Shown piece by piece: positions 1-64,000 of a stretch of DNA of 64,000 nt. The notes under the pieces are model-generated. The model was not told the origin of the DNA. It saw nothing but the letters and a program-made list of their open reading frames with translations, and did no database searches. The stretch comes from Escherichia coli. Lineage in GTDB: Bacteria; Pseudomonadota; Gammaproteobacteria; Enterobacterales; Enterobacteriaceae. The position numbers and the translations under genes are program-made. The stretch lies in the NCBI RefSeq assembly GCF_013315695.1, contig NZ_CP054353.1; one strand, given 5' to 3'. Within the stretch, counting starts at the first letter, position 1. Each line of letters starts with the position of its first letter.

Positions 1-347
1 AAGCGAGAGTAGCCCTCTTCACCGCGCATGTACCAGGAGGCGTACATGTGGATCAGGAAACCCACACCTGTGACCACCGAGAGCATAGTCAGCGACAGGC
101 CGTCCAGCACCAGGTTAAAACCGATGTTAAAGTCGCCTACCGACATCCACGTCCACAGCGGCTGGCTGTATGCCTGCTCGCCGTTAGCGAAGAAGTCGAC
201 GCCAATAAAGGCAGTTACCAGCGCCGCCAGGCCTACAGAGCCAACGCCCACGATCGCCGAGACGTTTTCAGACCAGCGCCCACGGGAGAACGCCAGCAGG
301 ACGAAGCCAATCAATGGCAAAATAATGGTTAAGGCAAGCATGTTCAT
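1..347 (-). CDS. nuoL: NADH:quinone oxidoreductase subunit L, 5' (N-terminal) part only; gene runs off the left edge
   Basis: Reverse complement of 301-347 reads ATG AAC ATG CTT GCC TTA ACC ATT... = [15 protein letters not shown], the NuoL N-terminus; start overlaps nuoK stop; operon order. Confidence 0.85.
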
Positions 348-646
348 CCGCGCATCTCACTTACTGAATCGATGTTCAGGTTCTGGCGACGACGGTGAAG
401 TTGCAGCAGCAGCGCAAGGCCGATACTCGCTTCTGCCGCCGCGAGGCTGATAGCGAGAATGTACATCACCTGACCGTCGGTCTGGCCCCAGTAGCTTCCG
501 GCGACCACAAAGGCCAGCGCGGAGGCGTTAATCATGATTTCCAGACCAATCAGCATAAACAGCAGATTGCGACGGATAACCAGACCGGTTAAGCCAAGAA
601 CGAATAAGATTGCCGCGAGGATCAGTCCATGTTGTAAGGGGATCAT
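344..646 (-). CDS. nuoK: NADH:quinone oxidoreductase subunit K
   Basis: 100-aa hydrophobic [18 protein letters not shown]...; size and position in nuo operon. Confidence 0.95.
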
Positions 647-1197
647 GCGTGCTCCTCCGTTTTTCTTTTCGCGCTGTCGTCTTTACGATTGCTCAGCACT
701 TCACCCGCACGCTCTTCACGACCAACGTGGAAGGCCACAACCAGACCCGCGAGCAGCAGCATAGAAGCCAGTTCCACCGCCAGTACGTAAGGCCCGAACA
801 GCGTAATACCCACTGCTTTAGCACTGATTGGCGTACCGTCGATACCCTGATCATTAACACCAAGGATGGCGTAAACAATCACCACCAGCATGATGGCCGA
901 CAAAATTGCCGGACCAATCCACACCTGCGGTTTCAGCCACTGGCGTTCCTGTTCGATTTCTGAACCGCCCAGGTTGAGCATCATCACCACGAACACGAAC
1001 AGCACCATAATGGCACCCGCGTAGACGATAATTTCCAGCGCACCGGCGAAGTAAGCGCCCAGTGAGAAGAACACCCCAGAAATCGCCAGCAGCGAAATAA
1101 TCAGGTACAGCAGTGCGTGTACCGGATTGGTATGGGTGATCACTCGCAAGGTCGCAAGTATGGCTATCAGGCCACAGATATAAAAAGCGAACTCCAT
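643..1197 (-). CDS. nuoJ: NADH:quinone oxidoreductase subunit J
   Basis: 184-aa membrane ORF; 4-nt overlap with nuoK; operon order. Confidence 0.95.
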
Positions 1198-1208
1198 TGC
1201 CCCTCTCC

Positions 1209-1751
1209 TTACGGTAACAGGCTCTTGACGTCGATAGGCTTGGCTTCGTTCTCTGCTTCACCCTTATCTTTGCCGTCGATTGCCATACCTGCCATCCGGT
1301 AGAAGTTATATTCCGGGTATTTGCCCGGACCGGAGATCAGCAGATCCTCTTTCTCGTAAACCAGATCCTGGCGCTTGTATTCCCCCATTTCGAAATCCGG
1401 GGTTAACTGAATCGCCGTGGTCGGACAGGCTTCTTCGCACAGACCACAGAAAATGCAGCGTGAGAAGTTGATGCGGAAAAATTCCGGATACCAGCGACCG
1501 TCTTTGGTTTCTGCTTTTTGCAGCGAGATACAGCCGACCGGGCAGGCTACCGCGCAGAGGTTACAGGCTACGCAACGCTCTTCGCCGTCCGGATCGCGGG
1601 TCAGAACGATACGACCACGATAACGGGGCGGCAGATAGACCGGCTCTTCCGGGTACATTCGCGTTTCGCGTTTGGCGAACGCGTGCAGGCCGATCATCCA
1701 GATACTACGAACCTGGGTGCCGAAACCTACTAACAATTCTTTTAAGGTCAT
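1209..1751 (-). CDS. nuoI: NADH:quinone oxidoreductase subunit I (2x[4Fe-4S] ferredoxin-type)
   Basis: 180-aa ORF with two CxxCxxCxxxCP motifs ([24 protein letters not shown]). Confidence 0.95.
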
Positions 1752-1765
1752 GGTCTTATTGCCCC

Positions 1766-2743
1766 TTATTGCGCCTGCCAGAGAATGACAGCCGCCGTTA
1801 CCAGCAAGTTGATCAGCGTCAGCGGCAGGCAGATTTTCCAGCCGAAGGACATTACCTGGTCATAACGCGGACGCGGTAACGACGCACGAATCAAAATGAA
1901 CATCATCATAAAGAACGCGGTTTTCAGCGCGAACCAGATGAATGGCGGTAACAACGGGCCTTGCCAGCCACCGAAGAACAGCGTCACCATCAATGCAGAG
2001 ATGGTCACAATCCCGATGTACTCACCCACGAAGAACAGACCGAACTTCATGCCGGAATATTCAATGTGGTAACCATCCGCCAGTTCCTGCTCGGCTTCCG
2101 GCTGGTCAAACGGGTGACGGTGACACACCGCCACGCCCGCGATGGCAAAGGTAATAAAACCAAAGAATTGCGGGATGACGTTCCACACATGCGCCTGGCT
2201 GTTGACGATGTCGGTCATGTTGAATGAACCGGCCTGCGCCACCACGCCCATCAGGGAAAGCCCGAGGAACACTTCGTAGCTCAGAGTCTGCGCAGAAGCA
2301 CGCATCGCCCCCAGCAACGAGTATTTGTTGTTACTTGACCAGCCCGCAAACAGCACCGCGTAAACCGCCAGACCTGCCATCATCAGGAAGAACAAAATCC
2401 CGATGTTCAGGTCGGCAACCACCCAACCCGGACTGACTGGCACAATCGCAAAGGCCAGCAGCAGCGAGGTAAAGGCAATCATCGGTGCCAGGGTAAAGAT
2501 GACGCGATCCGAGAATTTCGGGATCCAGTCTTCTTTAAAGAACATTTTGATCATGTCCGCAACCAGCTGGAGCGAACCGCCCCAGCCAACACGGTTAGGT
2601 CCGTAACGGTTCTGGAACAGCCCCAGCAGGCGACGTTCGCCAAAGCTCATGAATGCCCCACAGGTGACAACCACCAGCAGGATAACCACCGCTTTGAGGA
2701 TGGTCAGCAGGATCTCAATCAGTTCCGGTGTTATCCAACTCAT
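1766..2743 (-). CDS. nuoH: NADH:quinone oxidoreductase subunit H
   Basis: 325-aa polytopic membrane ORF; operon order. Confidence 0.95.
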
Positions 2744-5466
2744 TGTTGTGCCTCCTTGAGATCCTCAAGATGCGCGCCAGCCAGCACCGGAGCAATGCCG
2801 GACATACCCATCGGCAAGCCCACCTGCCCTGCCGTCAGCCCTTCGGCGATTTCAACCGGCAGCGTGACCGTGTTGCCATCGTAACTAAAGGAGACGCGTG
2901 TACCTGCGTTCACACCCAACTTCGCGGCATCCGCTGGGTTGAGTTTAATGTACGGCTGCGGCATACGGCTCTGGAAGACCGGAGCACGCTGTGACAATTC
3001 ATCGCTGCCAAACAGGTGGTAGTACGGCGCGATACGCCATTTCCCGTCCTGCGGCTGGAAGCGTGCCGGTACGCTGGTGAAGTAATCCAGACCATTTTCG
3101 CTGATTTCAAACAGACGCACGCCCGGATCGCCAAAGCGCAGTTTGCCGCCCACTTCGTCCTGGAATTTGTTCCACGCCTGCGGGGAGTTCCAGCCCGGTG
3201 CCCAGGCAAACGGCACTTGCGAACGGTGCGCGGTCGGCTGGTTGTTACCTTCCATCGAGAAGGTGAACATGGTGTCAATATCCTGCGGCTGACGCGGCTC
3301 ATGAACGCTGATATTGGCGCGCATGGCGGTACGACCGCTGTAACGGTGCGGCTCACGGGCCAGTTTCTGCCCACGAATACGGAATGTCGCATCCGGCGCA
3401 GCATCTTTGATACCCGCCAGTTCCGGGATTTTCGCCACAACAGCGTCAATCACATGGTCGAGCTGCGTCCAGTCCACTTCACGGCTCAGCAGGGTGCTGT
3501 GCAGCGAGTGTAACCAACGCCAGCTTTCCAGCATGACAGTTTTGCTGTCGTAATAAGCCGGATCGTAAACCTGGAAGAAACGTTGGGCACGGCCTTCGTT
3601 GTTAATCACCGTACCGTCGCTTTCAGCAAAGCTGGCAGCAGAAAGTACCAGATGGGCGTTTTCCATAATCGCTGTGCGTTGATGGTCAACCACCATCACC
3701 AGCGGCGCTTTAGCCAGCGCAGCATTCACGCGGGTAGCAGAAGCGTGACGATGCAGATCGTTTTCCAACACCACCACCGCGTCGGCGCGTCCGGTTTCCA
3801 GTTCGGTTAACGCTTCTTCAAGCGAACCGCCACCCATAATGCCCAGCCCCATGCTGTTGACGGAACGGGCAATCATGGTGATACCAACGTCAGCGCCGCG
3901 ACCTTTCAGGGCTTTCGCGACGTTAGCCGCCGCCTGAATCACTTCAGCGCTACCAGCGTTCGTCCCGGAGATAATCAACGGTTTCTTCGCACCAGCCAGT
4001 GCCTGCACGATGACGTCGATTTTGCTTTGCAGCTCAGGTTCGATACCGTCAACCGCTGGCGCGGAGTTATCCAGCGCATGGGCGATGGCAAAACCTAAAC
4101 GCGCCTGATCTTCAACCGGTGCGCGGTAAGTCCACGCCGCGATATCATCCAGACGGGTGTCATCAACGTTGGTAACAAACAGCGGATGCTTCGCACGTTG
4201 ACCGATGTTGAGGATTGCCGCAATCTGCCAGTCAGCCACTTTCTGTGCTGCCGCCATTTCGCGTGCTTTACCTTTCACCGCCTGACGAACTGCCAGCGCG
4301 ACGCGCGCGCCGGTCTGGGTAACGTCTTCGCCCAGCACCAGTACCGCATCGTAAGATTCAATTTCGCGTAAGGCCGGAGTATAAATGCCGCCTTCGCGCA
4401 GAACTTTTAGCGCCAGTTGCAGACGTTCCTGCTCACCGTGAGCGATACCGGTATAGAAGTTTTCTTCGCCCACCAGCTCACGCAGCGCAAAGTTGCTTTC
4501 CACGCTGGCACGCGGAGAACCGATGCCGATGACTTTCTTCGACTGACGCAGAATATCTGCCGCGCCCTGCATTGCCTGTTCGGCATTGAGGGTAATGAAA
4601 TCATCGCCACGACGCTGTACTGGCTGACGCGGACGATCTTTCAGGTTGACGTAACCGTAACCGAAACGACCACGGTCGCAGAGGAAGTAGTGGTTTACTG
4701 TACCGTTGTAACGGTTTTCGATTCGACGCAGTTCGCCATAACGCTCGCCGGGGCTGATGTTACAGCCGATGGAACATTGCTGGCAGATGCTCGGTGCAAA
4801 CTGCATATCCCATTTACGGTTGTAACGCTCGGAGTGCGTTTTGTCGGTGAATACGCCGGTCGGGCAAATTTCGACCAGGTTACCGGAAAATTCGCTTTCC
4901 AGCGTGCCATCTTCCGGGCGACCGAAGTAGACGTTGTCGTGCGCACCGTAAACGCCCAGGTCCGTGCCGTCAGCGTAATCTTTGTAGTAACGCACGCAGC
5001 GGTAGCAGGCGATGCAGCGGTTCATTTCGTGAGAGATGAACGGCCCCAAATCCTGATTACGGTGGGTACGTTTGGTGAAACGGTAGCGACGGAAGCTGTG
5101 TCCGGTCATCACGGTCATATCCTGAAGATGGCAGTTACCGCCTTCTTCACATACCGGACAGTCGTGCGGATGGTTGGTCATCAACCACTCGACCACACTT
5201 TCACGGAACTGTTTCGCTTCTTCGTCGTCAATGGAAATAAAGGTGCCATCGGAAGCCGGTGTCATACAGGACATCACCAGGCGACCACGCGTGTCTTCCG
5301 CGTTTTGGTATTGCTTCACCGCACACTGGCGGCAAGCACCGACGCTTCCCAGCGCCGGATGCCAGCAAAAGTAAGGAATATCAAGGCCCAGAGACAGACA
5401 AGCTTCCAGCAAGTTGTCCGCTCCGTTAACCTCGTATTCTTTGCCGTCTACATGAATTGTAGCCAT
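2740..5466 (-). CDS. nuoG: NADH:quinone oxidoreductase subunit G (Fe-S/molybdopterin-like)
   Basis: ~908-aa [27 protein letters not shown]... with N-terminal Cys clusters; ORF track gives a start 2 codons upstream (MLMATIHV). Confidence 0.93.
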
Positions 5467-5518
5467 TAGCATGCTTCCAGTTTTCTCAGTCAGAGACTGA
5501 GCGTTAATCGAAATTCGG

Positions 5519-6856
5519 TTACCAGCGCTCTTTCAGCAGGTTCGGCTGAATCCCATTAATCAAATGGGTATTGCTGAACGGCTGTTTAATTCCCGCCTCA
5601 AATTCTTCGCGGAAATATTTGATGGCGCTCTGTAACGGCTCCACTGCACCAGGTGCGTGGGCACAGAAAGTTTTACCCGGACCTAAGAATCGACACAGTT
5701 GCTCAAGTGTTTCGATATCGCCCGGCTGACCTTCGCCACGCTCCAGCGCACGCAGAATTTTCACGCTCCACGGCAGACCGTCGCGGCACGGCGTACACCA
5801 GCCGCAGGACTCACGGGCGAAAAACTCTTCCAGGTTACGCACCAGCGACACCATGTTGATCTCATGGTCAACCGCCATCGCCAGCGCCGTACCCAGACGG
5901 CTTCCCGCTTTACCGATACTTTCGAATTCCATCGGCAGGTCAAGGTGCGCTTCAGTCAGGAAGTCAGTACCAGCACCGCCTGGCTGCCAGGCTTTGAATT
6001 TCAGACCGTCACGCATACCACCGGCGTAATCTTCGAGGATCTCGCGTGCGGTGGTGCCGAACGGCAGTTCCCACAGGCCCGGATTTTTCACCCGACCGGA
6101 GAAGCCCATCAGCTTGGTGCCAGCATCTTTACTTTTCGAGATGTTCTGATACCACTCCACACCGTTAGCAAGGATCGCCGGAACGTTACACAGGGTTTCG
6201 ACGTTATTGACACAGGTCGGTTTGCCCCATGCACCGGAGGTTGCCGGGAAGGGGGGCTTCGAGCGCGGGTTAGCGCGACGCCCTTCCAGGGAATTGATTA
6301 ACGCTGTTTCTTCGCCGCAGATGTAGCGCCCTGCCCCGGTATGGACGAACAGTTCGAAATCGAAACCTGTTCCCATAATGTTTTTGCCAAGCAAGCCCGC
6401 TTCAGTCGCTTCGGCAATGGCGCGGCGCAGATTCACTGCCGCTTCGATATACTCGCCACGCAGGAAGATGTAGCCACGGTACGCTTTCAGGGCAAACGCG
6501 GAGATGAGCATACCTTCCACCAGCAGGTGCGGCAGTTGCTCCATCAACAGACGGTCTTTATAGGTGCCCGGCTCCATTTCATCGGCGTTACACAGCAGGT
6601 AACGGATGTTCATGGATTCGTCTTTCGGCATCAGGCTCCACTTCAGACCAGTCGAAAAGCCCGCGCCGCCGCGCCCTTTCAGACCAGCGTCTTTTACCTG
6701 ATTAACGATTTCGTCCGGAGACAGCCCGGTCAGCGCCTTACGCGCGCCTTCGTAACCGTTTTTGCTGCGATATTCGTCCAGCCACACTGGCTGTTTGTCA
6801 TCGCGCAGACGCCAGGTCAGCGGATGCGTTTCGGGAGTACGGATAATGTTTTTCAT
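5519..6856 (-). CDS. nuoF: NADH:quinone oxidoreductase subunit F (NADH/FMN-binding)
   Basis: 445-aa [23 protein letters not shown]...; Gly-rich nucleotide-binding motifs; 4-nt overlap with nuoE. Confidence 0.95.
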
Positions 6857-7353
6857 TTATACCGCTCCAGCAGTTCAGGGATCGCTTCCGGGGTCAGATG
6901 TGCGTGAGTATCCTCATCGATCATCATGTTTGGCCCTTTATCACAGTTCCCCAGGCAGCAAGTTGGCAGCAGCGTAAAGCGACCGTCAAATGTCGTTTGT
7001 CCTGGTTTGATGTTCAGCTTTTTCTCGAGCGCCGCCTGGATGCCCTGGTAACCGTTGATATGACAGACCACGCTGTCGCAATAACGGATCACATGGCGGC
7101 CAACCGGCTGGCGGAAGATCTGGCTATAAAACGTTGCCACACCTTCGACGTCGCTCGCCGGAATACCCAGCACATCGGCGATCGCGTGGATCGCGCCATC
7201 CGGCACCCAGCCACGCTGCTTCTGAACGATTTTCAGAGCTTCAATGGACGCCGCACGCGGGTCTTCGTAGTGGTGCATCTCGTGCTCAATCGCTTCACGC
7301 TCTGCCGCACTCAGCTCAAAAGCCTCGGTTTGTGGTTGTTGATTCTCGTGCAT
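6853..7353 (-). CDS. nuoE: NADH:quinone oxidoreductase subunit E
   Basis: 166-aa [18 protein letters not shown]...; operon order. Confidence 0.95.
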
Positions 7354-7355
7354 AA

Positions 7356-9158
7356 TTAGCGGTCCACATCTGACATAACAAAATCGATACTGCCCAGATA
7401 AACAATCAGGTCAGACACCAGGCTGCCGCGGATCGCCGCCGGAATTTGCTGCAAATGCGCATAACTCGGCGTACGGATACGGGTGCGATAACTCATGGTG
7501 CTACCGTCGCTGGTCAGGTAGTAACTGTTGATCCCCTTGGTCGCCTCAATCATCTGGAAGGATTCATTGGCAGGCATCACCGGCCCCCACGACACTTGCA
7601 GGAAGTGGGTGATCAGGGTTTCGATATGTTGCAGCGTGCGCTCTTTCGGTGGCGGCGTGGTCAGCGGGTGATCTGCTTTGAACGGGCCTTCCGGCATGTT
7701 GTTGAGGCACTGCTCAAGAATGCGCAGACTCTGGCGCAGCTCTTCCACTTTAAGCATTACGCGGGTGTAGCAGTCAGAAACACCACCACCCACCGGGATT
7801 TCAAAGTCGAAGTTTTCATAGCCAGAATACGGACGCGCCTTACGCACGTCGAAGTCGATCCCGGTAGCACGCAGGCCCGCGCCAGTGGTGCCCCACTCCA
7901 GTGCCTCTTTCGCGCCATAGGCGGCAACGCCCTGGGAACGACCTTTCAGAATGGTATTTTGCAGCGCCGCTTTCTCGTAAGACGCCAGACGTTTCGGCAT
8001 CCAGTCGAGGAACTCACGCAGCAGGCGATCCCAGCCGCGCGGCAGGTCGTGCGCTACGCCGCCAATACGGAACCACGCCGGGTGCATACGAAAACCCGTG
8101 ATTGCTTCCACCAGATCGTAAATTTTCTGACGATCGGTAAAGGCGAAGAACACTGGCGTCATCGCGCCGACGTCCTGAATAAAGGTGGAGATATACAGCA
8201 GATGGCTGTTGATGCGGAACAGCTCAGAAAGCATTACGCGAATGACGTTAACGCGATCCGGCACGGTGATCCCGGCCAGTTTCTCTACAGCCAGCACGTA
8301 AGGCATTTCGTTAACGCAGCCGCCGAGGTATTCGATACGGTCAGTATACGGAATGTAGCTGTGCCAGGACTGGCGTTCGCCCATTTTCTCCGCACCACGG
8401 TGGTGGTAGCCGATGTCTGGTACGCAGTCGACAATCTCTTCGCCATCGAGCTGCAAAACGATACGGAAAGCACCGTGCGCAGACGGGTGGTTCGGACCGA
8501 GGTTGAGGAACATGAAGTCCTCGTTTTCGGTGCCGCGCTTCATCCCCCACTCTTCAGGTTTGAAGGTCAGGGCTTCCATCTCCAGATCCTGTTTGGCTTT
8601 GGTCAGCTCAAACGGCGAGAATTCGGTAGCGCGCGCCGGGTAATCTTTACGCAGCGGATGACCTTTCCAGGTTTGCGGCATCATGATGCGGCGCAAATTA
8701 GGATGACCGTCGAAAGTAATGCCAAACAGATCCCAGGTTTCACGCTCATACCAGTTAGCGTTCGGGAACAGTTTGGTGAAGGTCGGTACGTGCAGGTCGT
8801 TTTCTGCCAGCGCCACCTTCAGCATGATGTCGCGGTTACGATCGATAGAAATCAGATGGTAGAAAACGGAAAAATCCGCGGCAGGTAATCCTTCGCGGTG
8901 TGTGCGCAGACGTTCGTCCATGCCGTGTAAGTCAAACAGCATGACGTAAGGTTTCGGCAGTTTCTTTAAGAAATCGCCAACTTCCAGTAATTGTTCACGC
9001 TTGATCCACACAACGGGAACCCCGGTGCGAGTCGCCTGAACAGTAAAGGCATCCGGCCCAAAACGGTTGCGCAGTTCGCCAATCACCGGATCATCAAGAT
9101 GATCGCGGGTCTGCCAGGCGGGTTCTTGCGCGGTTAAGTCGGTCATATTGTTCACCAT
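7356..9158 (-). CDS. nuoC: NADH:quinone oxidoreductase fused subunit C/D
   Basis: 600-aa ORF, single fused NuoC+NuoD as known for E. coli; exact start (MVNNMTDL vs MTDL) uncertain. Confidence 0.93.
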
Positions 9159-9251
9159 TGCAAATGGTCCGTGGTGACTGTCGGCGCAGTAAGCTTCGCG
9201 AAATAGATTTAGGAATAAGCGAAGAAAAATCCCTTTGCCGACAGGCGCAAA

Positions 9252-9914
9252 TTAAATCTCGTCAGGTGTACGCAGGTTGGTTACGGCAATGCGTTCACCG
9301 CGCTTGCGTTCGCGCTCTGATTGCATATTGGCGCGATAAACGCCCTGATCGCCAACCACCCAGGAGAGCGGACGACGTTCTTTGCCGATAGATTCCTGCA
9401 ACAGCATCAGTGCCTGCATGTACGCTTCAGGACGCGGCGGGCAGCCCGGGATATACACATCAACCGGGATGAATTTATCAACGCCCTGCACAACGGAATA
9501 AATATCGTACATACCGCCAGAGTTGGCACAGGCACCCATTGAGATAACCCATTTGGGTTCCAGCATCTGGTCATACAGACGCTGAATAACCGGTGCCATT
9601 TTGGTAAAGCAGGTTCCTGCCACCACCATCAGGTCAGCCTGACGCGGCGAAGCACGCAATACTTCTGCGCCAAAACGCGCCACGTCATGCACCGCGGTAA
9701 ACGAAGTCACCATCTCAACGTAACAGCAGGAAAGACCGAAGTTATACGGCCAAATTGAGTTTTTACGACCCCAGTTAACCATGTCATTGAGCTTGCCCAT
9801 AAACACGTTTTTGTTAACTTCTTGCTCCAGAGGGTCGGTTACGATCTCCTGCTTTTGCAGGGGGTAACGGTCGTTCTCACCGTTGGGATCTATGCGGGTG
9901 AGCGTATAATCCAT
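9252..9914 (-). CDS. nuoB: NADH:quinone oxidoreductase subunit B
   Basis: 220-aa [18 protein letters not shown]... with CCxxE/GCPP Fe-S cluster motifs. Confidence 0.95.
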
Positions 9915-9929
9915 CTTAATGCCTCGCGG

Positions 9930-10373
9930 TTAGCGTTGACGATTAGCGATACTGTTCGTTTCCGGGTTCATACGCTCGCGGCGTGAACGCGCGGGCGTCC
10001 AGTCCAGCGCGCCAATACGCACCAGATAAACCAGACCTGCCAGTAACACAAAAATAAAAATTGCAGCTTCCACAAAGCCTACCCAGCCGCTTTCGCGGAT
10101 AGAGGTTGACCATGCGAACAGATACAGCGCTTCAACGTCGAAGATAACGAAGAACATGGCCACCAGATAAAACTTGGCGGACAGGCGTAAGCGGGCGGAG
10201 CCGACCGAGTCGATACCGGATTCAAACGGAACGTTTTTCGACCTTGCGCGTGCGCGACCGCCTAAAAACCAACCGCCTACCAGCATCAGGCAACACAGGC
10301 CAATGGCAACGATAAGAAAGATAGCGAATGCCCAGTGATGAGCGATGACTTCAGTGGATGTTGACATACTCAT
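9930..10373 (-). CDS. nuoA: NADH:quinone oxidoreductase subunit A
   Basis: 147-aa membrane [23 protein letters not shown]...; first gene of operon. Confidence 0.95.
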
Positions 10374-10860
10374 TGCTTACTCATCAAAAGTAGCGCCAGA
10401 TTCACTGCTCTTCACGGCAGATGGACGCCACATCGATTCATGGGGAGGAATAAAAAAAACCTTACAATCACTGTAGAAATTCTTTTATACAGCTAATTGA
10501 TGTGGTCTTTTACTCCTTTCTATAACCTTTTGTCAACTTTAACAAAAGTTTCTTCACATTAGTTTACATAATATCAACACCATTAGCATTTAATGCCCTT
10601 TCACCCCAGATCCTTGACGACTCCAGGATAATTAGATGTTGTTGAATCGTGTCCGTTGTGAAGCAATGGAAAAAATACGGGTCTATTTTGACAGGAATTT
10701 GTGTCGATTCCTCCCCCCAAAAGAGAGTATTTTCTTGATCTGTGACACGCTTTTGTCATTCCATAACAAAAACGCAGCAACAAATTTACGTATTTTTTAA
10801 CATCATTGTAGCAGGTGATTTTTTTCAGGCGATTATTTGTGCGTTCAGGACGTGAATCTC
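10374..10860 (-). promoter_or_regulatory. nuo operon promoter / upstream regulatory region (AT-rich, A-tracts)
   Basis: ~490-bp non-coding AT-rich region immediately upstream of nuoA; the nuo promoter region is known to be long and multiply regulated; individual sites not mapped here. Confidence 0.6.
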
Positions 10861-10918
10861 TGGTGATTGAAAAATGAACAGTTTTGTGCGTTCTGCACGA
10901 TACGAGGAAGGCTTTTTA

Positions 10919-10967
10919 CTAAAAAAAAGCCGCTGGGGTTTAAAATCCCTCCAGCGGCTCGTTTTTA
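10919..10967 (-). terminator. Intrinsic terminator downstream of lrhA (hairpin flanked by A/T runs; potentially bidirectional)
   Basis: aaaaaaaa-GCCGCTGG...CCAGCGGC-tcgttttt; on minus strand the hairpin is followed by a run of 8 T. Confidence 0.7.
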
Positions 10968-11002
10968 CACTATTGTTCCAGGAATTATCTATCGTCCGTC
11001 GA

Positions 11003-12860
<1,858 letters not shown>

Positions 12861-14078
12861 ATGTCCCCCATTGAAAAATCCAGCAAATTAGAGAATGTCT
12901 GTTACGACATCCGTGGTCCGGTGCTGAAAGAAGCAAAACGCCTGGAAGAAGAAGGTAACAAGGTACTGAAACTGAACATCGGCAACCCTGCCCCGTTCGG
13001 TTTTGACGCGCCAGATGAAATCCTCGTTGACGTGATTCGCAACCTGCCTACCGCTCAAGGGTATTGCGATTCCAAAGGGCTTTACTCCGCGCGTAAAGCC
13101 ATCATGCAGCACTACCAGGCTCGTGGCATGCGTGATGTTACCGTGGAAGATATTTACATCGGCAATGGTGTATCGGAGCTTATCGTTCAGGCAATGCAGG
13201 CATTGCTGAACAGCGGGGACGAAATGTTGGTTCCTGCACCTGATTACCCACTATGGACCGCGGCGGTTTCGCTCTCCAGCGGTAAAGCGGTGCATTATCT
13301 TTGCGATGAATCCTCTGACTGGTTCCCGGACCTTGATGATATTCGCGCTAAAATTACGCCTCGTACGCGTGGGATCGTTATTATCAACCCAAATAACCCA
13401 ACCGGCGCGGTATATTCCAAAGAGCTTTTAATGGAGATAGTGGAGATTGCACGTCAGCATAATCTCATTATCTTCGCCGATGAAATTTATGACAAAATTC
13501 TCTACGACGACGCTGAGCATCACTCAATTGCGCCGCTGGCACCTGATCTGCTGACCATTACCTTTAACGGACTGTCGAAAACGTACCGCGTTGCTGGCTT
13601 CCGTCAGGGGTGGATGGTGTTGAACGGGCCGAAAAAACACGCCAAAGGTTACATCGAAGGTCTGGAAATGCTGGCTTCAATGCGCCTGTGTGCTAACGTT
13701 CCTGCGCAACACGCCATTCAGACCGCGCTGGGCGGTTATCAGAGCATCAGTGAATTTATTACCCCTGGCGGTCGTCTTTATGAGCAGCGTAACCGCGCAT
13801 GGGAATTGATCAATGATATTCCGGGCGTTTCCTGCGTGAAACCGCGCGGTGCGCTGTACATGTTCCCGAAAATCGACGCCAAACGCTTTAACATTCACGA
13901 CGATCAGAAAATGGTGCTGGATTTCCTGTTGCAGGAAAAAGTTCTGTTGGTGCAAGGGACGGCATTCAACTGGCCGTGGCCGGATCACTTCCGCATTGTC
14001 ACGCTACCGCGTGTCGATGATATCGAGCTGTCTTTGAGCAAGTTCGCGCGTTTCCTTTCTGGTTATCATCAGCTGTAA
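12861..14078 (+). CDS. alaA: Glutamate-pyruvate aminotransferase AlaA (YfbQ), PLP-dependent
   Basis: 405-aa ORF MSPIEKSSKLENVCYDIRGPVLKEAKRLEEEGNKVLKLNIGNP...; class I aminotransferase features. Confidence 0.93.
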   Translation: MSPIEKSSKLENVCYDIRGPVLKEAKRLEEEGNKVLKLNIGNPAPFGFDAPDEILVDVIRNLPTAQGYCDSKGLYSARKAIMQHYQARGMRDVTVEDIYIGNGVSELIVQAMQALLNSGDEMLVPAPDYPLWTAAVSLSSGKAVHYLCDESSDWFPDLDDIRAKITPRTRGIVIINPNNPTGAVYSKELLMEIVEIARQHNLIIFADEIYDKILYDDAEHHSIAPLAPDLLTITFNGLSKTYRVAGFRQGWMVLNGPKKHAKGYIEGLEMLASMRLCANVPAQHAIQTALGGYQSISEFITPGGRLYEQRNRAWELINDIPGVSCVKPRGALYMFPKIDAKRFNIHDDQKMVLDFLLQEKVLLVQGTAFNWPWPDHFRIVTLPRVDDIELSLSKFARFLSGYHQL

Positions 14079-14161
14079 TCTTAATTTCACTGCCGGAGAT
14101 TGCATCCGGCAGTGTTATCCCGCCACAATGACCTGATGATGTCATCATACGTAAGGTCACT

Positions 14162-14761
14162 ATGAAACAGAGCCATTTTTTTGCCCATCTCTCCCGCCTG
14201 AAACTCATTAACCGCTGGCCGCTAATGCGCAACGTGCGGACGGAAAATGTGTCCGAACACAGTTTGCAGGTAGCGATGGTCGCCCATGCGCTGGCTGCTA
14301 TCAAAAATCGGAAATTTGGCGGTAATGTCAACGCCGAACGTATCGCTTTACTGGCGATGTACCACGATGCCTCAGAAGTGCTCACCGGCGATCTCCCTAC
14401 TCCGGTGAAATACTTCAATTCGCAAATCGCTCAGGAGTACAAGGCGATTGAAAAAATCGCTCAGCAAAAACTGGTCGATATGGTTCCGGAAGAGCTGCGG
14501 GATATCTTTGCGCCGTTAATTGACGAGCATGCATATAGCGATGAAGAAAAATCGCTGGTGAAACAGGCGGATGCACTGTGTGCATATCTGAAATGTCTGG
14601 AGGAACTCGCGGCGGGAAATAATGAATTCTTGCTGGCAAAAACGCGACTGGAAGCGACGCTTGAAGCGCGCCGCAGCCAGGAGATGGACTACTTCATGGA
14701 AGTCTTTGTTCCCAGCTTCCATCTTTCGCTCGATGAGATTAGCCAGGATTCACCGCTGTAA
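14162..14761 (+). CDS. yfbR: 5'-deoxynucleotidase YfbR (HD domain)
   Basis: 199-aa ORF with HD-domain motifs ([26 protein letters not shown]). Confidence 0.92.
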
Positions 14762-14819
14762 GCAGCCGGAGTCTGCGTCGCATCAGGCAATAAGCGCCGG
14801 ATGCGACATCAGCCTCTTG

Positions 14820-16652
14820 TCAAAACGGAAACAGCATCGGGATCATCACCACACAAACCGCCATCACGATAATGGTGAACGGTCCCCCCAACTTCACAAA
14901 GTCACTGAAGCTGTAATTTCCCGGACCTAAAACCAGTGTGTTAACCGGTGAAGAAACCGGTGTCATAAAAGCGGCGGATGCTGCCATCGCCACGACCATC
15001 GCGAATGGGTAAGGCGACACACCCATCGTTTTGGCAGCAGCCAGCGCAATCGGAGCCATCAACACCGCCGTCGCGGTATTAGAGATAAACAGCCCAATAA
15101 CCGCCGACAGGACAAACAAACAACCCAGCATCATATGTGGCCCGTAACCGCCGCCAATGTCCATCAGCCCTTTCACCGCCAGCGCGACACCTCCCGTTTT
15201 CTGTAATGCCACAGCAAACGGCATCATCCCAACGATCAAAATAATGCTCGGCCAGTGAATGGATTTATAGGCGCTTTCAGCATCGATACAGCGGAATTTC
15301 CCCATCAGCAGGCAGGCGATGATAGCGGCAACAGGATTAGGGATTTCATCGGTAAGCATTAACGCCACCATCAACACCAGGCAAAAAATGGCATGAGGTG
15401 CCTGACTGTGTGCTGGCGATGCTTCACTCACTTCTTCTGGTAAGTTCAGCGCCACAAAGTCACGCCCCTGTTTTGCCAGCATACCGATCAGTTTCCAGTT
15501 ACCCACAACCAGGATGATATCGCCCAGCAGCAGAGGCTCATCCGCCAGCGAACCTTCCATCGCCTCGCCATTGCGCTTTAGCCCCACCACATTCAGTCCG
15601 TAGCGGGTACGAAAACCAATTTCGCGCACCGATTTACCAATAAGTTCAGACTCAGGAATTAATGAAATCTCTGCCATGCCCACATCAAGGGCCTGGTCAG
15701 AAAAATACTCGCCGCGCAGTACCATCGGCTCCAGCAATTGCTCACTACAAAATTGCCGGAGATCGACATCAGCCGCAGACATATCAATAAGCAAAACGTC
15801 ACGCGCGCGAAATTCAGAAACCCCATTAACGTTCACGATAACGCGACGAAAACGCCGCCAGCGTTCAACACCGATGACGTTAGCGCCATAACGCTCACGT
15901 AATTTGAGATCGTCCAGCCGTTGACCAATCATTGGCGAACCGGGGCGAATAGCCAGACGACGCGCACGCCCGGTCAGTCGATATTCACGGATAAGATCGC
16001 GAAAGGTTCGACGCGTCCAGCCTTCGCGCTGCGGGGTCTGGGTATCCCCTTTCAGCATGAAACGCATCACTAACATATACAAAATACCCAGCACCAGCAC
16101 GACCAGGCCAATAGGTGTTACGCTAAAGAAACTAAAACCATGATAGCCTTCACGCAGCAATTCACTGTTGACTACCAGGTTCGGCGGCGTCGCCACCAGC
16201 GTCATCATGCCGCTTATCAGCCCGGCAAAACTTAACGGCATCATCAGGCGCGACGGCGACGTTTGCATACGCATGGCAACGCTTAACACCACGGGAATAA
16301 AGATAGCGACAACGCCGGTTGAACTCATAAACGCGCCAAGCCCCGCGACGGTCAGCATCAACAAAACCAACATTTTGATTTCACTGTTGCCCGCCACTTT
16401 GACCAGCCATGTCCCCATTACAGTGGCAACACCGGTACGGACCAAACCATCGCCAATAATGAACAAGGCGGCAATCAGGACAACGTTAGGATCGGAAAAG
16501 CCGGAAAATACTTCGGGGACCGTCAGCGTTCCGCTTAATGCAAACGCGACAATAACAAACAAAGCGACCGCATCCATACGCACTCTGCCCGTCGCAAACA
16601 AGACGATGGCAACGGCCAGTAATGAAAGAACCCAAATCAATTCACCGTTCAC
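14820..16652 (-). CDS. yfbS: Putative anion transporter YfbS (membrane permease with central cytoplasmic TrkA-C-like domains)
   Basis: 610-aa ORF, hydrophobic N- and C-terminal halves with central soluble region; matches YfbS size and position. Confidence 0.88.
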
Positions 16653-16738
16653 AACTTATCCTTGTTAATTGAGGGGGATGACTTGATTCTGCCATAAAAA
16701 AGCCCCGACGAGACGGGGCTAAATCATGATCAGGTGTT

Positions 16739-17389
16739 TCACTGAATAATAACATCGCCATTTGGCTGTTTGGTCACAGTAATTTGCTCCAGACTGTGGA
16801 GGACCAAATCGACCTCATTCAGGCGCGGGGTATCTGCCGGAGCGTTAACCGCAATGACATGACACCCCGCCGCCAGGCCAGAAAGCACGCCAGCGGGAGC
16901 ATCTTCCACCACTACACACTCCTGCGGCGCAAGCCCCAGCAGCTGCGCGCCTAACAGATACGCATCAGGTTCTGGTTTTCCGCGCTTCACTCGCTCAGCG
17001 GTTACAAACACCTCTGGTGCGGGAAGCCCAGCTACTTTATGGCGCGCTCGCGCTACCGGCATGGAGCCAGAAGTCACAATGGCCCATGGAATACCTGCTT
17101 TATTCAAATGATTGAGTAAGGCGATTGCCCCCGGAAGCGCGGTAATACCCTCGGTTTCCGTGGCCTCGATATGCTCCAGACGCGTAAACTCGGCGGCAAT
17201 ATCAGCCTCGGATTTGCCCGCCATAAAATGGCGCAGAGAGGTGATCGCCTGTTTACCGTGAATGAAAGCCAGCACCTCTTCCGGCGCTAACCCATGACGT
17301 CTGGCCCAGTTGCTCCACGCCCGCTCTACCGCAGGCAGGGAATCCACCAGCGTTCCATCAAGATCAAACAGAAAACCTTTGCACCGCAC
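16739..17389 (-). CDS. hxpA: HAD-family sugar-phosphate phosphatase YfbT/HxpA
   Basis: 216-aa ORF with HAD motif I FLFDLDGTLVDS near N-terminus. Confidence 0.9.
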   Translation of the reverse strand: MRCKGFLFDLDGTLVDSLPAVERAWSNWARRHGLAPEEVLAFIHGKQAITSLRHFMAGKSEADIAAEFTRLEHIEATETEGITALPGAIALLNHLNKAGIPWAIVTSGSMPVARARHKVAGLPAPEVFVTAERVKRGKPEPDAYLLGAQLLGLAPQECVVVEDAPAGVLSGLAAGCHVIAVNAPADTPRLNEVDLVLHSLEQITVTKQPNGDVIIQ

Positions 17390-17399
17390 GCGGGCCTCC

Positions 17400-17972
<573 letters not shown>

Positions 17973-17976
17973 TCAA

Positions 17977-18432
17977 TTACAAATCATCAAGGAAAGTTTT
18001 ATCCAGTTGTTTGAAGGCGCGCTTAAGCGTGTCAGCTAATGCCTGGTAATCAGGCTTGCCTTCAACGGGTGCCAACACCTGTCCAGACTCCTGCAATTTA
18101 CCGCGAACTTCATAAAACCAGTTGAGGATTGCAGGAGGTAATGGCGTTACAGAACGCTTGCCCAGCCACCACAATCCCTGCATGGGTAAACTTAAGGCGA
18201 ACAGCGCAGTGGCAACTGCCGGCCCAAGCTGACCGCCCAGGGCAATCTGCCAGCAGAGAGTAAATACGGCGATCGGCGGCATAAAACGGATCGCATAACG
18301 CGTCATCTTGATAACGCGATTTTCGACAAAGACCGGGGCAAGGCGTTTTTCCAGCGGCCACGTCTTTGAGTAATGCTGTCCCCGGCGAAACAAGCTAAAA
18401 AAATTAACAGAACGATTATCCGGCGTTGACAT
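17977..18432 (-). CDS. yfbV: Inner-membrane protein YfbV (UPF0208)
   Basis: 151-aa ORF with two predicted TM helices; divergent from ackA. Confidence 0.9.
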
Positions 18433-18769
18433 GCTTCACCTCAACTTCACATATAAAAATTCAAAAATTTGTGCAAATTCACAACTCAGCGGGACAACGT
18501 TCAAAACATTTTGTCTTCCATACCCACTATCAGGTATCCTTTAGCAGCCTGAAGGCCTAAGTAGTACATATTCATTGAGTCGTCAAATTCATATACATTA
18601 TGCCATTGGCTGAAAATTACGCAAAATGGCATAGACTCAAGATATTTCTTCCATCATGCAAAAAAAATTTGCAGTGCATGATGTTAATCATAAATGTCGG
18701 TGTCATCATGCGCTACGCTCTATGGCTCCCTGACGTTTTTTTAGCCACGTATCAATTATAGGTACTTCC
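18433..18769. promoter_or_regulatory. yfbV-ackA divergent promoter region
   Basis: 337-bp AT-rich non-coding spacer between divergent starts; AGGTA ribosome-binding sequence ahead of ackA ATG. Confidence 0.55.
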
Positions 18770-19972
18770 ATGTCGAGTAAGTTAGTACTGGTTCTGAACT
18801 GCGGTAGTTCTTCACTGAAATTTGCAATCATCGATGCAGTAAATGGTGAAGAGTACCTTTCTGGTTTAGCCGAATGTTTCCACCTGCCCGAAGCACGTAT
18901 CAAATGGAAAATGGACGGCAATAAACAGGAAGCGGCTTTAGGTGCAGGCGCCGCTCACAGCGAAGCGCTCAACTTTATCGTTAATACTATTCTGGCACAA
19001 AAACCAGAACTGTCTGCGCAGCTGACTGCTATCGGTCACCGTATCGTACACGGCGGCGAAAAGTATACCAGCTCCGTAGTGATCGATGAGTCTGTTATTC
19101 AGGGTATCAAAGATGCAGCTTCTTTTGCACCGCTGCACAACCCGGCTCACCTGATCGGTATCGAAGAAGCTCTGAAATCTTTCCCACAGCTGAAAGACAA
19201 AAACGTTGCTGTATTTGACACCGCGTTCCACCAGACTATGCCGGAAGAGTCTTACCTCTACGCCCTGCCGTACAACCTGTACAAAGAGCACGGCATCCGT
19301 CGTTACGGCGCGCACGGCACCAGCCACTTCTATGTAACCCAGGAAGCGGCAAAAATGCTGAACAAACCGGTAGAAGAACTGAACATCATCACCTGCCACC
19401 TGGGCAACGGTGGTTCCGTTTCTGCTATCCGCAACGGTAAATGCGTTGACACCTCTATGGGCCTGACCCCGCTGGAAGGTCTGGTCATGGGTACCCGTTC
19501 TGGTGATATCGATCCGGCGATCATCTTCCACCTGCACGACACCCTGGGCATGAGCGTTGACGCAATCAACAAACTGCTGACCAAAGAGTCTGGCCTGCTG
19601 GGTCTGACCGAAGTGACCAGCGACTGCCGCTATGTTGAAGACAACTACGCGACGAAAGAAGACGCGAAGCGCGCAATGGACGTTTACTGCCACCGCCTGG
19701 CGAAATACATCGGTGCCTACACTGCGCTGATGGATGGTCGTCTGGACGCTGTTGTATTCACCGGTGGTATCGGTGAAAATGCCGCGATGGTTCGTGAACT
19801 GTCTCTGGGCAAACTGGGCGTGCTGGGCTTTGAAGTTGATCATGAACGCAACCTGGCTGCACGTTTCGGCAAATCTGGTTTCATCAACAAAGAAGGTACC
19901 CGTCCTGCGGTGGTTATCCCAACCAACGAAGAACTGGTTATCGCGCAAGACGCGAGCCGCCTGACTGCCTGA
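18770..19972 (+). CDS. ackA: Acetate kinase
   Basis: 400-aa [35 protein letters not shown]...; strongly biased codon usage. Confidence 0.97.
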
Positions 19973-19979
19973 TTTCACA

Positions 19980-20009
19980 CCGCCAGCTCAGCTGGCGGTG
20001 CTGTTTTGT
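19980..20009 (+). terminator. ackA-pta intergenic hairpin (partial terminator/attenuator)
   Basis: CCGCCAGC-tca-GCTGGCGG followed by tgctgtttt, 8 nt after ackA stop. Confidence 0.5.
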
Positions 20010-20046
20010 AACCCGCCAAATCGGCGGTAACGAAAGAGGATAAACC

Positions 20047-22191
20047 GTGTCCCGTATTATTATGCTGATCCCTACCGGAACCAGCGTCGGTCTGACCAGC
20101 GTCAGCCTTGGCGTGATCCGTGCAATGGAACGCAAAGGCGTTCGTCTGAGCGTTTTCAAACCTATCGCTCAGCCGCGTACCGGTGGCGATGCGCCCGATC
20201 AGACTACGACTATCGTGCGTGCGAACTCTTCCACCACGACGGCCGCTGAACCGCTGAAAATGAGCTACGTTGAAGGTCTGCTTTCCAGCAATCAGAAAGA
20301 TGTGCTGATGGAAGAGATCGTCGCGAACTACCACGCTAACACCAAAGACGCTGAAGTCGTTCTGGTTGAAGGTCTGGTCCCGACACGTAAACACCAGTTT
20401 GCCCAGTCTCTGAACTACGAAATCGCTAAAACGCTGAATGCGGAAATCGTCTTCGTTATGTCTCAGGGCACTGATACTCCGGAACAGTTGAAAGAGCGTA
20501 TCGAACTGACTCGCAACAGCTTCGGCGGTGCAAAAAACACCAATATTACCGGCGTTATCGTTAACAAACTGAACGCTCCGGTTGATGAGCAGGGTCGTAC
20601 CCGTCCGGATCTGTCCGAGATTTTTGACGACTCCACCAAAGCAAAAGTGAACAACGTTGATCCGGCGAAGCTGCAAGAATCCAGCCCGCTGCCGGTTCTC
20701 GGCGCTGTGCCGTGGAGCTTTGACCTGATCGCGACTCGTGCGATCGATATGGCTCGCCACCTGAATGCGACCATCATCAACGAAGGCGACATCAATACTC
20801 GCCGCGTTAAATCCGTCACTTTCTGCGCACGCAGCATTCCGCACATGCTGGAGCACTTCCGTGCCGGTTCTCTGCTGGTGACTTCCGCAGACCGCCCTGA
20901 CGTGCTGGTTGCCGCTTGCCTGGCTGCCATGAACGGCGTAGAAATCAGTGCCCTGCTGCTGACTGGCGGCTACGAAATGGACGCGCGCATTTCTAAACTG
21001 TGCGAACGTGCTTTCGCTACTGGCCTGCCGGTATTTATGGTGAACACCAACACCTGGCAGACCTCTCTGAGCCTGCAGAGCTTCAACCTGGAAGTTCCGG
21101 TTGACGATCATGAGCGTATCGAGAAAGTTCAGGAATACGTGGCTAACTACATCAACGCTGACTGGATCGATTCTCTGACTGCCACTTCTGAGCGCAGCCG
21201 TCGTCTGTCTCCGCCAGCGTTCCGTTATCAGCTGACTGAACTTGCGCGCAAAGCGGGCAAACGTATCGTTCTGCCGGAAGGTGACGAACCGCGTACCGTT
21301 AAAGCAGCCGCTATCTGTGCTGAACGTGGTATCGCAACTTGCGTACTGCTGGGTAATCCGGCAGAGATCAACCGTGTTGCAGCCTCTCAGGGTGTAGAAC
21401 TGGGTGCAGGCATTGAAATCGTTGATCCAGAAGTGGTTCGCGAAAACTATGTTGGTCGTCTGGTCGAACTGCGTAAGAACAAAGGCATGACCGAAACCGT
21501 TGCCCGCGAACAGCTGGAAGACAACGTGGTTCTCGGTACGCTGATGCTGGAACAAGATGAAGTTGATGGTCTGGTTTCCGGTGCTGTTCACACCACCGCA
21601 AACACCATCCGTCCGCCGCTGCAGCTGATCAAAACTGCACCGGGCAGCTCCCTGGTATCTTCCGTGTTCTTCATGCTGTTGCCGGAACAGGTTTACGTTT
21701 ACGGTGACTGTGCGATCAACCCGGATCCGACTGCAGAACAGCTGGCAGAAATCGCGATTCAGTCCGCTGATTCCGCTGCGGCCTTCGGTATCGAACCGCG
21801 CGTTGCTATGCTCTCCTACTCCACCGGGACTTCTGGTGCTGGTAGCGACGTAGAAAAAGTTCGCGAAGCAACTCGTCTGGCGCAGGAAAAACGTCCTGAC
21901 CTGATGATCGACGGTCCGCTGCAGTACGACGCTGCGGTAATGGCTGACGTTGCGAAATCCAAAGCACCGAACTCTCCGGTTGCAGGTCGCGCTACCGTGT
22001 TCATCTTCCCGGATCTGAACACCGGTAACACCACCTACAAAGCGGTACAGCGTTCTGCCGATCTGATCTCCATCGGGCCGATGCTGCAGGGTATGCGCAA
22101 GCCGGTTAACGATCTGTCCCGTGGCGCACTGGTTGACGATATCGTCTACACCATCGCGCTGACTGCGATTCAGTCTGCACAGCAGCAGTAA
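20047..22191 (+). CDS. pta: Phosphate acetyltransferase
   Basis: 714-aa ORF with GTG start ([31 protein letters not shown]...); immediately downstream of ackA. Confidence 0.97.
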
Positions 22192-22229
22192 TCTCGTCAT
22201 CATCCGCAGCTTTGCGCTGCGGATATCGG

Positions 22230-22261
22230 AACCGGAAATAGTCACTATTTCCGGTTTTTTA
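22230..22261 (+). terminator. Rho-independent terminator downstream of pta
   Basis: ACCGGAAATAG-tca-CTATTTCCGG followed by TTTTTT; preceded by a second hairpin CCGCAGC...GCTGCGG. Confidence 0.85.
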
Positions 22262-22380
22262 TTCTCTTAATTTGCATTAATCCTTTCTGATTATCTTGCT
22301 TAACTGCGCTGCATCAATGAATTGCGCCATCTCACTTTGCATACTTACCACTTTGTTTTGTGCAAGGGAATATTTGCGCT

Positions 22381-23901
22381 ATGTCCGCAATCACTGAATC
22401 TAAACCAACAAGAAGATGGGCAATGCCCGATACGTTGGTGATTATCTTTTTTGTTGCTATTTTAACCAGCCTTGCCACCTGGGTAGTTCCGGTGGGGATG
22501 TTTGACAGTCAGGAAGTGCAGTATCAGGTTGATGGTCAAACAAAAACACGCAAAGTCGTAGATCCACACTCATTTCGCATTCTGACTAACGAAGCAGGCG
22601 AACCTGAGTATCACCGCGTACAGCTGTTCACGACGGGCGATGAACGCCCGGGTCTGATGAACTTCCCGTTTGAAGGGTTAACCTCAGGATCGAAATACGG
22701 GACAGCCGTTGGCATCATCATGTTTATGCTGGTGATTGGCGGCGCGTTTGGCATTGTGATGCGTACAGGAACCATTGATAACGGTATCCTGGCGCTTATT
22801 CGCCATACTCGCGGGAATGAAATTCTCTTTATTCCTGCGCTGTTTATTCTGTTTTCACTTGGCGGTGCGGTATTTGGTATGGGGGAAGAGGCCGTCGCCT
22901 TTGCCATTATCATCGCACCGCTAATGGTCCGGCTGGGCTATGACAGTATTACCACCGTCCTGGTGACCTATATTGCCACGCAAATCGGTTTTGCCAGTTC
23001 GTGGATGAACCCGTTTTGTGTGGTCGTTGCTCAGGGGATTGCCGGCGTTCCGGTGCTTTCTGGCTCCGGGTTGCGCATCGTGGTGTGGGTTATCGCCACT
23101 CTGATTGGCCTGATCTTTACCATGGTGTACGCCTCACGAGTGAAAAAGAATCCTCTTCTGTCACGCGTGCATGAGTCCGACCGCTTCTTTCGTGAAAAGC
23201 AGGCGGATGTTGAACAACGTCCGTTTACCTTTGGTGACTGGCTGGTATTGATTGTCCTGACCGCCGTAATGGTCTGGGTGATTTGGGGCGTGATCGTTAA
23301 TGCCTGGTTTATTCCAGAAATTGCCAGCCAGTTCTTCACCATGGGTCTGGTGATTGGCATCATCGGCGTTGTTTTCCGCCTTAACGGCATGACGGTTAAT
23401 ACCATGGCTTCATCCTTCACCGAAGGGGCGCGAATGATGATCGCCCCTGCCCTGCTGGTAGGTTTCGCCAAAGGGATTTTGCTGCTGGTCGGTAATGGTG
23501 AAGCGGGTGATGCCAGCGTGTTAAATACCATCCTCAACAGCATTGCCAATGCCATTAGCGGTCTGGATAACGCGGTCGCGGCCTGGTTTATGTTGCTCTT
23601 CCAGGCGGTATTTAATTTCTTCGTGACGTCCGGTTCTGGTCAGGCGGCGTTAACCATGCCGTTACTGGCACCGCTTGGCGATCTGGTCGGTGTTAACCGT
23701 CAGGTTACCGTGCTGGCGTTCCAGTTTGGTGATGGCTTCAGCCACATCATTTACCCGACCTCAGCTTCGTTAATGGCAACGCTCGGTGTTTGCCGGGTGG
23801 ACTTCCGTAACTGGCTGAAGGTGGGCGCGACCCTGCTTGGACTGCTGTTTATTATGTCCAGCGTCGTGGTGATCGGCGCTCAGTTGATGGGCTACCACTA
23901 A
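22381..23901 (+). CDS. yfcC: Putative inner-membrane transporter YfcC
   Basis: ORF 22360..23901; polytopic membrane protein; probable start MSAITESK (506 aa). Confidence 0.88.
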   Translation: MSAITESKPTRRWAMPDTLVIIFFVAILTSLATWVVPVGMFDSQEVQYQVDGQTKTRKVVDPHSFRILTNEAGEPEYHRVQLFTTGDERPGLMNFPFEGLTSGSKYGTAVGIIMFMLVIGGAFGIVMRTGTIDNGILALIRHTRGNEILFIPALFILFSLGGAVFGMGEEAVAFAIIIAPLMVRLGYDSITTVLVTYIATQIGFASSWMNPFCVVVAQGIAGVPVLSGSGLRIVVWVIATLIGLIFTMVYASRVKKNPLLSRVHESDRFFREKQADVEQRPFTFGDWLVLIVLTAVMVWVIWGVIVNAWFIPEIASQFFTMGLVIGIIGVVFRLNGMTVNTMASSFTEGARMMIAPALLVGFAKGILLLVGNGEAGDASVLNTILNSIANAISGLDNAVAAWFMLLFQAVFNFFVTSGSGQAALTMPLLAPLGDLVGVNRQVTVLAFQFGDGFSHIIYPTSASLMATLGVCRVDFRNWLKVGATLLGLLFIMSSVVVIGAQLMGYH

Positions 23902-23909
23902 AAATGTTA

Positions 23910-23935
23910 AGAGCCGCAATTGCGGCTCTTTTTTC
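23910..23935. terminator. Bidirectional intrinsic terminator between convergent yfcC and yfcD
   Basis: GAGCCGCAATTGCGGCTC followed by TTTTTT, right after yfcC stop. Confidence 0.8.
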
Positions 23936-24476
23936 ATTCTGCCGTTTCAGTTTCTACGGCTTCATTTTTGGCATTGCGCTTCATCCACAACGCCAGCGCT
24001 TTCAGCGAGTCTGGAGTGAACTCATCGCAGCGTGCGGTGATTTCTTCCGGCGTCAGCCAGCAAACTTCACTGACTTCATCTTCCTGTAGGGCGAAGGGAC
24101 CGTGAGAGACGCAACTGAACAACGCGCCCCAGACACGGCAATTTTTATCTTCGAAATAGAACTGCCCGTGCTCGGCAAAGGGGACACCGGCAATGCCCAA
24201 CTCTTCTTCCGCTTCGCGACGCGCGGATTCCAGCAGTTGCTCATCGGCCTGGACCACACCGCCTGCGGTCGCATCTAACATGCCGGGTAAAAAGTCTTTT
24301 GTCTCGGTACGACGCTGGACCAGAATTTTGCCCATGCCATCATGCACGACGATGTAAGTTGCACGATGACGCAGACACTGTGCCCGCATCTGTTCCCGGC
24401 TGGCTTGTGCAATGACTTCGTTCTCTTCATTGACAATATCCACCCATTCAGTACTTGCCAAACGACGCTGTTCCAT
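23934..24476 (-). CDS. yfcD: Nudix hydrolase YfcD
   Basis: 180-aa ORF with Nudix box ([24 protein letters not shown]). Confidence 0.92.
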
Positions 24477-24533
24477 TATCAGGAAACCTTCTTTTTCTGG
24501 CGCTCTTACGGCGCATTTTGAGTTGTGGGTAAA

Positions 24534-25088
24534 TTACGGATTAATCGCGACCTGCGCAATGATACTTTGATCATTGAGTGCGATTACACTAAGTACGTCA
24601 TTATCCAGCATGCCATAACTCGCCGGATTACCGCCTTTAGGAATACTCACCGAGCCGGGATTGAAGTGGAAAATCTCCCCCCGCTGTTCTGCCACTGGCA
24701 GATGGGTATGACCGTACACCAGCACATCGTTCTGGTTTAAAGCAGGTAGGTTTTCCGGGCCAAAAAGATGACCATGCGTCAAAAACAGACGTTGTTTTTC
24801 CAGTAATACCTGTTGCCATGGCGCGGTTATCGGGAAATGCAAAAGCATTTGATCCACTTCGCTGTCGCAGTTGCCGCGCACAGCGATAACCTTATGTGCC
24901 ACTTCATTAAGCCGTTCAGCGACTTTGGCTGGCGCGTAACCCTCCGGTAAAGCATTACGCGGGCCGTGATTCAACACGTCGCCAAGGATCACCAGCCACT
25001 GGGCACCGCTTTGGGCAAACAACTCCAGAACACGTTCCGTCGCCGGTAACGACCCATGAATGTCCGATGCAAACATCAGTTTCATCAC
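24534..25088 (-). CDS. yfcE: Metallophosphoesterase YfcE
   Basis: 184-aa ORF MMKLMFASDIHGSL...GDVLNHGPRN...GHTH, calcineurin-like phosphoesterase motifs. Confidence 0.92.
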   Translation of the reverse strand: MMKLMFASDIHGSLPATERVLELFAQSGAQWLVILGDVLNHGPRNALPEGYAPAKVAERLNEVAHKVIAVRGNCDSEVDQMLLHFPITAPWQQVLLEKQRLFLTHGHLFGPENLPALNQNDVLVYGHTHLPVAEQRGEIFHFNPGSVSIPKGGNPASYGMLDNDVLSVIALNDQSIIAQVAINP

Positions 25089-25091
25089 TCA

Positions 25092-26568
<1,477 letters not shown>

Positions 26569-26624
26569 CAGAAACAGGTTCTCGTGTATTATTTCATCCT
26601 AAGTAAAACAACGGAGAACCTGCA

Positions 26625-26987
26625 ATGGCACAACCTGCCGCTATTATTCGTATAAAGAACCTTCGTTTACGTACGTTTATCGGAATTAAGGAAGAAGAAA
26701 TTAACAACCGTCAGGATATTGTTATCAATGTGACGATCCACTACCCCGCCGATAAAGCGCGCACTAGCGAAGATATCAACGATGCGCTGAATTATCGCAC
26801 CGTAACGAAAAACATTATTCAGCATGTAGAGAATAACCGTTTCTCTTTGCTGGAAAAATTAACTCAGGATGTGCTCGATATCGCACGTGAACATCACTGG
26901 GTGACGTATGCTGAAGTGGAGATCGATAAACTGCACGCGCTGCGCTACGCCGATTCGGTATCCATGACCTTAAGCTGGCAGCGTTAA
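26625..26987 (+). CDS. folX: Dihydroneopterin triphosphate 2'-epimerase
   Basis: 120-aa [33 protein letters not shown]...; FolB/FolX fold; size and position. Confidence 0.92.
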
Positions 26988-27007
26988 CCGCCATATCGGG
27001 AGGCTGC

Positions 27008-27901
27008 ATGAAGATAGTGATCACCGGAGGGACGGGATTAATTGGTCGCCATTTGATTCCGCGTTTGCTGGATCTGGGCCATCAAATCACGGTAGTGACG
27101 CGTAACCCGCAGAAAGCCAGTTCCGTTCTCGGCCCTCGGGTGACACTATGGCAAGGGCTTGCCGATCAAAGTAACCTCAACGGCGTTGATGCGGTAATCA
27201 ACCTGGCCGGAGAACCGATTGCTGATAAACGCTGGACTCACGAGCAAAAAGAGCGTCTCTGCCAAAGCCGCTGGAATATCACGCAAAAACTGGTCGATTT
27301 GATTAATGCCAGCGACACGCCACCGTCGGTACTCATTTCCGGCTCGGCAACGGGCTATTATGGCGACTTAGGTGAAGTGGTGGTTACCGAAGAGGAACCG
27401 CCGCATAACGAATTTACCCATAAACTCTGCGCCCGCTGGGAAGAAATTGCCTGTCGGGCACAAAGTGACAAAACGCGAGTGTGCCTGCTGCGTACCGGCG
27501 TAGTGCTGGCACCGGATGGCGGTATTCTCGGTAAAATGCTGCCGCCGTTTCGTCTTGGCCTGGGCGGGCCGATTGGTTCCGGTCGGCAGTATCTGGCCTG
27601 GATTCATATTGATGATATGGTCAACGGCATTCTCTGGCTGCTGGATAACGAGCTGCGCGGGCCATTTAATATGGTTTCGCCCTACCCGGTACGCAATGAA
27701 CAATTTGCCCATGCGCTCGGTCATGCGCTGCATCGCCCGGCTATTTTGCGCGTCCCCGCAACCGCCATTCGGCTGTTAATGGGCGAATCTTCAGTACTGG
27801 TATTAGGTGGACAACGCGCGCTGCCTAAACGGCTGGAAGAAGCGGGTTTTGCGTTTCGTTGGTACGATTTAGAAGAGGCGCTGGAAAACGTAGTCCAGTA
27901 A
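27008..27901 (+). CDS. yfcH: Epimerase-family protein YfcH (NAD-binding Rossmann, SDR39U1-like)
   Basis: 297-aa [19 protein letters not shown]... with GxxGxxG motif. Confidence 0.92.
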
Positions 27902-27910
27902 TTTTTTACG

Positions 27911-27947
27911 TTCTTTCATGCCTGGCAATTATTACCAGGCATGAAAG
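27911..27947. terminator. Bidirectional hairpin terminator after yfcH
   Basis: 13-bp perfect stem CTTTCATGCCTGG-caattatta-CCAGGCATGAAAG preceded by TTTTTT. Confidence 0.75.
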
Positions 27948-27961
27948 CGCGTTATTTACCT

Positions 27962-29401
27962 TTATCTACGAGCTACTTCGGGCGCGGCATAGCGAGTGCC
28001 AAAACGGCTCCATTTTGCCAGAAAAGCAAATAAAAGAGCGATCGCAAAGCAACTCAAATTAAAAAACGTCCACGGCAGGTAATCAAGTGTTGCAACACCA
28101 AGCGTTTTCGCCATAAACATCCCGGAAATAGTCCAGGGAAAAAGTCCTTCCAGCAAAGTGGCTCCAGACTCCATGGCCCGCGACATATTCACTTTATGCA
28201 ATTGATGTTCGTCATAGCACGGATCATACATGCTTTTGACCAGAAAAAAGCTAATGACGGCATTTCCAGTACAGGCCACTAATAATGTACTGGAAAACAT
28301 CGTAGCCAGAACGACGCTGGTTACAGAGCGTAATTTCTTAACCAGACGTTGCAGGACAATATTTAATCCGCCAGATGCCTCAAGTGCTGATGCAAATAAA
28401 AATGCACAAAGCATCACCACAATCGGACTGACCATAGAATAGATTCCGCCGCGATTGAGAAGCACCATAAGATTTTTAGCCACCAGCGGATCGCTGGCAA
28501 TACCATCAAATTGTAGTAACATGGTATCTTTAAAACCATTTACAGCGGATTGAACCATATCCATCCATGCAATCGGCTGAAATATTGCACCAATAAATAA
28601 AGCGAGGAACGAAGAGGCAATTAATACTACTGTAGTATCCCATTTTTTTAGCGCACCGAAGAACACCAGTAGTGCGGGAAGCAAACACAGCGGATTTAAC
28701 CAAAAAAGTCGCTGTAATACATCTCTCATAATGGCAATATTCTCAATTTGCTGATTCATTTCATTCAGGCCGCTTCCGGCCCACCAGAAGCCAAAACATG
28801 AGACGAAAAAAGCAGGAATAGAGGTATACATCATATTGCGAATACTTTGCCATAACTCGACGCCCGCAGCCATCGCTGCCATATTGGTGGTATCGGAAAG
28901 AGGCGATAATTTATCACCAAAATAGGAACCCGAAATCACCGCCCCGGCGGTAATCGGTAATGAAACGTCCATCGCCGCAGCCACGGCCATCAATGCTACG
29001 CCGATAGTACCCGCCGTACCCCATGATGTTCCGGTAAAAAGAGAGATACAAACTGTCACCAGGAAGGCTGTCAAATAGAGATAATGAGGGCTTACCATTT
29101 CCAGACCATATAAAACCATTAAAGGAATTGTTCCGGAAACTATCCAGCAGCCAATCAACATCCCGATAGAGAGTAAAATAAGCATTGCCGGAACTGCTTC
29201 TTTAATTTTACTCATAAATATATTAACAATATCTCTCCAGCGCGCACCATAATACCTGGCATAAAAAGCAGTAACCAACGTCACTACAATCAACACAAAC
29301 TCCACGGGGGCATTAAGTATCCCGACGCCAGCCAGGAACAATATAAAAATAATAGCCAGAATGATCATCGCCGAGCTAAAGGATGGCTGATTTATTGTCA
29401 T
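27962..29401 (-). CDS. NhaC-family membrane transporter (Na+/H+ antiporter-like; substrate unknown) - accessory gene
   Basis: 479-aa polytopic ORF with NhaC-type motifs (TGTSWGTAGTIG, GDKLSPLSDTT); start ATGA overlaps upstream gene stop; AT-richer than neighbours by eye. Confidence 0.8.
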   Translation of the reverse strand: MTINQPSFSSAMIILAIIFILFLAGVGILNAPVEFVLIVVTLVTAFYARYYGARWRDIVNIFMSKIKEAVPAMLILLSIGMLIGCWIVSGTIPLMVLYGLEMVSPHYLYLTAFLVTVCISLFTGTSWGTAGTIGVALMAVAAAMDVSLPITAGAVISGSYFGDKLSPLSDTTNMAAMAAGVELWQSIRNMMYTSIPAFFVSCFGFWWAGSGLNEMNQQIENIAIMRDVLQRLFWLNPLCLLPALLVFFGALKKWDTTVVLIASSFLALFIGAIFQPIAWMDMVQSAVNGFKDTMLLQFDGIASDPLVAKNLMVLLNRGGIYSMVSPIVVMLCAFLFASALEASGGLNIVLQRLVKKLRSVTSVVLATMFSSTLLVACTGNAVISFFLVKSMYDPCYDEHQLHKVNMSRAMESGATLLEGLFPWTISGMFMAKTLGVATLDYLPWTFFNLSCFAIALLFAFLAKWSRFGTRYAAPEVARR

Positions 29402-30615
29402 GGTTTCGTCCTTAGCGAGTCAAAAGCACGCTCCAGATCGGCAATTAAAAGAGCGGCATTTTCCTGCCCAAGCGAGAGACGAATTAATCCGCGCGGGATC
29501 TCCGCATCAACCAGTGCAGACTGATTATAACCACGGTTAGGTGAGATAATCAGGCTTTCATAGCCGCCCCAGCTACAGCCCGGTTTGAAAATACGGCAGG
29601 CATCGATAAAGCATTTCACTTCCTCAAAGCCGGCTCCTTTTAATTCGAAACTAAACAGTCCTGAAAAGCCACACATCTGGCGACGAATTATCTCTTTTTC
29701 CTTATCTGTAGCGCAGAGAGGATGACGTATATTTTCCACCTCATCACGAGTAGCTAACCATTCAATAACGTTAATCGCGTTATGCTGATGCGTTGCCATT
29801 CTGATCGGGAGTGTTCGTATACCACGTAACAGTAACCAGGCGCTAAACGGCGAAAGCACGGCACCTAATAGCTGATGCGAGAAATCACGAATGATGCTCA
29901 TCAATTCACGGCGGGTGATTACCACACCAGCTAACACATCACTGTGCCCGGCGAGATATTTTGTGCAGGAATGAATGACAATATCAAATCCCAGACTTAA
30001 CGGTTTTTGAAATAGCGGTGTCGGCCAGGTGTTATCAATTGCGGTGATAATCCCATAACGGGTCGCCAGTTGAGCTATCGCCTGTAAATCAACAATCTGC
30101 ATTGTCATGGTGCCGGGTGACTCAGCGTATATCATTCGGGTATTCAGTTTGATTTTTTGTTCAATAATATTGATATCGCCGTTGGAGATAATGTCATATT
30201 CAATATGGTATTTTTTTGCCAGGTTTTTAACTAATTCGATAGCCGGACCATAGATTTGATTAACTAATAAAATATGGTCACCGCTGTTTAACAAACCGAC
30301 CATCACTGCGCTGATTGCCCCCATGCCTGATGCAAAGCACCGCGCCTCTTCCCCCCCCTCCAGCAAAGCAAGTTTGGTTTCAACCATACTTACGGTTGGA
30401 TTTAAGCCGCGACTGTATATGTAACGCTGGGCTTCGTGACGCATATCATCACAATACTGCTGGTAATTCTTCTGCACAAAAAGACTGGTTTGAATAATCG
30501 GCGGCGCAACGGCACCGAAATACTCATCATGATTTTCATTTATACCGGAACAGGCAAGGTAATCGGATTCGGCAATATTTCCATCATTGAGTAACATGTT
30601 CTGATAACTGTTCAT
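29398..30615 (-). CDS. Cys/Met-metabolism PLP-dependent enzyme (cystathionine beta-lyase / gamma-synthase / methionine gamma-lyase family) - accessory gene
   Basis: 405-aa ORF with family motifs GAVAPPIIQTSLF and PLP-lysine motif SCTKYLAGHSDVLAGV. Confidence 0.8.
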   Translation of the reverse strand: MNSYQNMLLNDGNIAESDYLACSGINENHDEYFGAVAPPIIQTSLFVQKNYQQYCDDMRHEAQRYIYSRGLNPTVSMVETKLALLEGGEEARCFASGMGAISAVMVGLLNSGDHILLVNQIYGPAIELVKNLAKKYHIEYDIISNGDINIIEQKIKLNTRMIYAESPGTMTMQIVDLQAIAQLATRYGIITAIDNTWPTPLFQKPLSLGFDIVIHSCTKYLAGHSDVLAGVVITRRELMSIIRDFSHQLLGAVLSPFSAWLLLRGIRTLPIRMATHQHNAINVIEWLATRDEVENIRHPLCATDKEKEIIRRQMCGFSGLFSFELKGAGFEEVKCFIDACRIFKPGCSWGGYESLIISPNRGYNQSALVDAEIPRGLIRLSLGQENAALLIADLERAFDSLRTKP

Positions 30616-30861
30616 TTTATTTCCCTTATGTTTTTGTACAGAGAAATAGTAATATTATCATCTGGAAAAACCTTTGCACTTTTGCCAGTAACGGACTTGC
30701 CGTGGCAGACAATTAAAGAACAGATTGTAGGAACTCACATTTAAATCATATGGATTATGAATATTTTATTTATAAAGAAAAACATATATAAGCGACAAGT
30801 TAAAATACATTGAAGAAAGGGATAAATAAATGTGAGGAATATAGTTACGTTTACTACATGA

Positions 30862-30893
30862 CTGTCTCTTGCGGTCATGACTGCAAGAGACAG
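30862..30893. repeat. Perfect 11-bp inverted repeat (stem-loop) between the accessory operon and rpnB
   Basis: CTGTCTCTTGC-ggtcatgact-GCAAGAGACAG; no T-tract on either side. Confidence 0.6.
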
Positions 30894-30921
30894 ATTTAAT
30901 TAGAATAAAGTTCCACAGACG

Positions 30922-31824
30922 TCACTGCTTCTGGTTCAGAAGCTCCTCTGGCGAAAGTCGGGTCAGCGTCAGAACTAACTCTCGGTCTAAACCTCTCTCC
31001 AGCATCTCCTGAGCAATACGCAGGGCTTCTTCGCGTTTGCCCAGAATTAATCCATCATTCCGCCCTTCTTCACGTAATCTGTCAGCAATAGTCATCAGTT
31101 TCTCCTTTTCTTGTGGTGCGCGTTCCGCTATCTCACCAATAAATGCACGGAAACGCTGGGCATCTCCCGTTTGTAATACGTAATTAAACAGGGCTTTTAG
31201 CTGTCTGTCATTAGTGTTCCCTGTAACTAGCAGCGAAACAATTTGGTCGACTAATCCCAACAGATCGCGCTGACGAATATGTTTCTGAATTAACTCCAAC
31301 AGCGCCATTTTGCGATGTTGCATAATCTCGTCATCTGGCACCACGGTAATATCCACCAGCGGAAAAGCTGATGAATATATTTTGCGGGCTATAGCAGGCT
31401 CGGCAAATTCATCAAGCCAGCAGAGTGAATAAGGATAAGGACTTCTGCAACCATGATAAAACAGCATCGGGATCACCAATGGAAGCTCTTTATAGCCTGC
31501 ATCAAGATGGTTTTGCATCGCCGCAATGGAATAGCGCATCATGCGAAAAGCCATTAATTCTTCCGGCTTACTTTGGTGCTCTATCACCACATAAATATAA
31601 CCCGCTCTCTCCTGCGTTTTCACAGACCACAAGAGGTCGGAATAATATTGCCGCAGGTCTTCATCAATAAAACTGTTTGGTTCCAGTTTAAGCGTCGTCA
31701 AATCACACAGTTTGCGCAGCGGCGCGGGAAGATGAATATCAATAAAATCCCGCGCGGTGTCTGGATGGCGTAAAAAAGATTTAAATACCGCATCATGCGG
31801 CGTGGAAGTTGTCGATATTGTCAT
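30922..31824 (-). CDS. rpnB: Recombination-promoting nuclease RpnB (YfcI; PD-(D/E)XK transposase_31 family)
   Basis: 300-aa [36 protein letters not shown]...YVVIEHQS..., typical Rpn/YhgA-like. Confidence 0.88.
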
Positions 31825-32020
31825 GGCGTTCCGTCACCCCTCAAATTTAAGATGACGCGACAATAACCACGATTTACACCCAATGCAGCAGGCAGTTTTT
31901 ATCTTTGGACAGCGAATTCAGAAGTATTTTTAGCGGACTGCAACTTTTACATTTCAGCGGAAGCTGACTCGCAAATTTCCCTTGAAAATACTCCGGCAGC
32001 GTTAGCCACCGGAGAGGAAA

Positions 32021-32794
32021 TTATTTCAGCGATCCCTTAAGGAACTGTTGCAGACGAGGGCTTTGCGGGTTACCGAATAACTGTTCTGGCGCGCCTTCTT
32101 CCTCTATTTTCCCCTGATGGAGAAAAATGACGTGAGTAGAAACATGGCGAGCAAAGCCCATTTCGTGAGTCACCACCACCATGGTTTTTCCCTCTTCTGC
32201 CAGTTGCTGCATAATACGCAGCACTTCGCCTACCAGTTCAGGATCGAGCGCCGAGGTAGGTTCATCAAACAGTAAAACTTCCGGTTCCATCGCCAGCGCC
32301 CTTGCGATGGAAACACGCTGTTGCTGACCGCCGGAAAGATGCACCGGATATTTCCCCTGCGCACGTTCGTCTATCCCGACTTTCGCCAGATACTTCACCG
32401 CCCGCTCGCGCGCTTCCTGCTTGCTCAGGCCCAACACCTGAATCGGCGCTTCCATGACGTTTTCCAGCACCGTCATATGGCTCCAGAGATTGAAGTGCTG
32501 GAATACCATCGTCAGGCGTGTGCGCAGTAAGCGCAGCTGATTTTTATCGGCGACTTTGAGTTGGCCGTCTTTGTCGCGCACCAGATTGATCGTCTGGCCA
32601 TTGACCACGATCGATCCTTCGCTCGGTTTTTCGAGGAAGTTAATGCAGCGCAGAAAGGTACTTTTCCCCGATCCCGACGATCCGATGATGCTAATTACAT
32701 CTCCGGCATTCGCTTGCAGTGAAACCCCTTTCAGCACTTCGTGTTCGCCGTAGCGTTTGTGCAAATCGATAACGTTTAATTTATTCTCGGACAT
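32021..32794 (-). CDS. hisP: Histidine/Lys/Arg/Orn ABC transporter ATP-binding protein
   Basis: 257-aa ORF with Walker [10 protein letters not shown], signature LSGGQQQR, Walker [12 protein letters not shown]. Confidence 0.96.
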
Positions 32795-32801
32795 CGTGTT
32801 C

Positions 32802-33518
32802 TCAGTGCGTTGAAGAAGGTTTCACATGCTGCAACCAGCGTTTTTCCGCTCTGCGAAAGAGGCTGATCAGGACATAAGAGATGATTAAATAGAGCACCGC
32901 GGCAATGCCGAAGGCGGTAAAAGGTTGATACGTGGCGGCGTTAATATCGCGGGCTATTTTCAGCAGATCCGGCACCGTGGCAGTAAATGCCAGCGCAGTA
33001 GAGTGCAGCATCAGGATCACTTCGTTGCTGTATGCCGGTAACGCAATACGCAGCGCAGAAGGCAAAATAATGCAGCGATACATTTTAAAGGTCGAGAAGC
33101 CATAGGCTCTGGCGGCTTCGATTTCCCCATGCGGCACTGAACGGATCGCTCCGGCAAAAATCTCGGTGGTGTAAGCACAGGTGTTAAGCGTCAGCGCCAG
33201 CACGGTACAGTTCAGGCCACTGCGAAAAAAGGCGTTAAGGAACTCGGTCCCCTTAACAATCTCCAGCGTATACATGCCGGAATAGAACACCAGCAACTGA
33301 ACATACAGCGGCGTACCGCGAAAAATATAGGTAAATAACCAGATTGGAAACTGGATGTATTTATTACTTGAGACGCGACCAATCGCCAGAAACAGCGCCA
33401 GAACTCCGCCTATCACTACCGACAAAATAAGCAGCCACAGAGTGATCGCCACGCCAGTAAAGCGATAACCGTCGGTCCACAACAACGGTTTCCAGTATTC
33501 ATGTAAGATTTCGATCAC
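32802..33518 (-). CDS. hisM: ABC transporter permease HisM
   Basis: 238-aa membrane ORF; operon order. Confidence 0.94.
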
Positions 33519-34201
33519 AGGTCAGCCCTCTTCACACCCACGGAGTAGCGGCGCTCAAGGAACAGCAGCACACCATTGGAAACGGTGGTGAAAACCAGGT
33601 AAATCACGCCACAGACGATAGCGAAATAGAACGGTTCCCAGGTACTTTTGCCTGCCAGCTGCGTGGCTTTGACCACATCTTCCAGGCCGAGTAACGAAAC
33701 CAGTGCGGTAGATTTGAGGATCACCTGCCAGTTGTTGCCAATGCCTGGCAGGGCGTAACGCATCATCGCCGGAAACATGATCCGCCGAAACACTTGCCCA
33801 CGAGTAAAACCGAACGCCGTCGCCGCCTCTATATGTCCTTTCGGTACTGCCATAAAAGCACCACGGAACGTTTCGGTAAAATAAGCACCGTAGATAAAAC
33901 CGAGAGTAATAATACCAGCGACCATCGGATCAATATCAATCTGCCCGACGCCCATCGCCTCCGTCACCGTGTTTAGTGCAATCTGCAAACCGTAGAAAAT
34001 TAGCAGCATCAACACCAAGTCCGGCACGCCTCGAATCAGCGTGGTGTACCCTTCGAAAATCAGCCCCGAAAGCCGATTTTGCGAGAGCTTACCGCCAGCG
34101 CCAATTAAACCGATGATTACAGCGAGCACTACAGAGCTGATCGCCAGCTCCAGCGTGACGAGCGCACCCTGTAAAATAACACCTGAAAACCCATACAACA
34201 T
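33515..34201 (-). CDS. hisQ: ABC transporter permease HisQ
   Basis: 228-aa membrane ORF; 4-nt overlap with hisM. Confidence 0.94.
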   Translation of the reverse strand: MLYGFSGVILQGALVTLELAISSVVLAVIIGLIGAGGKLSQNRLSGLIFEGYTTLIRGVPDLVLMLLIFYGLQIALNTVTEAMGVGQIDIDPMVAGIITLGFIYGAYFTETFRGAFMAVPKGHIEAATAFGFTRGQVFRRIMFPAMMRYALPGIGNNWQVILKSTALVSLLGLEDVVKATQLAGKSTWEPFYFAIVCGVIYLVFTTVSNGVLLFLERRYSVGVKRADL

Positions 34202-34290
34202 GCTGCCTGTCCTGTCGTGTGTGGTGAATTACCGCCTCTTGTCTCCCTCCGGTTACCCGAAGGGAGCGGGCTTTCTTTCACCGATGGCGA

Positions 34291-35073
34291 TTAACCACCA
34301 TAAACATCAAAATCGAAGTACTTTTTCGCTAATTTCTCGTAAGTACCGTCAGCGCGCATTTCGGCAAAGGCTTTGTTCAGTGCCTCGCGCAGTTCGTTAT
34401 CTTCTTTACGCAGGCCCATGCCTGTCCCTACGCCAAACAGTTTTTCATCTTTAACAGACGGGCCACCGAATTTGTAATCTTTGCCGACTGGCTGCTTGAG
34501 GAAACCTTCGTTGGCAGCGACCTCATCCTGGAACGCGGCATCAATACGTCCGGCAGTCAGGTCAGAATAAATGTTGTCCTGCCCCTGATACGAGACGATT
34601 TCAATGCCTTTTGGTGCCCAGTGTTCGTTACCGAACGTCTCCTGGGTGGTGCCCTGCAATACGCCTACCCGTTTGCCTTTCAGCGATTCGACTGTCGGCT
34701 GAATGTCGGAATTTTTCGCCACCACCAGACGAGAATCGGCAGCGTACAGTTTGTCGGTGAAGGCTATTTCTTGCTGACGTTTTTCCGTAATGGAAAGCGA
34801 TGACATGATGGCGTCAATCTTCTTCGCTTTTAAGGACGGGATTAACGCATCCAGTGGGTTTTCGACAAACGTACATTGCGTATTGATGCGTTTGCACAAC
34901 TCCTTCGCCAGATCGATATCGAAGCCAACCAGTTCACCTTGTGAATTTTTTGATTCAAATGGCGCATAGGTCGGATCGGTACCGATGCGGATGTTTTGCG
35001 GAATCGCAGCAAACGCCACAGTTGCGCTGGAGAAGGCCAGAACCAGAGAGAGCGATAGCACCAGTTTTTTCAT
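34291..35073 (-). CDS. hisJ: Histidine-binding periplasmic protein
   Basis: 260-aa ORF with signal peptide [22 protein letters not shown]; paralogous to the argT product. Confidence 0.94.
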
Positions 35074-35293
35074 AATGTCCTCAGCTGACAGTCTTTTTAT
35101 AGGGAATATTTACAGGTTTGTTACACTTATCGTGCCATAAAATTGACCATCAAGGCAAAATATCCCGCCCCGTTAGACGTATTATTTTTCATTAAAAATG
35201 CTTAAGTATGCATTTCAATGCACCACGATAGTGCAACAAACCTGGCGTGCACCATGATGATCATTCCATCAGGTACAGCTTCCCTGCGACGTA

Positions 35294-36076
35294 TCAGTCA
35301 CCGTAGACATTAAAGTCGAAATACTTTTTCGCCATCTTGTCGTAGGTGCCGTCCTGACGCAGCTCGTTAAGCGCCTTATTGAAGGCCGCCGTCAGTTCAG
35401 CATCATCTTTACGCAGCCCTACACCGGTGCCGTCACCGAAGTATTTTTTGTCTTTCACTGATGGGCCTGCAAAGGCGAAATCTTTACCGGCGGGTTGCTT
35501 AAGGAAACCTTCGCTGGCAGCAACTTCATCTTGTAACGCAGCATCCAGACGTCCTGCAGCCAGATCGGAATAGACTAAATCCTGGTTGGCATAGGCCACC
35601 ACATCCACGCCTTTGCTACGCCAGGTCTCGTTAGCGTATGCTTCCTGGGTTGATCCCTGCAGCACACCAACATGTTTACCTTTCAGTGAATCCAGCGTTG
35701 GCTGAATCGGTGAACCTTTGGCGGCAATCAAACGAGAATCTGCGGCGTACAGCTTGTCGGAGAAAGCAATCTCCTGCTGACGTTTATCGGTAATGGAGAG
35801 CGACGAAATAATGGCGTCGATTTTTTTCGCTTTCAGTGAGGGGATCAGCGCGTCAAAGTCGCTGGCAACCCAGGTACATTTCACCTGCATCCGTTTGCAC
35901 ATCTCGTTACCGAGATCGATATCAAAGCCAACAAAATCACCTTTAGCATCTTTCGACGAGAACGGCGCATAGGTGGTATCGGTTCCGATACGTACCGTCT
36001 CCGGTAGCGCCGCATAGCTGGAAGCCGCTGCGGAGAGACCGACTAACAAAGACAGAGCGAGAATCGACTTCTTCAT
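35294..36076 (-). CDS. argT: Lysine/arginine/ornithine-binding periplasmic protein
   Basis: 260-aa ORF with signal peptide [22 protein letters not shown]; highly similar to the hisJ product. Confidence 0.94.
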
Positions 36077-36341
36077 ACATAACCCTCAAGTGAAAATGGC
36101 TTTTTTATGTTGTGTATTGTGTTGTGTGTTTGCAGGCTCTTTCATGCAGGTCTTATGCCATCTTGACGACAACAGTAACATTCAACGTTAAATATGTTAA
36201 TAAGACGTTGCATTATTGTCCTGAAGTTGAAGATAGCAGGTATGGCGGTTGAATCGCAGCGTTTCGATTGAATGGCAGAAACAAAATGTCGAGGATTTGA
36301 TCGCGGTTGCAAAATTGCCCTGAAACAGGGCAACAGCGGAG

Positions 36342-36911
36342 TTATGCGCCCTGCCAGCGGGCAAAGAGATCTTCAGGAAGGGTTATTGCAAACTGGTCAA
36401 GAACACGATTAACCGTCTGATTTATCACATCATCAAGGGATTGCGGGCGATGATAAAACGCCGGAACGGGAGGCATAATCACCGCACCGATTTCTGCTGC
36501 CTGAGTCATTAAACGCAGATGGCCTAAGTGCAGTGGCGTTTCACGCACGCAGAGCACCAACGGGCGACGCTCTTTCAGCACAACATCTGCCGCACGGGTC
36601 AGTAAGCCATCAGTATAGCTATGGACAATGCCGGACAGGGTTTTGATTGAACAGGGTAAAATCGCCATCCCCAGTGTCTGGAAAGAACCGGAAGAAATGC
36701 TGGCAGCAATATCGCGCGCATCGTGCGTAACATCGGCTAATGCCTGCACTTCGCGCAGGGAAAAATCCGTTTCGAGGGATAAGGTCTGGCGCGCTGCCTG
36801 GCTCATCACCAGATGCGTTTCGATATCTGTGACATCGCGCAGAACCTGTAATAAGCGCACGCCATAAATCGCGCCGCTGGCACCGCTGATGCCTACAATG
36901 AGTCGTTTCAT
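36342..36911 (-). CDS. ubiX: Flavin prenyltransferase UbiX
   Basis: 189-aa ORF MKRLIVGISGASGAIYGVRLLQVL... (flavoprotein fold). Confidence 0.94.
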   Translation of the reverse strand: MKRLIVGISGASGAIYGVRLLQVLRDVTDIETHLVMSQAARQTLSLETDFSLREVQALADVTHDARDIAASISSGSFQTLGMAILPCSIKTLSGIVHSYTDGLLTRAADVVLKERRPLVLCVRETPLHLGHLRLMTQAAEIGAVIMPPVPAFYHRPQSLDDVINQTVNRVLDQFAITLPEDLFARWQGA

Positions 36912-37005
36912 AAATAGTTGCCCTGTCAGACTTGCAGGCAGACTTTGCAGGATTTCGGCGGGAGTTGCAAGTCAGGGTGCCAGAACGGCACCCTGAGCGA
37001 AGGCA

Positions 37006-38523
37006 TCATCCTTCGTTATGCATTTCGAGATTTTCCACTTCGTTCTGACGTTGCACTGATTTGGCGTCGTCATTACGTAACGTATCGAGGAAATCGAGGT
37101 AGCCCTGATCAACATCTTTGGTGACGTAGACGCCGTTGAACACCGAGCATTCAAACTGCTGGATATCCGGGTTTTCAGCGCGAACGGCTTCGATCAGATC
37201 GTTCAGATCCTGGAAAATCAACCCGTCAGCACCGATGATCTGGCGAATTTCATCTACTTCGCGACCGTGAGCGATCAGTTCCGTGGCGCTCGGCATATCA
37301 ATACCATAAACGTTCGGGAAGCGAATTTCCGGGGCCGCAGAAGCGAGGTACACTTTCTTCGCTCCGGCTTCGCGTGCCATCTCGATAATCTGCTCAGAAG
37401 TGGTGCCACGGACGATGGAGTCGTCGACCAGCAGGACGTTTTTATCGCGGAACTCGGCGCGGTTGGCGTTCAGTTTACGGCGCACGGACTTACGACGCAG
37501 CTGCTGGCCCGGCATGATGAAGGTGCGGCCAACATAGCGGTTTTTAACGAAGCCCTGGCGGTACGGCTTGCCCAGAATACGCGCAATTTCCAGCGCGATA
37601 TCACACGAGGTTTCCGGGATCGGGATCACCACGTCGATATCCAGATCTTCCCATTCGCGGGCAATTTTCTCGCCCAGTTTCGTGCCCATATTCACACGCG
37701 CGCTATAAACGGAAATTTTGTCGATGAACGAGTCCGGGCGGGCAAAGTATACATACTCAAACAGGCACGGATTGCTGACCGGATTGTCAGCACATTGACG
37801 GGTAAACAACTGCCCTTCTTCAGTGATGTAAATCGCTTCGCCAGGCGCGACGTCACGCAGGAAATCAAAGCCCAGCGTATCGAGCGCAACGCTTTCGGAA
37901 GCGACCATATATTCTGTGCGGTTCTCGTCAATATCACGTTTTCCCAGTACCAGCGGACGAATCCCGTTAGGATCGCGGAAAGCAACCATACCGTGGCCGA
38001 TAATCATCGCCACGCAGGCATACGCGCCGCGGATTAAGCGGTTTGTGGCAGCAATGGCAGCGAAAATATTGTCGGCTTCCAGCGGGTAGTGGCGGAAGTT
38101 GTCCAGCTCGCTGGCGAAGATATTAAGCAGAATCTCCGAGTCGGAAGTGGTGTTGATGTGGCGGCGTTTTTCTTCAAACAGTTTTTTACGCAACTCGTGA
38201 GCGTTGGTCAGATTGCCGTTGTGGGCAAGCGTAATGCCATACGGAGAGTTAACGTAAAACGGCTGCGCTTCAGAGGCGCTGGAGCTACCAGCCGTAGGGT
38301 AACGCACATGACCAATGCCCATATTGCCCTGCAAACGCTGCATATGGCGAGCTTCAAATACATCGCTCACCAGCCCGTTCGCTTTACGCAAACGGAAGCA
38401 GTTATTGGCATCAATGGTGATGATGCCGGCGGCATCCTGACCGCGATGCTGAAGCACCGTTAAGGCATCATAAATCGACTGGTTAACCGGCATAACACCG
38501 GCGATACCGACAATACCGCACAT
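37006..38523 (-). CDS. purF: Amidophosphoribosyltransferase (glutamine PRPP amidotransferase)
   Basis: 505-aa ORF starting MCGIVGIAG (Ntn-hydrolase Cys after Met) with PRTase motif [14 protein letters not shown]. Confidence 0.97.
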
Positions 38524-38559
38524 ACGTCTTTTTCCTCGTTAAGCCACATCTCAGAGCAC

Positions 38560-39048
38560 TTACGCTCTGGGCAAGAAACTTGACGAGCTTTGCAGATAAT
38601 CAAAAAACCATCTGATGATAAAACTGAACTGCGGGATCAGCTGTGATTTGCTCCAGTCTTCGCTTTTCGACACCCCGGTAAAGGAGTCGAGAAAGAAGAG
38701 AATGGCAGCAACAATCAACACACCGCGCAACGCACCGAAACAGACGCCCAACACCCTATCGGTGCCTGACAACCCCGTTTTCTCCACCAACTGGCCTATC
38801 ACGAAGTTCACGATAGCACCAACGATCAGGGTAGCGATAAACAGTACCGCGATGGCAATCCCATTTCGAACCAGTTCGTCTTCAAAGCCCGTAAACCAGA
38901 CTGACAGGTAAGTGTAGTAATGACTGGCAACAAAGAAAGCACAACCCCATGTCACCAGCGATAACGCTTCACGAACAAAGCCGCGGATCAGGCTAACCAG
39001 AGAGGAAAAAGCAATCACCGCGATTATGGCGTAATCAATCCAGACCAT
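38560..39048 (-). CDS. cvpA: Colicin V production membrane protein CvpA
   Basis: 162-aa membrane ORF MVWIDYAIIAVIAFSSLVSLIRGF... Confidence 0.93.
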   Translation of the reverse strand: MVWIDYAIIAVIAFSSLVSLIRGFVREALSLVTWGCAFFVASHYYTYLSVWFTGFEDELVRNGIAIAVLFIATLIVGAIVNFVIGQLVEKTGLSGTDRVLGVCFGALRGVLIVAAILFFLDSFTGVSKSEDWSKSQLIPQFSFIIRWFFDYLQSSSSFLPRA

Positions 39049-39189
39049 ATGTGTCCCACGATTTTACGCCCTGTCATCCTGTTCGGGGCGCATTCTAACA
39101 GAAAAAGAAAACGTTTGCGTAGGGATTTCCTTCCCACGCATCAATAAAAATGGCGCTGAAAAAATATTCAACGCCATCGACTTTTTATG

Positions 39190-39365
<176 letters not shown>

Positions 39366-39374
39366 AAGACCATA

Positions 39375-40037
39375 TTAATTCGGTGTATAACCCATTACCA
39401 CGCCGCTTAAGCCAGAAAGTTGCTTCAACTCACCCAGCGAACCTTTCAGCTTATCTTTCGAGGCATCCGGCCCAACCAGAATACGGGTAATTTTACCCTG
39501 CACTGGCGTGGATGGCGACGTATAAACCCGATAACCGGCACCGCGCAGCTTACCGACAATCTCATTCACTTTATCGGCATTTTTCAGCGCCCCCAGTTGT
39601 ACAACATAGGCTTTACCCGTTGGCGCTGCTTTTTCTTCCACGACCGGCTTCGGTTCTGGCTTCGGCGCAGGTGGTGCTTCAACCTTCGGTTTCGGCGGCT
39701 CCACCGGTTTCGGCTTCGGTGGGGCGACCGGTGCAGGTTCCGGTTCAAACTCGGTGTTATTGGCTGCAATAGTGGCCGGATCGAGCGACGGTGCTGCGGC
39801 ATCACCTGCCCGCACCTCTTCCGCTGCGCCTTCCGGCGGCTGCGTCGGCAACGCCTGAGTGGCGGCTGGCATCATATCAGGCTCATCGCGATCGCCCGCT
39901 TTCGGCACCAGCGGGATAGCCGCGAACTCATCCTGATAATGTTTTTTCTGCCCGTCCAGCAGCCCTGGAAGTACAATCACCCCCAGCGCCACCAGCACGA
40001 TCGTGCCCACTAACCGATTCTGAAACTTACTTGCCAC
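39375..40037 (-). CDS. dedD: Cell-division protein DedD (SPOR domain, Pro-rich linker)
   Basis: ORF 39375..40055; probable GTG start giving ~220 aa (VASKFQNRLVGTIVLVALGV...); Pro/Lys/Glu-rich linker then C-terminal SPOR-like domain. Confidence 0.88.
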   Translation of the reverse strand: MASKFQNRLVGTIVLVALGVIVLPGLLDGQKKHYQDEFAAIPLVPKAGDRDEPDMMPAATQALPTQPPEGAAEEVRAGDAAAPSLDPATIAANNTEFEPEPAPVAPPKPKPVEPPKPKVEAPPAPKPEPKPVVEEKAAPTGKAYVVQLGALKNADKVNEIVGKLRGAGYRVYTSPSTPVQGKITRILVGPDASKDKLKGSLGELKQLSGLSGVVMGYTPN

Positions 40038-41295
40038 CGCTTCTCCTCGCGTCAATCACTTCCATGACATGTGCGACCGTGTGGAACGAACCACACACCA
40101 GCACGGTATCTTCCGCTTTAGCGTCCGCCATTGCGGCATCCCATGCCTGCGCCACGCTATCAAATGATTTGCCGTTACCCAAATGCTCAAGCAGTTGTTC
40201 TGCCGTGGCACCGCGCGGCCCTTCCAGGGGCGCACAATACCAGTCATCAACCACGCTTTTCAACCAGGCCAGAGTTCCGGCAATATCTTTATCATGTAGC
40301 ATACCGATAACCGCCAGCACGCGCCCGTTTTTCGGTAGCGCTTTCATACGCCCGGTGAAATATTCCGCCGCATGTGGATTATGCGCGACATCAAAAATAA
40401 CGCGTGGCGACTCGCTCACAATCTGGAAACGTCCCGGCAAAATTGCGCTGGCAATCCCGTCGCGAATGGCATTTTCACTGACCTCCAGCCCGCTGGCACG
40501 CAGTGCCGCCAGCGCCGTTGCGGCATTCGGTTGCGGGACAAGCGGCAACGGCAGATTTTCCAGCGTGCCGTGAGCATCGCTAAACGTCCAGTCATGATCG
40601 GTGACGGAATAGTTCCACTCAACGCCCCGACGTTGTAGCAGTGCACCTTTTTCCTGCGCCACATCAGCAATGGTAGAAGGCATTTCCGGCTCACCGACAA
40701 TTGCCGGTTTTTCGCTGCGAAAAATACCTGCTTTCTCGCGACCAATACTTTCGCGATCTGGCCCCAGCCAGTCGGTATGATCCAGCGCAATACTGGTTAC
40801 TACCGCGACATCGGCATCGACAATATTGGTTGCGTCCAGACGACCGCCCAGCCCTACTTCCAGAATCACTACGTCAAGTTGTGCCTGCTTGAACAGCCAC
40901 AACGCCGACAGCGTACCGTACTCGAAATAGGTCAGGGAAATATCACCGCGTGCCGATTCAATCTCCGCAAAAGAAGCGGTGTGGGCCGATTCCGGCAATT
41001 CCTGGCCCTGCACGCGTACGCGCTCGGTATAACGCACCAGATGCGGCGAACTGTAGACGCCCACTTTGTACCCTGCCGCCATCAGAATCGACTCCAGCGT
41101 ACGGCAGGTGGTGCCTTTGCCATTCGTACCCGCAACGGTAAACACAAATGGCGCTGGTTTCAGAACGCCAAGACGCGCCGCGACCTGGCTCACGCGCTCA
41201 AGGCCGAGATCGATAGTTTTACTGTGCAGGTTTTCCAGATAAGAAAGCCACGAAGCCAGAGGCGACGCGGCTTGAGGAGTGCGTTTGATAATCAT
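40027..41295 (-). CDS. folC: Dihydrofolate synthase / folylpolyglutamate synthase
   Basis: 422-aa ORF with Mur-ligase-type P-loop VAGTNGKGTT. Confidence 0.95.
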   Translation of the reverse strand: MIIKRTPQAASPLASWLSYLENLHSKTIDLGLERVSQVAARLGVLKPAPFVFTVAGTNGKGTTCRTLESILMAAGYKVGVYSSPHLVRYTERVRVQGQELPESAHTASFAEIESARGDISLTYFEYGTLSALWLFKQAQLDVVILEVGLGGRLDATNIVDADVAVVTSIALDHTDWLGPDRESIGREKAGIFRSEKPAIVGEPEMPSTIADVAQEKGALLQRRGVEWNYSVTDHDWTFSDAHGTLENLPLPLVPQPNAATALAALRASGLEVSENAIRDGIASAILPGRFQIVSESPRVIFDVAHNPHAAEYFTGRMKALPKNGRVLAVIGMLHDKDIAGTLAWLKSVVDDWYCAPLEGPRGATAEQLLEHLGNGKSFDSVAQAWDAAMADAKAEDTVLVCGSFHTVAHVMEVIDARRSGGK

Positions 41296-41364
41296 GGTAT
41301 CCGCTGATTCGTTACGGTGAGAATAGCAAAAGGGCAGAGCCAGTGGCCCTGCCCTTATCAGTTA

Positions 41365-42279
41365 TCAGGCCTCAGGTTCCTGATCTGGTACCGGTGGCAC
41401 CACTACGCCTTCACGCGGCGCTTCAGGATTCGGCGCTGGCAGATTCATCAACTTCGCCAGAATACTCGCCAGTTTCAGGCGCATTTCCGGACGACGGACG
41501 ATCATGTCGATCGCGCCTTTCTCGATCAGGAATTCACTGCGCTGGAATCCTGGCGGCAGTTTTTCGCGAACGGTCTGTTCGATAACACGCGGACCGGCAA
41601 AGCCGATTAACGCTTTCGGTTCAGCGATGTTGAGATCGCCCAGCATGGCGAAACTTGCAGAAACACCACCCATGGTCGGGTCGGTCAGCACGGAGATGTA
41701 CGGCAAGCCGCGCTCCTGCATTTTTGCCAGCGCCGCAGAGGTTTTCGCCATCTGCATCAGCGACATCAGTGCTTCCTGCATACGTGCGCCACCAGAGGCG
41801 GAGAAGCAGATCAGTGGGCAGTTATCTTCCAGCGCCTGCTCAACGGCACGCACGAAACGTGCACCCACAACAGACCCCATTGAACCGCCCATAAAGGCGA
41901 ACTCGAATGCCGCAGCGACAACCGGCATTCCATACAGGGTGCCTTTCATCACCACCAGCGCATCTTTTTCGCCGGTTTCTTTCTGCGCAGATGCCAGACG
42001 GTCTTTATACTTCTTGGAGTCACGAAACTTCAGCACATCTTTCGGCTCAAGCTCGCTACCCAGCTCCACAAGGCTTCCTTCATCTAACAGGCTATGCAGG
42101 CGATTACGCGCTGTCATACGCATGTGATGGTCACACTTCGGACAGACCTCAAGATTACGTTCCAGCTCAGCGCGGTATAAAACCTGACCGCAGCTATCAC
42201 ACTTAGTCCACACCCCTTCAGGAATGCTCGCCTTGCGGGTGGGAGTAATGTTGCTTTTAATTCGTTCAATCCAGCTCAT
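41365..42279 (-). CDS. accD: Acetyl-CoA carboxylase carboxyltransferase beta subunit
   Basis: ORF 41365..42363; real start [16 protein letters not shown] (304 aa); Zn-finger CDSCGQ...CPKCDHH. Confidence 0.95.
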
Positions 42280-42434
42280 TAGGGACCTTTCTGTCTGAAC
42301 CTGGTTCGATGCCAGTTTTATCTTTGGGGACGCATAATGCCATTTTTGCCCCCAACAGACCATGAATGTTGCACATTAAAACATAACAGCCCGAAACTTT
42401 GGATAAAAAAGTGGTCGAACCGCGGAGTTACTTT

Positions 42435-43094
42435 TTATTTTGCGGCGCGTGCCGCAGCGCGTTTGTGGCGAATAAATTCGAAAACACCTGGCAATATTGA
42501 AACAAAAATAATGCCAACAATCATCAGTTTAAGGTTGCTCTGAATGAAGGGGAGCGTTCCGAAGAAATAACCCGCGTAGGTAAAAATCAGTACCCATAGC
42601 AACGCGCCGATGACGTTAAAAGCGGCGAAATGACGATACGACATGTGGCCCATTCCCGCAACGAACGGCGCGAACGTTCTGACGATCGGCACAAAACGGG
42701 CGAGAATAATCGTTTTGCCGCCATGTTTCTCATAAAACTGATGGGTCTTATCAAGATAACTGCGACGAAAGATTTTCGAATCCGGATTACTGAACAGTTT
42801 GTCACCAAATAACCGTCCAATGGTGTAGTTCACCGCGTCACCCACAATCGCGGCGATCAGCATCAGCACCACCATCATATGGACGTTGAGATCGTTGGTT
42901 TCCAGTGATGCCAACGCTCCGGCAACAAACAGCAATGAATCACCCGGTAAAAACGGCGTTACCACCAGACCGGTTTCACAGAACAAAATTAAGAACAAAA
43001 TGGCATAAACCCAGACGCCGTACTCCGCGACCAGCTCTGCCAGATGCACGTCAATGTGCAGGATAAAATCGATGAGGAAATAAATCAGGTCCAT
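42435..43094 (-). CDS. dedA: DedA-family inner membrane protein
   Basis: 219-aa membrane [25 protein letters not shown]... Confidence 0.93.
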
Positions 43095-43176
43095 ATTTGC
43101 CTATGCCTTGTACTCGTCATCTATCAGGCTGTAACTACGTTGGCTACAGCCTGAAATGTTCCGAGCATTATTCTCG

Positions 43177-43989
43177 TTAGTCCGCCAGAAATAGCGGGCC
43201 CATTGGCGGTTTTGGAAGATCATATCGGTCAGGGTAATCCACCGCGACCAGATATAGCCCTTCCGCTTTTGCCGTTGCTGCCGCCAGCGTTCTGTCCTTT
43301 GCCGCCAGCAACTCTGCTATCCAGCTCTCCGGCTGGTTGTGGGCACCGACTTCCATCAGGCTGCCGACAATATTCCTGACCATATGATGTACAAAGGCAT
43401 TCGCTTTGATATCTACCACCACATAAGGACCGTGACGCGTGACATTAATATGCATAACGTTGCGCCACGGGGTCCGGGACTGACACTGCACCGCACGGAA
43501 CGAGGTGAAATCATTCTCGCCCAGCAAACATTGCGCAGCCCGATGCATCCGTTCAGCGTCCAGCGGTTCGTAAAAATGGGTTACCCCTTTACTCAATACC
43601 GCCGGGCGCAGCCGATGATTGTAGATGATGTAGCGATAACGGCGAGCCGTGGCGCTAAATCGGGCATGAAAATCATCAGGTACAGCTTTAACCCAACGCA
43701 CGGCGATGTCACCAGGTAAATTCGCATTTACGCCCAACGTCCACGCAGCGTCTTTGCGCTGCGCGGTCGTTTCGAAATGCACAACCTGCCCGGTGCCGTG
43801 TACACCTGCGTCAGTACGCCCGGCGCAGAAGACGGTGATCGGTTCGTTCGCCACCTGGGAGAGCGCCTTTTCCAGCTTCTCCTGCACACTGCGGACTTCG
43901 TTCTGCCGTTGCCAGCCGTAATACTTACTGCCGTCGTACTCAATGCCCAGCGCAATTTTATAAACTGGCGGTTGTTGCTGGTCGGACAT
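43177..43989 (-). CDS. truA: tRNA pseudouridine(38-40) synthase
   Basis: 270-aa ORF with catalytic motif [11 protein letters not shown]. Confidence 0.95.
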
Positions 43990-45002
43990 TAGTACAGATA
44001 CTCCTGCACCAGTTTCTCGGCGATTTTTACTGCCATCAGCGCGCCGCCAAAGCGAACGTTATCGGCCACCGACCAGAACTGGACTTGCTCCGGCATACCG
44101 TAGTCATTACGTACGCAGCCAACGGAAAGATGCGGCGTACCAGAAGCATCCCCCACCTGAGTCGGGAATTCGTTCTCTTCAGAGAGCACAATATCTTCGC
44201 CCTGAGCAAACGCATCACGCGCTTCTTCTGCCGCCAGCGGACGCAGTGCTTCAAAGTTGACCATCTGGGCATGACCATAGAATACCGGTGCCTGGACGAC
44301 GCTTGCCGAAATCATCAGCCCTTCGTCCTGCAGGATTTTGCGTACTTCGTCAACGATACGACGTTCTTCACGCACGCTACCTTCGCTATCCGGCAGTAAC
44401 GGCAGCATATTGAATGCCAGCTGACGCCCGAAGAAATCTTCTTCGTCAATCGGAATGCCATTGAGTAATTTCGCACTCTGCCCCGCTAACGCATCGACCG
44501 CTTTTTTGCCCTGGGCGGAGGCTGAAATCAGGCTGGTAACGCTGATACGCGACAAACCGCCCTGATCGATTAACGGTTTCAGTGCCGCCAGCAGTTGGCT
44601 GGTCAGACTGTCCGGTACGGCGATGACATTTCGGTTGCGGTAATCGGTCAGTACAAACGGGTTTACTTCCGGCACCACCAGCGGTACGTCAGGTTCGAGA
44701 GCAAACAATCCGCTGCTGTCGATCACCAGACAACCTGAGTTGGTCGCTTCTTCAACCCAGGCAGCGGTAGCTTCTTTGCCTGCGACAAAAAACGCCAGCT
44801 GCGCCTGCGTCCAGTCGAATTCAGCAGCATCCTGCACGGTGATTGTCTTACCACCAAAGCGCAGTTGTTCGCCTGCGCTTTCGTTACGTGCCAGTGCATA
44901 AATTTCCCCAACCGGGAACTGACGTTCAGCCAGCGTTTCAAGCAGGGCTTCGCCCACAGCGCCAGTTGCGCCCAGGACGGCAATGTTCCAGCCTTCAGAC
45001 AT
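43989..45002 (-). CDS. usg: Usg-1 (aspartate-semialdehyde dehydrogenase homologue)
   Basis: 337-aa [23 protein letters not shown]... (Rossmann); 1-nt overlap with truA start. Confidence 0.93.
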
Positions 45003-45067
45003 GGTGGTTTACTCCAGAAATAGCAAAGCTCCCTGCCAATATTACAGCAGAGAGCATGAAGAAGAGA

Positions 45068-46204
45068 TTAACGTGCCGGATGATGAACGGCGTTAAAACC
45101 CAGTTTACACAGCAATGATGCCGCGCTGGCGTCATCACAAATCACATACAGAGATGACCATTCACGGCGCTCAAGATAGTTTTTGCGCAGTTTATCGAAC
45201 TCACCCGGTATCCCGGCGACTTTACGCAGCGGTGCGTCATCGCGGCGCACATCATACACCAAATGCACCAGCCTTTTCAGCGTTGGCTGATCGAGCGGGC
45301 CATGCAGCGTAATGCGACCAAACTCTGGCGCGGGCAGTAATGTATCCAGCGCAACGTGCTGTTCATGCCCAATAAACTTGCTATAAGCTTCAAACACTTG
45401 CGTAGTACCGCGTGCTTTACCTTCCAGGGTATAGCCTGCGATATGCGGCGTGCCGATATCCACTTTTTTCAGCAATTCCACGTTAAGTTCCGGTTCGCCT
45501 TCCCAGACATCCAGCACTACGCTTAACTTCTGGCCTTCGTTCAGGCTGGTCAGCAGGGCGGTATTATCGACAACTGCGCCACGGCAGGCGTTAATCAGAA
45601 TCGCTCCTGGTTTCAGGCTGCGGATCAGTTTTTCATCCGCCAGATGCAGCGTTTTGTACGGACCATCTTTAAAGAGTGGCGTATGGAAAGTCAGAATATC
45701 CGCATGCTGAACTAATTCATCCAGCGAGCGGAAATCCCCCTCATCCCCACGGTCGGCGCGGGGCGGATCGCAAAGTAAGGTTTTGATCCCTAACGCTTCC
45801 AGTCGCGCCTGTAAACGACGACCAACGTTACCAACGCCCACGATCCCCACGGTACGCTCGTACAGTGAAAATCCATCGCGTTCGGCAAGCATCAGCAGTG
45901 AGGAGAAAACATATTCCACCACCGCAATCGCATTACAGCCAGGTGCCGCGGAAAAACCAATTCCCGCCTGCTTTAACCACGCTTCATCGACATGGTCGGT
46001 CCCCGCGGTGGCAGTGCCAACAAATTTAATGGGTTTTCCTGCCAGCAAAGATTCATTCACTTTCGTGACCGAACGCACCATAAGCGCATCCGCGTCGGCC
46101 AGTTGAGCGACGGGAATTGGACGCCCGGGAACCGCGGTCACCTCACCCAAACGGCTAAATAAGTCGCGGGCATAAGGCATATTTTCATCAACAAGGATTT
46201 TCAC
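45068..46204 (-). CDS. pdxB: Erythronate-4-phosphate dehydrogenase
   Basis: 378-aa [25 protein letters not shown]...; D-2-hydroxyacid dehydrogenase motif [12 protein letters not shown]. Confidence 0.95.
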
Positions 46205-46302
46205 GTTTGTGTTACCTGTATGAGACGAGAGTTAACCGGACAAGTGTGCCATAATCTCGCGGCCAGGCATACTTGCGAAGATTTCAGGTATAAGGATACG
46301 TA

Positions 46303-48476
<2,174 letters not shown>

Positions 48477-48635
48477 TTACTCCAGAATGCAGCGCAAGGC
48501 GAGGAGTATCCCCGTCTCATCTCTCTGGTTTCAGGGTTACGGTGCGTTGGCAGGATTTAACGCGTACGTCTTTTCTGAAGGAAATCGACAAAGCGGGAAG
48601 TTTGCCTGGAACTGGCGGCGATTGTCAATGATGTG

Positions 48636-48662
48636 AAAAAGGGAACCATCGGGTTCCCTTTT
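48636..48662. terminator. Bidirectional hairpin terminator downstream of fabB
   Basis: AAAAA-GGGAACC-atcg-GGTTCCC-TTTT. Confidence 0.75.
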
Positions 48663-48669
48663 GCGTTAG

Positions 48670-48735
48670 TGCCGGAGGCCGCATTGGCGCGCAACGTCGG
48701 ATGCGGCGCTGGCGCGTCTTATCCGACCTACTCCG
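48670..48735. repeat. REP element(s) downstream of fabB
   Basis: GCCGGAGGCCGCATTGGCGCGCAACGTCGGATGCGGCGCTGGCGCGTCTTATCCGACCTAC, REP-type palindromic units. Confidence 0.8.
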
Positions 48736-48737
48736 AA

Positions 48738-49958
48738 TTAATCTTTCAGCTTGCGCATTACCAGCGTGGCGTTAGTGCCGCCGAAGCCGAAGCTGTTAGA
48801 CATAACGGTGGTCAGTTCGCGATCGGTCGTTTCGGTCACGATGTTCAGACCCGCAGCCTGCTCGTCCAGCTCTTCAATGTTGATGCTCGGGGCGATAAAA
48901 CCGTGTTCCAGCATCAGCAGAGAGTAGATAGCTTCCTGTACGCCAGCAGCGCCCAGTGAGTGACCGGTCATTGCTTTGGTTGCAGAAATCGCCGGGCTCT
49001 TATCGCCGAACACTTCACGGATAGCTGCCAGTTCTTTCACGTCGCCAACCGGAGTCGAAGTACCATGAGAGTTCAGGTAGTCGATTGGGGTATCAACACC
49101 GTGCATCGCCATCTTCATGCAGCGCACTGCACCTTCGCCAGACGGAGCAACCATGTCTGCGCCATCAGAGGTTGCGCCGTAGCCAACGATTTCAGCATAG
49201 ATGTGAGCACCACGCGCCAGCGCGTGTTCCAGCTCTTCAACCACTACCATACCGCCACCGCCAGCGATAACGAAACCGTCACGGTGAGCGTCGTAAGTAC
49301 GGGAGGCTTTTTCCGGGGTGTCGTTGTATTTAGTAGACAGCGCACCCATCGCGTCGAATTCGCAAGCCATTTCCCAGCACAGCTCTTCGCCGCCGCCAGC
49401 AAACACGATGTCCTGTTTGCCCAGTTGGATCTGCTCTACTGCGTTACCGATACAGTGTGCGGAAGTCGCACACGCGGAGCTGATGGAGTAGTTAACGCCG
49501 TGAATTTTAAACGGCGTGGCGAGGCAGGCAGAAACGCCGGATGCCATCGCTTTGGTGACCACATACGGGCCAACCGCTTTCAGGCCGCGCGGGCCGCGCA
49601 TTGCGTCAGCGCCGAAAACCTGGAAACGCGGGGAGCCGCCGCCGGAACCTGCAATCAGGCCAACGCGCGGGTTATTCTGGTAAGCTTCCGGGGAGAGGCC
49701 AGCATCTGCAATTGCCTGCTCCATAGAAAGGAATGCATAAATGGATGCGTCGCTCATAAAGCGCACAACTTTGCGGTCAATGAGGCCAGTGGTATCCAGT
49801 TTTACGTTGCCCCAGACGTGGCTACGCATGCCGGAATCCTTCAGCTCCTGAGAGAAAGTGATCCCTGAACGTCCTTCACGCAGAGATGCCAGGACTTCCT
49901 GCTGGTTATTACCGATGCTGGAAACAATGCCCAGGCCAGTAATCACTGCACGTTTCAT
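48738..49958 (-). CDS. fabB: 3-oxoacyl-ACP synthase I (KAS I)
   Basis: 406-aa [25 protein letters not shown]... with active-site Cys in [12 protein letters not shown]. Confidence 0.97.
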
Positions 49959-50050
49959 TCAATACCTCTGTAAGTCGCACATAGAGTAAGTTTCGCATGC
50001 ACAATAGCGTACACTTGTACGCCGAACAAGTCCGATCAGCCAATTAATAG

Positions 50051-52123
<2,073 letters not shown>

Positions 52124-52129
52124 TCTGCT

Positions 52130-52175
52130 CTGGCATTGCTTGCCGGATATGGCGTGAACGCCGCATCCGGCACAT
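52130..52175. repeat. REP element between mnmC and yfcL
   Basis: GCCGGATATGGCGTGAACGCCGCATCCGGCA palindromic unit. Confidence 0.75.
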
Positions 52176-52178
52176 TAC

Positions 52179-52457
52179 TTACTGCTGTGACGCCTGCTGA
52201 AACAGGTGTTCCCACATATCGGTCACCAGCGCCTGGTCACGCGGCGACAATTCACCGGCACCAATGGCTTTTTCCAGACTCTGGCTAACGGTTGTATGTA
52301 CCGCCTGAGCGGAGTGGTCGTCACCACTTTCCAGTTCTGCGATGGCTAATGTCAGGTGGCCACGCAAATACCCACTGGCAAACAACTCATCATCACTGGC
52401 ATGGTCAACCATACCGTCGATTAATGCCAGAATGCGTGATTCAAACTCCGCGATCAT
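52179..52457 (-). CDS. yfcL: Uncharacterised protein YfcL
   Basis: 92-aa [38 protein letters not shown]...; conserved position. Confidence 0.85.
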
Positions 52458-52490
52458 CTTCTTTCCTCATTGTAAAACGTGGCGCTGGCT

Positions 52491-53039
52491 TCAGTTGAGC
52501 GCTTCCGGCCACGGGAACTGTTCCGCCGTAAGTTCCGGCGTGTGATAATAATTTTGTAGTGCTTTAATGAAGCGTGCCGGACGTTCGGGAATGCCGTTTG
52601 CCAGATAATCCATCACCTGCGCATGTACCCGCCGTTGAAACACCACACGATCCGGTTCGAAATCCCCTTCCAGATTGTCGCAACTGACATTAAACGGATA
52701 TCCCGCCGCCACACAGAACAACCAGTCCAGCGCCTGCGGCTTCACTTCAACATCTTCAAACTGGCTTTGCGTTTGGGCATCGCGTCCGTCGGGACAATAC
52801 CAGTAGCCGAAATCAACCAGCTCACGGCGCGCTTTCCCGGCAATACACCAGTGCGAAATCTCATGAATTGCGCTGGCATAAAAGCCATGAGCAAAGACGA
52901 TTCGGTTATACGGTACTTCCGCATCAGCAGGAAGATAGATCGGTTCGTCGTCGCCTTTAATCAGACGGGAATTAAAATCATCGGCAAAGCAGCTATTAAA
53001 AATTTCAATCAACTGCTCATAGTGGTGTGTACTGTTCAT
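52491..53039 (-). CDS. epmC: EF-P beta-lysyl-lysine hydroxylase EpmC (YfcM)
   Basis: 182-aa ORF MNSTHHYEQLIEIFNSCFADDFNSRLIKGDDEPIYLPAD... Confidence 0.9.
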   Translation of the reverse strand: MNSTHHYEQLIEIFNSCFADDFNSRLIKGDDEPIYLPADAEVPYNRIVFAHGFYASAIHEISHWCIAGKARRELVDFGYWYCPDGRDAQTQSQFEDVEVKPQALDWLFCVAAGYPFNVSCDNLEGDFEPDRVVFQRRVHAQVMDYLANGIPERPARFIKALQNYYHTPELTAEQFPWPEALN

Positions 53040-53848
53040 TAGTTCATCCCCAACCAGTGGAGGATCTCCTGTCCATGGCTATCGTAAAGTAATTTGGCAC
53101 TCATCACCGCCGAGACGATAACGATCATCGGGCGGATCAGCTTTTGTCCTTTGCTCAACACCAGTCTTGAACCCATGCGCGCGCCGAGGAACTGCCCCAC
53201 CAGCATCACAAAGCCCGTCGCCCAAATCACTTTGCCGCCGAGAATAAACAGCAGCAAACCACCGATGTTTGACGTTGCGTTGAGTAATTTGGCGTGGGCC
53301 GTGGCTTTGGCGAGGTTGAATCCGCACAGCGTAACGAAGGCCAGCGCGTAAAACGACCCAGCAGCCGGGCCAAAGAAGCCGTCATAAAAACCGACGCAGC
53401 CACCGGCAATTAACGCGAAGGGTAAACCGTACATCCGACGCTGGCGATCTTCTTCACCCAGCTTTGGCATCAGCAAGAAATAGAGGCCGATACAAATCAC
53501 CAGGATCGGTAAAATCTGCCGTAAGACATCAGCCTGAACATACTGTACCAGCAATGCGCCGCTCATTGAGCCGACAAAGGTCATGGCGATATTGAGTTTC
53601 TGATCGCTTAAGCTAACCACTTTGCGCCGAATAAAGTAGATAGTGGCGGAAATAGAGCCGCCGCAGGCTTGCAGTTTATTAGTTGCCAGCGCGTTAGCCG
53701 GAGACATCCCCGCCGCCATCAATGCCGGAATGGTGAGTAACCCACCGCCACCGGCAATCGAGTCGATAAATCCCGCCAGCATGGCGACAAAAAAGAGAAC
53801 TCCCAGCAACAGCGGGGAAACCATAAACAGGCTATTAAACGTTTCCAT
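53039..53848 (-). CDS. yfcA: TauE/SafE-family membrane transporter YfcA
   Basis: 269-aa polytopic membrane ORF; 1-nt overlap with epmC start. Confidence 0.9.
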   Translation of the reverse strand: METFNSLFMVSPLLLGVLFFVAMLAGFIDSIAGGGGLLTIPALMAAGMSPANALATNKLQACGGSISATIYFIRRKVVSLSDQKLNIAMTFVGSMSGALLVQYVQADVLRQILPILVICIGLYFLLMPKLGEEDRQRRMYGLPFALIAGGCVGFYDGFFGPAAGSFYALAFVTLCGFNLAKATAHAKLLNATSNIGGLLLFILGGKVIWATGFVMLVGQFLGARMGSRLVLSKGQKLIRPMIVIVSAVMSAKLLYDSHGQEILHWLGMN

Positions 53849-54672
53849 TAGATCACGTGCTCATCCAGTAGCGCCTGGCAGGAAGGCGGCAACGGAGGCG
53901 GTGTCTTCTTCTCAGGCTTTGTTGTTCCCGGTTTTGGTGGTTCAAACCAGCTTTGCAGTTCTGCCCCGCAACCATCGCCTGGTGGTGGTAAAGGTTGATC
54001 TTCACACTCCAGACTATCGGCAGGACAACGTAATCGTACATGCATATGCGCGCGATGCTGGAACCAGGGTCGCACTTTACGTAACCAGTCGCGATCGGTG
54101 CCCGCATCAAGGCAAAGTTGTTGTTTAATCGCCGGATTAACAAAAATGCGCGTGACGTCTTTGTCCTGGGCGGCGAGTTTGATCAAGCTGAAAATTTCTG
54201 GCTTCCACAGCGCGGGGACAACGTGTTTACCGTCGCGGGATACTAAGTCCAGTGCTTGCGGGCGCAAGAGCTGCGCGGAGGTCCAGCGTGTTTTTGGCAG
54301 TTGCAGGAAGATATCGACATCCAGTCCGGTCTGGTGGCTGGCGTGACCGCCGTTGAAACGACCACCAGCAGGCATCCCCATATCGCCAATCAGCACCGTA
54401 CCCATGCCCAGATTGCTCACCTGGCGACTCAGACGCTGGATAAACATCACCAGATCCGGATGTCCGAAATAGCGACGCTGATCGGTACGCATGACCTGAT
54501 AATGCTCGGACTGTATCGGCAGCGTGTCAGCGCCGACGATACAACCATTGGAAAAGCTGCCTATCGATTGTGCGCTACCCGGCACAGGTTGGGTTATTTT
54601 TTGCCACGGCGTCGCTGCCAGGCTGGCGCTACTGGCAAGCAGGGCCAGCAGCGCAATCGCGGTTTTGTTCAT
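53848..54672 (-). CDS. mepA: Penicillin-insensitive murein DD-endopeptidase MepA
   Basis: 274-aa ORF with signal peptide [22 protein letters not shown]-metallopeptidase His/Asp motifs. Confidence 0.93.
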
Positions 54673-54675
54673 TTT

Positions 54676-55761
54676 TTACCAGCGTGGAATATCAGTCTTC
54701 ACATCGGCATTTTGCGCCCGTTGCCGTAACAGGTGATCCATTAAAACGATCGCCAGCATCGCTTCCGCGATCGGCACCGCGCGGATCCCAACACAAGGAT
54801 CGTGACGACCTTTGGTGATCATCTCAACTTCTTCGCCAAAGCGGTTAATGGTGCGCCCCGGCACGGTAATACTGGAGGTTGGCTTCAGCGCCATATGGGC
54901 AATGATTTGCTGCCCGCTGCTGATACCGCCAAGAATGCCGCCCGCATGGTTGCTCTGGAATCCGTCTTTGGTGATTTCGTCGCGGTTCTGGCTGCCACGC
55001 AGCGCTACCACGTCAAAACCATCACCAATTTCTACGCCTTTCACCGCGTTGATGCTCATCAGCGCATGGGCGATGTCGGCATCCAGGCGATCAAAGACCG
55101 GCTCGCCAAGTCCGGCGGGTACGCCACTGGCAACAACGGTGACTTTCGCGCCAATGGAGTCGCCCTCTTTTTTCAGCGCGCGCATCAGTTCATCTAAGGC
55201 TTCGATTTTGTCCGGGTCCGGGCAGAAGAACGGATTGTGCTCGACCTGCGACCAGTCTTTGATTTCCAGCGGAATGTCACCCATCTGGGTCAGGCAGCCG
55301 CGGATTTCGATACCAAATTTCTCGGCGAGATATTTTTTGGCAATCGCCCCTGCCGCCACGCGCATAGCGGTTTCACGGGCGGAAGAACGTCCACCGCCGC
55401 GATAATCGCGCAGGCCGTATTTTTGTTCATAGGTGTAATCGGCATGACCTGGACGGAAAACGTCCTTAATCGCACTATAATCCTGAGAACGCTGGTCGGT
55501 ATTTTCGATCAACAATCCGATGCTGGTGCCGGTAGTAACGCCTTCAAAAACACCGGAGAGAATTTTGACCTGATCCGGCTCACGGCGCTGGGTGGTATAA
55601 CGTGATGTCCCAGGGCGACGACGGTCGAGGTCATGTTGCAGGTCCGCTTCCGTCAGCGGAATGCCTGGCGGAACACCATCGACGATGCAGCCGAGCGCCA
55701 GCCCGTGCGATTCGCCGAAGGTGGTTACGCGAAAGAGTTGTCCAATTGTGTTTCCAGCCAT
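54676..55761 (-). CDS. aroC: Chorismate synthase
   Basis: ~361-aa [23 protein letters not shown]... (signature chorismate synthase N-terminus). Confidence 0.97.
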
Positions 55762-55795
55762 CACGGCTCCGTTATTGTTGTGTTTGCGTGTTTAC

Positions 55796-64000: not shown

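Follow-up and report, generated by a model that had tools for sequence, protein, structure and literature searches.

A conserved terminator-like hairpin, a fixed-length spacer and the nuo control region in the lrhA-nuoA interval of Escherichia coli

Results

The lrhA-nuoA intergenic region

The locus studied here is the lrhA-nuoA intergenic region of Escherichia coli. It occupies 629 bp at positions 10374-11002 of the window, by which we mean the whole stretch of 64,000 nucleotides that was analysed. The flanking genes are co-directional, both on the minus strand, and carry the names nuoA and lrhA in RefSeq, in an identical E. coli region as well as in MG1655. The genes at and around the interval are as follows.

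9252-9914, minus strand: nuoB (open reading frame list)
9930-10373, minus strand: nuoA coding sequence (open reading frame list, RefSeq annotation)
11003-11941, minus strand: lrhA coding sequence, a LysR-type regulator, stop codon at 11003-11005 (open reading frame list, RefSeq annotation)
Plus strand of the window: alaA (open reading frame list)

The 629-bp interval is present in a single copy in 5,423 of the 5,426 complete E. coli genomes (median of one place per genome), and several E. coli chromosomes are 100% identical to the window across 10374-11002. No annotated feature was found inside the interval in the 42 genome rows that were inspected out of the 5,423 matching E. coli genomes. 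The same locus in K-12 MG1655 (NC_000913.3, 2405073-2405702) has the same gene order, is 98-99% identical and measures 630 bp instead of 629. About 13 substitutions and one indel separate the two alleles, nearly all of them within about 170 nt past the lrhA stop, and the 460 bp adjoining nuoA are the same in both save one base. Because of this near-identity, the promoter, transcription start sites (TSS), RyhB site and Term-seq ends that were mapped in K-12 transfer directly to the window.

To place the interval in a broader context, we used a comparative set consisting of the lrhA locus from 80 Enterobacteriaceae species. The order lrhA to nuoA is kept in every relative with a long enough flank, and the intergenic length lies between 619 and 640 bp in 68 of the 73 sequences.

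The sequence-only reading had described the DNA upstream of nuoA as AT-rich with multiple A-tracts, and both descriptions hold. The GC content at 10374-10921 is 38.0%, compared to 51.9% in the window, 52.9% in nuoA and 49.7% in lrhA. The same stretch contains seven A/T runs of at least five nucleotides, where shuffled sequences contain 2.2 +/- 1.4 (P ~0.004), and 17 runs of at least four against 6.9 in the shuffles. The upstream length of about 490 bp was too short an estimate, as 548 bp lie between the nuoA ATG and the A8 run of the hairpin described below. Two open reading frames in this part of the window had been doubted, and rightly so: both are spurious, without a Pfam match and broken in relatives. 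The 65-codon frame on the minus strand (10825-11022) has a stop or truncation in other E. coli alleles, and among 60 related loci, 53 carry stops within the 152-codon antisense frame on the plus strand (10867-11325).

A stable hairpin downstream of lrhA is kept by compensatory changes

Two features directly follow the lrhA coding sequence.

10967-11002, minus strand: lrhA 3' UTR ahead of the hairpin; contains 10972/10973, the equivalent of the K-12 lrhA 3' end at 2405672/3
10921-10966, minus strand: intrinsic-terminator-like element, with A5 at 10966-10962, stem-loop at 10958-10929 and U8 at 10928-10921 (sequence, fold, covariation)

The hairpin lies where it had been placed by the sequence-only reading. 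On the plus strand, the A8 run (10921-10928) is followed by the arm GCCGCTGG (10929-10936), an interior of 14 nt that adds two more G-C pairs, the arm CCAGCGGC (10951-10958), the trinucleotide TCG and the T5 run (10962-10966). RNA in the lrhA sense, transcribed towards lower coordinates, therefore reads A5, stem-loop, U8. The stem begins 45 nt past the lrhA stop codon in the same orientation, and the U8 run directly abuts the final stem base at 10929. The description of the hairpin as strong is borne out by its predicted fold of -22.9 kcal/mol (10922-10967, minus strand). Shuffled sequences reached -9.2 +/- 2.4 kcal/mol (z -5.65), and none of 200 was as stable.

In the window allele, an A-C mismatch occupies the ninth stem position, where K-12 has a G-C pair. 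A simple consensus scan for terminators did not call the lrhA hairpin, since this inner mismatch lengthens the loop beyond its rule, and the nuo promoter was missed as well. We rejected these misses as evidence of absence, as their cause lies in the scan rules, which demand a loop of at most 8 nt and a T at the last -10 position. The only Rfam match in 9800-12900 at E <= 1 was AaHKsRNA41, whose 18 bits fall far short of the gathering score of 97, and we consider this a chance match to a terminator-like stretch.

In most of the 72 species compared, a hairpin with A-run and T-run flanks starts 37-45 nt past the lrhA stop. Its stem sequences differ among species and include GCCGCTGG, GCCACTGA, GCCACTCG and GGCCGTTGG. 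In an alignment of 59 Enterobacteriaceae sequences, 89.1% of cells conform to the proposed pairing, a share that drops to 45-61% on sliding the 3' partners by one to three columns. Eleven of the 13 core pairs are altered on both sides. The covariation score of 0.42 compares with 0.08-0.16 for the slid versions and was reached by none of 500 shuffles. In the same 59 sequences, hardly any variation affects the outer A:U pairs that join the A-run to the U-run, and the T-run is invariant or nearly so. Identity to the window is 62% for the terminator element (72 species) and 31% across species for the 3' UTR ahead of it (10967-11002). Comparative evidence for a predicted structured element at the 3' end of lrhA could hardly be better.

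Given these compensatory changes in position-matched hairpins of 59 sequences, a stability far outside that of shuffles (z -5.65) and a region that is single-copy (median of one place per E. coli genome), a chance inverted repeat or a dispersed REP-like repeat without a role in transcription is extremely improbable. The absence of a Term-seq end at the hairpin, discussed below, is the one observation that would favour it, and nothing else does.

All sequence hallmarks of an intrinsic lrhA terminator, as proposed earlier, are present. Like canonical intrinsic terminators that carry an upstream A-tract, the element lies shortly past a stop codon, has 10-12 pairs in its GC-rich stem and continues straight from the stem into a U8 tail, with which an A-run on the 5' side of the stem is able to pair. 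The best reading of the lrhA hairpin and its U8 run is that of a predicted Rho-independent terminator.

A hairpin of this kind could also serve transcription in the other direction. The plus-strand RNA is itself stable (-20.7 kcal/mol, z -4.7), and both orientations look terminator-like, the flanks being A5/U8 in minus-strand RNA and A8/U5 in plus-strand RNA. The flanks are symmetric in most genera (AAAAAAGAGCC...GGCTCTTTTTTT). The hairpin might then act mainly in the opposite direction or both ways, halting antisense transcription from the nuo control region into lrhA. We regard this as very unlikely. Compared to bidirectional-looking terminators, the lrhA hairpin has co-directional flanking genes and no convergent gene, so there is no obvious client for a two-way role. 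The K-12 TSS table contains no plus-strand start between nuoA and alaA, and the K-12 Term-seq lists contain no plus-strand 3' end here. In addition, the plus-strand T-run of the window is just five nucleotides long and lies 3 nt off the stem. A terminator acting on lrhA transcripts remains our preferred reading.

Mapped RNA 3' ends around lrhA

Term-seq had been suggested as a check on termination at the hairpin. We consulted the curated MG1655 Term-seq lists, which cover three conditions and retain dominant ends only, 882-1175 per condition (PMC7815308). None of the listed K-12 ends falls in the U-tract, where one would be expected near 2405621-2405628, and in this the lrhA hairpin differs from canonical intrinsic terminators. 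Transcription of lrhA in K-12 is weak, accounting for 11 TSS reads where nuoA has 5,962. As the lists hold dominant ends only, an end at the terminator could fall below their threshold; the check yielded no supporting end, and its outcome is weak evidence against termination.

Two other ends are listed on the same strand. The 'primary' 3' end of lrhA is at 2405672/3 in LB at OD 2.0 and in minimal medium (PMC7815308). This corresponds to 10972/10973 in the window, 31 nt past the stop codon and 14 nt ahead of the stem. An orphan end at 2405297 was recorded in LB at OD 0.4 (PMC7815308). It corresponds to 10598, a position past the hairpin that precedes the nuo TSS by 97 nt, and thus reveals the presence of some RNA downstream of the hairpin. 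We found no significant structure before either end (-3.6 kcal/mol and z +0.8 ahead of the lrhA end), and both therefore look like processing products. The Term-seq data list no Rho-termination region for K-12 positions 2405100-2405699, and neither lrhA nor nuoA is mentioned in the supplements of TERMITe and SMRT-Cappable-seq. We note that the one consulted 3'-end map with lrhA data sets the end of lrhA just ahead of the terminator hairpin, despite the strong covariation of the latter.

Small RNAs derived from 3' UTRs have a single-stranded stretch that is followed by a terminator hairpin and a long U-tail. The lrhA 3' UTR has a similar layout, and the hairpin could be the 3' module of such a short RNA. 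Cleavage at about 10972, for example by RNase E, would release a fragment of roughly 50 nt (AGUGUAAAAA-hairpin-U8) of the Hfq-binding kind, together with an upstream lrhA fragment that Term-seq would have recorded. This would agree with the K-12 'primary' end, which two conditions place 14 nt ahead of the stem and which has no upstream structure that would make 10972 a termination or trimming stop. Moreover, the 10-15 nt directly 5' of the hairpin (GTGTAAAAA) are better conserved than the remaining 3' UTR. The conserved A-run is, however, equally explained by pairing with the U-tract, and E. coli itself deviates from the family consensus in the stretch 5' of the hairpin. Such an sRNA would also yield a 3' end in the U-tract, and none is listed. 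As the hairpin has no Rfam family match and we found no published sRNA for the lrhA 3' UTR, we consider an sRNA improbable.

Returning to the terminator reading, we infer that the hairpin terminates lrhA transcription in vivo, based on its sequence, fold and covariation. It would thereby prevent lrhA transcripts from entering the nuo control region, which is the insulating role that had been assigned to it.

A spacer of fixed length adjoins the probable terminator

Beyond the terminator element lies a spacer that contains one recurring motif.

10806-10920, no strand: spacer of about 115 bp, variable in sequence and fixed in length (conservation, spacing)
10860-10872, minus strand: IHF-consensus-like motif WATCAANNNNTTR; the window copy TTTCAATCACCAG has three mismatches (ungapped stacking of 68 species)

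Identity of the spacer to the window is 31% across species. Still, 127-129 bp separate the last stem base of the terminator from the first conserved block (TGTTAAAAA, 10802) in the 5-95% range of 73 species. In E. coli, the spacer includes a species-specific direct repeat of 17 nt (10836-10852 and 10883-10899). Stacking the spacers of 68 species without gaps revealed the motif AATCAa....tTa, which we take to be the IHF consensus WATCAANNNNTTR. At a single exact offset, 27 of the 68 species carry it with no more than one mismatch, where the background is 0.23 per offset; with up to two mismatches allowed, 55 of the 68 carry it within a few positions of that offset. The Escherichia copy (10872-10860) is degenerate. 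The fixed length of the spacer and the positioned IHF-like motif suggest that the nuo regulatory architecture probably reaches almost to the terminator. The proposal of a long nuo upstream region is thereby supported, on the strength of the spacer and the motif and not of A-tracts alone.

Conserved regulatory DNA and the nuo promoter

The remainder of the upstream region contains the following features.

10537-10805, minus strand: conserved nuo upstream regulatory DNA, about -36 to -304 from the TSS (conservation profile)
10802-10794, minus strand: near-invariant block TGTTAAAAA (run of at least 90% identity)
10758-10743, minus strand: near-invariant palindrome TGACA-N6-TGTCA (run of at least 90% identity)
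10742-10725, minus strand: near-invariant block CAGATCAAGAAAATACTC (run of at least 90% identity)
10656-10643, minus strand: near-invariant block ACGGACACGATTCA (run of at least 90% identity)
10507-10536, minus strand: nuo core sigma-70 promoter, with -35 TTGACA at 10536-10531, an 18-bp spacer and -10 TAAAAG at 10512-10507 (SELEX, TSS mapping)
10498-10501, minus strand: nuoA TSS, major at 10501 and minor at 10498 (K-12 TSS profiling transferred by alignment)

Across 72 species, identity at 10502-10805 is 72.5%, compared to 67.8% at the third codon positions of nuoA. This indicates that the control region is under stronger constraint than synonymous sites. The spacings between the conserved upstream blocks are constant to within 1-2 bp. 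The longest block with at least 90% conservation measures 39 nt (10546-10508) and spans the core promoter TTGACA-18-TAAAA.

The earlier suggestion to compare this region with mapped nuo promoters led to a clear match in K-12. Genomic SELEX identified TTGACA-18-TAAAAA as a constitutive RpoD promoter in the lrhA-nuoA spacer, with a peak of RpoD holoenzyme binding in vitro. K-12 TSS profiling placed starts at 2403222 (4218 reads, 128-nt 5' UTR) and 2403219 (1744 reads) of NC_000913.2. These lie behind TTGACA-18-TAAAA(A/G) and correspond to the starts at 10501 and 10498 in the window, 128 and 125 nt ahead of the nuoA ATG; the starts were measured in K-12, which differs from the window by one base here. 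That base is the last of the -10 element, at 10507. Compared to other genera, its G first looked like a unique variant, which we ruled out, as G is the majority allele in E. coli (4276 of 5423 genomes); K-12 and the other genera have A. A consensus promoter scan missed the nuo promoter because its rule demands T at this position.

The regulation of nuo had been called complex, and the published record agrees: reports describe control by NarL and FNR, action of Fis at multiple sites, action of Cra and action of CpxR. The closely packed conserved blocks that lie from about -300 up to the promoter fit docking sites for these reported regulators. As for the AT-rich stretch having been taken as nuo promoter DNA, a complex promoter does lie within it, but about 115 bp near the hairpin are unconserved and 128 nt are transcribed leader.

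Two conserved hairpins in the nuoA leader

The transcribed leader of nuoA contains two hairpins and the RyhB site.

10374-10501, minus strand: nuoA leader (5' UTR), 128 nt (TSS, fold)
10465-10499, minus strand: leader hairpin 1, then a U8 run at 10459-10452 (fold, covariation)
10383-10437, minus strand: leader hairpin 2, with its core stem-loop at 10431-10390 and UUUUGAU at 10389-10383 (fold, RNAalifold, Term-seq)
10365-10392 (approximate coordinates), minus strand: RyhB pairing region over the nuoA ribosome-binding site (RBS) and start codon (PMC6497325)

Identity of the leader (10374-10501) across species is 77%, versus roughly 68% at the third codon positions of nuoA. In leader hairpin 1, 77% of cells are paired and seven of the 11 pairs are changed on both sides. 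The K-12 Term-seq lists contain no 3' end at its U8 run. Leader hairpin 2 folds at -18.3 kcal/mol (z -2.4), is paired in 99-100% of cells with four pairs changed on both sides, and is identical to the RNAalifold consensus.

Two K-12 orphan 3' ends, at 2405086 and 2405082, were recorded in all three Term-seq conditions with scores of 124,622-475,924 (PMC7815308). Their Rho score is 0.82 ('No') and their intrinsic terminator score is 11.6, on a scale where anything higher than 3 is read as predicting an intrinsic terminator (PMC7815308). They correspond to 10387 and 10383 in the window, 14 and 10 nt ahead of the nuoA AUG, and fall at the UUUUGAU that follows leader hairpin 2. The main text of PMC7815308 does not mention nuoA, and we found no study of leader hairpin 2 in the literature. 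The hairpin is comparable to premature terminators that Term-seq has detected in 5' UTRs, such as the ispU leader with a score of 14.1 (PMC7815308), in being likewise Rho-independent. This likeness to catalogued 5'-UTR terminators and leader RNAs is a resemblance in possible mode of action, and leader hairpin 2 differs from the former in that its U-tract is short and overlaps the ribosome-binding region. We tentatively propose, as a possibility that we ourselves hold to be doubtful, that the core stem-loop (10431-10390) and its U-rich tail serve as a Rho-independent attenuator, or else that a stable leader RNA of 115-119 nt has its 3' end there. Alternatively, leader hairpin 2 may be only a barrier to trimming after cleavage.

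The 3' ends lie in the region where RyhB pairs with nuoA. This pairing involves 21 nt, including the RBS and the AUG, and was validated by compensatory mutations (PMC6497325). In our comparison, TAAGCAATG (10379-10371) is at least 90% conserved. The numbering used in PMC6497325 (G86/C87) implies that the +1 lies roughly 88 nt ahead of the AUG and so disagrees with the start mapped by TSS-seq.

Other elements were considered as well. The 5' end of the leader is complementary over 11 nt to the foot of hairpin 2, and reading the leader alignment revealed no compensatory changes there. An alternative, anti-terminator structure of the leader received no covariation support. A 10-nt perfect inverted repeat, GGGGAGGAAT/ATTCCTCCCC, was rejected as an RNA pairing, as its upstream arm varies without compensation. 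An upstream open reading frame in the leader (AUGAAUCGAUGUGGC...), nine codons long in E. coli and longer in Citrobacter, is preceded by no Shine-Dalgarno sequence and has a stop position that varies by genus; we conclude that it is not a gene.

Discussion

We consider it highly probable that the whole interval is composed of an lrhA terminator, a spacer, conserved regulatory DNA, a sigma-70 promoter and a structured nuoA leader. On the minus strand, these elements suggest the following order of events. lrhA ends at 11003 and is followed by a 44-nt AU-rich 3' UTR, the GC-rich stem-loop (10958-10929) and the U8 run (10928-10921). The hairpin would form in the exit channel of RNA polymerase, the weak rU:dA hybrid would melt and the transcript would be released, after which the same hairpin may shield the 3' end of the lrhA mRNA. 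Next comes the spacer of about 115 bp, whose sequence drifts while its length is held and in which the IHF-like motif appears fixed in most genera, and then some 300 bp of near-invariant blocks on which nuo regulators would dock. The sigma-70 promoter TTGACA-18-TAAAAG fires at 10501/10498, and the resulting 128-nt leader would fold into the two conserved hairpins, with the RyhB site covering the nuoA RBS and AUG.

The locus itself is already known, as it is the published nuoA-N promoter region next to an ordinary terminator. The main finding re-identifies a textbook E. coli locus and, as such, matters little. Beyond this, the compensatory changes seen in about 60 species make the lrhA terminator a clean example for comparative work. 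The nuo control region, from about -300 to +128, is conserved above synonymous sites, and the unconserved spacer beside the terminator holds its length to +/-1 bp.

Of all the elements described, only leader hairpin 2, at which 3' ends have been mapped, is possibly worth an experiment. If it is an attenuator, part of the control over complex I expression would lie in transcripts terminating early, 10-14 nt ahead of the nuoA start. There may then be an interplay with the binding of RyhB and Hfq at the same spot, and attenuation by hairpin 2 would add a layer of control after initiation to complex I expression.

Variation in the lrhA-nuoA intergenic region and the lrhA 3' end

Divergence of the lrhA-nuoA intergenic region (10374-11002) among E. 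coli genomes was unusually high, with 1043 genomes sharing only 90-95% identity with the allele of the window. Differences between E. coli alleles were concentrated at 10547-10629 and around both the intrinsic-terminator-like hairpin of lrhA and the spacer that adjoins it (10806-10920); the core promoter was invariant, as was most of the nuoA leader. The features of the lrhA-proximal part are as follows.

Features near the lrhA terminator
10972-10973, minus strand: equivalent of the 'primary' lrhA 3' end in K-12 Term-seq
10860-10872: motif resembling the IHF consensus (WATCAANNNNTTR), position fixed across species
10836-10852 and 10883-10899: 17-nt direct repeat (TTTGTGCGTTCAGGACG / TTTGTGCGTTCTGCACG) in the variable spacer, 47-bp spacing

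In K-12, the 'primary' lrhA 3' end lies 14 nt ahead of the terminator stem and not at the U-tract (PMC7815308). The region upstream of this end has no significant structure, and the end may represent a cleavage site. On the other side of lrhA, the lrhA-alaA intergenic region (11942-12860) is 919 bp long with 38% GC, falling to a minimum of 29% at 12300-12499, and its GC skew is strongly negative. According to K-12 data, lrhA has a 5' UTR of 371 nt, and several 3' ends on the lrhA strand (2406691, 2406927/33) map within this intergenic region.

The spacer beside the terminator shows only ~31% identity across genera. Nonetheless, its length is constant, at 127-129 bp over the 5-95% range of 73 species. 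With at most one mismatch allowed, the IHF-like motif was found at one offset in 27 of 68 species, while other offsets yielded 0.23 each; the Escherichia copy, TTTCAATCACCAG, has three mismatches. Conservation of the direct repeat was absent outside Escherichia.

The nuoA leader and core promoter

Features of the nuoA leader and promoter
10383-10437, minus strand: conserved hairpin of the nuoA leader with UUUUGAU directly 3' of it; the nuoA AUG lies 10-14 nt downstream
10442-10451 (ATTCCTCCCC, leader) and 10707-10716 (GGGGAGGAAT, ~210 bp upstream of the TSS): perfect 10-nt inverted repeat
10508-10546: 39-nt conserved block spanning the -35, the entire promoter spacer and most of the -10

Strong Rho-independent 3' ends in K-12 Term-seq coincide with the UUUUGAU after the leader hairpin, and their intrinsic terminator score is 11.6 (PMC7815308). 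The text of that study does not discuss them, and our literature search found no study of the hairpin and its 3' ends. The G86/C87 leader numbering used in work on RyhB (PMC6497325) implies a +1 ~88 nt upstream of the AUG, at ~10461 and directly past leader hairpin 1, whereas TSS profiling gives a 5' UTR of 128/125 nt starting at 10501/10498. This discrepancy may reflect two nuoA 5' ends or a processing site.

Both cores of the inverted repeat are highly conserved. RNA pairing between its arms is nevertheless unsupported, because the upstream arm varies without compensation.

In the window, the -10 hexamer of the nuo promoter is TAAAAG, with its last base, G, at 10507. The exact 53-mer around this G allele is common to 4276 of 5423 E. 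coli genomes; K-12 and nearly all other genera carry A at the equivalent position. Across 72 species, the adjoining 39-nt block is at least 90% conserved, which suggests that regulators bind over the nuo core promoter.

Follow-up and report, generated by a model that had tools for sequence, protein, structure and literature searches.

A conserved hairpin with an interrupted U tract between ackA and pta of Escherichia coli, a candidate leaky intrinsic terminator

Organization of the ackA-pta locus

The window, the whole 64,000-nucleotide stretch of DNA analysed here, matched the E. coli chromosome with 100% identity. On its + strand, the gene for acetate kinase (ackA, 400 aa, 18770..19972, TGA stop codon at 19970-19972) is followed by the gene for phosphate acetyltransferase (pta, 714 aa, 20047..22191), which starts with GTG. 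Both genes were delimited by the ORF list and by the RefSeq annotation of identical E. coli DNA. The annotation confirmed the flanking genes named in the original prediction, as well as the GTG start of pta at 20047. A 601-base query around the hairpin described below occurred once in each of 5425 out of 5426 complete genomes, at a place annotated as ackA and pta. The intergenic gap is 74 nt long and covers exactly 19973-20046 (MG1655 coordinates are obtained by adding 2,394,700 to window coordinates). From the stop codon of ackA to the start codon of pta, it reads TGA uuuca CACCGCCAGC uca GCUGGCGGUG CUGUUUUGU aac CCGCC aaauc GGCGG uaACGAAAGAGGauaaacc GUG.

A spacer of 5 nt (19973..19977, + strand; 5-21 nt in other species) separates the ackA stop codon from the base of hairpin 1 (19978..20000, + strand). 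Hairpin 1 has a 10-bp stem (CACCGCCAGC/GCUGGCGGUG) with eight G-C pairs, a UCA loop and a folding energy of -18.9 kcal/mol, and is supported by the predicted fold, by conservation and by covariation. In DNA letters, the helix is a perfect 10-bp inverted repeat (CACCGCCAGC/GCTGGCGGTG). A GC stem just after the ackA stop codon had been proposed, with the arms CCGCCAGC (19980-19987) and GCTGGCGG (19991-19998) followed by TGCTGTTTT (19999-20007). These segments lie where they had been placed and the stem is present, but its helix spans 10 bp (19978-20000) and not 8. The stem is followed by an interrupted U tract, CUGUUUUGU (20001..20009, + strand), which contains six U in nine positions and has C, U and G as the first three; the tract is supported by a terminator-like match, its tail score and its conservation. 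The second small hairpin that had been predicted ahead of the pta GTG was likewise found. This hairpin 2 (20013..20027, + strand) consists of the 5-bp stem CCGCC/GGCGG and the loop AAAUC, and is supported by the fold and by covariation in Enterobacteriaceae. The ribosome-binding site and start codon of pta follow (20036..20049, + strand; GAGG at 20036-20039 and GTG at 20047-20049, read from the sequence), and both are conserved in all Enterobacterales. The pta start codon was GTG in all the sampled Enterobacterales (loci L002-L081) except for two Rosenbergiella, which have TTG. Outside this order, it was GTG in Aeromonas and Photobacterium, and ATG in Pasteurellaceae, Vibrio, Shewanella and Gilliamella.

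The 80-nt segment containing these structures had a minimum free energy (MFE) of -35.8 kcal/mol (z = -5.1), a stability that was not reached in any of 200 dinucleotide shuffles. The hairpin motif occurred once in the window, against an expectation of 0, and in a single copy per genome across 5423 complete E. coli genomes. Built on the entire E. coli-type gap, a covariance model matched only this locus, once in the window on the + strand and at 34 Enterobacterales loci with E < 1e-4. Since the element is present in a single copy per genome, it is not a REP-type repeat, and a REP/BIME repeat was ruled out by the window, the 5423 genomes and the covariance model alike. A search of the gap against Rfam returned only sub-threshold matches (NsiR1, 16.8 bits; sucA, 15.8 bits; P9, 15.5 bits), each far below its gathering score, and a scan of the whole window placed no family over the ackA-pta gap.

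Conservation and covariation of the hairpins

A search with AckA in species-representative genomes yielded 80 loci from Enterobacterales, Pasteurellaceae, Vibrionaceae, Aeromonas, Shewanella and Orbaceae. In 78 of them pta lay downstream of ackA, with a gap of 41-215 nt. Among 20 Enterobacteriaceae species the stems of hairpin 1 were invariant: the 19 other species agreed with E. coli at 380 of 380 stem positions. In the same comparison, identity was 67% at four-fold sites of the flanking ackA and pta codons and 16% in the loop of hairpin 1, which varies both in sequence and in length (3-6 nt). The distance from the stop codon to the hairpin is 5 nt in E. coli and 5-10 nt across Enterobacteriaceae. 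The tail, with the consensus YUGUUUUGU, was 96% conserved in this family, and the block from the pre-Shine-Dalgarno (pre-SD) sequence through the SD to the start codon was 94% conserved. Two variant E. coli strains differed in the gap only within loop 1, loop 2 and the stretch that separates the stop codon from hairpin 1, with the stems unchanged.

Beyond the family, 9 of 12 stem pairs showed changes on both sides in an alignment of 32 Enterobacterales. The covariation score was 0.208 versus 0.103 in shuffled alignments (none of 500 reached the observed value), and it was at most 0.10 when the pairing partners were slid. One stem pair passes from C-G through U.G (7 species) to U-A (5 species). 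On the opposite strand, U.G would read as an A-C mismatch, which identifies the + strand RNA as the target of selection. For hairpin 2, all four counted pairs changed on both sides among the 20 Enterobacteriaceae, and this second hairpin was not found outside Enterobacteriaceae in the ackA-pta gaps compared.

Of 77 gammaproteobacterial species, 64 had a hairpin followed by a T run 5-21 nt past the ackA stop codon, whereas shuffled sequences gave an expectation of 0.3. Outside Enterobacterales the stem sequences are unrelated to that of E. coli: AAACUGCCGA/UCGGCAGUUU in Pasteurellaceae, AAGGCCGCCC/GGGCGGCCUU in Aeromonas and ACUGGCUAAC/GUUAGCCAGU in Vibrio. With covariation inside the order and unrelated stems at the same position outside it, what is kept at this site is structure and not sequence, as is expected of an intrinsic terminator.

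The same data bear on the idea that the element works at the DNA level, as a palindrome serving as a protein operator or repeat element, or that it is a chance inverted repeat with no function. The helix is indeed a perfect inverted repeat in the DNA; however, a loop of 3-6 nt would alter the spacing of half-sites, the T.G positions in Serratia, Yersinia and Budvicia (7 species) preserve RNA pairing and break DNA symmetry, and the conservation far exceeds the neutral level. We therefore consider a palindrome or a chance repeat highly improbable. A transcription-factor operator, for which fixed half-site spacing and DNA symmetry are expected, was rejected on the variable spacer (3-6 nt) and the T.G positions.

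No trace of the hairpin was seen in the gaps of a few lineages, namely Yersinia thracica and Rosenbergiella. Their hairpin-less gaps are short (2701-2748 of locus L022 in Y. thracica; about 41 nt in two Rosenbergiella, L046 and L077). Compared with the gap of Yersinia artesiana (L019), that of Y. thracica seems to have lost the stem-loop by a clean deletion, with TTTTGAC kept. Judged by their sequences, these gaps are natural hairpin-deletion variants. Taken over all the loci, the comparison supports a real terminator-like anatomy under very strong purifying selection, and a function in the sense RNA that would fit termination.

Weak tail and possible partial termination

Hairpin 1 has the G+C-rich stem (within about 5-14 bp) and the short loop of an intrinsic terminator. 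It also has the orientation of one, as it begins 5 nt past the stop codon of ackA on the + strand, downstream of the coding sequence. In intrinsic terminators, the stem is immediately followed by about 7-9 nt rich in U; here the tail has U at 6 of 9 positions but starts with C, U and G. Its score was 1.66-1.8 in a TransTermHP-type formula, versus 5.04 for the terminator at the end of the operon, which served as an internal comparison. That canonical, strong intrinsic terminator lies after pta (22228..22264, + strand) and has a 13-14-bp stem followed by UUUUUUAUU. The stabilities of the two stems are comparable (-18.9 kcal/mol for hairpin 1 and -16.9 kcal/mol for the operon-end hairpin). The equivalents of hairpin 1 in Pasteurellaceae, Vibrionaceae and Aeromonas have canonical strong T tracts, and the tails in Pasteurellaceae and Vibrionaceae scored 3.4-5.3. 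In the E. coli element, the hairpin is thus strong but the U tract after it is weak and interrupted, and this weak tract is itself conserved; the combination has the look of a leaky terminator, and the weak tract would fit partial termination. Just past the pta terminator, at MG1655 2416989 (window 22289), a region of Rho-dependent termination is given in the Term-seq supplement of Adams 2021.

We moderately favour the reading that hairpin 1, together with its interrupted U run, is a conserved, leaky intrinsic (Rho-independent) terminator acting on the sense RNA after ackA. RNA polymerase at about 20007-20009, the predicted release zone, would meet a very stable hairpin with a poor U tract, so that only a fraction of the transcripts would end there and the remainder would enter pta. 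A 3′ end at about 20005 had been expected before; because the stem ends at 20000, the canonical position shifts to about 20007-20009. The C, U and G right after the stem are poor for a terminator and count against this reading. To the structure, conservation, covariation, position and weak tail observed here and to the published start sites, we add by inference the formation of 3′ ends in the gap, the efficiency of termination and the effect of ribosomes.

An RNA-stability element would show the same conservation of hairpin and U run as a leaky terminator. In such a processing model, to which we assign a low but appreciable probability, RNase E would cut the bicistronic mRNA in the single-stranded, U-rich linker at 20001-20012. 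Hairpin 1 would then block 3′-to-5′ exonucleases and stabilize the ackA segment, and hairpin 2, near the new 5′ end, would protect the pta segment, giving the two segments independent lifetimes. The gap has the layout for this, with two stable, conserved hairpins on either side of an A/U-rich linker and with covariation in hairpin 2. RNase E prefers R-N-cut-W-U-U, and GU/UUU at 20003-20007 (cut at the slash) would agree with this preference. Independent mRNA segments would also help explain the separate regulation of the two genes by SdhX (PMC6393394, PMC9438474). On the other hand, the Term-seq lists searched contain no processed ends at the gap, and the canonical long T tract of other clades, which have no hairpin 2, points to termination as the ancestral role. 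A role in processing and stability, or in the translation of pta discussed below, could coexist with termination.

Transcripts and 3′ ends at the locus

Three classes of transcripts have been listed by SMRT-Cappable-seq, namely b2296 alone (start 2413305), b2296-b2297 (four starts) and b2297 alone (start 2414486), and the ackA-only, ackA-pta and pta-only classes are each marked as matching a RegulonDB unit (PMC6131387). The ackA-only and ackA-pta transcripts supposed by the original prediction are both among these classes. Where an operon has no defined termination site, however, that data set describes it by its longest read (PMC6131387). The ackA-only entry is accordingly no direct proof of termination, as it may simply record the longest read that began at a minor start site.

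The pta-only start site at MG1655 2414486 (PMC6131387, Supplementary Data 2) corresponds to G19786 of the window, which lies within ackA and upstream of hairpin 1. A candidate promoter read from the sequence precedes it (19752..19786, + strand), with the -35 hexamer TTGTAT at 19752-19757, a 17-nt spacer and the -10 hexamer GAAAAT at 19775-19780. A consensus scan of the + strand detected no promoter in the gap itself. Since the pta-only start is upstream of hairpin 1, the hairpin is also part of the pta leader, 192 nt into a leader of 261 nt, and would act on pta-only transcripts too. This place in the pta leader is a point absent from the earlier, sequence-only description of the locus, in which partial termination was proposed to set the ratio of ackA-only to ackA-pta transcripts. 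The anatomy, the selection and the covariation would fit termination, and the weak tail would fit partial termination. An effect on pta-only transcripts would mean that more than this ratio is affected. A regulated attenuator or riboswitch was considered for the leader and rejected: no antiterminator was found, and hairpin 1 folds as an independent module in the 285-nt leader sequence.

An AUG (Met340 of AckA, an in-frame ackA codon) comes directly after the pta-only start (19786-19789). With the AUG right after G19786, the pta-only transcript is nearly leaderless for a 61-codon frame encoding the C-terminus of AckA, which ends at the ackA stop codon, 5 nt before hairpin 1. Translation of this frame, if it occurs, could bring ribosomes to the putative terminator on the pta-only mRNA as well.

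The Term-seq lists of Adams 2021, including ends up to 200 nt upstream of ORFs, contain no 3′ end at 24146xx-24147xx and no entry for ackA or pta. The 3′ ends anticipated by the original prediction are thus missing from these lists, but the lists also miss the pta operon-end terminator, so the absence of an end in the gap is weak evidence. The SMRT-Cappable-seq TSS-TTS table, which is insensitive, has no row for the ackA-pta locus (PMC6131387). The lack of a mapped 3′ end in these two insensitive sources stands, with that weight, against a leaky terminator. The TERMITe supplements had no match for the gap, and a preprint on the evolution of Vibrio natriegens on acetate reports no mutation within it. 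A literature search for the ackA 3′ UTR found nothing, a text search for the hairpin sequence matched only an unrelated engineering paper, and the literature searched contained no mapping or test of the ackA-pta hairpin. The early ackA and pta sequence papers of Matsuyama in 1989 and Kakuda in 1994 may already mention this inverted repeat.

Ribosome proximity and translation of pta

The distance between the ackA stop codon and the stem suggests a further influence on the putative terminator. In a study of the lambda terminator tR2 (Li et al.), a stop codon 5 bp upstream lowered the efficiency of termination from about 90% to less than 10%; efficiency was restored by removing or uncoupling translation, and full efficiency required about 30 bp (PMC4824070). 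The pyrBI attenuator is cited in the same work among the ribosome-repressed, stop-proximal terminators, for which the stop codon is within about 10-15 nt of the base of the hairpin (PMC4824070). The ackA stop codon of E. coli is within this range, at 5 nt as in the tR2 constructs, so the in vivo efficiency on translated ackA transcripts may be low. The tR2 and pyrBI systems are engineered or leader-peptide systems with measured efficiencies, whereas for ackA-pta it is the spacing that points to such an effect. By this analogy, ribosomes ending ackA probably weaken the hairpin 1 terminator further. If a ribosome completing ackA trailed the polymerase closely, it would mask the 5′ arm of the stem and suppress termination, and with the arm covered, translated transcripts from the ackA promoter would mostly read through. 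The pta-only transcripts would have to pass hairpin 1 too, probably without such protection by ribosomes. Taken together, these effects would make the element a fixed valve, lowering pta transcription compared with that of ackA.

When ackA translation is repressed by the small RNA SdhX, Pta has been reported to stay unchanged (PMC6393394); ackA and pta are separately regulated by SdhX (PMC6393394, PMC9438474). The unchanged level of Pta is weak evidence against strong gating by ribosomes, unless compensation comes from the pta promoter or most of the pta mRNA originates there.

Unchanged Pta under repression of ackA translation (PMC6393394) is also what a second alternative would lead one to expect. 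An A-rich segment, ACGAAAGAG (20030..20038, + strand), lies before and overlaps the SD sequence and is predicted in MFE folds to pair with the U tract at 20001-20009, enclosing hairpin 2. In read-through RNA, this pairing, which reaches as far as the SD, might set the initiation of pta translation independently of ackA translation, with hairpin 1 serving mainly to prevent ribosome coupling. The extended helix was part of the MFE fold in 20 of 20 Enterobacteriaceae sequences despite indels in its 3′ partner, it remains in the fold of the 285-nt pta-only leader, and the 94% conservation of the pre-SD and SD block is in agreement with it. An apparent compensatory shift was seen in one case, in Cedecea and Enterobacter sp. 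Ag1 (GUUUUC/GAAAAC). However, the alignment contains no both-sided changes for this helix, and since its columns are nearly invariant, the alignment says nothing for or against it. Moreover, only 2 of 4 SD bases are paired, in weak terminal pairs, A-rich sequence 5′ of an SD is common for other reasons, and outside Enterobacteriaceae hairpin 1 is retained but the extended helix is missing. Control or insulation of pta translation as the main role of the gap seems to us unlikely.

A combination of both functions can also be conceived, in which the whole 74-nt gap would be a conserved two-state RNA device of Enterobacteriaceae. A ribosome-gated terminator, together with the helix between the U tract and the pta ribosome-binding site in read-through RNA, would then set the AckA:Pta ratio by way of ackA translation. 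We hold this as a speculative extension of low probability. If it were true, acetyl-phosphate levels would follow ackA translation, for example under SdhX, and transcripts from the ackA and pta promoters would be handled differently.

Comparison with known systems

Partial intrinsic terminators within operons are well known, for example the rplL-rpoB attenuator and the rpsU-dnaG T1 terminator of E. coli. Read-through terminators have also been described at prs-dauA and dapA-bamC (PMC6131387). Like these four, the ackA-pta element consists of a stem-loop and a U run between co-transcribed genes, where a fraction of the polymerases would continue and the ratio of upstream to downstream mRNA would be set. 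Unlike them, it has an unusually poor U tract and is known here from sequence, and an internal promoter lies upstream of the hairpin, which places the hairpin in the leader of the downstream gene as well. The position within the 261-nt leader of the pta-only transcript resembles that of leader attenuators and riboswitch expression platforms. Unlike those, hairpin 1 has no alternative pairing, no ligand or protein partner is suggested, and the best Rfam match reached 16.8 bits against a gathering score of 39. Another kind of intercistronic hairpin is represented by the REP elements between malE and malF, which stabilize mRNA. The ackA-pta hairpin, directly past the upstream gene, could likewise block 3′ exonucleases and uncouple the mRNA levels of the neighbouring genes, but unlike the malE-malF REP elements it is single-copy and followed by a U run.

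The two enzymes, AckA and Pta, form and use up acetyl-phosphate, which serves as a global signal and as a donor for protein acetylation, and the AckA:Pta ratio matters for that reason. A fixed leaky terminator, with an internal promoter upstream and a stop codon 5 nt away, would help explain the different levels and separate regulation of the two enzymes. The element is of a textbook kind, an ordinary operon feature, and RegulonDB and SMRT-Cappable-seq already list the three transcript classes. If the reading as a leaky terminator is true, it would add a detail to what is known of a well-studied operon and no new principle.

Elsewhere in the window, two Rfam families exceeded their gathering scores on the - strand, the nuoG RNA motif (RF01748) at 5474-5516 with 50.3 bits and naRNA4 (RF02564) at 39265-39336 with 65.1 bits. 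Two long ORFs run antisense (- strand) to pta and ackA, at 19975-22245 (756 aa) and 18938-19978 (346 aa), and meet over the gap; we presume that they are non-coding shadow frames.

Follow-up and report, generated by a model that had tools for sequence, protein, structure and literature searches.

A PLP-dependent enzyme and an NhaC-family transporter encoded between yfcH and rpnB in some Escherichia coli: a putative module for the uptake and conversion of an amino acid

A two-gene operon between yfcH and rpnB

We analysed a 64,000-nucleotide stretch of the E. coli contig NZ_CP054353.1 (the window), in which a segment of 3,055 bp (27885..30939) separates yfcH from rpnB. In K-12 MG1655, rpnB comes directly after yfcH, and just 82 bp take the place of the segment. 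Comparison with the K-12 locus and with junction sequences by blastn showed that homology to K-12 stops at position 27884 of the window and restarts at 30940; the last ~6 codons of each flanking gene fall inside the segment. The 82-bp filler of K-12 has no homology to the island and holds no remnants of it. The original prediction was that two genes on the minus strand are interposed at this junction and are absent from K-12, and this is what we found.

The first gene of the operon (29398..30615, minus strand) encodes a Cys/Met-metabolism PLP-dependent enzyme of 405 amino acids (Pfam PF01053). The second gene (27962..29401, minus strand) encodes an NhaC-family secondary transporter of 479 amino acids (PF03553 and TIGR00931); both sizes in the open reading frame list agree with those given originally. 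The stop codon of the PLP gene and the start codon of nhaC overlap in a 4-nucleotide ATGA (29398-29401), as had been noted, and an AAGGA Shine-Dalgarno site lies 8 nucleotides ahead of the nhaC start codon. The overlap and this site indicate that the two genes are co-transcribed, as was proposed, and also that they are translationally coupled.

The two ends of the segment are unrelated hairpins. Between the convergent genes yfcH and nhaC is a perfect 16-bp hairpin (27913..27947) that resembles a terminator in either direction. Its fold energy is -29.5 kcal/mol (z = -7.7), and 0 of 200 shuffled sequences were as stable. At the other end, a terminator scan and folding identified a hairpin with a 14-bp stem (30862..30893) right after the stop codon of rpnB, which sets rpnB apart from the promoter region of the operon. 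Both hairpins are also kept in a second E. coli haplotype (L093). A scan for sigma-70 and terminator consensus sites gave hits no more often than it did in shuffled sequence and flagged just these two hairpins. The adjoining 3' end of rpnB (30922..31100, minus strand) is divergent and travels with the island haplotype: sliding identity and a comparison of the proteins gave 76-90% identity to K-12 and a 4-codon indel for this stretch, as compared to 96-100% identity further in.

Upstream of the PLP gene, we assigned positions 30616..30861 (minus strand) to the promoter and leader of the operon because of their AT-rich composition. A leader of about 300 bp (30616-30921) had originally been described as extremely AT-rich. 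This interval is indeed AT-rich (31.4% GC, including the rpnB hairpin), but its distal ~60 bp (30862-30893) are the rpnB hairpin and not 5' UTR. The proximal ~110 bp of the leader are kept in the R32 haplotype, in a Kluyvera-like locus (L088), and in C. braakii. A pattern search within the leader identified a palindrome, TGCCA-N15-TGGCA (30683..30707), which lies roughly 70-90 bp ahead of the start of the PLP gene and is a candidate site for a regulator. Both L088 and the R32 haplotype have the identical palindrome, and C. braakii has part of it; the E. coli island does not contain a cognate regulator gene. A sigma-70-like consensus site is absent from the operon (minus) strand of 30616..30861. 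A conserved TGTGA was considered as a CRP site; in each of the four species, the second half of such a site is a poor match. We also considered whether TGGCA...GCA in the leader is a sigma-54 element and rejected this, since the spacing of GG to GC is 7 instead of 10 and L088 does not conserve it.

Scanning 27800-31100 against Rfam (E <= 1) gave zero matches, so no riboswitch or leader RNA was detected, and in particular no SAM riboswitch or S-box. Furthermore, no dimers of MetJ boxes (metboxes) were found anywhere in the window when allowing up to 3 mismatches. Methionine-responsive control of the MetT type (an S-box or tandem MetJ boxes) is thus not seen at the E. coli locus.

Conservation of the pair and its transporter

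The PLP enzyme and the transporter are found together in diverse bacteria. For homologues of the PLP enzyme that are at least 48% identical, NhaC is encoded immediately downstream at every distinct locus that we examined, except for two loci of the Kluyvera ascorbata type (L089 and L090), which keep the PLP enzyme without NhaC. These loci with the PLP gene followed by NhaC lie at unrelated chromosomal sites in Enterobacteriaceae, Bacillaceae, and Actinomycetota. A second clade, with nine loci, has the reverse order (NhaC and then PLP) and includes Bacteroidota, KSB1, Calditrichia, a Verrucomicrobia MAG, and Shewanella kaireitica. Consistent with this, the homologue lists for the two proteins name the same genomes. 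The pair is the only constant unit at these loci, and it is conserved across phyla; apart from a GntR regulator that resembles LldR or PdhR, no other neighbours of the NhaC-linked loci recur. This recurrence backs the original suggestion that the pairing of the lyase with NhaC is functionally meaningful.

In sister clades of the PLP enzyme, an ABC importer is found in place of NhaC, with the same regulators, which ties the enzyme consistently to the uptake of something exogenous. When neighbouring genes were compared for hints at the substrate, the recurring ones were just the transporter and a GntR or LacI regulator. The last gene of one ABC-linked paralogue operon encodes an AceE-like 2-oxo-acid dehydrogenase E1. 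This gene, together with the resemblance of the linked GntR regulator to lactate/pyruvate sensors, fits a 2-oxo acid as the product.

The 479-amino-acid transporter matches Na_H_antiporter (PF03553; E = 1e-47), and it contains the GTSWGTAGT motif from which it was originally recognised as NhaC-type. It scores 413.1 bits against TIGR00931, across model positions 3-447 of 454, which is above the cut-off of 370. Because it passes the cut-off of this NCBI equivalog for NhaC, the transporter could perform Na+/H+ antiport. Its second-best NCBIfam match is to an ArcD model (224 bits, with a cut-off of 650).

However, an NhaC-annotated protein from S. aureus (0846) is a histidine importer (PMC10817146), so by analogy, the "NhaC" equivalog label is unreliable. 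In addition, MetT, which belongs to the NhaC family, is a predicted methionine transporter (PMC3228920, PMC2940859), and some NhaC genes are regulated through Tyr T-boxes (PMC2494555). The E. coli transporter shares PF03553 with these amino-acid carriers (S. aureus 0846, the predicted MetT, and the arginine/ornithine antiporter ArcD), which are a precedent for amino-acid transport by "NhaC" proteins (PMC10817146, PMC3228920). In contrast, MetT and TyrT genes are marked by riboswitch, T-box, or metbox control, and the E. coli locus has none of these. The genomic linkage to the PLP enzyme argues that the substrate of the transporter is organic.

The PLP enzyme and the candidate functions of the pair

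The PLP enzyme matches PF01053 (Cys_Met_Meta_PP) over the full length of the family (E = 2.1e-112; residues 26-398 align to model positions 8-380 of 381). The motif SCTKYLAGH, on which the assignment to the trans-sulfuration family was originally based, is present, and K219 within SCTKY is the Schiff-base lysine. Other signature motifs are Y122-G-P, D194-N-T-W, and S348-W-G-G-Y-E-S-L, along with R379. All of the catalytic residues of the family were found (the Schiff-base lysine, the aspartate, the stacking tyrosine, the N-terminal Y-x-R, and the C-terminal arginine). Indeed, K219, D194, Y122, Y67/R69, and R379 are invariant in a 17-sequence alignment of the clade, and they align with MetC, MetB, and methionine gamma-lyase (MGL). 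Nevertheless, the enzyme is just 30-38% identical to characterised enzymes, and it scores below the cut-off of every NCBIfam model.

To E. coli MetC and the PLP enzyme are common the DNTW and SWGGYESL motifs, a proline two residues after the catalytic tyrosine, and the absence of the MTH loop. The Trp-type traits (DNTW, SWG, and no MTH loop) are also found in an archaeal racemase (PDB 9iz5). All of these features, the proline included, are absent from MetB, from the CGS of H. pylori, and from the MGL of Fusobacterium nucleatum. In neighbor-joining trees, the Trp-type and gamma-type sequences were split in 100 of 100 bootstraps, with the PLP enzyme, MetC, and the archaeal racemase on one side and with F. 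nucleatum MGL, H. pylori CGS, and E. coli MetB on the other. Judged by its sequence, the PLP enzyme falls within the MetC-like ("Trp-type") half of the Cys/Met PLP family; this placement rests on the motifs and the distance tree and not on overall similarity, because in whole-sequence HMM scores the CBL model (284 bits) is outranked by the MGL and CGS models (327 and 308 bits).

MetC is in the same Pfam family and on the same side of the split as the PLP enzyme, and the active-site tryptophan motifs of MetC (DNTW, and S339-W340 within an identical SWGGYESL) and its Y-x-P are present, but the two proteins are just 30% identical. The cut-offs of the MetC equivalogs are not reached (TIGR01324, 284 vs. 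365.9 bits; NF006538, 278.7 vs. 655 bits). Mutagenesis of MetC has led to the view that R59 and D116 hold the distal half of cystathionine. The PLP enzyme lacks both residues and has G70 and E127 at the aligned positions, so cystathionine itself is not favoured as the substrate. Furthermore, MetC is encoded by a monocistronic gene of the Met regulon, whereas the PLP gene is coupled to a transporter and has no metbox. It had been considered that the enzyme might turn out to be a known biosynthetic paralogue of MetB or MetC, but it lies below every biosynthetic cut-off and its gene is coupled to a transporter. The annotation of MetC from K-12 itself lists beta-lyase, cysteine desulfhydrase, and alanine racemase.

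Our preferred explanation, to which we would assign a probability of roughly 55%, is that the pair would form a self-contained module for the uptake and conversion of one particular amino acid or derivative. The NhaC-family carrier would bring in this compound, driven by the Na+ or H+ gradient (the direction is presumed), and the PLP enzyme, translated from the shared mRNA, would turn it into central metabolites in a single step. Because the PLP enzyme is in the MetC-like half of the family, the chemistry is probably at the alpha/beta carbon, which means either beta-elimination or racemisation. The likeliest reaction would be the beta-elimination of a beta-substituted amino acid to yield pyruvate, ammonia, and a leaving group, and our guess is that the substrate may be derived from cysteine or otherwise S-substituted. 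The same logic, with an importer that is co-transcribed with an enzyme that yields a keto acid and ammonia, is seen in tnaAB, sdaCB, dsdXA, and tdcBC (each a permease and a PLP lyase) and in cyuPA (whose enzyme is not PLP-dependent), but both protein families in these systems differ from those of the E. coli pair.

An alternative that we consider unlikely is that the enzyme is an amino-acid racemase, so that the imported D- (or L-) form would be interconverted for use by pathways of the host. Such a pathway needs just a single enzyme and a transporter, and the best-scoring characterised relative of the PLP enzyme is labelled as a racemase, not as a lyase. Specifically, the PLP enzyme scores highest against the NCBIfam model for the archaeal bifunctional L-Ala/L-Glu racemase (NF041088, 391.4 bits), and its best match in PDB is 9iz5, "L-alanine/L-glutamate racemase" (E = 8e-80), which has the DNTW and SWG motifs and a shortened loop after ESL, as the PLP enzyme does. 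The K-12 annotation also notes a side activity of MetC as a racemase. However, the score for NF041088 is well below the cut-off of 629, and the global identity of the racemase to the PLP enzyme is 38%, which is equal to that of F. nucleatum MGL. The archaeal racemase has YSWA and SWGSHENL where the PLP enzyme has YGPA and SWGGYESL. More broadly, Y-S-W-(A/T) is found in the racemase and in the bacterial sequences that resemble it, while the clade of the PLP enzyme has Y-G-P-(A/T), and the YSW-type sequences form a separate clade that is linked to ABC transporters and not to NhaC.

The original prediction likened the locus to those for methionine gamma-lyase. A methionine or homocysteine gamma-lyase, along with a MetT-like methionine importer, would yield methanethiol or H2S, 2-oxobutyrate, and ammonia; we think this quite improbable. 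The MGLs of Fusobacterium, Pseudomonas, and Citrobacter are in the same Pfam family as the PLP enzyme and have similar overall scores, several MGL structures are among its top matches in PDB, and MetT is itself a member of the NhaC family. Some homologues with 50% identity carry the UniRef name "homocysteine desulfhydrase". An adjacent permease and a catabolic role are also known for some MGL genes, as in C. freundii. But the scores against MGL models, although high, fall far short of all three cut-offs (TIGR01328, 327.2 vs. 549.7; NF005263, 313.5 vs. 617; NF005695, 298.3 vs. 666), and the gamma-type signature motifs of MGL are all missing. The hallmark of MGL is an active-site cysteine (Y-G-C-T); the PLP enzyme has YGP(A) instead of YGC, with a proline at this position. 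It also has DNTW and SWGGYESL in place of the DNTF and SLG(D/G)xE(T/S)L of the gamma family, and the PAxMTH loop is deleted. Furthermore, it is separated from F. nucleatum MGL in all 100 bootstraps, the MGL-like loci that we sampled have no adjacent NhaC, and there is neither an S-box or SAM riboswitch in 27800-31100 nor a MetJ box in the window. On sequence grounds, reading the locus as a methionine gamma-lyase locus is not supported. A literature search for NhaC with Cys/Met-family lyases found no paper on the locus; its matches were MetT, the megL of F. nucleatum, and unrelated genes.

It is very unlikely that the transporter is truly a Na+/H+ antiporter that serves to tolerate salt or alkali and that adjoins an unrelated or redundant biosynthetic paralogue of the MetB/MetC type. 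The transporter does pass the cut-off for "Na+/H+ antiporter NhaC" (TIGR00931, 413 vs. 370 bits), and many of the taxa with homologues are halophiles. Against this, the adjacency of the PLP enzyme and NhaC persists over many phyla and in two gene orders, an ABC importer stands in the place of NhaC in the sister clades, the E. coli genes are translationally coupled, and the NhaC-annotated protein of S. aureus imports histidine (PMC10817146). The PLP enzyme also falls under every biosynthetic cut-off, and the window has no MetJ boxes.

Returning to the proposed uptake-and-conversion module, we tentatively suggest, with the odds somewhat against us, that the pair may represent a large and uncharacterised branch of PLP enzymes that spans phyla, that is always wired to importers (NhaC or CUT1-type ABC), and whose substrate is not methionine, cysteine, or cystathionine. 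The substrate of this branch may be a sulfonated, S- or O-conjugated, glycosylated, or D-amino acid from the diet, plants, or algae. If this is correct, E. coli of the phylogroup F type, Kluyvera, Citrobacter, and many halophiles would gain a previously undescribed nutrient niche. The RefSeq labels for the two proteins ("Na+/H+ antiporter NhaC" and "trans-sulfuration enzyme family protein") probably both hide the real function. Since the two genes stay together from Enterobacteriaceae to Bacillaceae, Actinomycetota, and Bacteroidota, the identification of one substrate would annotate thousands of genes, and it would define a new specificity in a well-studied enzyme family. The locus could also explain a lineage-specific nutritional trait, or the production of H2S or another thiol, in a minority of E. 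coli strains. A literature search for phylogroup F and NhaC found no paper.

History of the locus within E. coli

The segment was originally described as AT-richer, and its composition bears this out. Its GC content is 43.0% (45.0% for the PLP gene and 43.9% for nhaC), as compared to 51.9% for the whole window, and GC at third codon positions is also lower (43-45% for the two genes vs. 55-59% for yfcH and hisP). A comparison of E. coli genomes agrees with the accessory status of the locus, as it is present in 68 of 5426 complete genomes (1.25%). Atypical composition and patchy distribution are as expected for a genomic island. The borders show neither mobility genes nor direct repeats nor a tRNA/att site, and the list of open reading frames contains no integrase or transposase genes in or beside the segment except for rpnB.

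The proposal of a foreign origin fits the atypical GC content and the patchy distribution, but the locus is not a simple recent import. In Kluyvera, the pair lies in the same hisP-yfcH neighbourhood, with divergence similar to that of the flanking core genes, and a second E. coli haplotype, which is 93.5% identical, occupies the same yfcH-rpnB junction. These two observations indicate that the polymorphism is old. C. braakii, E. lignolyticus, and RIT691 carry the pair at other places in the chromosome, and the GC content of the pair ranges from 42% to 60%.

Between the two E. coli haplotypes, the PLP gene has a dN/dS of 0.071 and nhaC has one of 0.092 (dS of 0.24-0.35), so purifying selection acts on both genes. 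In the great majority of the 68 complete genomes with the locus, both genes are unbroken, and the listed carriers include two exceptions: the PLP gene is interrupted by ISEc23 in strain MS 21-1 (the only such case among them), and nhaC is split once, in CUVET19-1704. The nhaC gene is also split in a set of short-read assemblies. Despite these disruptions and the rarity of the locus, it is scarcely credible that the pair is a decaying relic without current function in E. coli, given this selection, the intact genes, and the conservation of the ribosome-binding sites and the upstream block. E. coli proteins of 73-89 amino acids that are annotated as "partial NhaC", which we considered as relics in island-free strains, are instead C-terminal pieces of frameshifted copies at the same locus. 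The carriers of the locus include the O7:K1 extraintestinal isolates IAI39 and CE10.

An enzyme-transporter gene pair between yfcH and rpnB

In E. coli K-12 MG1655, rpnB comes directly after yfcH, as the original prediction had stated. In the window, where the chromosomal gene order is yfcF, yfcG, folX, yfcH, rpnB, hisP, hisM, homology to K-12 stops at 27884 and restarts at 30940, and 3,055 bp replace 82 bp of K-12. The ORFs confirm that two minus-strand genes lie between yfcH (27008-27901, plus strand) and rpnB (30922-31824, minus strand). The first (29398-30615) encodes a PLP-dependent enzyme of 405 amino acids with a full-length match to Cys_Met_Meta_PP (E = 2e-112). The second (27962-29401) encodes an NhaC-family transporter of 479 amino acids (Na_H_antiporter/NhaC; TIGR00931 score of 413 bits, cut-off 370). 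The two ORFs share an ATGA overlap, with an AAGGA ribosome-binding site 8 nt ahead of the start codon of nhaC. Both family assignments in the original prediction were thus right, and the two protein motifs that it quoted are both present. The AT-richer composition that it described was also borne out: the replaced segment is 43% GC (52% for the window), the GC content at third codon positions (GC3) is 43-45% for the pair and 55-59% for yfcH and hisP, and the 306 bp upstream of the pair are 31% GC. Leaving rpnB aside, the ORF list contains no integrase or transposase gene inside or adjoining the segment.

We propose that the pair is a dedicated importer together with a MetC-like PLP enzyme, and we give this explanation a probability of roughly 55%. 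The NhaC-family carrier would import an amino acid, which the PLP enzyme would convert in one step, most likely by β-elimination to pyruvate, ammonia, and a leaving group. Our working guess is that the substrate would be a cysteine-derived or other β-substituted amino acid.

Active-site motifs and the chemistry of the PLP enzyme

The PLP enzyme falls under the curated cut-off of every NCBIfam model. It scores best with the models for the archaeal bifunctional L-alanine/L-glutamate racemase (391, cut-off 629), PRK05968, which is uncharacterised (372 against 508), methionine γ-lyase or MGL (327 against 550), cystathionine γ-synthase or CGS (308 against 513), and cystathionine β-lyase (284 against 366). 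Its top solved structure is the archaeal racemase (PDB entry 9iz5; E = 8e-80), followed by the CGS of H. pylori and several MGLs. Global identity is equal, at 38%, for the racemase and for the MGL of F. nucleatum; for MetB and MetC of E. coli it is 35% and 30%. Similarity alone does not permit any transfer of function, and the active-site motifs tell more.

The motif around the catalytic tyrosine is YGPA (YEPS in MetC, YGCT in MGL, and YGGS in MetB). The PLP-binding aspartate sits in DNTW, a motif shared with MetC and the racemase; MetB, CGS, and MGL have DNTF. The loop that covers the substrate is SWGGYESL, which is identical to that of MetC; it is SWGSHENL in the racemase and SLGGVESL or SLGDTETL in the γ-enzymes. 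The PAxMTH segment of the γ-enzymes is deleted in both the PLP enzyme and the racemase. We also built a neighbor-joining (distance) tree from an alignment of 87 sequences, comprising homologs taken from genomes and these reference enzymes. In agreement with the motifs, a "Trp-type" group (the PLP enzyme, MetC, and the racemase) was separated from a "γ-type" group (MetB, CGS, and MGL) in 100 of 100 bootstraps. These placements put the PLP enzyme in the branch whose characterized members act at the α or β carbon, by β-elimination or racemization.

The main rival to our proposal, though an improbable one, is that the enzyme is a racemase. The two share DNTW and the deletion of PAxMTH, but the racemase has its own loop where the PLP enzyme has that of MetC. 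Less likely again is a role as a methionine γ-lyase with a MetT-like methionine carrier, which is the analogy that the original prediction had drawn. MGLs are among the closest structures, but this role is contradicted by the score cut-offs, the motifs, and the position in the tree; the motifs and the tree split together indicate that the enzyme is not an MGL-type γ-lyase. Nor is the enzyme an orthologue of MetC: although it shares DNTW and the substrate loop with MetC, identity is low, its score is below the cystathionine β-lyase cut-off, and R59 and D116 of MetC correspond to G70 and E127.

Conservation of the pairing across phyla

We examined every distinct examinable locus with a homolog of the PLP enzyme of at least 48% identity. 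An NhaC gene lies directly downstream in all of them but one, in Enterobacteriaceae, halophilic Bacillaceae, Streptomyces, Nocardiopsis, and others. Only the Kluyvera ascorbata type departs from this, with the enzyme beside a GNAT gene. In a second clade (9 loci, enzyme 42-44% identical, bootstrap 100/100), the order is reversed, with NhaC followed by the PLP enzyme; this clade includes Bacteroidota, KSB1, Calditrichia, a Verrucomicrobia MAG, and Shewanella kaireitica. The top-match lists of the enzyme and of the transporter name the same genomes, and their identities run in parallel (66/66, 63/71, and 51/44% for enzyme/transporter). Clustering all neighboring ORFs found no other recurrent neighbor except an LldR/PdhR/GlcC-type regulator of the GntR family. 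In Radiobacillus deserti, and there only, the pair is followed immediately by a second, γ-type Cys/Met PLP paralogue (locus L006, 8739-9881; YGGT and DNTF) and then by a zinc alcohol dehydrogenase.

Sister clades (Nonomuraea, Paenibacillus, Spirochaetes, Rhodobacterales, and others) have no NhaC. Instead, their enzyme genes always adjoin an ABC importer of the CUT1 (sugar-like) type, along with regulators of the GntR or LacI family. One of these operons terminates in an AceE-like 2-oxo-acid dehydrogenase E1 and another in a GH38-like hydrolase. Together with the importer type, these genes hint that the sister-clade enzymes may use amino acids in conjugated, perhaps glycosylated, form.

What stays constant is one importer with this one PLP enzyme. 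This is the architecture of tnaAB, sdaCB, dsdXA, tdcBC, and cyuPA, a known kind of system of which the locus is an uncharacterised example. The original prediction's notion of a catabolic enzyme coupled to a transporter is well supported. A true antiporter that happens to lie beside an unrelated PLP paralogue is unlikely. The "Na+/H+ antiporter" label should not be read literally, because an NhaC-annotated protein is the main histidine importer of S. aureus (PMC10817146), the predicted methionine carrier MetT belongs to the same family (PMC3228920, PMC2940859), and further members are controlled by tyrosine T-boxes (PMC2494555). Because the pairing is so widely conserved, identifying one substrate would annotate a large family that is currently mislabelled.

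An old polymorphism with a conserved leader

Of 5,426 complete E. coli genomes, 68 carry the segment, always on the chromosome, with identity of at least 99% in 67 copies. Among the carriers are IAI39 and CE10 (O7:K1) as well as human, livestock, pet, bird, and wastewater isolates. A further strain, R32_14_1F from a goat, has a second haplotype with 93.5% nucleotide identity to the main one (NZ_CP074749.1, 1603936-1615329), lying at virtually the same junction of yfcH with rpnB. The PLP gene differs between the haplotypes with a dS of 0.24 and nhaC with a dS of 0.35, and the flanks are 96-98% identical, so the island polymorphism predates its flanks. The corresponding dN/dS values of 0.071 and 0.092 imply strong purifying selection on both genes, and a dead relic is unlikely. 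Decay does occur in some strains: the PLP gene is interrupted by ISEc23 (IS66 family) in MS 21-1, and CUVET19-1704 and no fewer than 24 short-read contigs have nhaC broken into ORFs of 403 and 89 amino acids, some of them with a split PLP gene as well. The split copies could be genuine frameshifts or assembly errors.

We found no homology to the island in the 82 bp of K-12, so gain and loss look the same at the junction. The final ~200 bp of rpnB (30922-31100) in the window's haplotype match K-12 at just 76-90% identity, with a 4-codon indel (300 versus 296 amino acids; the region reads EEGAMQGKHEE in K-12). Further in, identity climbs to 96-100%, so that a recombination breakpoint seems to lie inside rpnB. 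The final six codons of yfcH differ as well. The island thus moves together with divergent ends of both flanking genes, as expected if it spreads by homologous recombination. In R32_14_1F it is joined to K-12-like ends of rpnB and, in part, of yfcH.

The closest relatives outside E. coli are from Kluyvera (75-77% amino-acid identity). A Kluyvera-like metagenomic contig (L088; PLP protein 77% identical) has the order hisP-PLP-NhaC-GNAT-x-x-yfcH-folX, which is the E. coli neighborhood without rpnB; nucleotide identity to E. coli is similar for the pair (72%) and for the flanking core genes (72-84%). In metagenomic loci of the K. ascorbata type (L089/L090; also 77%, clustering with Kluyvera proteins), the enzyme directly follows hisP and precedes the GNAT acetyltransferase, with neither rpnB nor NhaC. 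Relative to L088 and L089/L090, rpnB is the extra gene in E. coli. In other Enterobacteriaceae the pair lies at unrelated sites (between uvrB and moaA in Citrobacter braakii, near smpB in [Enterobacter] lignolyticus, and at yet another site in strain RIT691), and across these and the remaining enterobacterial copies its GC content varies from 42% to 60%, which implies that it moves between genomes. The predicted foreign origin has to be qualified, however: the E. coli copy is better seen as a long-standing polymorphism of the hisP-yfcH interval, one mostly lost or rarely kept, than as a newly inserted foreign segment.

Both E. coli haplotypes and L088, and in part C. braakii, share a conserved block in the proximal ~110 bp of the leader. 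A pattern search of this block identified a palindrome, TGCCA-N15-TGGCA (30683-30707), with a TGTGA element upstream (about 30722-30727). Both are kept in E. coli and L088, and partly in C. braakii, despite otherwise diverged intergenic DNA. The leader has no Rfam match and no MetJ boxes were found. The E. coli island has no regulator gene; the conserved block and its palindrome may be an operator for a host regulator. Silencing of the 31%-GC DNA by H-NS is plausible. The arms of the hairpin that follows rpnB (30862-30893) start with CTGTCTCTTG, which matches 10 nt at the start of the IS50 inside end; the match is probably a coincidence. Finally, in E. coli ST2747 (NZ_CP007394.1), the yfcH probe aligned over its first 410 of 661 bases only, and the annotation beneath the match names an oxidoreductase and rpnB together, which suggests a separate deletion across the 3' end of yfcH.
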